Positions 1-64,000 of a DNA stretch of 64,000 bases are shown piece by piece. The position numbers were made by a program, and so were the translations under genes. Every line of letters starts with the position of its first letter. Positions within the stretch are counted from its first letter, which is position 1. A model generated the notes under the pieces. It had not been told where the DNA came from, searched no databases, and saw only the letters and a list, made by a program, of their open reading frames with translations. Source of the DNA: Octopus vulgaris (taxonomy: Eukaryota); assembly GCA_951406725.2 (NCBI GenBank), contig OX597819.1:29264001-29328000 (forward strand), given 5' to 3'.

Positions 1-237
1 GTAGAAAATCTGCATTTTAAAAAATTTTTGTTTAAAAATAGATGTATATTTGGGCATTGTATTGTGATTATGATATATGCACTACAGATAACAATAAGTT
101 GGTTAATTGCAATCATAATATACATTAAAATTTGAGGACACATTTATCTCTACTGTAACTATACTCTTTATACAAACTTCAGATGAGAAGAAATCTATCC
201 AGATGTGCAATTTACCACCCATCCCACAGAGTATATT

Positions 238-418
238 GGTTTCAAATTTTGGAACAAGGAATTTCGGTAAAGTGGATAGGCTGATTACATCAACCCCAGT
301 GCTCAACTGGTACTTATTTTACTGATTCTGAAATGAAAAAAGGCAAAGCTGACCTCAGCAGAATTTGAACTCAGAACGTGAAGATAGACGAAATACTGCT
401 GTGCATTTTCCCCAGCAT
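238..418 (-). mobile_element. SINE family B, old copy
   Basis: Reverse complement matches the family B body (gagttcaaattc...gcctttcatcctttcggggtcgataaaataagtaccagtt) seen intact at 18897-19128. Confidence 0.8.
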
Positions 419-435
419 ACATGCATGCACACACA

Positions 436-563
436 CAAACTCACTCACAAGGCTTTGGTTTGTCCAGGGCTAGAGTAGAAGAGATTTGTCCAAGGTGCCA
501 TGCAGTGAGACTGAATTCCAAACCATGTAGTTGGGAAGTAAATTTCTTAATCACACAATCATG
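436..563 (-). mobile_element. SINE family A, head fragment
   Basis: cacaaggctttgg...ccaaggtgccatgcagtgagactgaa...ccatgtagttgggaag matches the reverse complement of the family A head at 28093. Confidence 0.75.
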
Positions 564-845
564 TATGCATGAAACAAGTAAACAATCAACGATTATGTTA
601 TTTAGAGATAGAAGTCCCCATGCAATTCATCAAATCCTAATAGACATCACACCATATCATAGAATTTTATTTTAATATTTACTATTTCAGTTCCAAATTT
701 CTTTTCTACACGTGTTTCATGAGGTGCATTTAACATTCCCTAGACACTCAGTCTTTTTCAGAAACATGTCTTAACTACAACCCCAATCATCAGGACTCTT
801 CATAACTTTTTTTATAATTCAAAATATAAGTAATACAGACAGTAA

Positions 846-1241
846 TCTTTATATATAAAACTAAAGTTGTGTGTCTGTCTCCTACGATTTAGATTCCTAA
901 CTACTCCCTTATTTTGCGGTGCAGTGTAACCAAAAGCGGGTATCTTATAGTCGTGATTCATATCGAGCCTTTCTGGGTATTAGTGCGCATCTACGATGAG
1001 TCTACGATTTAAAAAAAAATTTACCATCATTTTTCCCCATTTTTTAATGCATTTTTTTCCTATTATATAAGGGAAGTAACTCTCTAAAAATGTATTATTA
1101 AATCTTAGAACGTAAAAAGCTACAGTAACACCCCGCTTTGTGGTTAGCCATATTGAGATGGCTATTATACTTTACATCTCTAAAAATGCTTATATAGTTA
1201 TTTCCCTTACAAACCCGAGCAACGCCGGGCGATACTGTGAG
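846..1241 (+). mobile_element. Non-autonomous Helitron
   Basis: Starts A|TC (tctttatatataaa). GC-rich subterminal hairpin cccgagcaacgccggg at 1214-1229. Ends about 12 nt later in a degenerate CTAG (gtgag)|T. No TSD. CpG-richer than its flanks. Confidence 0.75.
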
Positions 1242-1256
1242 TAAAATATTATATAA

Positions 1257-1343
1257 TCTATATATATATATGAACACATAAGTTTATGTGTCTGTAGCTA
1301 CTGTAGTAAATATTCCCAGTCAATAACATTAGGTATCTGCTAG
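1257..1343 (+). mobile_element. Short decayed Helitron-like remnant
   Basis: A|TCTATATATA start and ...tatctgCTAG|T end, directly after the first Helitron; hairpin degenerate. Confidence 0.4.
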
Positions 1344-2447
1344 TTTTGTAAATAATCTTCCTGGTGTTCTAAAGTCAACAGCCACACTAATTTCACATGA
1401 ACACACCCCTATTTTAGCCAAACATTCCTATGTTGGGCCTTTCTTAAACATAATGATAATAAAAGATGAAATAAATAAAACTAAAGTTATAGAAGATAAT
1501 GTTTTGTTTAAGCAGTTTCCAACATATGAAGTAGGTAGATAAAATATCTTAAGAATTTAATTGTAAGCATTATGTTACAAATTTGATTCAGCATTAATGT
1601 AAATATGATCTATCCTTCACTGATTGAATGGAAATGGTTTATTATTGCGGCAAGAGTGTTTAGATAATTAATCTGGTAATAAATATCTACCTTATGTGGA
1701 AAGTAAAAGAATATCACGAAAATTAATCATGTACATTTTCTAGTCTAATGAATGTCCTTAGAGTAGACGTAAAGTTTGGAAGTTGTACAAAAGTAAAGAT
1801 TAGAAAATGATTGAAGACAGTTAGTTACCTTGCAGTTTTTGTGATGTTTTTTTTTTTTTAACAAAACTTTTCACTATTCTTTATTATATGGAAAGAAGAA
1901 AGAAAAAAAAGATCTTATCAAAACTTTTGGACAGTCTGCTCCATTGGTTGTGTTTAGATTAGACTGCATGGATATAAACATTAAGTTGTTTATATTGTGC
2001 AGACTTTAAAAAGAAATTAAGATTTAAAAGGGAAATTCTTTGGGTGGAAAAAAACCGACAGTTTTTAATAATTAAAGTTGAAAATTCTTTTATATTATTT
2101 ATTTATTTTTTTGTCTTTCAACTATTTTAAACAAAGCAAGCAAGCAAGCAGAAGGTTAAGATATGAAAATAAATATTCTTTGCTGGTTCATAATTATCAT
2201 TTTCAATGTAAAATAGTTAACAAGGAAGCCTCTGAACCAAAAGTTCATAACCTGGGGTGCCTGTTCCACTTAGGGATCTCAGTGAGGATTTCATGGCATG
2301 CAACAAAGAAGGAAAGCATATGCTTTATTAAAATTGTTTTGATGAATAAAATCAATAAGTAATTCTCACAAATAATGTAATCCTATTCAACATACAAAGA
2401 ATTTTATTATTCTACATATGTGGATTTAACTGTGACTGATTTCATGG

Positions 2448-3055
2448 TTTAGCCATTTAACATTTAGAGCACTCTGTTGAGTCTTTCTTCTATTTATTTC
2501 AGTCATTTGACAATGGTTATACTGGAGCACTGCCTTCAAAGGTTTTTTTTTAGTTAAACAAATCAACCATAGGACTTATGTTTTTATACCTAGTACTTAT
2601 TTATTCTATTGGTCTCTTTTGCTGAGCTGCTAAGTTGCAGGGATGTAAAACACATCAACACCAGTTGTCAAGTGGTAGCGAGGGGATGAACAGAGACACA
2701 AAGACACACACACATATATATGCATACACACACACATATATATATATAGACATGACAGGCTTCTTTCAGTTTCCATCTACCAAATCCACTCATAAGGCTT
2801 TGGTTGGCCCGAGGCTATAGTAGAAGACACTTGCCCAAGGTGCCATGCAGTGAGACTGAATCACAGATTATGTGGTTGGGAAGCAAGCTTCTTATCACAC
2901 TGTTTTGAATTAATCCTACATTGTCTTATAGCTTCAAGGTTTCAATGATGTAATGGTTTATTTTTAGAATGATTTTGTGGAGTAAATGTGAAATCCTGGA
3001 TCTGGCTGGTAGAATATTTGGTCTAGATATGACCAGCTTAAATGCAAAAGGGTTA
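2448..3055. mobile_element. piggyBac-type MITE family F split by a family A SINE
   Basis: Degenerate left end (ttagccatttaacatttagagcactctg). Body resumes at about 2902 (tgttttgaattaat) and ends aatgcaaaagggtta. Confidence 0.6.
2490..2901 (-). mobile_element. SINE family A with internal (CA)/(TA) microsatellite
   Basis: Full-length similarity to 28093-28490 on the reverse strand. Confidence 0.85.
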
Positions 3056-3179
3056 TAGATTTTTCTAATTGCTTAATTTACACATGCATTTTATGCACTA
3101 AACCAAAAGCTCTTTTGCTTCTTTAGTTCACTTTTTTCATCTACAGTACTGTACATAGTCCAATCAAAAGACAATTACT

Positions 3180-3470
3180 AATTTATCCTCACTTAAACAC
3201 GGCTGTTCTGTTAGAACAACCCATACTGCAGTAGATATCATGAGAAAAACGCTAACATTGGTTTTTGGTGCAAAATGCATTCTAGCTCATATTTCTAGTG
3301 GGGAAATAAATCCCTGCCATCTCCTTCACCAGATCACGTGATTTTGATCTTCCTTGGTCTTGTCAATGATGGAGGCTCAACCACTAGAGATAGCAGTGAC
3401 TCATCTCCTCACCAGCAATATATAGAAAAACAGTGCTAAAACAGGCACTGGTGTTGCAATCAGCCAGTGA
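3180..3470. repeat. Unclassified interspersed repeat (second copy at 15640-15838)
   Basis: Both copies share atttatcc(t/c)cacttaaa, tgttctgt(t/c)agaac, ctagtggg...ataaatccct and caccagatca...ccttggtcttgtca.tgatgga. Confidence 0.7.
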
Positions 3471-3472
3471 GC

Positions 3473-3875
3473 TTACTCTTTTACTTGTTTCATTCATTTG
3501 ACTGCGGCCATGCTGGAGTACCACTTTTTAGTCGAGTAAATCGACCCCAGGACTTATTCTTTGTAAGCATAGTACTTATTCTATCAGTGTCTTTTGCTGA
3601 ACTGCTAAGTTATGGGGGCGTAAACACACCACCATCGGTTGTCAAGCAATGGTGGAGGGACAAACACAGACACACAAACATATACACACATACATATATA
3701 TATATACATATATACGATGGGCTTCTTCCAGTTTCCGTCTACAAAATCCACTCACAAGGCTTTGGTCAGCCTGAGGCTATAGTAGAAGACACTTGCCCAA
3801 GGTGCTACACAGTGGGAATGAACCCGGAACCATGTGGTTGGTAAGCAAGCTACTTATCACACAGCCACTCTTGCT
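3473..3875 (-). mobile_element. SINE family A, near full length
   Basis: Tail cttttacttgtttca..catttgactgcggccatgctggag through head ...ccatgtggttggtaagcaagctacttatcacacagccactc. Confidence 0.9.
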
Positions 3876-4351
3876 TGTTAATATATATATATATATATTT
3901 ATTTATTTTTGTCTCTCCCACCTAACTTCATTTTCCTCCCTCTCTCTAACCCTCTTTCTTGTCTCTCTTCTCTCCTCATTCTTTTGTCTTTATTATTAAT
4001 ATCTTTAATGTTTTATTATTGCCTATTATTTTTATTATTCTTTTACTTCTTTCAGTCACTGATGGGTTTTAGTCAAACAGATCAACCCCAGGACCTATTT
4101 CATGAGCCTAGTACTCATTCTATTGGTCTCTTTTGCTGAACCACTATGGTACAGGGATGTAAACACACCAACAACAGTAGTCAAGCAATGATTGGGGACA
4201 CACACACACAAACATAAAGACACACACACACATAGATACATATACATATATATATATAAATATGCATATATGTATATATATATGTATATGTATGTATATA
4301 TATGTATGTATGTATATGTATGCATGTATGTATATGTATGTATAAGTACGT

Positions 4352-4407
<56 letters not shown>

Positions 4408-4430
4408 AGAAGCAACAAGAATGGATAGGT

Positions 4431-4519
4431 TTTTAGTACAATCGTTTCATACAAGGACAGGCTTTATAAAAGTTGCAAAATTACAGCATATAAACGTGTC
4501 CTGTACTCATCAGCTAAAA
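4431..4519 (-). ncRNA. Type I minimal hammerhead ribozyme (inverted copy)
   Basis: Reverse complement of 4561-4651: ttttagtacaatcgtttc...ctgtactcatcagctaaaa. Confidence 0.78.
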
Positions 4520-4560
4520 TACATGTGAGTTCTCTAGACATCCGAGAGAACTCACATGTA

Positions 4561-4651
4561 TTTTAGCTGATGAGTACAGGACACGTTTATATGCTGTAAT
4601 TTTTGCAACTTTTAATAAAGCCTGTCCTTGTATGAAACGATTGTACTAAAA
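4561..4651 (+). ncRNA. Type I minimal hammerhead ribozyme
   Basis: Stem I ttttag(4561-66)/ctaaaa(4646-51); core CTGATGA 4567-73; stem II gtacaggaca.../...tgtcc(t)tgtat; GAAA 4634-37; stem III AC-gatt-GT; cleavage triplet GTA 4643-45. Confidence 0.8.
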
Positions 4652-4796
4652 CCTATCCATTCTTGTTGCTTCTTTCTCGCTTATAATCACCCCACATTAT
4701 TGTATTGTTAAAACAGTATAGTTTTTTTGGTGCATCTAAGTTAGGTACCATATTCAAGTAAATTCATTTAAATTAACTTGAATCTTTATTGCTTTT

Positions 4797-4849
<53 letters not shown>

Positions 4850-5039
4850 AGCTTCTTTCAGTTTCTGTCAACCAAATCAATCCACTCATAAGGCTTTAGT
4901 TGGCCTGCAGATTATAGGAGAGAACACTTGCTGAAGGTGCCACACGGTGGGACTGAACTCAGAAACGTGTGGTTGGGAAGCAAGCTTCTTACCACACAGC
5001 CACGCCAGTGCCTATTGTTAATATCATTATAATTACTAG

Positions 5040-5312
5040 TATTGTTAGTACATAAGTGTATTATTTTACTGTTACCATTGTTATTGCTACGACTACTATT
5101 ATTACTACTACTATTGCAGATTCTACCACCACCACTGCAGCTACAACAGCAACTACTACCATTAGTGTTGCTGCTACTATGACAAGTACTATTACAACAC
5201 CCATTGGTACTGCCACCACTACTGTTACAACAAACTATAACACCATCACTACAGGTATCATCAGGACTACTACTAAAACAATAACCACTACAACTACTAT
5301 TACTACTACACA
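5040..5312. repeat. Degenerate (ACT/ACC/ACA)n trinucleotide low-complexity tract
   Basis: Explains the Thr-rich and Ser/Cys-rich spurious ORFs. Confidence 0.85.
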
Positions 5313-6166
5313 AACTTGCCCTGTCCAGAAAGCCACTCTTTGAAACTTTTAGTCTTCTGACTCACATTGTGTTCTTCATAAAAAGATGCCAAAAGAAAGA
5401 GAGAATGAACAAGAGAAGAAGGAATATACAAGATAGCTAAATGCCAAAAATCATTGATAACTGACCAGCTATGAGCACTTGACCAGAACGACTGACCTAC
5501 GCCAACAAAAACAAAAACAACAGTAAAAAGAAAACATCTAAAACTATATATTTAGCGATATAATCAAAGAATTTTAGATGTAGTAAACATTTGTCAGTGA
5601 CCAGGTTACAGTTTGAAGCAATGAAAATTTTGACACCATATTATAAACGATAAATGTTAAGTGAAGTTAACAGTCTTGGTGTAGCTCTAAATGGCTAACT
5701 TGTGTCTTCTATGCAGCAATTTTTTTTAGTTTGAACACAGTCTCAGGTCAAAACCATTTGCCAAGCAAGTACAACCCCTTAAAAGAATAAAAGAAAAAAA
5801 AAAAACAAAACAAAACCAATTAGTTATTAGTCAATTAACTTTGCCATCTTCAAATGCGATATTACATTTGTAAGGGCGTGAAAATTCATCAAGAACTTCC
5901 CAGGAATGCAAGGCACGGAAAAAGTTGGAAAATACTGCTGGATGTGACCATATTCAACCTGCTAGGAATAGTAACCAAATCTACCTCACTGTCTTAAACC
6001 AAAAAAAAAAAAAAGAAGAAAGAAAGAGAAGGATGGTTACAGGAGATAGTCCTTGATACAACTAAACACATAGTATGGTCATTACTAGAATATTCTTGAT
6101 CAAATTTGAACTGAGGTTAAATAACAATTACATCCTATGATGGAGAAATCTCAGAACTACACAATA

Positions 6167-6389
6167 TTTAATCATTTCGTTATTGTATTTTTGTTGAAAT
6201 ACAATTCCTGTTTTGAGTAATTTTGAAAACAAGGAAGAATTTAACATAACTTTGTCATTCTTGACTTGGTGCTTGGAACATAAATTAACACAAAATTTTG
6301 GAGAACTTTAATTTAGATTACTTGAAAACAGGAAGTTTGTATCACAGAACCAGGGATGGTCTCAGTTGGGTTGGCGTCAAAAGAGTTAC
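6167..6389. mobile_element. piggyBac-type MITE family G
   Basis: ttaa-tcatttcgttattg...gggttggcgtcaaaagagtta. Same body at 13772-14005 and 34073-34300. Confidence 0.7.
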
Positions 6390-7090
6390 ATCAAGAAACT
6401 GGTAGCACTATACTGTTATTTGCCATTGTCCATTAAACTGAAATCACTGCAAATAACTGGCAAGGTAAGTGATGTTTACTATAATTCCAATATATAAAAA
6501 AACATATAGAAGATAATAAAAAAACATTGTTTCAGTAACAAAATCAGTTAAATGTTCAATTAAAATTTCAAATTTGAATTCATAGCCTTGCTTCTAATAT
6601 CACTTTGGACACCTTAGTACCTTTCAAAAACATTAAATTAGTTCACAATTAAAACAGTCATAAAATCTATCTATAGAAATGGCATATGATAGAAAATATA
6701 GTTCTATGTTTAAATGAAATGTAAGGAATACTATTTAAAACCTACAAAGCTGTTAGCAAAAATGATGACCAGAACACCAAAGAATGAAATAGCAATAAGA
6801 ATAAAGGAGTTGCTACTTTAGAAAATTTTCCCACATAAATAGAAATCTCTTTCTTGAAATACAATTGGCTTTGAGGATCTTTTTTCCAAAATTCTTAAAG
6901 AGAAATTTTCTGAGGATGAATAACTCAGTAAAGCAGTTCACTCATTTCTTGTGGCTCCAAGACAAAAATACAAAGCACAAGTACAATCTTCATTATTGCT
7001 AATAATTATAAAGGCAAATCCTTAATACTAAAAAGTAAATAAATAAAATGGAAAACCAATGTATAGAACATACTATTTTCAAAGAAATAC

Positions 7091-7430
7091 TTTAACTCTT
7101 TAGCGCTCAGATTACTCTGTCAAATGTAATACTTTATTTATTCCCATTGTTTTGAGATAATCTGCCTTTCAGCCTTTCAGGGTCAATAAAATAAGTACCA
7201 GTTGAGTACTGAGGTTAATGTAATTGACTTACCCCCACCTCTGAAATTTCAGGTCTTGTATCTATAGTAGAAAGGATTGTTTCATAGATCTGATATTTCA
7301 GGGATTTGATTGTTTATTTTTAGAATGACATTGTTGGATAGGTGTAAGAGAATAGATCTGGATAGATTTAACATATTAACAAGTAGAATATTTGAACCAG
7401 ATAGGGCCAGTTTAAACACTAAAGGGTTAA
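7091..7430. mobile_element. piggyBac-type MITE family F with a family B SINE fragment (about 7163-7280) inside
   Basis: TTAA-ctctttagcg...cactaaaggg-TTAA terminal inverted repeats with TTAA at both ends. Confidence 0.8.
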
Positions 7431-7989
7431 ATATTCAGAACTGTAACTAAATGAATTTAGAGAGGGAGAAGAAACCAATAAAATAATAGCAAAAAGACAA
7501 ATTAGTTTGTTGGTGACAAATGAACTACAGTAAATTTTCATCTAGTTGGAAACTGGAATCTATATTCACTTTGCTTCCTGGTTGTTGACTATCAAAAGTG
7601 AGAAACACATAGGATTCTAGTTGTGTGAGCTAAAAACATTAGCAGCACTATAAAATCAAATCATATTCATTAACTACAATGAGCATTCTTCCATTATTCC
7701 AAGGCACCAATTCTATCACACCTACAACTAGTCTCACAGAAGCTGGTTTTACACTGTGGGGCCTAACTGCAGTTGGGAAAAAACCTGTGTAGAATTAACT
7801 ATCATTATTGCAACAAAATACAGAATGGGCATGTGACAAAGGTGAAAATGGAACATAGACATCAAAGACTGGAAGCAGCGGAGAAAAGAATCTACTGGAG
7901 AATATAGCCACAGCATAAGACTGCAGTATGTAGTGAAGAGTGGGGGTTATGTTTGAGGCCCCAACCTTCAGCCATGAGAATGAGCATAA

Positions 7990-8330
7990 TCATCATCATC
8001 ATTTAACATTCAGTTTCCATGCTGGCAAGCCGGAGAGCTGCACCAGGTTCCAGTCTGATTTGGCATGGCTTCTATAGCAGGATGCACTTCCTAATGCCAA
8101 CCACTCTACTGCATGTCCTGGGTGCTTTTACATGCCACCACGTGGCACTGGCACAAGCGCTTTTTACACAGCACCAGCACAGGACTCTTGCTGGCCAATT
8201 CTCTTCACCAGGGGGAGTGGCCATAACACTTCTGCCATGGAGTAAGGGTCTTCTTGAGTACAGCAAGGTGCCAGGTATCTTGGTCCTTTGTCATTTAATC
8301 TGAAAGGTTCAGAATCCTGAGGTTATTCTA
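7990..8330 (-). mobile_element. RTE-X LINE 3' end fragment
   Basis: (GAT)n tail and 3' UTR matching 42950-43160; 8250-8325 matches the ORF C-terminal region of the same LINE type. Confidence 0.7.
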
Positions 8331-8331
8331 C

Positions 8332-9012
8332 TGGTTTCAAATTTTGGCACAAGGCCAGCAATTTCAGGGTATGGGGTTAAGTCAATTACATCGACTCCGT
8401 TTTCAACTGGTATTCATTTAATCAGCCCCAAAAGGATAAAAAGCAAAGTCCATCTTGGCAGAATTTGAACTCAGAATGTACAGATGGCTGAAATGCCTCA
8501 AAGCATTTTGCCTGGTGTGCCAACTTATAATCATTCATATTGCCATCAAAATAATAATAGCGAAGCCAAAGCTTTTAATGACACAACAATAGCAATAAAA
8601 ATGGTTTTAAATTGTTAGCACAAAGGCAGGAATTTTGAGGGAAAGGGTAAGTTGATTGGCCTTAGTACATATTTTATTGCTCAGGAACGAATGAAAGCAA
8701 AATCAATCTCAGTGGCCTTTGAACTCAGAGTGTAAAGAGCCAGAAGAAATGCTGCTAAGAATTTTGTCTGGTGCAGTAATGATACTGCCAGCCTGCTGCC
8801 TTTGTTTTAAATTTTGGTACAAGGTCAGTAATTTTAGGGGTATGGATGTGGAGTTAGTTGATTACATCAAACCCACTGTTCAATTGGTCTATATTTTATG
8901 AGGCCTAAAAGAGTGAGAAGTAAAGTCACCCTAGGTGAAATTTGAACTCGGAACATAAAGATCTGGCAGTAATACTGCTAAGTATTGTGTCCAACACAGT
9001 TCACCAACTTAA
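8332..9012 (-). mobile_element. Three tandem old family B SINE copies
   Basis: Repeated ggtttcaaattttggcacaagg...aatttgaactcagaa units starting near 8332, 8603 and 8803. Confidence 0.8.
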
Positions 9013-9314
9013 CATTAATAAATATTAAAATGCACATCATATTTAATGTCTGAAAACATTCACTGAAGTTCTGTCCCTAACATTGATTTAAAGTCATTTA
9101 GTTTTTAAAAAATGAGTGAAAATTTCAACATTTTCCAGTACCTATGATATTATAAGTGACATGCACTGAGGCTGAAGAAGTCATAGATGTTAAAATATGC
9201 ATTATTAATTTTTACCCTGATTTTTGTATTTAATGATTAATGCGTTAGCTATTAAAATATTAATTTTCTATTTTTTGATAAGCTGGTAAAATAATAATAA
9301 TAATGATAATTATA

Positions 9315-9476
9315 CATACATATGCATATACATATGCACAAACACATGCATATACATATGCACAAACACATGCATATACATATGCACAAACACATGCATA
9401 TAAATGTGCACACACATGCACACATACACACACATATGCATGTGTGCATATGCACACACACACACACACACACACT
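9315..9476. repeat. 24-bp minisatellite (tgcatatacatatgcacaaacaca, about 3 copies) plus (CA)n
   Basis: Direct tandem repeats visible. Confidence 0.85.
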
Positions 9477-10184
9477 TCTGGAAGCACTTAGAAATTTAAA
9501 CGTAATTAATTTACTTAATATAGGAATTCTTACAGCAGAACACCGCAAAATAGTCTGTAAAACTACTGACTTGGTTCAGACTTTTAGCTTATTGTATGAA
9601 CCACAGAAATTATGAACATCTGTATTTGACAAGGTAACTACCCCAAAGATGGGTAATAGAAAAGTAAATTGCAGATAAAATAGCTGAACCTATATTTGAT
9701 TGATTAAATTGCCAATATCACTCCCAGTAACAGAAATAAGAAAGAAGTCTATATACAAGCCATTGATTATAATTTTATGATGTAAGAGAAAATTCAACTT
9801 TTCTATAGATTCAATAAAGAAAGTATGGAAATAAATTAAAAAAGGATTTTAAAATTTATTTCTATATTCCAACTTCTGATATTTAACATGGCATCTTAGA
9901 AAAGGTTAAGTACATTATAACAGGTTTTTAATTTCTTTTTTTTTTTTTTTTATTTAAAGTATATGTTAAAGTTTTCTTTTGACAGCTCAATAATATTTCA
10001 AGGAAGAGAGATGTATAACATTCTATGTATTTAAGTGATATATTTGTGAGTGTAGATGTTGATATCATGTTGTATACAGCTAATGACACTTTATTATTGA
10101 ATTTAAAGAAGTGATGTATTGGTCAGCTGTATATATAAATAGTGCAAACTTTGTTGAACAATAAATTTGATGCATTATGATGAT

Positions 10185-10780
10185 GATCATCATCATCATG
10201 TAACTCCATTTTCTATGCTGGCATGGGTAAGACGGTTTGACAGGAACTGGCAAGTCAGAAGAATGCACCAAGCTCTGCTGTCTGTTTTGACACGGTTTCT
10301 ATCGCTGATGTCCTTCATAACACTGACCCCTTTACAGAGTGTACTGGGTGCTTTTTACATGGCACCGACAGCAGTGAGGTCATCAGGTAATTTGCAGGAC
10401 AAGACATCACAACTGAGGCAGGCAGGGGTAGTACTGAGGGACAGGAAAGGTATCTTACGTTAGAAGGGAGACATGGCTACCTCAAATGGAGGGAGAGAGA
10501 GAGAGATGGTGATGATATGACAAGGATGGGGCATGGACTGTACACTCAAGGTACAAGGTGCTATATATAGTGATGTGGACCAGGGACTGGAGAGGGTAAG
10601 CAGATGGGCGAGTTCACAAGATTTCCAAAGGAGAGTGGGAGCACAGGTGGTGGGTGGAATGTAATGAGTGGATACTAGTAGAGGGAGTGGATATTAGGAA
10701 GATATGCTGGGGGGAGGGGTTTAAAAAGGATGTATCGTGCACAGGTAGATACATGAGGTAGAATGGAGGGTGATCTTAAG
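10185..10780 (-). mobile_element. 5'-truncated LINE 3' UTR copy (RTE-X, long-UTR variant)
   Basis: (GAT)n tail, then ttgcaggacaagaca...aactgagg...gtagtactgagg as at 62700-62750, then a purine-rich tract. Confidence 0.6.
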
Positions 10781-11831
10781 GAAAACTTTACATCGAACTT
10801 TCATGTTAATTTATGCTTCAAATACTCACTTAATGATGTTATTTTACTAAATTCTTCAATATTTTTCAAAAATGAAGAGAAAAAAAAGACAATGTATTTC
10901 AACAGAAATATGGCAGCAAAAGTGTTAATCATAGATATATATCTGATCATGGCTGAACTGGGGGGAAAAAAAACAATAACTTGAGGAAAGTTCTATAGCT
11001 GAATTTTCACCATTTCAACAGCTGGAATGAGTTGGCTACCTTGTGAGAGAAACCTGGAGATATTTTATATGCAGTAAAAACAGCACTCTGAAGAGTCTTA
11101 AAGTATGTTGTGGGAGATACAATAGATGCTGTGTGACACATTGTGATTTATGATAACATTTATAACAGTAGTTAGTGACTGTATTGGCAGTGGGAATGAC
11201 AATAATGATTAAACTATTAGCAATAGTCTGAAAGAGACAATTTATGTTATGTAATAAAATTGTTAACACTAATATAAAAAAAAGAGGCCTTTTGTAAATA
11301 AGTGGCATCATATTTTGGTTTTTAAACTACTGAATTCATTACACCAGTTTTTCAGATCAGAAGAGACATTTTGTGTTGAAACTACATGTAGCACAGGGGT
11401 ATTATCAATGTTGCTAAATAAACCACTTCTAGCACAAAATGTTATGCAGACTTCAAAGAGGCAATAAATCTAGCTATCGGTATTGATCTAGCTGATTATG
11501 AGTCAGATGAAAATAATAGTGATAAAAAATAAAAGAATAAAAGAAATGGAAAAAAAACCAACTAAAAATAATGTGAAAGCAAAAAAAAAACAAAAAAAAT
11601 CACAAAAAAAACTGGATTGATTTGTTTCATTTTATTAGACATGAATAATATTGATTAATATTCATGCAAAATAAATAAATACATAAATAAATTAACTAAA
11701 TAAATAAATCTTCCAGAATAAATTTGGCTCATGAAATTCTTCTCAAGTTCCCTTTTATTTTTATATGATCTATAGTAATTTGAAATAGGGATCAAGCTTA
11801 CAGATTTATTTGATAAGAGTTTATATTTTAG

Positions 11832-11867
<36 letters not shown>

Positions 11868-12170
11868 ATCTATCAATCTATCCACACATATATACAGACA
11901 GAAAGACAAACAGACAGATAGATAGATAATTGCTATGGCAGATTCTATGCCTTGTGCAATCAACAAGATGTCAAAGCAGCGATAAATGATGATTATTGAA
12001 TGAATTTATCTTAATTTCATTCAATATTAGATGAGAATTTAGATAAATTAAAGTGAAAAAGAACAACAAACAACAAATCAATTTATTTAAAGTTTAGAAG
12101 ATATATCAAACTGATTTTTCTTAAAGTTCATTGTCATCTCTATCATCATCATAGATGGACAGATTTCACT

Positions 12171-12385
12171 TTTAAACGGGCCATATCTGGCCAAAATATT
12201 CTACCAGTTTTATGTTCAAACTGGCTAGATCTGGTTTTTCACACCAACCCAACAATATCATTCTCAAAAAATTAATAACAGTTACCTCATCAAAATCTCA
12301 TAGTTACAAGATAATGCATGATTAATTCAAAACAAAATGAACAATAAGCATTAGTTTTGACTGACTAATGTGAATGCTAAAGGAC
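12171..12385. mobile_element. MITE family F copy
   Basis: tttaaacgggccatatctggccaaaatattctacc...gaatgctaaagg. Confidence 0.75.
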
Positions 12386-12437
12386 TGAAGATGCCGTGAT
12401 TCATAATTATCACTTTACTGATGCCAATCTAACCATT

Positions 12438-12787
12438 TCGTTTTTGGATTTGGTTAGCAAGATTCTTTATGTGAGTTCGTGGGTTGAAGCATGTTCTGTT
12501 GTGTCTGGGGAGAGTCATTTTCTTTTTGTGCCTTATAATGTAACACACTCACCGGTAAAATTTCCACTTATTTCTTATTTTTATTTTACTAAAATTTTTG
12601 TTGCGTCTTGCAACCTCTTCAATAGTCTAAATAATGGACACAGTCAAGACTATTGAAAAGGTTGCAAGATGCAATGAAAATTTTAGGAAAATAAAAATAA
12701 GAAATAAGTGGAAATTTTATTGGTGAGTGTGTTACATTATAAGGCACAAAACAAAACAAAAAATTATTCTCCCCAGACACAACAGAA
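12438..12787. mobile_element. Foldback element 2 with 12-bp target-site duplication
   Basis: Arms about 12494-12628 and 12647-12787, 18-nt spacer, unpaired extension on the left. Direct repeat aatctaaccatt at 12426-12437 and 12786-12797. Confidence 0.8.
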
Positions 12788-13210
12788 TCTAACCATTGTT
12801 TCTCTTGATCTCTTTTTGTCTATCATCTTCCAGAATTTGACTACTACTACACAAGGTATTGTTTAATTAACATGTGTCTTTATCTGCAGCACATGTCTAA
12901 ATCAGTATTGTTTATTGTTCATAAAATCATCTAGATATAAATGATTTTATATCTATATCATCTATAGATTGAAATAACACTCCATTAATTGCATTGTCAT
13001 ACATTATTGAATTTCTGATTTGTTAATAACTCTGATATTGTGCGATACTTACAATAACTAGCTTGTACATTAGTCATGTCCATTAGCATGTATTATTATG
13101 TTTCAATCACATTTAATCATTATTCCAATATTCATATTTACTGGATTATCACTCTACAATAAAATCTAAGTTAGCATACAAAAACCTACTGAATCAACTG
13201 TTTCTTTTGT

Positions 13211-13772
13211 TTAACCATTTCGTATTTAAACCGACCATATTCGGCAAAAATATTATGCCAGTTTTATGTTCACACCAACTAGATCTGGCCCCTCACACCT
13301 ACCCTACAATGTCAATTTACAAAGATAAAACAATTACTTCTTCAAAATCTTGAAGCTACAAAATAACGCATGGTTGATTCAAAACAATGTGAATAAATAA
13401 GCATTATATTTGAGAGAATAAAAAAAAAAAAGATGTAAAAATACCCCCTTCAGTCATGAGTGACCATGAAAATTGTACCTAGAAAGTTCCCCTCTAACAC
13501 ACAAGTCCAGGCAAGTTTGTTTATAGAAGACTAACAGTCATCCATGCCGCCGATGTTATCCAAGCGAAAGGTAAAGGACGATACAGCTTGGCACCAGTGA
13601 TGTTGCAACTTATTTTTACAGCTGAGTGAACTGCAGCAACGTGAAATGGAGTGTTTTGCTGAAGAACACAAAATATAGCCAAGTCTGGGAATTGAACGCA
13701 CTACTTCATGATTGTAAGCCCAAAGTTCTAACCACTGAACTATGTACCAGAGAATAATCTGAATACTAAAAT
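13211..13772. mobile_element. MITE family F interrupted by a family D SINE
   Basis: ttaaccatttcgtatttaaaccg start. Body is broken after agagaataa (about 13420) and resumes agagaataatctgaatactaaa at about 13749, a probable TSD. Confidence 0.75.
13435..13748 (-). mobile_element. tRNA-derived SINE family D (V-domain-like core)
   Basis: cagctgagtgaactg.agcaacgtgaaat...gaacacaa core; tRNA-like head ending ctaaccactga. Same tail as 19335-19645. Confidence 0.8.
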
Positions 13773-14005
13773 TTAGCCTTTTGTTATTTATATTTCTATT
13801 AAAGTAGTCTGCTTTTGTTTCAAAAAGATTTTGAAAATAATGAATTTAGTAAAATAACTTCATCATTATCAATTTGCTGTTTGGAACATGAATAAACATG
13901 GAATGATTTTTCTTTGTTTTCTTTTCATTTAGATCACTTTAAAGCAGTAAACTTGTATCACAAAGCCAAAGACCTTGTCAGACAGGTTGGTATCAAGAGA
14001 GTTAA
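13772..14005. mobile_element. MITE family G copy
   Basis: Ends ggttggtatcaagagagTTAA; body as 6167-6389. Confidence 0.7.
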
Positions 14006-14492
14006 AAAGGCTAATTGTTTCTTCTTTATTAATTATATTTTTTTAGCAAACACCTCACTAAATACTAGTTAACAGTTTTCGACTAAAATAATGAGAAAAA
14101 GAAAACAAAAAAAAAAATGTAACATGTACTCTATGTTAAATAAATATAGGAAAGTAAAAGACATTTCTTTGATTCCTTGAATTATTCCTTTGAATGTATA
14201 ATCAAATTAACTGATTGTGTTGATTACCATTGTAAATTATCGTCTCTCACATGTCAAAGCACATGCAGCAAAAAGGAAAATTATTTTAGAGACAAAGTAA
14301 TAAAAAACAATAAGAAGTGAAAGTACAGTTGAGCAAGAACAGTGTATAAGGCATTAGATTTTTGAAGACTCAACTGAGCATTAAATACTTGAGCTCTTTT
14401 TCCAACCACATAGTTTCAGGTTCAATTCCACTACACACTATCAGTGCCTTGAGTGAATATGGCAGATGGAAACTGTGTGGAAGCCTGGCATG

Positions 14493-14558
<66 letters not shown>

Positions 14559-14559
<1 letters not shown>

Positions 14560-15490
14560 TAGCTGAGATACCCGGTGTTAAATATGTCACATGCAATTGA
14601 AGAATTAAACTTTTCTTTTATATTTTCTCTAATGAAAAATGACTAAATTGTGGGGGTTAAGCACCCATTAAGGGGTCTTACTAACCTAAGAAGTTGAAAT
14701 TTTAGGAATATTACTTCATTTGTCTAATATATATGGTTAAAATTTCATCAACAGCAAAAATATACGAATTTTCATGGGGGTTATGACCTCATTTATGTTC
14801 CCTCTCTTTTCAAACATATGCTGCATTACATCTGCCCTTATGCACAGAATATAATTTCCAAATTCAGTGCTTTTGACCTTGTTTTTGGATCATAAAAAAT
14901 TACTAAAATTTGGGAGTTAAGGCCCCCATGAAGGGGTCTTAGAATCCTCATGAGAAGTGGAAACCTTGAGAATACTTCCTGATTTGTGTCAATTACCTGT
15001 GGTTGAAATTTCATCAACATTAGAAATTTATGAATTTTCATGGGGGTTCTGCTCCCTTTAAGCCCCCTCAATTTCAAACCAAATATACTACATTATGCCT
15101 GCCCTTATGCATTGAATCTAAGTTCCAAATATCATAAGGATCCATTTAGTAATTTTGGTCCATGAAAAATGACTAAAATTCGGAGGTTAAGCCCCCACTA
15201 GGGGGTCTTAGAATCATTCAAAGAAATGGAAATTTTGAGTATATTTTAAAATTTATTTCTAATACCTATAGTTCAAATTTCATCAAAATCTGAAGCTTAT
15301 GAATTTTCACGGGGGTGGTATGCCCATCCCCTTTATGCCCCCTCAAAATTCTATGAAACATACAGCATTACCCTTCTCCCCAGGCTTGAATTTTGTGTTC
15401 CAAATTTCATTAGGATCGGTCCAGTAGTTTTCGAGTCTATAAGTAACACACAAACATATGAACACAAAGACGTTGACTTTTATATGATAT
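14559..15490 (-). mobile_element. Helitron/Helentron-like non-autonomous element with three internal repeats of about 265 bp
   Basis: Terminal A|CTAGctgagatacccgg. Units start near 14634, 14893 and 15164 (aaaaatgactaaa...gggttaag...ggggtctta...aaatttcatcaa...gaattttcatgggg). Distal motif ccaaatttcattaggatcggtccagtagtttt...acacacaaacata is typical of DINE-1/Lep1-like elements. Confidence 0.65.
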
Positions 15491-15568
15491 ATATATATTT
15501 ATTAATAATAATAATTATTTGAGGGAATAAAATCCAAGGTGTTTTTTTTCTAATTTTATTTATTTATT

Positions 15569-15609
<41 letters not shown>

Positions 15610-15839
15610 ACAGAGGCAGAGTTAATATCGACAGTTAATATTTATCCCCACTTAAATATGGATGTTCTGTCAGAACTATACGGTGGTAGATACCACGAGA
15701 AAAATTCTCATATTGGCTTTTGGTGTAAAATGCAGTCTAGATTATATTACTAGTGGGAAGATAAATCCCTTCCACCTCCAGTGCCTAGACCACCAGATCA
15801 GGTGAATTTGACTTCCCTTGGTCTTGTCAGTGATGGACT

Positions 15840-16262
15840 ATTTTTGTGTTTGTTTCCCACCTTACAACTACTTGACAATCAGTGTTGGTTTATTTACGTC
15901 CATGTCTTCTAAAAGAGACCAATAGAACAAGTATCAGACTCGACCCCTTTAGTATTTAAACTGGCCTTATCCAGCCCAAATATTCTACCTCTTTTGTGTA
16001 CAAACTGGCCATATTCAGCTTCTCACACCTACCCTACAATGTCATACTAAAAATAAACAATCACATCATTGAAATCTCAACACAAAATGATAATGTATAA
16101 TTAATTCAAAACAGTGTGAATAAGCAAGCATTACATTTGACAGAGAAAGCTGAATGTTAAAGGGTTAAAATAAGTATTAGAGTTATTTTATGTGACTAAA
16201 CCCTTCGGAATTGTGTTCCAGCACAATCACAGTCCAATGACTGAAACAAGTAAAAGATAGAA
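15840..16262 (+). mobile_element. Family A SINE tail (head at about 14395-14495) with MITE F inserted at about 15942-16168
   Basis: cttgacaatcagtgttggtt...aaaagagaccaatagaacaagta, then MITE ending aaagggTTAA, then ...aatgactgaaacaagtaaaaga. Confidence 0.75.
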
Positions 16263-16562
16263 GATAGTTACAATTCAAAATATCTTTTATCTTTTACTTA
16301 CACTGCGGCCATGCTGTAGCACCACCTTGCATGTTGTCTATATTGAAAAAAAAAAGATTAGTTTATAGTATATACAAATTAGGACTCCACTAAACTGGTC
16401 TGGCTAATTTGCATAACAATGCATGTCCTGATATTGTGAATCCTTTTATCAAATCATGGTGCACATTTTGGGGTAATTTAAAATATAGTAACATAAAACC
16501 TGTGATACAGTTTCTTTCTTTCTTTGCTTTTCACAGTGAGGCAAAGTTGTACATTTTTAATG

Positions 16563-16945
16563 ATTTTATCTTTTTTATTTGTTTCAGTCGCAGGGTTGTG
16601 GCCACACTATGGCACCATACTGAAGGGTTTAGTCAAACAGATCTACCCCGGTACTTACTTTTAAAGTCTGGTATTTATTCTATTGGACTCATTTGCTGAA
16701 CTACTAAGATATGGGGATGTAAACAAACCAACACCAGTTATTAAGCAGTGGGGAACAAACACAAACACACAGATATACACACAATGGAGTTCCTTCAGTT
16801 TCCACCTACCAAATACACTCACAAGGTTTTAGTCATCTCAGGGCTACAAACAAAGAGACTTGTTCAAGGGGCCACACAGTGGGACTGAACCCAAAACCAC
16901 TTGGATGGCGAGCAAGCTCTTTACCTACACTGCCACAGCTGTACC
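16563..16945 (-). mobile_element. SINE family A, old copy
   Basis: Colinear with the reverse complement of 28093-28490. Confidence 0.8.
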
Positions 16946-18529
16946 AATTTATTTATATAAAAAAGGTGTACTTAGTTTTCAAATCATCATAAAATGCAGT
17001 GTTGTGGACTACAAATGACTTAATCTACATTGACCAGTTTATGCACCGCTATGCAAATTAGTTTAACCATGGTTTATATGCACTATAAGTAGCCATAAAT
17101 TATTAATTTCTCTGTTGACATGTTGAGCATTCTTTCTCTGACAAAGATCTAAGACTACAAACAACTCTTCTTGAGAGAAAAGCTGTAATCTACTTTAAAC
17201 AGCCTTTTATAACTGAGGCTAAATTCGTGTGTTTATCAAAAAAAGATATATCTTACATTTTAAAAGCCATATCTGGTAAAACAAATTACATGAACTGAGA
17301 TCCGGCAACAGTTCCAGTTATCCAGCTATCAAAATAATATTTCTATAAATCAAAATTTCTGTTAATAGCTCTTTTCTTAGCCATAAATAATTTTCTACAT
17401 GACAACAAAGTACTTAAGCGCATCTATACACTGCTGTTTAATATATTTTAAATAGGCAAAATATGAAATAAAATGTCATTGTAAAAGAAGAATATTTTTA
17501 CAGAAAGAGGGAGAGAGAGAGAAAGTGTCATATCTATAAATAATGCTATTAATGACAAAACAGAAAATGCCGAACAATTAGACTTTCAGGGTGATTATCA
17601 TATAAATTTGATTAGGGTGTCAGTATAATGCTAATGTATCATTGACCTTTAGTCAATATATCTTATTTTGGAGGCTTACAAAGCTTTCACAAAAGCTCAT
17701 GCAAAGAAATATTCATGGATCGGCTCAATTGTACCTGTACTAAAGAGCTATTTAATCACTAAATGCTATTACAAATACACATTAAAATGTTTGATATATC
17801 TCAAAATAACCATAAGTAAAGTAAAAATATAACTAAATACATTTATCCAATTTTCTCATACAGGTTTGATTTAGGAGAAAGAAAGAGTTTTTGCATAAAC
17901 CTTCAGATGTTTATTCTAAGTTTTCCAGATAATTTATTACTTTATTGCAAAAAAATTACACCATTTCCTCATTAATTTCCTTTAAGTTAAATTTAGTTAT
18001 AAAGGCTGTGTGGGAAAGAAGCTTATTTTATAATCACGATGATAAGTTTCATTGCGCAATGGAGCATCTTGGGCATTTGTCATTTAGTATAAGCTTCAAA
18101 TTGAGCCAAGCCTTGTGAGAGAAATTGGGTAGAGAGTAAATGAAGAAAACTATGAATGAAGTTTGAGGATAACCTGATATTCCATGAGTCATAGTTTTGA
18201 CTGCCCTAAGTCACATCCATTACTGAGTCCCTGCAAAAGTCACAGGTGTCTTCCTTTGATAAAAGCAATAAATAAATATATTCATGTTCGTAGTAAATTG
18301 TTTGGCAGTTTGCAATTTACTGAATCAGATTATGCAAGCATCTTTACATTATTGGGACTTATAATCATGTTTTATAGCGTAGCCATGAGAAAAACTTTAA
18401 AAAAGGTACAAACATCTTTATATTCTGTGAAAATCTAAAAAATAAGATAAAATCTGGATTGAGATTGATCTGTGAGAGTGACAACTACTAATAGAACTAA
18501 AAGATTTTTGTGCAGACCTATTCTATATA

Positions 18530-18672
18530 CAGAGGCACATGGCTTAGTGGTTAGGATGTTGGACTCACAATTATAAGATTGAGATTTCGATTCCTGGACC
18601 AGGCAATGCATTGTGTTCTTGAACAAAACAATTTCATGTTGCTCCAGTCTACTGAGCTGTAGAAATGAGTTT
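18530..18672 (+). mobile_element. SINE family D head and core
   Basis: A box tggcttagtgg, B box tttcgattcc, core tgtgttcttgaacaaaaca...ttgctccagtctactgagctgtagaaatgagt. Confidence 0.8.
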
Positions 18673-18896
18673 AGTCTGGAGAGGAATGGGCTCTACCAGG
18701 TTTTCTCTCCCGAGATATGCTGCATAGCTGCAGTACCCCAATGAGTTAAAGGACTTGTTGATTCTATACACAAAAGCACATGGAGAAGCTGAATAAAAAT
18801 ATAGGTTTCAAATTTTGGCATAGGGCCAGCAATTTAAGGTGAGGTAGTAAGTTGATTACCTTCACCCCAGTGTTCAACTGGTACTTATTTCATTGA

Positions 18897-19128
18897 GGCG
18901 AGCGAGCTGGCAGAAACGTTAGCACACCGGGCGAAATGCGTAGCCGTATTTCGTCTGCCATTACGTTCTGAGTTCAAATTCCACCGAGGTCGACTTTGCC
19001 TTTCATCCTTTCGGGGTCGATTAAATAAGTACCAGTTACGCACTGGGGTCGATATAATCGACTTAATCCGTGTGTCTCTCCTTGTTTGTCCCCTCTGTGT
19101 TTAGCCCCTTGTGGGTAGTAAAGAAATA
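18897..19128 (+). mobile_element. Young family B SINE inserted into an older antisense family B copy (18803-19245)
   Basis: CpG-rich and intact. 17-bp TSD ggtacttattt(c/t)attga at 18880-18896 and 19129-19145. Confidence 0.9.
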
Positions 19129-19334
19129 GGTACTTATTTTATTGACACCGAAAAGATGAAAGGCAAAGATGATCTCGGTGAAATTTTAACTCAGAATATG
19201 AAAATTAGTGAAAAGGTGCTAAACATTTTGCCCAGTGTACAGAATCTGTATAAAAACATTGATTTTTCATTAATGAATCGTCAAAGAATTTAAATCACTG
19301 TAGTATGACTTATATTTCATATATATAAAAGGGT

Positions 19335-19645
19335 AAAGGCCCCATTCAGTCATGAATAACCATAGGATTGCACCTAGAAAGTTCCCCTTCGAGGCACAAG
19401 TCCAGGCAAGGTTGTTTATGGAAGGCCAGCAGTCACCTATGCATACCAGCCTCCATACCTCACACCACTTATGTTATCAGTAGGAAAGACACAGCTTGCC
19501 ACCAGTGACATTGCAACTTATTTCTACAACTGAGTGAACTGGAGCAACGTGAAATAAAGTGTCATGCTCAAGAACACAACACATAGCCTGGTCCAGGAAG
19601 CGAACTCACTAACTCATGATTGTGAGCCCAGTGCTGTAACCATCC
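19335..19645 (-). mobile_element. SINE family D
   Basis: Colinear with 13435-13748. Confidence 0.8.
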
Positions 19646-19689
19646 ATCCATACATACATACATACAAACAAACAAATTGACATATATAT

Positions 19690-20052
19690 ATAATCATTTT
19701 AATGTCACATTTCCATGCTTGTTTGGCTTGGATGAAATTCATTGAGACTAAAAAAGGCTACAACCTTTCCTCTCATCAATGCTCGTCTGTTTCCAAGCAC
19801 TGTAATATTTACTCATGGCTTGATGTGCTTCCAAGAACAATTGCAGATGAATGTCACCGAGTGTGCGACAGCAAGACTTCTTTACAATTAATTATTGCAC
19901 AATGTCAACACAAGGACAGACAGACAGACATACAGAGGCTTCTTTTCGGTATCCGCCTTTGCAATACATTCACAAGGGTTTAGTTGGCCTAAGACTATAG
20001 TAGAAAACACTTGCCCAAAGTACTTCACACAGTGGGGCTCAACCCAAAATCA
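19690..20052 (-). mobile_element. SINE family A' (family A head plus RTE-X-type tail), old
   Basis: catttt-aatgtc..tttccatgct tail joined through a microsatellite to a family A head (cacttgcccaa). Confidence 0.65.
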
Positions 20053-20732
20053 AGCACCATCATAATTTTGTACCTACTCTCCATGCAAGCATGGGTTAGA
20101 TGAGTTGTCACAGTTCAAATTAATTCTCACTCCCCTTTTAGATGGGTTGGAACACCACATCTCACTCATACATTTCATTGTGGCATGGTTTCTGTGTCCT
20201 TTGTCCTATAACCAACCACTTCATCAAGTGTACTAAGTGCTCTTCATTATGGTCTATGTACTAAAGAAAGTTATGTTCCCACAACACTTTAGGGTCCTCC
20301 TCCACAGGTGTCTCCACTTATTCACCAGCCAGTTTACAGAGTGTAATGGATACATTTTATCATAGCACTAACACCAGTGAAGTTGTGTAGTATGTCTACC
20401 GTATGACTAAAGACTGACTATTCAATGATATGTTCATTCATTCACAGTATGAACAGAGAAGGTGAACAATAGAGATACCAGTAACGGAAGAGGTAGGAAG
20501 GGTGAAGGAAGTGAAAGTAAAAAACAGAGTGGTGGTGTTGGCGGTGAGAGGATTGTAGAGTGAGAGTGGAAGTGTGTGTATGTATGTGTGTGTGTGTATG
20601 TGCGCGCGCATAACTGGCTGTAGAAATTGCAGTAGAATTTTGAGATATGTAAAAATGAAATAATCGGTAAACAAGAGCAGCAAGAAAATAGGCAAGAAGG
20701 TAAAACACCAGAGAGAGAGAGAGAGATGATAC

Positions 20733-20776
<44 letters not shown>

Positions 20777-21221
20777 TAGGAGAGAGAGAGAGAGAGATGA
20801 TGCTAGGGGAGAGAGATAGAGAGAGAGAAAGAGAATAATAACTGCAATGTTGTAGTCATGTAATGTATTGTGATGAGAAATTAACCAATTGAAGCTGTAT
20901 TCTTAGTTAACCACAAATTTCATACTTGGCTTCAGCCAAATATCTATGATACAGAGAATTGGCAAATCCCATGTCAAAATGCAGTCAAACTAAAACTAAA
21001 TCAGTCAGTCTGACTAAAGATAGGTCAGTGAGTGCAGAACTAAGCTGTTTCCACTTGTCTGTTCAAAAGAAAACATTGTTTTAGGTGGTGTTTTGAAGAT
21101 GCTTTTTTCAGTTTTTCAACAATGAAGCTCCTGGTGATCAAACAAACACTTCCAGCTTAGATTGTTTATAAAAGAAAGGCAAAGATTATTTACAACTATG
21201 ATGAGATACTGCAACATTTAG

Positions 21222-21648
21222 AAGGGCGTGGCTGTGTGGTAAGAAGCTTGCTTCTCAATCACATATGGTTCTGGGTTCAATCCTATTGTGTCACACCCTG
21301 GGCAAGCATCTTCTACTATAACCTCAGGCAGACTAAAACCTTGTGAGTAGATCTGGTAGACAGAAACTGAAAGAAGCCCATTGTATGTGTGCGTGTGCAT
21401 GCCTTTTTGTATGTGTTTCTACCCCACCACTGCTTGACAGCCAGTGCTGGTGTGTTTACGTCCCTGTAACTTAGTGATTCAGGAAAAAAAAAAACTGACA
21501 GAATAAGTACCTGGTTTTAAACAAAAAAAAATAATAAATAAATAACTACTACATTTAATACAGTCGACTAAAAATTCTTCAAGGTGGTACCCCAGTATAA
21601 CCACAACCTAATGACTGAAACAACTAAACAATAACAGACAAAAGATAA
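21222..21648 (+). mobile_element. SINE family A
   Basis: A box tggctgtgtgg, B box ggttcaatcc, ctgggcaag core, family A tail. Confidence 0.85.
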
Positions 21649-21890
21649 CTATTCCTGAAAGAAGCAATAATTATTGACTAAATCTAACAATTAGTAGTCT
21701 AGAGGTGACCCAAATTTACATGCAAAAACATATCTGAAATTTCTCTGTTAATCTCCAAAATTCACGAAGAGATTTCATTTCTACCTATGAACAATATTCA
21801 AATTACATCTTTCCCTTTCTGAGATTATGAACAGCTAGGGCTTAACCAGTTTCTTCACTATTCCAGAGAAGCTGAATATTTCTTCCTGTT

Positions 21891-21992
21891 ACATTTATTT
21901 TACTTATATTTCATTTCTGTCATCAGTTTCTCTATTTCATCATTTATTTTACTTATATTTCATTTCTGTCATCAGTTTCTCTATTTCATCAT
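21891..21992. repeat. Perfect tandem duplication of about 49 bp
   Basis: catttattttacttatatttcatttctgtcatcagtttctctatttcat occurs twice. Confidence 0.85.
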
Positions 21993-22074
21993 CTGTAATT
22001 TAACTGTAATCTTCTATACAGCAATGAAAATGTGTTTGTGCATATAAAACAACAACAACTACTACTACTACGTT

Positions 22075-22553
22075 GTCATTTAATGTCCGTTTTCCATGCT
22101 AGCATGGGTTGGATGATTTGACGGAGGACTGGCACACCAGATGGTTGCACCAGACTCCAATCTGATCTGGCAGAGTTTCTACAGCTGGATGCCCTTCCTA
22201 ATGCCAACCACTCCGAGAGTGTAGTAGGTGCTTTTATGTGCTGCCGGCACAAGGGCCAGTAAGGCGGTACTGGCAACACTCAAATGGTGCTTTTTATGTG
22301 CCACCTGCACAGGAGCCAGTCCAGCGGCACTGGCAACCATCAACTCTTTAGCATTTAACCTGCCCATATCTGGCCAAAATATTCTACCCATTTTGTGCTA
22401 CACCCAACCTTTCACACCTACTCTACAATATCATTCTCAAAATAATCACGTCATCGAAATCTCAAAGCTGCAAGATAACGCACGATTAACCCAAAGCAAT
22501 GTGAATAAATAAGCATTACATTTGACAGGGTAATCTGAATGCCAAAGGGCTAA
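22075..22553. mobile_element. RTE-X 3' UTR fragment (-, 22075-22342) abutting MITE F (22343-22553)
   Basis: catttaatgtccgttttccatgctagcatggg tail; then aactctttagcatttaa...aatgccaaagggctaa. Confidence 0.75.
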
Positions 22554-22699
22554 TGTCCATTTTGCATGCTGGCATGGGTTGGACAGTCTGACCAGAGCTG
22601 GTAAGCAGGAGAGCTGCACCGGGTTCTAGTATAGTTTGGCTTGGTTTCTATAGTTTGTTGGATACACACACGAGCATGCAAACATACACATGCAGAGGA

Positions 22700-23415
22700 C
22701 ACAGATATAGTTGTGTAGTTAAGAAGGTTACTTCCCAACCACATGACTCTGGGTTCAGTCCCACTTTGTGACACCTTGAGCAAATATCTACTATAGCCCC
22801 CAGGTTGAGTAGAGCCATATTAGTAAATTTGGTTGATGGAAACTGATAGAAGCTGGCAGAATTGTTAGCACACCGGGCAAAATGCTTAGCAGTATTTCGT
22901 CTGCCATTACGTTCTGAGTTCAAATTCTGCCAAGGTCGACTTTGTCTTTCATCCTTTTGGGGTCAATGAATTAAGTACCAGTTATGCACTGGGATCGATG
23001 TAATCGACTTAATCCCTTTGTCTGTCTATGTTTGTCCCCTCTATGTTTAGCCCCTTGTGGGCAATAAAGAAATAAGAAAACTGATAGAAGTCTATCGTAT
23101 ATGTGTGTGTGTGTGTGTGTGACTGTGTGTGTGTGTGTGTGTGTGTATGTGTGTGTGTGTGTTTCGCTGTCTTGATACCTTGACATCCCATGTAATAGTT
23201 CTAAAAGAGTGTAACTGTCATGCAAGCTTTCCTTCATTATTAAACTTCTGTGAAGATATGTTTGGCTATAGGGAAATATTATCTTGTTTGGAAAAAGGTG
23301 AGGGTTAGCAACAGGAAAGGTCATCCAGTTGTTGAAAATCTACTGCAGTAAACTCTGTCCAACCAATACATGCATACATGGAAAACTGGACATTAAAAAT
23401 GATGATGATGATGAT
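22700..23415 (+). mobile_element. SINE family A' hosting a young family B SINE (22853-23077)
   Basis: 13-bp TSD aaactgatagaag at 22840-22852 and 23078-23090. Host ends catggaaaactggacattaaaaatgatgatg. Confidence 0.85.
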
Positions 23416-24202
23416 GTATGCATGTATACAGGTATGTGTGTGTGTGTGCATGTTTAGCCATGTATGTATATTCATGAGAAATGATTTTCTTTGTCTTAAT
23501 GAATATAGCCCCAGTCTTATCAGTCACTAACATTTAGAAAATTGAAATTTCAAAGCAATAAAGTTATTAATTTCCACAATATAGTTGCACTGAAACAGAT
23601 GACCTACAAGTGCCGAATCTACAGACATTGTAAAAGAAGAGCTGAACGATAATTGCGCAATATTAATTCTAAGTATTCAAATTCCAAAGAAAGATTGCAT
23701 ATTCCTGGTTTTGGAATCAGTACATTGTTTCCTTGCATATCATATAGAATGGTAGCTGGGTGGAATGGTACCTAGTAGAACACTGCATCATGAAACAAAC
23801 CACAATGGCATTGTCATGAAGTCTGCAAGGCTAACACTAATTTTAGCAGGGAAAATATCCTGGAAACATTTATGCAAGTGTGTGCATGTGTATGTGTGAG
23901 AGAGAGAGAGAACGGGTACTTGTGCGTGTATGTATATCACAAAGAAAATTTTTCAGGTGAGAAAAAAAATACAAAATACATTTTTACCAGATTATAGATA
24001 ACAGATGCAAATGTTGCTATAAATGAAACTGTAGTTTTTGTTTCCATTAAAATTCTTTTTTTTTTTTTGTATTAAAAGTGTCTGCATAGTCTCATAACAA
24101 ACAAACTGCTTACATAGTTTGTCTATATGTGTAGATTTTCATATATTCACAGCAAACAAAATGTTTGCATACTTTGTCTAAATAGATGGGTAGACTTCTA
24201 TA

Positions 24203-24460
24203 TTATCATTTTAACATCCACTTTTCCATACTCACACAAGGTGGATGGAATTTAGGTGGGGTCAGATTTTCAATGGCCAGATGCCTTTTCTGTCATTAAC
24301 TGCCACCCATTTCCAATAAAGTAATATTTCCCCATGACAGGATATGTTTTAACAGACAATTGGAAATAAGGGATACAACTTGCATGATGGTTACATTCAT
24401 TTACAACTATTACAGCAAGTACAGGTAAATAGACACTAACACACACACACACACACATGC
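24203..24460 (-). mobile_element. SINE family A' tail
   Basis: tcattttaacatccacttttccat...gtaatatttccccatg matches the reverse complement of 27200-27350. Confidence 0.7.
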
Positions 24461-26156
24461 ACAGAGTAGAATAAGAAAAAGAAAGTACTTGGAACAGTAT
24501 TATATACAAATAGTTTGTCTAGTAATTTTCCACTTTGAAGATAAGATGTATATAAACACCTAATTTATAAAACCTAATAATTAAAATGGAAAAATTATCA
24601 GAAAAGCCATTTCTATTCATTTTTCCAAACATCTGTATATTTGTGTGAGTGTGTGTGAGTGGTGAAATATATGGGTTCATAGAATCCTGTTGCTATCACA
24701 GTAAGCTGCTCTAGTGAACCTGGCTATCATAGCACATAGTAATCCAATATGGAGGAGTATAATGCATTGTTGCATGCAGCTGAAGTCCAGGAGATCCAAT
24801 CAATGAAACTATTTCATGAGAATATACAGCATAGAAAGCAAAGAGATTTGAGAGGTGAATATAGTTAATTAACCTCTTGATGACAGTAAGATTACAGCTG
24901 TTTCACAGCCTTCATCATGCAATAATAATTTCAGTGCGTAATAAACTGTTTTACATGTCTGCACCAATATGTAAGCTATGCAGTGTAGAATATAATTATA
25001 CATTTACAAATCAATGCAAATATACAAGGTTAGCTCTTCAGATCATCAGAATATCATGGTTACACCAATGCTTCAACTCTGGGCTGTGAAACAACTGTAA
25101 GGCTATGGATATCAAGTGGTTAAATAAATATACTCACCTCTCATACCTCCTGACTTTTTATGACACACACACATGTATGTATATACAATGGGCATCTTTC
25201 AGTTTCTGCCAACTGAATCCACTCAAGGCTTTGGTCAGCCTGTGACTATAATAGAAGGCACTTTCTTAAGTTACAGTGAGACTGAACAGGAAACTTTGTG
25301 GCTGGGAGGCAAACTTCTTATTACACACCATGCCTGCACCTTTATATATTCACAAACTAAATGTTCGCATAGTTTGTCTATATAAATGTGCAGATATCAA
25401 TATATAACAAAAAAATGTGAGCATAGCTTGTTTGTCTACAGAAATGTATAGATGTCAACACAAAGAAAATGTGTGCATTGTTTATTTGCCTGCATAAATG
25501 TCTAGATGTCTACACAGTCTTAGCAAAGAAAACTCTGTCCATATTTTGTTTGACATATCTATTTGTTACAATCAATACAAACACATGTTTTCTTTCAATG
25601 GAAGTAATTAAAGTTGAAACAGTTTTAGAGCATCTGTCTACAATTAAAACTCTGTTGTGATAATTTAAAATTAATTGCATCTCATTGTCTATCAATCAGT
25701 GTCAAGCAAAACTGTTTATGTGTAAATATATATCTTGTTTCCTGTTTTGGTTTTAGCCTGAAATACATTGAAAATTTACGCTGTATTATTGTTAAGAAGT
25801 TAATCTAGTCTTCTAATCAATCAGTTGTCATTACTGAATGACATATCAAACCAGGAAATATTCTTAAAATATATATGAATTGGAATTAATTTTTGAAAAT
25901 ATAAAAACAATCAAAAACATAAATGAAATCTTATCTTTTACTGGTTTCAGTCATTGAACTGTAGCTATGCAAGGGTGCCACTCTGAAAGGTTTAGTTAGA
26001 CAAATCAACCTCTATACTTAATTTTTAAATATTCTACCAGACTCTTTTGCTGAACTACTAAGTAATGGTTGTTAAATAGTGGGAGGAGAGAGAGAGACAC
26101 ATACACACAAACACAAACAGAGGATGAGCTATTACAAGATGGTGTGACTGAACCTG

Positions 26157-26463
26157 TTTGTTTGTTCCTTTTCGAGCCATGCCTGGCTCATAAGGGCTGG
26201 TTTCCCGGTTTCTTGGTGTATAGGTTTCCCACCTGGACAGGATGCCAGTCCGTCGCAGGTGAGCTGCAAGATGCAGGAGGAAAGAGTGAGAGAAAGTTGT
26301 GGCGAAATAGTCAACAGAAGTCTCGCCATTACCTTCTGCCGGAGCCGCGTGGAGTTTAGGTGTTTCGCTCATAAACACACACATCGCCCGGTCTGGGATT
26401 CGAACCCGCGATCCCTCAACCGCAAGTCCACTGCTCTAACCACTAGGCCATGTGCCTCCACAC
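26157..26463 (-). mobile_element. Young tRNA-derived SINE family E (OR1/OR2-like) inside a family A copy (25930-26525)
   Basis: Head gtggaggcacatggcctagtggttagagcag...gggttcgaatccc, (AAAC)n tail, 14-bp TSD tgtgactgaacctg at 26143-26156 and 26464-26477. OR1/OR2 naming is from recall. Confidence 0.9.
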
Positions 26464-26999
26464 TGTGACTGAACCTGGAACCATATAGTTGGGAAGAAAA
26501 CCCTATTTTATCAAACAGCTATTCCTACTACTTCATAGCACTTCACACCTATATATTTAGTCTATCAAAAACTACCTCAAAGGAGATGGGGTTTAATTTA
26601 GACAAAAAGGAAAAGAGCAATTTTCCATCTTGACTGATTTTGTGTAATCCTGTATATTCTGCAATGTAATTCTGAAGCAAAACCAACAATTAGTTTTTCA
26701 AAAGTTTTGTTATGAATAAATCTCATTGAAAACATTAATTCTAAGTTTTCCAACAGACCAAATTATTAGCATAGGCACAGAGCTTATAAATAAAGAATAC
26801 TGAAATAGTATAATAAAGAATCTAAAAATAGCATTTCAGATGATATGGATGCTTTACTTAAAAACAAATTGTGATTTACCTGGTTAAAAGGTTATTCAAA
26901 GGCTGAAGTCTAAGAAAGAAAAAAGAAAATGAGAAATATTTCTATTTCACCCAAGAATTATTCGATGCTTTCTGAAGACCAATTTCTCATAACTGATAT

Positions 27000-27355
27000 A
27001 AGGTTTCAGGTTCAGTCCCACTAAATGACACTGAAGAAAGACTTGTAAGTGCCTTGGCAGGCAGAAATTGAAAGAAGTTGATTGTGTGTTATATGTATAC
27101 ATGAGTATGTGTTTGTGTAACTGTGTCCTTGCCTTGACATCATGTGATAGTTGTGTGCATCACCATCTTGTAAGTCATGTCCTTTGTTTCCAATCTTCCA
27201 TGGCAACATGTCCAACTATGGGGAAATGTTACCTTACTTGGAAACAGGTGAGGGTTGGTGATAGGAAGGACATCCACCTAGAGAAAATCTGCTTCAATAA
27301 ATTCCATCTAACCCATGCAAGCATGGGGATGTGGATGTTAAACTGATGATGATGT
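27000..27355 (+). mobile_element. SINE family A'
   Basis: ggttcagtcccact B box ... cccatgcaagcatggggatgtggatgttaaactgatgatgatg tail. Confidence 0.75.
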
Positions 27356-27540
27356 TGAATAGCCTCAAGCTACATGTTGATCTAAGTTTACATACTAAAT
27401 GTTTATATTGAAGTGGTTGGGTGGTAAGAAGCTTGCTTCTCAACCACATGGTTCTGGGTTTGGTCCCACAGTGTGGTAAGTATTTTGTACTATAACCTTT
27501 TATCCATGTTTGTCACCCACCACTGCTTGACAATTGGTGT

Positions 27541-27842
27541 CAAGGAAAATATTAGATTTATAAGCCCTAAAAATTCACTCCATAATTACCCATGGGCATA
27601 TGGCGTAGTGGTTAAGAGCACGGGCTACTAATCCCAAGATTCCGAGTTCGATTCCAATAATAATAATAATAATAACACTGAAAAATACCTTAGGAATGGG
27701 AACCCAGGTTCGAAATTTCCCCAAGACACTTGATGAAGGCTGGAGGGTATATTAGCTGAAATGTGTTAACAACAAAAAAAATGAGGACAAATATTCGTCA
27801 AACATAAATAATGTATAATTCCTCATCTCTTAAATACAGAAC
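27541..27842 (+). mobile_element. tRNA-headed element with decayed hammerhead-like tail, inserted in a family A SINE (27415-27989)
   Basis: A box TGGCGTAGTGG 27601-11, B box GAGTTCGATTCC 27644-55, (AAT)n linker, hammerhead-like motif 27725-27767. Confidence 0.65.
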
Positions 27843-28092
27843 TTAGTAGTTCATCAAAAGAGACTGATAGGAAAGTACTAGCCTTAAAAAAAAAAACGAA
27901 GTCCTGGGGTTGATTTGTTTGATAAAAACCCTTCAAGGCAGTGCCCCAGCATGGCCACAGTCAAATGACTGAAACAAGTAAAAGATAAATGATTAAATTG
28001 CAACACACACACACACAAATGCATGCACACACACGCAGAGTAGAACCCAAACTATTATGCTCGAATAGTGATCACATTATACATATGCACAT

Positions 28093-28490
28093 GTGGCGTA
28101 GGAGTGGCTGTGTGGTAAGTAGTTTGCTTACCAACCACATCGCTCTGGGTTCAGTCCCGCTGCGTGGCACCTTTGGCACTTCTACTATAGCCTCGGCCGA
28201 CCAAAGCCTTGTGAGTGGATTTGGTAGACGGAAACTGAAAGAAGCTCGTCGTATATATGTATATGCGTGTGTGCGTATGTTTGTCGGTCTGTGTTTGTCC
28301 TCCCCCCAACATCGCTTAACAACCGATGCCGGTGTGTTTATGTCCCCGTAACTTAGCGGTTCGGCAAAAGAGACCGATAGAATAAGTACTAGGCTTACAA
28401 AGAATAAGTCCTGGGGTCGATTTGCTCGACTAAAGGCAGTGCTCCAGCATGGCCAAAGTCAAATGACTGAAACAAGTAAAAGAGTAAGAG
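28093..28490 (+). mobile_element. SINE family A, young reference copy
   Basis: tRNA-like head (A box tggctgtgtgg, B box ggttcagtccc), internal (TA)/(TG) microsatellite, tail ...aatgactgaaacaagtaaaagagtaagag. CpGs retained. Confidence 0.9.
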
Positions 28491-29074
28491 AGAGAGTATG
28501 TAATGGTTATTGCATATTATATACATGCAAATATGATTTTGTACGTTATGTGTGCATTTATACATATGCACATATAATATCTTTGTATTTTATACGTAAT
28601 GCACATAAAATGGCTTCATATATTAAGCTTGTGCATATACGATGACTATCTACTTTATAGATATGCGCAGTTTATACATTGTTAGTGCAAATTATTTTCA
28701 TCCAAACATTAACGTTCTTTTTTTCCCTTAAATTATAGCATTAATTAACTGTTTCAGTTGTTCTAATTAGAATGGCTCAATATAGTTGTCAAGCAATTTG
28801 AATTTTAATCCCTTGAGTGATGATCATCATTTATTTTTGTACATTAAGCCACACTGCTTACCAATGTGGAAACCTGATTAGCTTAGCAGTCACAAGCGGT
28901 GAAAATAGAACGTTTTCATTTATTTGCCTTTTACTGTTCTTTTTGTTCCTTTTACTTGTTTCAGTCATTGGACCGTGGCCATGCTGGAACACTGTCATGT
29001 AGGGTTTAGTCAGAAAAAAATGAACCTCAGTACTTACATGTGTATGTATGTGTGTGTGTGTATATATATATATA

Positions 29075-29189
29075 CATAAAATCAATAATTATATATAAAA
29101 TCAATAATTATATATATACATATATATATATACATAAAATCAATAATTATATATACATATATATATATATATATATAAGAATCAATAAT

Positions 29190-29221
<32 letters not shown>

Positions 29222-29372
29222 GAATCAATAATTATATATACATATATATATATATATAGAATCAATAATTATATATACATATATATATATATATATAGAA
29301 TCAATAATTATATATATATATATATATATAGAATCAATAATTATATATATATATATATATATATAGAATCAA

Positions 29373-29408
<36 letters not shown>

Positions 29409-29607
29409 CAATAATTATATATATATATATATATATATATAGAATCAATAATTATATATATATATATATAAAATCAATAATTATATATATATATATATAT
29501 ATATATAGAATCAATAATTATATATATATATATAAAATCAATAATTATATATATATATATATATATATAGAATCAATAATTATATATATATATATATATA
29601 AAATCAA

Positions 29608-29639
<32 letters not shown>

Positions 29640-29955
29640 ATCAATAATTATATATATATATATATATATAAAATCAATAATTATATATATATATATATAA
29701 AAATCAATAATTATATATATATATATATATAAAATCAATAATTATATATATATATATATATATATATAAAATCAATAATTATATATATATATATATATAT
29801 AAAATCAATAATTATATATATATATATATATAAAATCAATAATTATATATATATATATATATATAAATCAATAATTATATATATATATATATATATAAAA
29901 TCAATAATTATATATATATATATATAAAAATCAATAATTATATATATATATATAT
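29075..29955. repeat. Compound minisatellite [aatcaataat(TA)n], roughly 28 units
   Basis: Invariant aatcaataat spacer between variable (TA)n runs; unit count estimated by eye. Confidence 0.95.
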
Positions 29956-30248
29956 CATGTGACCGATCACGCTATCAGATGTTGCTACACATCGCTGGTC
30001 ACAATGCGCATTGCATTGTTTTAGCCTTCAAATGATGCTGGCTAAGCGAGCAGGCCAACAGAAGAAAGAGTGACAGAAAGTTGTGGCAAAAGAGTACAGC
30101 AGGGATCGTCACCACCCCATGCTGGAGCCTCGTGGAGCTTTAGGTGTTTTCGCTCAATAAACACTCACAACGCCCGGTCTGGGAATCGAAACCGCGATCC
30201 TACGACCGCAAGTTCGCTGCCCTAACCACTGGGCCATTGCACCTCCAC
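29956..30248 (-). mobile_element. tRNA-derived SINE with family E head and a different tail
   Basis: Head gtggaggtgcaatggcccagtggttagggcag...tttcgattcccagaccgggcg and core shared with 26157-26463; 3' part unrelated. Inserted in (TA)n. Confidence 0.85.
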
Positions 30249-30265
30249 TATATATATATAAATCT

Positions 30266-30484
30266 ATAATTTTATTAAGGGAGAAAGTGAAAACAAGACT
30301 TATCTCCTCCATACTGAGTTAATGTCCAATCATTGCATTGGCTGACTTAGGGTTACGCTAGATGACACTTGCTCAAAGTTTTGTTTCTGCAAAATGAGTT
30401 TCTTAACCACACAGCCATGCCAGCACTTCAACTCAGTATGGAGGAGATAAGTATTGTTTCAACTTTCTCCCTTAAAATAATTAT
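30266..30484. mobile_element. Foldback element 3: inverted arms of about 55 bp enclosing SINE-derived sequence
   Basis: Arms 30266-30320 (..aagggagaaagt..acttatctcctccatactgagtt) and 30430-30484 (aactcagtatggaggagataagt..actttctccctt), flanked by (TA)n. Confidence 0.7.
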
Positions 30485-30574
30485 ATATATACACACACAC
30501 ACAAACATGTGTCTATATGTATGTATGTGTGTGTATCATATATATATATATACACACATACACACACATGCACA

Positions 30575-30740
30575 TGCTGGGCTTGCACAAAATTTCTGTC
30601 CAACAAATCCACTCACAAAGCATTGGTTGACTTAGGACTATAGTATATGACACTTGCCCAAGGAACTGTGCAGTGGGACTGAACCTGAATCCACATGGTT
30701 GCAAAAGGAGCTTCTTAACCACACAGCCATGCCAGCACTT
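30575..30740 (-). mobile_element. Family A SINE head (its tail lies at about 28945-29035)
   Basis: aaatccactcacaaagc...gacacttgcccaagg...cagtgggactgaacc. Confidence 0.75.
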
Positions 30741-31049
30741 ATGTTGAAGATTTTGATATTTTTTTCATAACTACTGTCAAAATACTGTTCAATTTGTCTT
30801 TTTTCAGAGACAAAAAGCTCCTTGTATTAAAATGATGAGAAATGAATATTAATTTCATTTTGCTGCTGTAAAATATTACAACTTATAAGAAGAATGGTTA
30901 TTCAACGAATACTAACAAACAGCACCAGATTTACTAATTCCACACGATGAACATTACATTGATAATACAGTTCAGTTTAAATAAAAGAAAATATAACACT
31001 GCACCTCCTTGCATCATTGCAGCTTTTGAATGATGCCAACTCATTGCCT

Positions 31050-31205
31050 AAGAGGGTAGTTCAACATCCACCCTCAACAAAATGCCAGCCTGTTGCAGGG
31101 TTACCCATTTACAACTGAGTGGAGGACTGGGGCAATGTGAAATTAAGTGTTTTGCTCAAGAACACAATGCACTGCTTGGCCTGGGAACTGAAACTACGAC
31201 TTGCT
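31050..31205 (-). mobile_element. SINE family D fragment
   Basis: ttacccatttacaactgagtgga...tgtgaaattaagtgttttgctcaagaacacaa. Confidence 0.7.
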
Positions 31206-34072
31206 CCAATGTCTCATTGTAACATGGTTTCTGAAAATGGATGTCCTTCCTAACACCAACCACATTACAGAGAGTTCTCAATGCATTTTCTCATGGTACC
31301 AGTACTACAGAGGTTGCCTTGCCATCAGGCAAACCAAAGAGTACTCTCAAGCAGCGTTATTGTTATCCAAATCATTTATGAATCACAGGGTCTACTCAGT
31401 CTGCTTTGTGGTACCAACATTTTTGGAGTTACCTTGCAGCTTGCAAAATTAGAGAGAGGACCCGTGGTAGAAGAAATGGATTTATTGTGTGAGGATGGTA
31501 ATTGAAAGAGTAATAGGGATGATAGCATTAGATGGAGAGTAATGGATACAGAAGAGATGGCAAGGGTAATAACAGGGTCTAGTGTAAAGATGAGGTGGCA
31601 AATGGTAATGGGGTGGGTGGAGGAGAGGGATCGATGATGGGGGTGAGTCATTTTGTCTACCCTACTAGTGTGGGTTTGATGGTTCATAAGAGACCAAGAT
31701 AGTTCTTGTTGGAATTACACAGGTTTATTGTTGAGAAGAATTGGTACAGGAAAAATCAACAGAAACAGTGGAGGGGTGGGGTGAGAGGGAAAGGGAAAAG
31801 TAGTATGAGAAGGTTAGTGAGAGAGAATTAGAGAGGGACAGGTTGGTGAAGAGGGTTGAGAAAGAAGAGATGCAGTGCTACTCTGTGTTATTATACTTGG
31901 GTGGATAAAGTGGTGCACAAAAGAATGATAAGATGGAAGTGGGTAACAGGATGGAAAAGAAGTGCTAGACGATTAGAGAGAAAAGGGTCACAGAAAGAAG
32001 TGTGAAGAGGAGTGAAGATGAAGTAAGAGGTGATAGGAGGTGATGCACTGCTACTCCACACTATATATGGATGGGCAGAGTGGTGAGTGAAGGAGAGACA
32101 AGATGAAGCGGAAGGGCCCCATTGGCATATCCAAGAGAGTGTAGTGATGAAGATGACAGAAAACCATGCCAGCTGGTGATACACAATGCTGCAGAAGAGC
32201 TAACCCCTGCAGAAGCTTAGTGCATGCACCTCTTCCATGCCTTGATTTGTGCAGACATTCTCTTCATTCCCATTCTATACCTTAAGCATCCTCTCACCAT
32301 GTATTATTCTAACCACTTTGCCTATTCTGTACCCCCATTTTTTATTCACCACGGTACCCATAAATGAGAGAAAAGTACTTGTGCATATTGAATATCTCCC
32401 TCTCCCATACCTTCACCACCCTGTCGATCATGTATTTCCCCGTGGCCATGGGGAAATATAATCTCATTTGGGAGTTGGTGAGAGTAATGGCATCTGACCA
32501 TAGATAATCTGCCTTAATGAATTCTGTCTGAACCATGCAAGCATAGAAAAGAAGACATTAAAATGATGCTGATGATGATGATGATGATGATGATGAAATA
32601 GTCATTTAAAGAGAATGATTTACATAATACATTTTCTGCACTTTTGTGTAATAAAAGTTTTCTTATAACTACAAACTTATTTGGATATGTTGAAATAAAA
32701 AAAAAAAAAAAGAATACTAATGTGTTCCCCAAAATGTTTCTACCGCATAAGAATTGTTTGGAGGAGGGGCAGAAAATTATACAAGACACAGTAGCGAGAA
32801 ATATTTGCAGTATTTCTGTTTCATATGCCATAATGACAGCTTACTTCAAGATAGATTAAACATGGTTCTCTGTAAAGTAAATTTTGATTTATTTTCTTTT
32901 TTGAAATTTTGTATCAGTGAAATAAATGCTATTATATTTTGTGTATTGAGTTAATGAACCTACATAGAATTGCAGAATATTTGTGACAATATGCAGAAAC
33001 AAAAATATAATGAAATTAAACAGGAAAAGAATAGAAAACCAAAAAAAAAAAAAAAAAAGGATGACATAAAATAATAGCAGAAAAAGGACAAGTAAAGTTA
33101 CTTAGTGAAAAATATATACAGACTTGTTAAATATTTCCGGAGAAAATAACATTGAAAAGCATAAAAACAAGCTGGTCAATATAGACTTATCAAGTTATCT
33201 GAATGAAGGAAGAATAACAATGAGATAGTCAGTCATAAAACTGAATTTGGTTAATAAAATAAACAGGACAAGTGAATTAATTTAATTAGATATTGATAAA
33301 AATAATATTAAATCAACAGACTTGTAAATTCTTGCTTTCAGAACTAGCTGTCATCTAAGACAGTGGCTCAATTGGTAAAGTGCTTGAATTATAGGCTTTT
33401 CATACTTAAAAAGAAGTTCAATGAAAGATATCACGAATGATATGATATTCTGGGGGAAATTATTCTCGAGTGATTATGAGAAGAACTACCATAACAATGT
33501 ATTACTAGAGATCAATAGGATACTTTAATGAGTTTCTCTAATGAAGTGATCTACTTTAAAACATCATAAATATAAGTAGACTTCTCTCAAACAGATGTCT
33601 ACAAATATATACTAACATACACACATATATACAAATACACACACACACACACAGAAGTATCTTTTTACATAGATGCATCCACATTGAGAAACACACATGC
33701 CTACAGGATAAACATGGATATAGGTAAGTGTATGTGTGTGTGTGGGGGGGGGGGAGTCATTCACCTTTAGTTTCCAAGCTTTCATTTGTAGTTTTGAAAA
33801 TTGTATCAAGTATAGCATCTGACACAGTAAATCACTAAACCAAGTGATGGTAGCATTTACTAAGTGCTGCTGACAGACAAACATATAATCTCTGGATATT
33901 GAGCAGGATATTTGTACAGTGTTGTGAATAACTCATCCATTATCAATGAGTAGGTGGCAGTAGCTTGCTTGCAACAAATGGCGACTGATATGTTAGTTAC
34001 TAAGAATGAAGTCAACAAAGCCTTAGCTGCTTTTTAAGTGGCAAACCCTTGAATTTGGATTAGAGGACTGTC

Positions 34073-34300
34073 TTAATCCTTTAGTTAATATATTTCTTTT
34101 GAGATACACTCCCTTTATTTCAATTCATTTTGAAAATAATAAAAAAAATTAGTAAAATAGTTGTCAAAATCAAGCTGGTGTTTGGAACATAAATTAACTA
34201 AAAATTTTGATGAAAAGTTTTAATTCAGATCTTTTAGAACAGTAAGATGTATCACAAAACTAGGGAACAATCTCAGCTCAGTTGGTATCAAAAGGCTTAA
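34073..34300. mobile_element. MITE family G copy
   Basis: TTAA-tcctttagtta...gttggtatcaaaaggc-TTAA. Confidence 0.75.
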
Positions 34301-35569
34301 GGCTCACTGGCATGAAAAGGATATCTCACAGGAGTTTAGAGATATCTCAGTAATCTACTCCTGTAAACAGGAATGAATTCTTCCTATGCCAACTACCAAG
34401 ACATGTTCTTACTGTTAGTTGGTGGAAAGTCCCTTGCCTGAGTAATACTGAACTGGATGCATGTCCATAAACTTCTGTCTGACTGGATAATAAACAACTT
34501 CCAAATATATTTCCTACAGTAAGATGATAAGGAAAAATGTTTTGACATTACATAATACTAATACTACAAGGACATCACTGAGCTCTCAATAAAAATTGTC
34601 AACAACAATACTAAGTTGGGGCAGCGTTGTTGCTGAGAGATCTGAGTAAACCAAGTGCAGACTTGTCAGCCACTTTCAGACATAGCCAATGAGTTCTTCA
34701 GATGCATGTTATAGCTATCAACCATTACAAAGATTAAAAACGTGTGTGTGATTCTGAGTATGTTCATATGTTATTCTCTAGCATATACTTATTGTTTATT
34801 TATTATAAAAGCTGAGGCTTATGAAGTTGGAATTTATATCAATTTCAAAAGTATTTAGGTTGAAAGTAAAAGAATACACTGAAACAGCAGGAAATGAAGT
34901 ACCTTGCTCAAGGATACAACAAGACATCTGGTCTGAGAAAGAATACCATAACTCTGCAATCACCCTAACTCAACCATTAGGCTGTGTGCCTTCCACTTTC
35001 TTTATTATATTGTCACTTAATCACTGTCATTAATGACACCAACATAAAGTCTACATTTATAAAAAATATTTATTTATACCAAAACAGTCATCAATATTAG
35101 CATAAGAAAACAAATGATTATATGATGAAATGATTTTATCAAATTGTTTTCTCATTCACCAGTTTCGATAATCATAGTGTGATTATTATGGTTTTAAAGT
35201 TGGTAAGTTTTTCTTATCCTTTCTTGAACATAGTCATTAAAAAAATATTGTCTTGAACAGCATATTTTAGTAATAAGAGAATTAAGAATAGCAATTCTGA
35301 ATAATTTAATTTGTAAAGAATTCTTAATTTGAAGTTTTGTGTTAAATTATAGTATTTTGAGATTTTTCTTTTAAAAAGAACTCCCATCATTAATATATTT
35401 AGTGTATTACTGTAGAGCTGTGTTACTTAATTCCCTCATATAACTATCAAACAGTTTATAAATAATGTTTGTCTGAGAAACACCAATGTTTTTAAAGAAA
35501 CTTAGACTTCCAAAGGCTTTTAGTAATCAGACCCATAGGTAATGTTGGATATTCAAAGTCATAAAAAGA

Positions 35570-35782
35570 TCATGACTTAAGTGAGCTGAGACCAGAGCAA
35601 ACTCTGACTGGAGTGAGCTCTTACCTAAGTGACCTCTGATCTGAGTGAACTCTGATCCAAGTGAGCTCTATTTTAGGTTAGCTGGAGCCTAGATAAACTG
35701 TGATTTAAGTGAGCTTCAATTTAGATAAGCTGTGACTCAGGCAAACTATGATCCACGTGAATAGAAACTCAGGTTAGCTGCA
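35570..35782. repeat. Degenerate 20-bp minisatellite, about 10 units
   Basis: Periodic gtgagctctgatct.a / gtgaactctgatccaa / gttagctg motifs at 20-nt spacing. Confidence 0.7.
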
Positions 35783-36596
35783 ACATTCCTGTTGACAAAA
35801 CCAACTACTCAACAAATCATAGCCTACAGGATTATGCAATTTGCTACAAAAAGCAACCAATTCTTCCTCAAAAAACACTTCTTTCTTAAAAAAGTAACAT
35901 TAGATAATGCTGTCCAGATGCATTATATGTGAAAATAAGGTGGAATGGTTATAGTTAGAATATTATTGATTATAGGTTTACTCAATTTACTAATGATTGT
36001 CCTGAGACTAAACACATACAAGCCAACAAAGGAACTTCTGCAAGACTGTACAGCCTTCTAGAAATAGCAACCAAATCGCCCTCAAATCATACATGCCACT
36101 AAAAAAAAAAGAAAGATGGGGATGGTTAGGGAGTTGAAATGCTTTTCATTATAGGTCAGCTTATTTAGCTCTGACTTGGTGCAAAATAATAACATCCAAA
36201 ACAGATTCCATTATGAAAATTTGAAAATTGTTTCAAGATGGAGTCACAGTTTCATGTTTAAACATTTTTTTGCATGAAGATTAGCTTCAAAGTTTTAATT
36301 GCTTGAAGTATATACTAATTGATATATTCCATGAAATACAAAGAAAATTTCTTCTTTGTATTTCATCCTGCCAAGCTATATCTGAAAAGTTGTCTAAAGG
36401 AATAATTTATTATTCAGGGGTTGTTTAGGTATTACTTAACATCACTGATCTAGTTGCAAGTAGCATTTTAAGTGTCATTTTAATGCAAGCATCAACATTT
36501 TTCTTTGTTAGAATCTCAGAGTTGCTTGTTAGTAAGATGACACTCCTTTATCTTGCCTATTCATGTCAATCAATGTTTCAATGTTTTATAGTAAGG

Positions 36597-36902
36597 TCAT
36601 CATCATCATTTAACGTCTGTTTTCCATGCTAGCATGGGTTGGACAGTTCAATCGGGGTCTGGTAAGCCATGGAGGCTGCACAAGGCTCTAGTCTGATTTG
36701 GCAGTACTTCTACAGCTGGATGCCCTTCCTAACGCCAACCACTCCGTGAGTGTAGTGGGTGTTTTTTACGTGCCACCGGCACAGGAGCCAGAGCAGGCTG
36801 GCAAATGGCCATGATCAGTTGGTGCTTTTATGTGTCACCGACACGGACGCCAGTCAGGCAACGCTAGTATCTGCCACATTCGGACGGTGCTTTTTACGTG
36901 TC
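36597..36902 (-). mobile_element. RTE-X LINE 3' UTR copy with internal ggtgcttttacgtgccac repeats
   Basis: catcatcatttaacgtctgttttccatgctagcatggg tail; three ggtg(c/t)ttttta(c/t)gtg units. Confidence 0.8.
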
Positions 36903-37394
36903 CTACATATATAATATAAGGAGTTGAAAATTTTCAGTCAACTGAAATTAGCCAAGCTAATAACAGACAAAAATCTCCCACTAGGGAGTGTTCAATATCT
37001 AAAAGCAACAACAGAGTTAACTGCAATAAAATCAACAAACTGAAATTTGGGGGGGGGGGAATACAGATGCAGGTGGATGTGAAGTGGTGACAGTAACATA
37101 CCTGTTTCAATCCAATTAAACCTTCCCAGTGAAATATGTTCAACTCAGTTGACAAGACTAAGAAGTGATTAGTTTATCTAGAAAATTACAGGGAAAGCAG
37201 AGATCATGATTATGTCAACAATATGTCTGAGAAAATACACACAAGATGAGCATTCTGTATTCTAAATGCATGCATGCAGTGAGTTGAAAACCATTGATAA
37301 ATTTGAGGTTATTCATTCAGTCAACAAAAGCTCCCTCTAAGTATGTTCAAAATCTAAAATCAACAAGCAAGAGACAACAGCTATGACATCAACT

Positions 37395-37657
37395 GTAATA
37401 ATAAATAAATGCACTTTTTAAAGCCTAGCCAGGCTCATGGGACTGGTTTCCCGGTTTCTATGGTGTATGTGTTCCGCAGCTGAATGGGATGCCAGTCCAT
37501 CGCAGCGTTACTCATTTTTACCAGCTGAGTGAACTGGAGCAACGTGAAATGAAGTGTTTTACTCAAGAACACAACACATCGCCCGGTCCAGGAATCGAAA
37601 CCACAATCTTACGATCATGGTGCTGACACCCTAACCACCAAGCCACGTGCCTCCACG
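37395..37657 (-). mobile_element. SINE with family D head/core and family E tail
   Basis: 11-bp TSD tgacatcaact at 37384-37394 and 37658-37668. Tail ggctcat..ctggtttcccggtttc..gatgccagtcc.tcgcag as in 26157-26463. Confidence 0.85.
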
Positions 37658-38825
37658 TGACATCAACTAACTAAAATAATAAGAAAATAAAGAGGGTGCA
37701 TATTGAAGTGGAATTTGTCTTTAAAACTGACCGATGAAAGTTGGTCTTCAGCCATGCAACTAAAAAAATTAAATGATCTTTCCCTGCTACTTTCCCTGTC
37801 AATTTGTCTGTTTCCTTCAATATCTTAAAGTTATATTTGTTAGTTTTAAACACTCAAAGACACAAACATCTGAGAGGAAAGGTTTCTCATACAATACTGT
37901 TATGCTCTTACTGTTACTAGAAATGATTCAAAATATCTAATACAACAAGAACACTTGTGAGTGAAACAATCATAGTTTTATGTCTCTAAAACTGCTTCCT
38001 TCTCTCTCTCTCTCTCTCCTTCTCTGAAGAGAATATAATTTTTTCCTCTTCTCTTCTTGGATACCATCAGAACAAATAACTGACCACCCACTAAGATTAT
38101 ATGACATTCTGCTTTGTTGTAGAATACTCTTTATTCATCTGAATCAAAACTCACTTTATCTTTGTATACCAAATACTTTATGGTCATTTAATTTAAGAGC
38201 CGCACTCTTATCTGCACAAAAGAAACTGTGTATCTTTCAGTTCGCCATAATCACCTGGGCGAGCAGTGTAATGTTACATATGATATGGAATGAATCAAAG
38301 AAAAACCAATTTGCCATTATTAGCCAATAACTTTTAAAGTTTAACGTTTTTCTCATAACCACCTTTCTCTATTGTGTCTGTTCAATTTCTACTAACACTA
38401 CCATATCATGTCAGCTGGAGATTATTCAACTTGATTATAGGTCACAAGTCTGTGAAAGTTGCAATGCTATAATTAAGGCTAATAAAATTTTAGTGAAAAG
38501 ATTCTGCAGAATTATAGTGTTTTAGCTGACACACTGATAGTAAATGGTATGGCAAGGCTATATTACTAATCTGTTGTTGCTAAACAATCTTGGTTGTTGG
38601 TCAGCCACAGTATCATCCTAGTTATTGGTAAGTATGTAAGGTAATTTGCTGGTAAACTTAAATACTGCTAAAGCTCCTTTTTGATTTTTAAACTACTCAT
38701 TGGTATGAATGAAAGAACTCCTCTCTTAATTTTTAGCTGCTGACCCAAGTCCTAATAAAGCATTCCAGTCATCACAATTTTTATATATCATTATGTATGC
38801 TGTCCAAAGTTTCTGGACCAACTTC

Positions 38826-39058
38826 TTAACCCTTCAACATTCAGATTACAACATTCAAATGTAAGTAATGCTTATTTATTTACATTGTTTTAAATTAATC
38901 ACGCATTATCTCATAGCTTCAAGATTTCGATGATGTGATTGTTTATTTTTAGAATGACATTGTAGGATAGGTGTGAGAGACTAGATCTAGTCAGTTTGAA
39001 CATAAAACAGGTAGAAAATTCAGGTCAGCTACGAGCAGTTTAAATGCTAAAGAGTTAA
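38826..39058. mobile_element. MITE family F, complete
   Basis: TTAA-cccttcaacatt...aatgctaaagag-TTAA. Confidence 0.85.
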
Positions 39059-40074
39059 GACATTAAAATGGGATTTGAAAGATATTTTGCTTCTATTTTT
39101 ACCAGGTTGAGCACTATTGTTAAAGCTCTCTCAGATTGACAACTCCAACTTAAAACTGTAGATGTCAATATGTGTCTACTACCTACCACTCTTCTGGAGT
39201 AGCAAAGCAAATGGAAAGGTCATGGCTAAGTACAGAGAATTATCTACAAAACCTAATTCTGATCATATTAGTGTTCATACATCTGAGTTAGTACTACTGT
39301 TATTCATACAACATCCAGCATTATGTCTATTCATTCATCCAAGTACTTCAACTACAAAACCACAGACACTCTTTGTTCTCTCTCCCTTACATTGCTACTA
39401 AAATGGATTCTGCTCTACTGAACTCACTAACTACATAACACTCTTTCCCACACGTCCCAATAAATCTCCTCAGATTGTTTTTTTTTTTCTTTCTTGTTCT
39501 GCTGTTTTTCATTCACAGACTTGCAGCCCTTCGAAAATCCATTCTCTCCTATGGTTAAAAATGGGTATCAACCTAAAAAAATAGAATCTGAACATCAATT
39601 ATAAAAAAATTAATCAATCTACTGGGTCTACTAAAAAAACTGTAGTAAGGCCAAGTCTCAGGAGAATTTCTTTTCTGTCTACCATTAATCATTAGTAGTA
39701 ACTCATATCTGTGGCTTCAAGAAGTTGTACTATGTATAACAACCACATCTCAGCAAACTATTTAACAAGTGAACTAAAAACCAAATAAGGGTACTTATTG
39801 GGACCAACATCCTTGGTTAGTCAGGGCACTGAATGAATAAAAACAACAGTGGTTTCAACAGTTACAACAAACATTGAAGAATGTTAAGAGCATAATCACA
39901 CTCCACAGATCCTCCTTCCAACCATATTGATCTATGGTTGGAAAATATACATATTTATATATCACAGTCAACATATTATTGACAGACAAAAAACAGAGGA
40001 TTATTCAATGCCCAAGACGACAAAAATAATTCAAAACGAATCTAAACAGTGTTCATTATAAATTAACACAATTA

Positions 40075-40312
40075 CAGTAGTAAGCTGACAGAAATGTTAG
40101 CGTGCTGGGCAAAATGCTTGGCAGTATTTCTTTCAACTCTACATTCCAAGTTCAAATTCTGCCATGGTCTACTTTGCCTTTCATTCTTTTTTTTTTTTTT
40201 GAGGGGGGGGGGTTATAAAAAAAGGACCAGTTGAGCACTAGGGTCAATGTAATCAACTAGTCCTCCTTCAGCCAGAAATTCTAGGCTTTCTGTCTATGGT
40301 AGAAAGGATTAT
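40075..40312 (+). mobile_element. SINE family B, old
   Basis: agctgacagaaatgttagc...agttcaaattctgcc...ctttgcctttcatt. Confidence 0.75.
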
Positions 40313-40407
40313 TAATCAACACACTGGAAGGTTGATGTATAGCAAGTCTTCAACCTCTACCATTGCTATGATATTCAAAGATGATATTCTATTAGCCTTT
40401 TCTTTTT

Positions 40408-40633
40408 ATATTTTTTTACTTGTTTCAGTCATTTGACTGTGGCCATGCTGAAGCACTGCCTTTAGTCGAGCAAATCCACTCCAGGGCTTATTCTTTGTAA
40501 GCCGAGTACTTATTTTATCGGTGTCTCTTGCCGAACCGCTAAGTGACGGGGACGTAAACACATTAGCATCGGTTGTCAAGTGATGTTGGGGGGACAAACA
40601 CAGACACACAAACATATACATATATACATACAG

Positions 40634-40664
<31 letters not shown>

Positions 40665-40958
40665 TACATACAGATATATATATATATTTATATGTTTGTA
40701 TGTGTGTATATATATATATATAAATAAATATATGTATGTATATATATATATATAAATAAGTAAATATATATGTGTAGATATATATATATATATATGTATG
40801 ATGGGCTTCTTCCAGTTTCAGCCTACCAAATCCACTCACAAGGCTTTGGTCGGCCTGAGGCTATAGAAGACACTTGCCCAAGGTGACACACGGTGGGACT
40901 GAACCCAGAACCATGCGGTTGGTACGCAAGCTACTTACCACACAACCACTCCTGTGCC
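40408..40958 (-). mobile_element. SINE family A with expanded internal (TA)-rich microsatellite
   Basis: Intact tail and head around about 190 nt of microsatellite. Confidence 0.9.
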
Positions 40959-41180
40959 TATATATATATTTTTTTTAACCACAGCCATTTTATCGACAAT
41001 GTGGAGTGACTGAAGATGACGTAAAGTATATATTTCAAACTATGAATTAAGTTTAATGTAGTATGTGAAATCAAATATTATATTATTAAAATTCTAGAGA
41101 CTATAAAACTGAGACAACTTATAGTTAATTAGGACACTGGAGTAAACATTAATGGCAATAAAGTACTATATTGGATATAC

Positions 41181-41214
<34 letters not shown>

Positions 41215-41465
41215 GAATTACAACCACACTCACACGCACACACATATACATGTATATATGTGTGTGTGTGTGTGTGTTTGTATATGCACACTAGCTTTGT
41301 ATTTATACAGACATATTCATTTATATGCAGGTTTGCGTCTTTCAGATTTGTCAAAGAAGTGCACCAATATATCTGCAGGCCAATGAATAAAAACATGGAA
41401 AAAAAAGATATAGAAAGCATATACAACCAACACATATATAACTACACACCAATGAATGCATTTAG

Positions 41466-41524
<59 letters not shown>

Positions 41525-41527
<3 letters not shown>

Positions 41528-41712
41528 GAGTAAACACATAAATGTGAAACGAGGTGGAAAATAAAAGTACTCAAATACCAGTGGTAGAGTAATATGCTTC
41601 ATTTAAAGCAGCAGAAAATTCAACAAAACCTGTTACTCTGAGTTTCCCGTTGAACGGCAACGGGAAACTCAGAGTAACAGGTTTTGTTGAATTTTCTGCT
41701 GCTTTAAATAAA

Positions 41713-41718
<6 letters not shown>
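41525..41718. mobile_element. Foldback element 4 in (TA)n
   Basis: Perfect 52-bp arms 41601-41652 and 41658-41709, loop aacgg, unpaired left extension to 41525. The centre carries the 3' half of a hammerhead. Confidence 0.75.
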
Positions 41719-41769
<51 letters not shown>

Positions 41770-41772
<3 letters not shown>

Positions 41773-41930
41773 CAGGCTTCTTTCAGTTTCTGTTTACCAA
41801 ATCCACTCACAAGGCTTTGGTCAGCATGAGGGTATAGTAGAAGACATACCCAAAGTGCCATGCAATGGGACTGAACCTGGAACTATGTGGTTGGGAAGCA
41901 AGCTTCTTACCACACAACTACACCTGCACT
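41770..41930 (-). mobile_element. SINE family A head
   Basis: gacaggcttctttcagtttc...ggttgggaagcaagcttcttaccacac. Confidence 0.8.
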
Positions 41931-42004
41931 ATAGTGCATGTGTCTATTTGGTAAATAAAAAAGACCACTCAAGTAACTAAAGAGGAATGTAAGACGGCTT
42001 GCCT

Positions 42005-43163
42005 CTAGAAGCTCCTCTAAGCTGATGACCTTGTCCTTATAACTGAATCATTATCAGAACTAGAGAAAAAATTTTAGGTGTAGAAGCAAGGTCTAGAATT
42101 GAAGGGACTTAGAGTTAACTTAGAAAAAAAACCAAAGTCTTAGTAAGTAGGAAAGTAGACAAATCACAAATGCTTTCAGGTAGATGGCCCTGCTTGATTT
42201 CTAGGTAGAAATTCTATAAGATGTACCTAGTGGAAGGTATGGACACATAAGTGGAGCAGCAATACCAGAGTTGGGTTGACTGGGAAAATAGTTTTTTGTG
42301 TGCAGAAGGTGCACAGGTACAGTAAACATTATAAATGTACAGAAAATAGACTTCATCAAATACTAGAGGTAGTTGGTAGCTTCTGTTATCTAAGTGACCA
42401 AATCAGGAGTGGAGGTGGATGCTACGAGAGCATAGCTGTGAGGATAAAAATAAGCTGGACAAGGTTCAGAGAGCTCCTATCTCTATTGGCAACAAAGGTC
42501 CTCTCCCTCAGAGTGAAAGGCAGACTGTGTGATGCCTGTGTGTGAACAGCCATGCTACATGGCAGTGAAACATGGGCTATGACCACTGGACATGTGTAGG
42601 CTTGAAAGAAATGAAGCTGGCAAAGAAATGTGCAATGTCAGTGTGCATGTATGACAGAGTGTGAGTGCCTTGAAAGAAAAGTTGGGCATAAGAGGCAACA
42701 GATGTGGTGTGCAAAAGAGACGACCATGCTGGTATATTCATGTGATGCGTATGGATGAGGACAGTTGTGTAACGAAGTACTGATCTCTAACTGTGGAGTG
42801 AACCTGTGGAAGAGGCAGATCCAGAAGACATGGGACAAGGTGGTGAAGTATGATCTTTGAACATTGGGTCTCATGGAGGCAATGACTTGTGACTCAGATC
42901 TTTGGCAATATGCTGTACTTGAGAAGATAGGTCAAGCCAAGTGAAATCATAGTCATGGCTGGTGGCACATAAAAAGCACCTTTCAAGCATTGGTGGCATG
43001 TAAAAGCACCTATTATACTCTCAGAGTGGTTGGCATTAAAAGGGCATCAAATCATAGAAACCATGCCAAATCAGTCTGGAGTCTGGTGCAGCCCCTCAAC
43101 CGTTCAACCTATGCCAGCATGGACAATGAACGTTAAATGATGATGATAAAGATGATAATGATG
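42005..43163 (+). pseudogene. Decayed RTE-X-clade LINE 3' half (reverse transcriptase C-terminus, 3' UTR, (GAT)n tail)
   Basis: ELL*ADDLVL (YADD motif, about 42008-42037), KGLRVN..KTKVL, LEVVGSFCYLSD..RIKISWTRFRELL..LSLRVKGRL.DACV..MLHGSETW, RQIQKTWDKVVK. Stops and frameshifts present. Confidence 0.85.
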
Positions 43164-43773
43164 ATATATGTATATACACATGTGTGTGTGTGTGTGTGTT
43201 TGTGTGTGTGAGGGGATAAAATCTTCTTTGTGGTTGGATTTAAAATTAGCATTTCTGTATACACACACACAAACTCATATACTTACACACACACATGCAT
43301 ATGCACATGTACAATATATGCATATGCTCCTGCAGACAGTTATTGATAATTATGAATAATCAGTCATTGTTATGGAAATGAAACTTAAGATTGCAGGTGA
43401 CTTTAAAAAGTTGCACTAAAGGGTGTCTGTATGTGTGTGTGTGTATGAACTTATATGTACATGTGTATATGTCCATATATGTGTATGGCCATACATATAT
43501 ATATGTGTGCACATGTGTGTGTGTATGTATATGCACACATAAAGCAGAACTGCATTAGCACCAGTACTAACTAAAACAGCAATAACAGTTCAGTATATTA
43601 GTTTTCTAATATATCTCATCTAACTCTCAATGTTCTTAATTACATATTTCAGTGGGGAAAACATTTTTTTTTCCAATCACAATTGCTATGCACCAGAAAC
43701 TTTCTGATTCTGTTTTGTCTGCTGTGAATGATCAACTAAAAGAACATCAAACTGAGAAATAATAATAATAATA

Positions 43774-43805
<32 letters not shown>

Positions 43806-43815
43806 GGTAATAATA

Positions 43816-43848
<33 letters not shown>

Positions 43849-44377
43849 ACAAAGCTAAACACAATTTATCTTTAACAATGAGTCTAACCCATTGTGTATC
43901 AATAATAGAAATGATATTTTGCAGATTTTTTTTTTTTAAATAAGTGAATTCAGAACAGGAAATTTCTCAATATTACAAGCCAATAACTGTAGCCATGTTC
44001 AATGGAGCCAATAATAAGAGAGAGAAAGAGGGAGAGAGGGAGAGAGAGAGAGAGAAAGAGAGAGGATGAAAGAAGGATATAATTGATTTGTTGAAAAACC
44101 TCTTGAATGATTAGTTTTAGTTTTTAGAATTAGCATTTCTGCAGAATCACTAACATATCGAGAGAACTCCTTTGGTGTGATTAGAGCTCCAATCCTAGAA
44201 ATTTGATACTCAGTTGAATATTATAGACATCACACGATGCTTAATGAAAAAATAGTGTTTTTTACAAATTTGCATGAACAGTGAGACAGGAAAACAGAAA
44301 ACATTTACTGCATGGTGGTTACTATTATCATTATTATAATTATTATTATTATTATCATTATTATTATTATTATCATT

Positions 44378-45092
44378 AGGGCGGTGAGCTGGTACAATTG
44401 TTGGCATGCTTAGTGGCATTTCATCTGCCTTCATGATATGAGTTCAAATTCCACCAAGGTCGACTTTGCCTGTCATCCTTTCGGGGTCGATTAAATAAGT
44501 ACCAGTTACACACCGGGGGTCGATGTAATTGACTTAATCCCTTCTCCAAATGTGAGGCCTTGTGCTTCCAGTAGAAAAAACTATTATTGTTGTTGTTGTT
44601 ATTATTATTATCATTATTGCTATTATTATTATTATTATTATTATTATTATCATTATTAGGGTGGCGAGCTGGCAGAATCACTGGTACACCGGGCAAAATG
44701 CTTAGTGACATTTCATCTGCCTTTACAATCTGAGATCAAATTTCACCAAGGTTGACTTTGCCTTTCATCCTTTTTTGAAACACTGGGGTTGATGTAATTG
44801 ACTAGTCCTCTCCCTCAAAATTTTAGGCCTTGTGCCTTTAGTAGAAAGAATTGCTATTATTATTACTATTATTAAAGCTGTGAGCTAGCAGATTCATCAG
44901 CACACTGGAAGAAAATCCTTAGCAGCATTTTGTTTGGATTTATGTTCTGAGTTCTTATTCTGGGGAAGTTGACTTTGTGTTTCATCCCTTTGGAGTCAAT
45001 AAAATAAGTACCAGTCAATTACTGGAGATGATGTAATCAACAAGCCCCTTCTCCCAAAATTCCAGGCCTTGTGCCTACTGTAGAACAAATTA

Positions 45093-45123
<31 letters not shown>

Positions 45124-46082
45124 AAATGTCACACAGTATACAATATTGTGAGGCTGTTGATTGAAGATAAAGCATCTACCAGGGGTTTGTACTGTTTGTC
45201 AAGCCACAACAAGGACCTCAGACAGACAGTACCAAGTAATACTGACTTTTGCAATGCATCTAGATTGTAGGGTATTTCTAAGGTCTTCAGATGTTTTTTT
45301 GTTTTTTTTTCAGATTGGGTGGTATTGAACCCAATGCTCCAATGACAATAGAGAACTTTTATGTTTGACTCTCATAGCTGCACATCTTAGCAATCTTAAT
45401 TCTTCTTCTTCTTCTTATTATTATTATTATTTAAGATGTCCAGCTGGTGGTATTGTTAGCACTGTGGAAAATACACTTAGCAGCATTTCTTCCTTCTTTA
45501 TCTCAGGGTTCAAATTTACAAAGGTCAACTTTGCCTTTTCTCCTTTCAGGGTCAATAAAAAAGAACCAGTCAAGTGCTGGGGTCAATACAATTGACTAAA
45601 CCCCCTCCCCCATTGTTCAGGTCCTATTATTAGAAACTTTCAGGTGGTGAGCTGGCAGAATCATTAACATAACAGACAAATGCTTAGCAGTATTTCATTC
45701 ATTTTTATGTTCTGAGGTCAAATTCTACTAAGGTCAACTTTGCCTTTCATACTTTCAGGGTCAATGAAATTAGTACCAGTTGAACATTGGGTTTGATGTA
45801 ATCAATAAATCCCCTCCTGCCAAATGCCTATAGTAGAAAGGCTCATTATTATTACTGTTATTATTAAGGTGGCGAGCTGGGAGAATCGTTAGCACACCAG
45901 GGAAACCGCTTAGCAGCATTTCGTCTGTTATTATGTTCTGAGTTCAAATTCTGCTGAGGTTGATGTTGTCTTTCATCTTTTCAGGGTCAATGAAATGAGT
46001 ATCAGTTACACACTGGGGTTGATGTAATCAGCTGCTCTCCTCCCCCAAGATTTTAGGCCTTGTGCCTATAGTAGAAAGGAGG

Positions 46083-46121
<39 letters not shown>

Positions 46122-46352
46122 ATTATTATTATTATTCAAGGCAATAAGCTGGCAGAATTGTTAGCATGCTGGGCAAAACACTTTGCAGCATTTCGTCCAT
46201 CTTTACGTTCTGAGTTCAAATTCTGCTGAGGTTGACTTTGCCTTTCAGCTTTTCATGGTCAACAATATCGGTACCAGTTGAGGTCTAAGGTCAATGTAAT
46301 TGACTTACCCCTTCCCCTGAAATTGCTGGCCTTGAGTGAAAATTTGAAACCA
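44378..46352 (+). mobile_element. Head-to-tail cluster of about 7 family B SINEs separated by (ATT)n
   Basis: Units start near 44378, 44658, 44876, 45433, 45642, 45867 and 46138, most with gagct(g/a)gcaga...gttcaaatt...tttcatcc...tagtagaaagga. Confidence 0.9.
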
Positions 46353-46851
46353 TTATTGTTGTTGTTTTGAATGGAGAGGAAAAATGCTTAGATTTTGATT
46401 TGCATCTGCAAACTAAGGAGTCTGGTCTTATTTTGAATTACTCTGAGTGGTGCAGTGGAGCAGCAAATAGTTTGTTTATAAGAAAATGTGAGCAATCACC
46501 TATTATGTGTAACAATTAATTTGTTATACATTTAATTGCTGATTATTCAATCAAGTATACCTGTCAGCAATTAACTGAATGGTTTAATTTTAGACATTTT
46601 TATAGCAAATTTATGTTACAGCTAAAACTTTAGACAATAAAACATGAAGAATAACAACAAAAAGACAGCGGTATTCTCACACACACACACACTACATATT
46701 TCACCTGCACCATACACCCACTACATATTTCACACAACATTAGATATCAAACATACTGGCACATTAAATATCACATAATCACATTCTGAAATGTTGTGCA
46801 TCACACTCACACACCAATATACAACATGTCTCATACACACTAATATATTAT

Positions 46852-46901
<50 letters not shown>

Positions 46902-47489
46902 GAGGTATATCAGATATTTCACATCCTCACACAGTTATATGATATATCACTTTCTCTCTCTCTCACCCACATACATTACATATGCCACATTCACACAGAT
47001 ATATTACATATTTCACATCCACAGATATAATACACATATATCATATTCATAGAATACACATATATCATATTCATATGTACAGATATATAACATATAGCTC
47101 AGGCAAATATATTACATACACATATAGAGCTTATGTTGCAACAAGTACATGGGAACTGGTAGAAACAAAGCCAGTATCAGAGAAAAATCCAAGTAGGGTG
47201 GTAGTGACAGTGGAGAGAATAAATAACCTTTGACTAAACACAGAAAATGTATATTTGTGAATATTTAACTGGATTACTAAACAAATGTTTCTCAATTATG
47301 CATGCTTAAGGCAATGAAGTTTCTCTACAAGACCAGGAAAAAACAATAAGGAAGTTTAGTTTAGTTTTATTACTGAAACGGTAGATAGAGTAAAAAACTG
47401 TCAAGATATGTTTCAATGAGAGCATGTTTCTGTTCATATTAACGGCATATGAGTATAGAACCTTATACAGTAGGAGTATAGAATCTTAT

Positions 47490-47652
47490 AGGTGTAGGAG
47501 TGGCTGTGTGGTAAGTAGCTTGCTTACCAACTACAAGCTTCCGGGTTCAGTCCTACTGCATGGCACCTTGGGCAAGTATCTTCTACTATAACCTCAGGCC
47601 AACCAAAGCCTTGTGAGTGGATTTGGTAGACGGAAACTGAAGGAAGCCCATA

Positions 47653-47731
<79 letters not shown>

Positions 47732-47918
47732 TGTCCTCCCAACATCACTTGACAACCGATGCTGGTGTGTTTACGTACCCGTAACTTAGCAGTTCGGTAA
47801 AAGAGTCTGATAGAATAAGTACTAGGCTTACAGAGAATAAGTCCCGGGGTCGATTTCCTCGACTAGAGGCGGTGCTCCAGCATGACCACAGTCAAATAAC
47901 AGAAACCAATAAAAGAGT
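47490..47918 (+). mobile_element. SINE family A
   Basis: Colinear with 28093-28490. Confidence 0.9.
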
Positions 47919-48619
47919 AAACAAGTTAACATACACAAAAAAAAAAGGAATGGTATATGACGCTATATTTTTTAAATTTATTTTTGTGATGATTTCAACC
48001 TGTGCGTTCACAATATCGATGATATGGAATAACAGAAGATAAAAAAAAGACACCTTATCCTTGTCAGACCAACCTCACAAGTTATAGAGTAAGGTCAAAA
48101 TAAGTATCTTTATCTGATAACAAAACAGGAGAAAAATAAAGAATTAACTAAAAACAGCATGAATATTTATAACCTGTCTATCAATCTCAATTTACAAGTA
48201 ACGGAAACATTACCTACAATGAAGATTTTTTTTTTTTGTTTTTTAGCATAAAAAATTATAAACAATGAATAAGATATTAAAACATAAAAAAAAAAAGACA
48301 AACACTAAGGCAATCAGAGCGCTCAGCATACAATAAATCAATTGTCCATAATATGGTGTTGTGCTAACAGTGTTAATACCAATATTTGAGATTATTTGAT
48401 GCCAGATGGGAACTGTACTTGAGATTATGAAACTTAGAAATAACTAACAGCCAAAGAGAACATTGAAAAAAAAAAATCAGATACAAATCAATTCTATATT
48501 CAATGGAAACAAAATAAGAATTGGCATTACATCTACATAAACAGTGTTTCATGTTATATAGTGATGTATAGTACCTTAGATCACACATTATATAGCATCC
48601 CCGCCGCCCGAATCAAATA

Positions 48620-49022
48620 TTATATAGCACCTTGGATATATCATGTAGCACCTAGGACAACATGTCATACAGCACCTTGGACATGTCAAATAGCACCTAG
48701 GACATGTCATATAGCATCTAGGACATGTCATATAGCACCTAGGACATGTCATATAGCACCTAGGACATGTCATATAGCACCTTGAACAATATGCCACGTA
48801 GCACCTTGAACAACATGTCACATAGCACCTTACAAAGCATGACATATAGCACCTTATAAAACATATATAGCATTTTGGACAACATGTCATGTAGTACCTT
48901 GGACAACATGTCACATGGCACTCTGGACATGTCATATAGCATCCTATATGTGTTAAATAGCACTCTAGACAGCATGTTATATAGCAACTTGGGCAGCATG
49001 TTATGTAGCACCCAAGGAAGCA
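48620..49022. repeat. 21/24-bp minisatellite (tagcacctaggac[aac]atgtcata), about 17 units
   Basis: Direct tandem repeats with a homogeneous core at 48680-48780; produces the spurious RTCHIAP ORF. Confidence 0.9.
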
Positions 49023-50984
49023 TATTATGAGGCATTATGCACACCAACCATCCAAAGTGTGAAATCAGAAGTTATGGTAAATATTTATCAGAAGGTGATA
49101 ACTGCACATCCACAATAATTGGACAGCTTTATCCTAATAATTTTGATACCAACCCACCTGGAACCATCTCTGGTTCTCTGATACAAAGTTGCCCATTTTG
49201 AAGTAGTGCTCATATTTAAATTCTATCATAATTTTATGCCATAAGTTTTGTTAGTGAATTTGGGTACATGGAAGCTGTATAGAAGCTCATTAGATGCATT
49301 GTATCTGAAATTCAAAATCCAGCCTGGTAACATATATGTCATGCTGATTCTAGCTGAGAATTATGTTAAGGGTAAATGTGTTTGGAATACTCAACCACAT
49401 TTATACTAATTCAATAAGCAGGTTATCCAGTCAATCAAAAGAACTGGCCCTTCCATTTGTTATTATATGAATGCCCTTCATATGTTATATGACATCAGAC
49501 TCCATCATCAAATAATAGTCAAATATTCTTATCTTAAATGATGGATATACAAAAAATGGAAAGGTCATGGCTGGAAAGGTTCAATCACAAGTTCTCTTGA
49601 CTAAAGCAAACATAGGGCTAAACAATATACGCATGTATGTGAGTACATGTGTACACATAGCTATGCACAAACATATATACACACACACACATGCATAACA
49701 CAGTAGTTGTACTTTGTACTATTATCATAAAGACAGGGTGAACTCAATGATTGTAGAGTAAGCATTTACTGTGGGAGACGAATGATTCAATGCCTTACAG
49801 CAGCTAATGGTTCCATCCTCGGCAAAAATCTTTGTACTGATATATTTGTCTGAGACTGGATTTCTGAAGCATTGAGAAATTTGAAAACAAGTCATTTTAC
49901 AAAGCTAGTCAAATGGAAAAGCAGCTCTAAATAATTATCTCTGCTATAGGCATAAGGTTTGAAATATTAAAGGAGAGGGCTAGTCAATTACACAACTAGT
50001 GCTTATTTAGTCGACCCTGATAAGATGAAAGACAAAGTCAACCTCAGTGGAAATTGAACTCATATGCAAAGACGGATGAAATACTGCTAAGCATTTTGTC
50101 CAGCGAACTAACAATACAGCCAACTTGTTACCTTAAATGTAGCTATAAACAATAGCTCATAGTATATACTATATAAAAACCATTTGACAGAAAAAGAAGC
50201 AGGAAAAGTTACCGTATGGAATCGAAGCTGGCATCCACTGAAGAGAGAGAGAGAAAGAGAGAAAGACAGACAGAAAGAAAGAGAGAGAGAGAGGGAGACA
50301 AACAGAAAGAGAGAGAGGGAGAGACAGACAGAAAGAAAGAGAGACTTGTCATTCCCTCCTACCACACACAGGAAATTTCAGTAAAGTGTAAAGTATGGAA
50401 ACTAGGGAAAATATATTCTATTTTAAAAGTTGTGTTCAATAAATAATATCAATTTAATTACATAATTACTAATTGGAAATATTCAAGTGAATTAATACAA
50501 TACATTTTTAAATACATATAAATATATATTCATTTAGTCAATATATAAGATAAACTAAAATTTTTTCAGCAACCGAGTCTGCATTTCTTTATTGTAGACT
50601 ATTATATTGTGGCTTGTATACAAATTCCTTTTCCATAATAAACATGTACAAAGGATGAAATTCAATATATAATGATAAAATAACAAGCTAATTATTAATT
50701 AGTACACTTTACACTCATTCAAAATGCAACAGCTGAGCCTTGTAGAGTTTAATTCTACACAGAACTTTTTAAGGAAATTAAGTGTTTATGAATGTAAACT
50801 TGTTAGATAATTAAATAAGAGTAAGTAAATAATTGGATTGAAACTATATCTCATGTTTACAAATTACAAATAACTCCCACTAATAGTGTATTGCTCCCAT
50901 ATCTAAAAAAAAAAAACATTTCTAGAGCTTGTAAGCATTTTACACCACATTCATAGGAAAGCCAACCACTTATAAATTATGAAT

Positions 50985-51300
50985 TCCTGCAGAGTTCTAT
51001 GGCACCACTTTTATTACTATTTTAACACACCCTGTTCTTCAAAACTAGCTTATTGTGCTTAACTCCTTTTATTTTTAATGTCTTGGTCAGATGTAGAAGA
51101 ATAGCAGCTGTATTTCTTTTTATAAAGACTCTGAGGCAGATAGAGGAAGTTATCCTCAAATCTGGCTTGAATGCCAGCAACAGAGTGAGCTCTGATAAAG
51201 GCACCCAAGTATCAGCTGATGTGACATGAAGTCTACCACCCAAAAATAGGAACATGACACTGCCCACCTCTGACTGACTTCCGCATAGTTTCTGTCTTGA
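50985..51300 (-). pseudogene. Decayed LINE AP-endonuclease fragment, inverted relative to 52125-52365
   Basis: WVPLSELTLLLAFKPDLRITSS versus WVPLSGLTLLQAFRLNLKIASF; nucleotide reverse-complement similarity over about 250 nt. Confidence 0.55.
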
Positions 51301-52070
51301 AACTTTCATTCACAGGACAACCCATACTTGAATTTATCTGCTGCAACTGTATTTTTTGCTTACTGTTGCTCTTACAGTTTGTCTCTTTGTAAACCAAAAA
51401 CGAAGAGTAATATTTAGTCCTTCATTCTAAGAGAGAATGCTAACAGCTGAAACTGCAGTCCTACAAAAATTTATGATAATTTACTAATTTTAGCTCTCCT
51501 ACCAAAGTTTAAGGCAATTTACTAATTCTAGCATTTCAAACCATATATTAACTATATCAGTCTTATCTCTTTTTGCCTATCATCTTTATCAACATTTTCC
51601 AAAGGATATTGTCCTTCTTTAGACACAACAATAAACACACACACAAACACATACATATAGTGGCATTTCCTGCATGAATGCAAGCCACGTGAGGCATACC
51701 TAAGATACTCAAGAGGCAGTAAATAACAAATTAGATTTTAATATAAATCTTCAAATTTTGCGAGAAATAGCTATATGTACGCACCATCAATAAGACTTTA
51801 GATTATTTTTAAAAATTGCATACTACAGCTGAAATATCTGGAGTCATCACACACAGACAATGCATATACATATATTCATATATAAAAAATAGGTAACATA
51901 CATGTTTGCACATGCAAATGTTAGTAATATTAATATGCTGTGATCCTAAACAACAGTCAAAAAGAAAGGCAAATTTTATAACAAACTTCAGGAGTCACAT
52001 AAGAAGATGGCAAAATATGACTTGTTGCTGCTGTGTATAGGAGTCTTTAATGCTAAACTGGTAGCCAGTA

Positions 52071-52487
52071 ATGATGGTTGTTTTGAATATATATAAAGGG
52101 GGAAAATCAATTGGGAATTGGAAAATGGATATTTGGGTGCCTTTATCAGGGCTCACTCTCTTGCAAGCATTCAGGCTGAATCTGAAGATAGCTTCCTTCT
52201 TTGCCCCATCTGTCCTTGAAAAAAACAACCACACATGCTATCCCTCCTCACGTGATAAAGAGACATTAAAAGGACATGAAGCAGAGTTAAGTACAATGAG
52301 CGAGTTTTGAAGAAGAGAGTGTATTATAATAGTAATGAAAGAGTTGACATAGAACTCTGCAAGACAACCTTGCAGAATTTGATATCATAAGGGAGAAAGG
52401 CAATTTATAAGAAGATAGCTTTTCTGTGAGTGTAGCATGACAGGAAAAGGTGGGTGTGAATGAAACTGGATTGATAATAATTGCTAC

Positions 52488-52525
<38 letters not shown>

Positions 52526-54720
52526 CCCCAGACAGGGAACATTGAAATTAAATTGATCATGATGCAATTGATAAACAACAAATGTAAAGGCTAAGAGATA
52601 CTGAATTTGGCACTGATCATCAACTCACAAATTAAGCTAAAATGAGGATAAGAAATGGCTCCAAATTCTAATATAAAGAATAGAGACATAAAGAAGAGTT
52701 TATATATGAATGTAGAAATAGATTTATTGTTTTAGGGGCATTATTAATGAATGAAGATGAAACAAAGGGATGTGCATCAGATGCCAAATGATATTTAAGA
52801 AACCTTTCAAGAAGCAGCAAATAAAACAATTGGAAGTAAGGGAAGAACTACGAAGAAATGATGGCTTATAACTGAAATAAGGAACAATATAGAGGAAAGA
52901 AGATGGCAAAACAGAAACATGAAACTTTAATTGTGAGGAAAACTTACCTATTGTGAACACCAGTATGCAATAGCAAAAGTAAAAGGACTCTCTAAGCATG
53001 TCAATGGGAAGTAGCTGAATGATAGTGTGATTAAGACTGAAGTGCAAATAAATAGAAGGGAAGGATAGAATAACAGATTAGCTTATCAATCAATTAAATA
53101 AATTGGGAGCAGAGCCAAGAATAATAAAGAGATTTCAATTAGAGATACATATAAAAGTCTGCTGACTAAAGATAAAGAATAGATTGAAGGAACACTCTGA
53201 AGCAATTTTAAACAGACCAGTTCCACAAAATGAAGAAAATACACCTCCGAATGAACAAAATCTGGGTATTGAAATGGAAGAAATCACACTAGCTGAAGTC
53301 ACAAAGACTATAAAGCAATCAAATTATGAAGCACTGGATGTAGATGAAATCATGTTCAGCTCTTTTGATATTAACCTGGCCGTAGCTGGCCCAAAAATTT
53401 TTTGGTTCATAAGACCAACCCAGCTGTAACCGGCCGAGAGTATCCATTGTTATTTAAATGTGAATTTAAACACAAATCTCGTTAGTACATTTGTAAAAAT
53501 ACATGATTTCACTTTGTAAATAGTTGAGTTATAGTATCCAACATTGTTTGATGTGATATCTGAACTCAGTGAATTATGGGAGATTTTTTTCCCACATTTT
53601 TTCAGCATCGATTTTTTTTTCAACTTTGAAAATGGATATGAGTTTCATGCTATCAAGCAGTGATTCCTAATTTAAAGGTTTATCAACAGAAAACATGGAG
53701 ATATTGAGAAACAGAATGAATATGGTACAAAAGCATGGGGTGTATGAGAATGAATGGGATATTTCTGTATCCGAAACTGTAAGCAGCAATTCTGAAGAAA
53801 CTGAAAGTGGTGATAGCGACAGCAAAGACAATTTTACATTGGAATGCAGCATCAGAAAAATCTGAGGAGATGGGGGTCTATCTATAGTCTTTCTTAGAAA
53901 GTGAAACCGATAGACTTTTATTTTTTGCAGTGCACTTGTTTGAAGCGATCACTGCAGAAACAAACTGTTATGCAGAATGTAAACAGTATGCCCATGAAAT
54001 GGGGGATCAGGGGGATCAAAGTTTGGAAAATTTGTGAAGCAAACACTGGGTACTGCTGTGGATTTAGTTTTTATATAGGGAAAATAATGTTAGTCAGCAT
54101 GGCCTAGGGTATGATGTGGTCTGGAATTTATCACTTCCATACCATAACCAGGGCCGTATATTATTTTTTGATTGATTTTTTTTAGTTTGGTCAAACTTGT
54201 GGTGGTTTTAGGTGGATTCCAGTGTTTCAGTTTATTTCACCTTTATGGTACACCTGTTCTTCTGTGCATTAAATTCAGCTGATAATTTGGTGATGTGCAC
54301 AATTCTTCTATATCAAAATTTTGTTGCATACCCAATTGAATATTAGCTGATGATTCATTTTCTATGGTGATGTAATTAGAGTCACTTTGAGACAAAAGTT
54401 ATGCAATAGAATTGATTAAGAACCCTTTCTTTAATTATGTTCCAAATATCACATTAATATGTTGCTAAGTTAAAAAGTTACAGTTGTTTAATGAAACTAG
54501 TCTAAGTTCATAATTATTTTAGAATTTAATTGAAACTCATGAGGGGTGTATTTTGGTCAGAAATATAGTAATGAAAGAGTCAATACGGTTAAAAGTTAAC
54601 CGAATTATAACACTAATTGTGCTTAAAAGACTTAAAATTGTAGCTTGAAAATAAAGAAAATTTAAAAAGAATAGAAGTAGTCGTAATTAAAATACTTAAA
54701 GCTATATGTATGCAACAGGA
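52071..54720 (+). pseudogene. Highly decayed RTE-like LINE ORF (endonuclease to linker), interrupted by piggyBac
   Basis: Ordered motifs: WVPLS, KIASFFAP (cf. IIQVYAP), NSNERVDIELC (cf. N.NGERLIE.C), IDH, GTDHQL (SDH), RNRF, EHSEAILNRP, EEITLAEVTKTIKQ, ALDVDEI (cf. KAPG.DEI). Continuation after 54583 is weak. Confidence 0.6.
53354..54583 (+). mobile_element. Internally deleted piggyBac element with transposase pseudogene
   Basis: KPIDFYFL, MPMK..GIKVWKICEANTGYCCGFSFYIGK, then HGLGYDVVWNLSLPYHNQGRILFFD*FF (PGBD/DDE_Tnp_1_7-type). Degenerate ends ttcagctcttttgatattaacc and atagtaatgaaagagtcaa. Confidence 0.8.
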
Positions 54721-57700
54721 CTGGAATGTATTATTTTCGTCCCCCATAGTCATGTAATGTGTTCTGCAGAGTTATTTTAAGAACTGGGCCCAATAGTAAC
54801 AACATTTTAGGAGAGGTACTTGCAGATTTCATAAGTAAGAAATGATATGATGACAAAATTTTTAAAATAGGCACATTATACTTGAAATATGTAGCCGAAT
54901 TGAAATAAACAAGTGAAGGCAGTGCTCCAGCATGGCCACTGTTCAATCACTGAAGCTAGTAAAGATATGAACACATTTCTTCTATATTTACTTCTGATAC
55001 AACAGTTTTGTAGTAGTGGATATTCATATATCCTTTTCTTTTTGGAACTAATTGGTTCACAGCTACTTGTGAATCAGTCAACAATGGAGTAAATAGTAAG
55101 CTGGGTGAGTTCAATTCCTAGACTGGATGGTATGTTGCATCCCTGAACAGGGCCCATCATTTTACAGTGTTCCAGTCTACTTAGCTGTAATGACTACTAG
55201 CCCTCACCATCCTTCTCTCTATCTCTCTCTTTGTATAAACATTCTGAATGTTTTGATGAGTCAATATCAAGAGGACTAAGAGGTGTGTGTGCCTGTTTGT
55301 GATTATATTAGGTCTCTAAAGCAATTAGCAAGAACATGGTTTATGTTAAGGATACATGACAGTCACTGTTAGTAGGCTTGAACTCATGGCCTGTATAGTT
55401 GGTAAGCAACCCAATAAATCAGCCCAATAACCTTTTATGGTCATCTCTTTCTCATTCCCTCCGCTTTCTCACGCACACATACACTTCAAGCTATATTTGC
55501 ATTTTGATGAGTTGTCTAAAACACTTGCTGTGTAACTAAGAGTTAATACTGTTTATTCAGAACTTATTGATCTTAACAATCTGTCAGATTTTCTCTACTT
55601 GTATTTCATATGTTCTTATATTCATCAAACTATCTTAGCCAGTATGACTGCTATAAAGAGGACATTTTTGTGATGGGTCTTTATAAAGCAATAATTACTT
55701 CCTGCTATTTTTATGTCTGATTTTCTTCAATGTGACTTATATAAGTATTATCAATACTATTTCTAATAATATAATTCAGATTGCAGATAACCTTGAGTAA
55801 TAACAATTCTAAGGAAAATTACTTGTCTTTTTTATCCTTAGTCTAGAAATATTTTTTTCCTTCTTTCCTGCTAATTTTTAGACACCATTTTCTGAACCAT
55901 CATCTAAAAATATTTTAATCATACAAGGCACTAAATTCACTTAAGACTACTTTCACTTGATTAGCCCCTAAAAATATTTTAATATTTCCATTTGCTTGTT
56001 TCTTTTTTTTTTTTATCACTATTTTTATTTTTAGCCACAATTCCCTCCCCACCAATCTCAGCCATCCAACCATCATGAAAGGTGTTATGGTATCAAAATT
56101 CATATTATAATGCTTTTCATTTAACAGAAAGTGCCAAAAAGAAATAGGTTCACTCATGAAGTGGCACAGATATTATGTATATTTCTAACACAAAATCAAA
56201 ACTAAATAAAATTTACTTTTTCAAAGGACTGGATTTTCTTTCTATCTGAGCTCTATAATTTAGTTACTCAAAGATCTAATATTTGATTCTGTCACTTAAA
56301 CATTTAAAGATATTCCAAGTTAAACCAGGCAAGGCATCCCGTATCAGTGAGACAAGCAAGAAAAACAGGACTATTGATTCTTTCAGCATGACAAAATCAT
56401 TTCTGGTTATTTTGTATAATAATATTTATACTGCTTCACTAATTCTTACCCAAAGGTATATTAATTTATTATTAATAATAATAATGACTGAACCTTATTA
56501 AAAATTATACAGGCCTATAATAAAACTATCATAATAAAACATGCTCACTTTTCCTGTGGTTTTTATGAAACATTACTGTTTGAATAGCAAAAGCTTCAGA
56601 AATGTGATTTCAGAAGGTTATATGAAGATGTCAGAATTTTAAAACCAAAAGTCAATGAGATATATGTGGTGCACGGTTCATATCTGGACTGTTTTACTTG
56701 ACAGTTTCTCCAACTTATGTCCAATCTTCTATATATTGTTAACCATATTAAATATTGCTATAGAATTGCTAAAATAATTTTTTTTCTGGAATCCCAGGGA
56801 AATATAAGCATGCATAAACTCCAAAAGTCAATATCAATAAAAATGTTGTTTTTTTTCCTATAAACCAATTTCCCTCCAAAACTACCAGCAAAGATGTTCA
56901 AACTTTTGTCTCTGCAGCAATAACTTCCATAACCTTTAGATATACTAATGGAAAAGGAGAAAAAAAAAAGGCTAAACAATAATTGTAACCATTTTCTTTG
57001 TGTCTATGGTTTTGTTGGGATAAAGAAATAAATGTATTCAAATGTCTCTGAAGTAATGCTTACTGGGAATTTTCTCATGCTCAAATCTCACAAACTGATA
57101 ATTCCAAGGATGAGAAAGCAGGTAAAATTGTCAACACACACACACACATGCAAATGTTACAACTGAGATATAAAATAGGTTGAAATTAATCTTTACATTC
57201 TCTAAATGGCAAACCACACAGTCTGATCATTCATCTATTTGTCCTTATGAAAACTGTGCCTCCAGGTAATTTTTGTACACAACAAAAACTATTCTGGATA
57301 TTCAGAGGTTTTATTACTATTGCAGTACTGGAATGAATTAGATGCAAATTTAATTAGGTACTAGAAAGTAGAAAGTTGGTGTACAACAAAAACTTTTACA
57401 ACAAACTTGATAGAACATAATATTATGACCCACAACATTGCTAAAATAAGAATTATGGAATTATAGAGCATAGTCCCAAACAAAAATGAAATGAAAGCCT
57501 AATGGGTGAGCAGACGTTAATTTAAGTGCCATCATTGTTATGTAATATTCATATGAATTTTAGTTGTGAACTATGAAGACATTGAATGAAAAAGATGGCA
57601 TTCCAAAACAACAACAAAGAAATCATAACACATTGACAATGATACATATAGACAATGATGTATGAAGGCAATGGTTCACATATAGACAATGATGTACAAA

Positions 57701-58509
57701 GAAGACAATGATAATGCATCTCTTAAACACTCCTATAATTGCTTCTTGCTATTTATAGTTATCTGATTGTTGTATAAGGTCACTTTTTGTAGAAATGAAG
57801 TGTTTAGTTGGCTAGACTGACACCAGAATATTCTACCTATTTTAGTCACTTCAAGGGATGAAAAACAAAGACACCTCAAGCAAGCTTTCAACTATGAAAT
57901 TGAGACAATACAAAATTTAGGCATTTAGCACAATGTTCTACTTACTAATCTCTGAATAATTTTAGGAAAATTATTGAATGACAATTAAATGTCATTATTT
58001 TATAGTTTTGAATTTACAATGAAACACTGATGTGGGAACTCAATACTGAGAACAGAGTAAAATTTGTATTGACTGGGATCTTACTGGAATTTTATACAAT
58101 CAATGAAGAAAACTTTATTTTTGGAACTTATGTAGGAAAACCAAGTAAAACTTCATTAAAAGAGTGAAGAAGAGGAATGTTAATGTAGTTTTTTTACATT
58201 TGCTGTAAAAATTACAAAGCAAGGAATTTTAAATTCTATTTTAAAGGTGGCAGAAATCTGATGGGAAATTTAACAATTCCTGGATTTTATTTGGATATAC
58301 AGGTAATTTTTAGGTAGATTTGTGTTGGGGAAGGAAGATCAGTTCCTATGACAATTTACAAATCCCACAGGTAATGTTCCATCCACATCACATTTATAGT
58401 GGCACAATCATTATAGGATTAGAAAACAATTGTCTTTTTCATAATTTTATTTTGGGGTTTGTCCCCCTTCAACTGAGGGGTTTTGTCTTGCAAATTATTG
58501 CTGTTGCTG

Positions 58510-58680
58510 CTTAAAAAGCATCCAGAACACTGCAAAGTATTTGGCATTAGGAAAGGCATCCAGTGATAGAAAGCATGCAAAATATAGAAAGTGGAATCTG
58601 GTGTAGTCTTCTAACTTGCCATCTCCTGCCAAACCTTCCAGCCCATGACAGTGTAGAAGGTGGATATTAAATCATGATCA
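58510..58680 (+). mobile_element. Old RTE-X 3' tail fragment
   Basis: ttggcattaggaaaggcatccag...cccatgacagtgtagaaggtggatattaaatcatgat. Confidence 0.6.
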
Positions 58681-59273
58681 CGGTAACTGACTATTTCTAA
58701 AGGTTTGATATATTGTAAAAAGTTCTAAATACATGCTTACCAGCTGAAGCTAGTATTGTGATGTTGCAAATTTCAACAAATGCATTTCAAGATGGGGTGG
58801 TTCTTTAGTATATCTTTGAACAGTTAGTTAGGATTTAGAATAAATAATACAAAATACGATTTGCGATGGAGGTAACAGATTAAAGCTAACTGCAGCAGTG
58901 AATTAGTAAGTATAACATTTATAGATGATTGATATTCACAAAATATATTGATTCATAGACAAATGCAGAGTATTTCCTTATAATAGCATACTACATAAAG
59001 TGGTACCAAGCTTCAAAGAGCATTCTACGTTAATCTTTTTTCTTCTCCCAAATTATTTCAAATACTTTAATTTTCTAAGAAAACTTCACAGTGTACCATA
59101 ATTTACTCAACAAATCTCCAAGCTTTCATTCAATAAAATGCTTTGTTTGTATATTTATTTATGAAACCAGGTTAGTTAAAGAAAAGAGGTAGATCTAAAA
59201 GAAGTTCATTATCCACATTGCTTTAAAGTGGGAAAAATAGTGCAAATATGTGTAACATATTCTTATTTTATTT

Positions 59274-59315
<42 letters not shown>

Positions 59316-59454
59316 ATGTGTTATGTGTAAGCACATCTTATCTTAAGATATGTATAAGCACACAGATACACACAATCATGCACAACTGAGCTTGGAGAAA
59401 AGTTTGGAGTAGAGAGTCAAGTTGGGGTCGTCGTTGTCATCATCATTATTGATA

Positions 59455-59668
59455 AGGCGGTGAGCTGGCAGAATCATTAGCATGCCGGGCAAAATGCTTA
59501 GTTGCATTTTGTCTGTCATTACGTTCTAAGTTCAAATTCCACCAAAGTTGACTTTGCTTTTTATCCTATTGGTGTCGATAAAATAAGTACCAGTTGAGTA
59601 CTGGGGTTGATGTAATTGACTATCCTCTACCCAAAATTTCAGAACTTGTGCCTACAGTAGAAAGTATT
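59455..59668 (+). mobile_element. SINE family B
   Basis: ggcggtgagctggcagaatcattagc...tacagtagaaag. Confidence 0.85.
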
Positions 59669-59865
59669 ATTACCTCTGCCTTAGTGAAGGTGGAGGTATT
59701 GTTTTCAGTTGTGTTTGTTGGTTTTTTTTTGTCCATGGACAAGATATCTCAAAAACCGCTGGATGAATTCAGATGAAACTTTCAGAGATGTTTGGCCTCA
59801 TGACTGGCACGAACTGGTTAGATTTGGGGATCAATCTGGTACCAGACAAGGATTCTGGAATATTT
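59669..59865. mobile_element. Helentron-associated (HINE/DINE-1-like) element fragment
   Basis: Terminal hairpin tacctctgcc-ttagtgaa-ggtggaggta, then caagatatctcaaaaaccgctggatgaatt..gatgaaacttt core. Confidence 0.6.
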
Positions 59866-60151
59866 GCTATATTTACTTCATTTTACAAGTCTATCTCTGA
59901 AGACTGAAACAAGCAAAAGATAATATACATACATACATACATATATACACACACACACACACACACATTCAAAAGATAATATACACACACAAACAAGCAA
60001 AAGATAATACAAACACACACACACACACACACATTCATATATATCTATACACACATAGCCATACATAAATACACTCACACACACATGCACGCACACATAT
60101 ATGCACATACATATTTGATAAATCATTATTTGCACAGTGAACAGGAAATCT

Positions 60152-60305
60152 GAAATTGGCGTTAGGAAGGGCATCCAGCTGTAGAAACACTGCCAGATCA
60201 GACTGGAGCCTGGTGCAGCCTCCTGGCTTCCCAGACCCCGGTCGAACCATCCAACCCGTGCTAGCACAGGAAACGGACGTTAAATGATGATGATGATGAT
60301 GATGA
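60152..60305 (+). mobile_element. Young RTE-X 3' tail copy
   Basis: ttggcgttaggaagggcatccagctgtagaaac...ggaaacggacgttaaa(tga)n. Confidence 0.8.
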
Positions 60306-61386
60306 AGTCTGCTATGAATTTTAGCTTTGCGTTGCTCTTGATAAGTGGGGATGTAGGCTTTGGTATTGCCTTTAAAAAACTATTGTATTTATGTGTTGGT
60401 GCTATTGAATTAAAGAATGTAGTTAAGTAAACACTTTGCTATAGGTTTTAATTAAAAAAGAAGGAGTACATTGGTAAATTCTGTTGCTATATTAGGGTTA
60501 GTTCTGTATACAGAAGTTATAAAAGAGGAGTATAATGAAGTCTCATTTGTGACAGACTGTGTGATTACAGCCTACACTGAAAAGTTCAATAGTGGAAAAG
60601 AAGAAAAAGAATCACAGAGATATTTGGACCCTGAAGTTGATCTGAGTTGATATTGTAAGGGGGTCAGTTGAGCTTTGTCAACACAACATATTAGTAAAGT
60701 GATTTATTTATCACACTTTATTGCACAAGATCAATCAATACCATTCCATTAACACACACAATTATATATAAAGAAATATCTAAACTGGTGTATGCATTAA
60801 GTCACATATGTTTGAATTAAAGCTGGATAAACACGAAGCTATAAAGAATGAATATTATTTTGTGACACTCTGTGTATGTAATTATAAAAAGACTTTCATA
60901 TAATTTTGCTTCACAATTACTTTGATTTATTAATAGTCAGGGTATAGAAAATATATTAAAATTAAGAGACAAACATAACATGAGCTTAAATCTGAATAGC
61001 AAGTATACAAACAACAGCTGCAACTGTTTGTTATTGCTACACAAGTAAAACGATATTTCATTGTTTTTTTTTTCTTTTTCATACATTATTTTGCATATTC
61101 AAGATTATTGTCTATTGAAATACAATATCTCCTTTTGGTTACAGCAATGCCAATTTAATAAAGTTATTTGAGCCTAAAAGGATTTTTATGTAAAAGTAAA
61201 AAGAAGAATGTAAAAAGAGGTTGATTAAACATACATTGGTGCAGCAATGGTATATATATATATATATATAATAAAACAGATTGACGTATAAGGTGAAATG
61301 ATTGTTGGTGTTTTCATTAACTGTTTTGAAACATGTTCTTGGTAAAAGCAATTTACGCAAAAATATTACTATGAAGAGTTCATGTT

Positions 61387-61424
<38 letters not shown>

Positions 61425-62042
61425 TAACACACACACACACACACACAAGTTTATGTCAGCAACATTGTTTTACACTTGAGCTCAAATAAGAGCACAGTAT
61501 GAAATATTTACCTCTCAGGAGTAAATTTCTTCAGAATCAATGTATACCAATTATAAAGAACTAACAAGGGATATTCATAATTATTAAACAAACATCAGCA
61601 CATCCTTTGGTAACTACCAGATCAATGATGTGCTAACTAGATTTCCAGGAAATGTATTTTGTTAAAGCAATCATTACTGTAGCTGGTTTCAACCTCATTA
61701 TATAATTGAAATGAGTAAGGGCAATAATCAAACTAGGTACAAATTGGAAAAACTACTTTATTGCCATAGAGACTGGTTCAGTTTAAAGATGTGAATACCA
61801 ACTTTAAAGTATAATTTTGTTGCTAAATGTACATACAAGTACGTCATAATGTAATACATCAAGTTAGCAAGAAATGACTTTCCAGTGTTGTTCAGATTTT
61901 TAGCCTTCAAAATAGAAATAATTTTTTTCCCCCACTTTTTGTTAATATTAATATTGAAATATAAGCTTTTATACAAATAGAGGCATTGAAAACAAATGTT
62001 GTTAAATGGTCTTAATAGCAGGCTTCTAAAACAAAGGACATA

Positions 62043-62252
62043 TACTCTTTTACTTGTTTCAGTCATTTGACTGTGGCCATGCTGGAGCACCGCCTTTTGG
62101 TCAAGCAAATCAACCCCAGGACTTATTCTTTGTAAGCCTAGTACTTATTCTATCAGTCTCTTTTGCCGAACTGCTAAGTTACAGGGACTTAAACACACCA
62201 GCATTGGTTGTCAAGTGATGTTGGGGGGACAAACACAGACTCACAAACATAT

Positions 62253-62307
<55 letters not shown>

Positions 62308-62468
62308 ACAGGCTTCTTTCAGTTTCCGTCTACCAAATCCACTCACAAGACTTTGGTTAACCCGAGGCTATAGTAGAAGACACTTGCCCATGGTGCCATG
62401 CAGTGGGATTGAACCCAGAACCATGTGGTTGGTAAGCAAGCTACTTACCACACAGCCTCTCCTACACC
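62043..62468 (-). mobile_element. SINE family A
   Basis: Colinear with the reverse complement of 28093-28490. Confidence 0.9.
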
Positions 62469-62501
62469 TATATATAAACTTTTCTATGATAATTGAAGCA
62501 T

Positions 62502-63965
62502 ATCATCATCATCATCTTTTAATGTCCACTTTCCATGTTGGAATTGGATTGAATGGTTTGACAAGTGCTGGTAAGCTGACAGGCTAAGTCAAGCCTTATT
62601 GTCTCTTTCAGCATAGTTTCTATGGCTGGATGCGCTTCCTAACACCAACCACCTTACAGAGTGTACTGGGTGCTTTATTGGCAGGGTTCACCAAATACCT
62701 TGCAAGACAAGACAAAGTCCCCTCCCTAACTGAGGGAAGTAGTGTTGAGGAATGTAGGCTTGTACCTATTGATCAGAGGTTAAAAGAATAGAAGGATAGA
62801 AATAAGTATGTTGCTGTAGAAGAGATACAAGGATATCCCAGTTTGAGAAGATGGGAGAAGGAGACTTGAAGAGAAAGATAGAGATGGCAAGAGTGGGAGA
62901 GATGGTGGTGGTGGAGATGTGTTGATATACTCTCAGGGCAAAGTGTGGTGGGTGATACAGGTGAAGAGGTGGAAGGATGGAAAATTTCATAAGAATGTGA
63001 GGAGAGGTGGTTAGATGTGATAGATATGGCTGTAGTAATTGAAGGTGAGAGGTATAGAAATGGCTCAGGTGGGAGTGGGGGTTAGATTAGATATGTGAGG
63101 ACATTAGGAGAGACAGGGGTTGAAAGAGGTGTAAGGAGGGATGGAGTATAATAGAGAGGAGGAAGCAAAGCTGGAAGAAAATAGTGAAGAAACGAAGTGA
63201 TTCTAAGGATGGAGTCTAGCAGAGGGGAGGGAGAGAGAGAGAGAGAGAGCAATGGAAGTGGTTCTGGGAGAGAAAAGAAAAGAGAAGGTATGAAAGGGGT
63301 GAGCTGGCAGAATCGTTAGCACGCCGGGCGAAATGCTTAGCGGTATTTCGTCTGTGTTACGTTGTGAGTTCAAATTCCGCTGAGGTCAACTTTGCCTTTC
63401 ATCCTTTCGGGGTCGATAAATTAAGTACCAGTTATGCACTGGGGGTCGATGTAATCGACTTAATACCTATGTCTGTCCTTGTTTTCCCCTCTGTGTTTGG
63501 CCCCTTGTGGGTAATAAAGAAATAGGTATGAAAGGGGGTGTGAGTGTGTAGATTGTACCTATTCTGCTCTCAGGTGATTATGATAGCTCAATCGTACAGA
63601 GATAAAGAAGTAACGAGTGAAGGGAGTGAAGATGTGGAGGAAGCTTGACGGGGGGCAATACGGGGGAACCGAGGTGAGGCTGAGCTTCGTATGTACAAGC
63701 AATTACCAAGGTAGTTTTAAGGTATCAATTCAGTTGTGGTAGGCAGGATTTCTCAAGCACCAGTAAGGCACCAGATCTTGGTCCTTTGCCATCTCCTCCA
63801 TAACACTCAGTATCTTGAGCTTGGCTCTCATGTCTTCCTGAGTCTCCTTCTTCTATAAATTTCTTCCACTGTAAGTGATCTGCACTTCTTTATGCAACAT
63901 TCCTTATCCATACACATCACTCTGTACCACCAGTCTTCTCCCCTGAACATTAACCTTTTATTGTT
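62502..63965 (-). pseudogene. RTE-X LINE 3' portion with pyrimidine-rich 3' UTR of about 1.2 kb
   Basis: Minus strand 63750-63960 reads VQGRRL..VMCMDKECCIKKCRSLTVEG..RKT..LKILSVMEEMAKDQDL, homologous to 42700-42925. (GAT)n tail at 62502. Confidence 0.7.
63300..63523 (+). mobile_element. Young family B SINE inside the LINE 3' UTR
   Basis: 14-bp TSD aggtatgaaagggg at 63286-63299 and 63524-63537. Confidence 0.9.
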
Positions 63966-64000
63966 CAGATTATTCAATCAAACATAATGCCTATTGATTC

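Follow-up and report, generated by a model that had tools for sequence, protein, structure and literature searches.

How does a near-perfect hairpin bearing hammerhead ribozyme motifs on both strands come to lie inside a (TA)n tract of the octopus genome, and does it act there? The initial annotation of this stretch of Octopus vulgaris DNA (64,000 nucleotides in all, hereafter the window) described a young, non-autonomous, self-cleaving retroelement derived from a Penelope-like element (PLE), the two arms of which might form a co-transcriptional folding switch. Sequence comparison shows the insertion at 4404-4798 to consist of two head-to-head copies of one 3' tip, which comes from an autonomous Penelope-like retrotransposon bearing Hydra-clade motifs. 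The locus itself is ordinary, being one among several hundred remnants of its family. What is new here is the family and a constraint on the pairing of its ends. Opposite-strand hammerhead pairs are already published: they lie 100-700 bp apart in truncated PLEs (Cervera and De la Pena 2014, PMC4209133), and the Hydra table of PMC8557442 gives Penelope-13_HM a hammerhead on each strand.

A hairpin inside a split repeat

Folding and comparison with other copies confirm that a near-perfect hairpin sits within the (TA)n of an interrupted repeat. The arms (4404-4535 and 4545-4677, 132 and 133 nt) form a hairpin spanning 4404-4677 that is disturbed only by three one-base indels, all within homopolymer runs; its folding energy is -242 kcal/mol (z = -35), and none of 100 shuffles folded equally well. 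An unpaired tail of 118 nt (4681-4798) trails the right arm, up to the right (TA)n. An intact copy of the host repeat lies at 3526-3868, and its two halves correspond to the sequences on either side of the insertion, 4067-4252 and 4810-5003; from its tRNA-like head we take this repeat to be a probable SINE. No host gene is evident in the ORF list of the 64-kb window. The features of the locus are as follows.

4067..5003, minus strand: older SINE-like host repeat, interrupted at its internal microsatellite
4376..4403: (TA)n target, left flank
4404..4543, minus strand: inverted copy of the element 3' end, 5'-truncated, stopping at the short (S) site
4431..4519, minus strand: second copy of the same hammerhead motif (motif 4513-4437 within)
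4536..4544: head-to-head junction (loop), of which 8 nt are extra 5' sequence of the left arm; a natural TCTAGA palindrome adjoins
4545..4680, plus strand: direct copy of the element 3' end, 5'-truncated, up to the S site
4561..4651, plus strand: minimal type I hammerhead, with a predicted cut after A4645 (from core pattern and folding)
4681..4798, plus strand: 118-nt tail, its terminus being the long (L) end site; in tandem copies the ORF leader follows immediately
4799..4845: (TA)n target, right flank

The parent family

A search of the species' own genome (2.8 Gb) returned 1,682 candidates, the best among the 40 that were scored showing 95-100% identity. Exact matches to a hammerhead 15-mer, a 17-mer just 3' of the hammerhead and a tail 18-mer occur 1,035, 1,125 and 621 times in the genome, and the reversed-pattern controls gave 0-1 matches. 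Relatives of the family are also found in Argonauta. Walking upstream from the 3' tip, we reached a unit of 4,663 nt, and 8 of 20 near-full-length loci retain a single frame, 941-984 codons long, in which the four marker motifs are all present; together with the high identity of the best copies, these open frames support the youth claimed in the initial annotation.

The family protein, 949 aa counted from the first Met, has a predicted fold with a mean pLDDT of 78, and the six best structural matches of the model are telomerase reverse transcriptases (RTs). Comparison of the ORF sequence with Pfam, NCBIfam and PDB gave nothing useful; a GIY-YIG-like motif was read directly in it, and RWK, DKT, YRDD, CxCX5C, CxxC and CxH are present in the protein (P0002) and in 66-71 of 71 aligned relatives. 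Full-length relatives thus supply the link to an RT plus GIY-YIG ORF, and with it support for a Penelope-like origin. The single ORF joining telomerase-like RT and GIY-YIG, typical of Penelope-like (EN+) elements, is found in family members and not in the window copy; the family also shows further EN+ traits, namely a tandem pLTR, an inverted 5'-truncated copy and a tail at one end.

Within the PLEs, the family shares with the Hydra clade, as described by Craig et al. 2021 (PMC8557442), a C-terminal GIY-YIG endonuclease with RWK, DKT, a CxCX5C linker, CxxC and CxH, as well as a hammerhead near the 3' end, (TA)n targets and inverted 5'-truncated copies, and its protein follows the published Hydra alignment when compared by eye. 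It departs from the clade in several respects: the unit is 4.66 kb, whereas Hydra elements are 'generally < 3 kb'; the tail is 118 nt, against the usual 30-40; and there are two Asn-rich inserts, a long 3' UTR and a 60-nt stem II arm. Hydra-1_Obim, from Octopus bimaculoides (PMC8557442), differs from the present family in both protein and hammerhead, again by eye. The Asn-rich inserts are disordered (ORF at L076:1290-4220) and resemble those of rotifer Penelope elements (PMC3846280). Nested in one family member (L044:4441-5397 region) is a fragment, 319 codons long, from the endonuclease region of a more distant PLE.

That the window copy is the 3' tip of an autonomous element follows from this ORF and from tandem copies, in which the tail runs directly into the ORF leader. 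As arm length varies continuously between copies, from about 40 nt to full length, the insertion is best seen as one truncated copy of the autonomous element, and a separate non-autonomous family finds no support. Two other element classes were rejected. A Foldback/MITE DNA transposon does not accord with an unpaired tail at one end only and widely varying arm lengths. Non-LTR retrozymes (bioRxiv 10.64898/2026.07.22.740005) do carry a type I hammerhead related to that of PLE pLTRs, as here, but consist of head-to-tail tandem units, whereas 4404-4798 is head to head and belongs to a coding family.

Two opposed hammerhead motifs

Both hammerhead motifs, in opposite orientation, are upheld by core pattern and folding. 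The plus-strand motif comprises stem I (4561-4566/4646-4651), CTGATGA (4567-4573), stem II (4574-4633), GAAA (4634-4637) and a stem III (4637-4644) made of an 8-nt self-complementary sequence; the CUGANGA, GAAA and NUH core with paired stems I and II supports a minimal type I hammerhead. Like the minimal hammerheads of metazoan PLEs (PMC4209133), it combines type I topology with a long helix II and a palindromic helix III/loop 3, though its stem II arm is much longer than in those hammerheads, and the base of stem II is G-U, in contrast to G-C in them and in a sister family described below.

The motif is kept across genomic copies: 14 distinct variants were picked from the family, from its older subfamilies and from one sister family, and of their 238 cells 99.2% pair, against 35-58% for slid partners. 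Stem covariation, proposed as a check in the initial annotation, is borne out in part. Two-sided changes occur at three pairs, two in stem I and one in the stem III palindrome, but both stem I changes depend on the single sister-family row, and 5 of 500 shuffles equal three two-sided pairs, a type of count that relatedness inflates. Two different perfect stem III palindromes occur among relatives, and the palindrome is broken in one copy. The other check, Rfam, gave no hammerhead family at gathering score over the whole window, and none even at E <= 10 in a local search, where the only matches were generic miRNA hairpins below cut-off; the long stem II arm is a likely cause of this miss.

In the folded monomer stem III barely forms (pair probability 0.02-0.03), while as a self-duplex it forms 8 bp at -5.8 kcal/mol. 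Minimal hammerheads of the dimer type cleaved weakly and only as dimers (PMC4209133). The present motif is likewise predicted to act in the RNA of the full element, and there only as a dimer or when assisted by protein.

Folding and cleavage at the locus

The first reading of the locus, as a non-autonomous ribozyme element with a hairpin acting as a co-transcriptional switch, could appeal to the conserved and covarying motif and to some ten further loci with arms of similarly short length. These short copies differ, however, in their junctions and subfamily variants and hence represent separate truncation events, and a tandem unit as in retrozymes is absent. The switch itself fails in the folding model. 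With a head-to-head layout the antisense arm is transcribed before the ribozyme strand in both directions; in each of the transcript prefixes folded, the antisense arm captured the ribozyme strand, and in the folded hairpin the hammerhead pairs have probability 0. Read-through RNA at 4404-4798 is instead predicted to be an inert hairpin, and we consider this first reading as a whole very improbable.

Truncation fossils of cleavage in vivo were also considered and rejected. Junctions near the predicted cut site are found in 12 tiny two-armed insertions (L172-L183), but the longer arm passes that site by at least 3 nt, and 6 of the 12 have a common junction at a natural micro-hairpin beside it. 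Patterns for arms that start at the cut site have 1 and 4 matches genome-wide, representing at most 3 truncations, against about 1,100 arms. The lack of a pile-up at the cut site agrees with the use of uncleaved RNA as template by a PLE protein in vitro (PMC11167929). Contigs from four runs, guessed to be RNA, match 21-30 of 30 bins of a full-length copy, which shows neither transcription nor cleavage.

Paired ends and shared variants

Arms of the family terminate at one of two sites, short (after 4680) or long (4798), and the two are combined in a strict manner. On contig C1 we sampled all 44 sites with the hammerhead 15-mer and 6 from the other two patterns. Each of the 31 resolved two-armed copies among these 50 loci (one copy being degraded) has one short end and one end with the 118-nt tail (p ~ 5e-10 under independent ends); of the other loci, 17 are single-armed, one has a second arm that lacks an end site and one is interrupted. 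When the fetched loci are taken together, the pairing holds in 79 of 79 insertions, of which about 29 came from a tail-containing query and so are informative for the other arm only. Duplicates are excluded from this set, as are the sister family, 11 loci of older subfamilies and four awkward loci (L045, L085, L089 and L145); L089 and L145 are also short-plus-long. At 47 of 93 short ends a G adjoins the (TA)n where the element has T, which suggests a recurring misaligned first nucleotide at priming.

The same pattern recurs in a sister family (L084:255-872, L113-L132, L196-L215), a second young Hydra-type family with 1,085 candidates and an RT 81% identical. Its arms end at the same two sites, its tail is about 120 nt long and its hammerhead pairs fully; L207 contains a long open frame. 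Among 31 independent loci, chosen by having a short end, 20 of the 21 two-armed copies are short-plus-tailed. The lone exception has two short ends; its inverted repeat runs on into the host flank, so that it looks like a later DNA duplication. In two independent cases among 20 loci an arm consists of tail alone and breaks off at the short site. A fixed composite non-autonomous form of this family was rejected: L084 and L112, on two contigs, share a segment of at least 6.2 kb at 98.9% identity, holding a full-length element and a sister-family copy, and represent one duplicated segment.

The arms of one insertion are also unusually alike. On C1 the divergence between them is 0.24% of sites, compared with 1.8% from one insertion to another, and at polymorphic sites they agree in 305 of 309 comparisons, where about 100 disagreements would be expected. 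Across the 79 insertions, 31 private variants are found in both arms and 33 in one. Of the 23 private alleles that C1 insertions carry in both arms, 17 are absent from 80 other loci and 6 recur elsewhere; 4 of 19 one-arm private alleles recur, and mutation spectra do not separate the two classes. Variants in both arms could result from inheritance from a template, from one arm being copied off the other or from later conversion.

How the insertion may have formed

The origin of PLE inverted repeats and of their one-sided tails has been named an open question (PMC8557442). Starting from the observations above, namely a family with its ORF, two fixed end sites, the pairing of one short with one tailed end, and shared variants, we regard it as probable that the insertion arose from nicks on both (TA)n strands and a single RNA primed twice. 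The element protein would nick both strands of the tract, and each target strand would then prime one round of reverse transcription on a shared RNA molecule, one strand at the short site and the other at the long site, 118 nt further 3'. The cDNAs would reach about 140 and 255 nt before stopping; their 3' ends would be joined, often via a few complementary bases, and each joined cDNA would then be copied into duplex. The two hammerheads would be a by-product, because both arms include the end region. In LINE-1 twin priming, too, two target ends prime on one RNA, giving a 5' inversion; L1 inversions, however, span non-overlapping parts of the RNA, whereas in the present family one stretch is copied into both arms, starting from two fixed sites.

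Besides the strict pairing in both families and the agreement between arms, two further observations support twin priming. First, the short-ended arm reaches further 5' in 26 of the 79 insertions (the tailed arm does so in 31, the two start within 5 nt of each other in 19, and 3 extend past the part compared), which is impossible by self-copying of one cDNA; simple fold-back of a cDNA primed on the target would never place the tail on the shorter arm, yet it lies there in a third of cases. Second, the Penelope-like protein of Poseidon PAc, from Anolis, starts reverse transcription in vitro at two RNA sites that match the tail ends, as proposed here, with AT-rich targets and uncleaved RNA as template, and is predicted to be a dimer (Frangieh et al. 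2024, PMC11167929). The available part of that report makes no statement that each insertion uses each site once; in the present family the two sites are 118 nt apart, and this unusually long tail makes them easy to tell apart. Several observations are less readily accommodated: about 18 of the 50 C1 loci carry a single terminal arm, only 14 of 28 C1 junctions have an overlap of at least 2 nt (12 have extra bases), one sister-family locus has two short ends, and the shared variants could come from gene conversion or arm-off-arm copying. We nonetheless lean towards the general proposition that Penelope-like elements integrate by fixed two-site twin priming on a single RNA, with each strand using its own site once.

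One alternative starts from a self-primed, fold-back hairpin: the endonuclease would cut one of its strands at the short site and the other at the long site, and these ends would then be joined to target DNA. Self-priming and endonuclease resolution have been proposed earlier (PMC3846280; PMC8557442), and this route would account for the pairing rule and the shared private variants, as well as for the 19 insertions with nearly coincident arm starts and for several junctions that are palindromes. It needs, however, a first cDNA that starts beyond the long site, unattached to the target, whereas in vitro both sites are RT starts on nicked target DNA (PMC11167929). Junction variants of a priming type occur at both ends, an example being the non-template G at short ends, and we judge this route unlikely.

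Less probable still is a protein dimer that holds two RNAs from the same locus, with one start site per subunit and later conversion keeping the arms alike. This would yield the same end pairing, and gene conversion within palindromes is well known. The anole protein is, moreover, predicted to be a dimer (PMC11167929). Two RNAs nevertheless require a built-in asymmetry that one RNA supplies for free, arms that start at the same base (the same 19 insertions) better fit one broken RNA, and the tail-only arms of the sister family that stop at the short site also speak against it.

Neither the strict pairing nor the one-RNA reading was found in the literature searched, which was mostly open-access (older papers by Evgen'ev, Arkhipova and Pyatkov lie outside it). 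The family matters modestly, in being young, retaining open ORFs and having an unusually long tail. Strict end pairing and shared variants narrow the range of mechanisms, and clear predictions follow from them for the in vitro system already available; if twin priming is correct, hundreds of young two-armed copies with a 118-nt tail would constitute a genomic record of its rule.

Other hammerhead-like sequences

A loose core pattern has four matches in the window, against 0.22 expected. Besides the two motifs of the hairpin, an unrelated core at 707-793 (minus strand) combines a stem III that is a perfect palindrome with a long stem II arm; its stem I is poor, and it is probably a decayed PLE remnant. 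The fourth match (21844-21926, minus strand), in which convincing stems are absent, is probably due to chance. Hammerhead-like motifs of unrelated sequence also occur in the DNA flanking six of the fetched loci (L038, L051, L082, L088, L098 and L106), which suggests that the genome contains many further PLE families.
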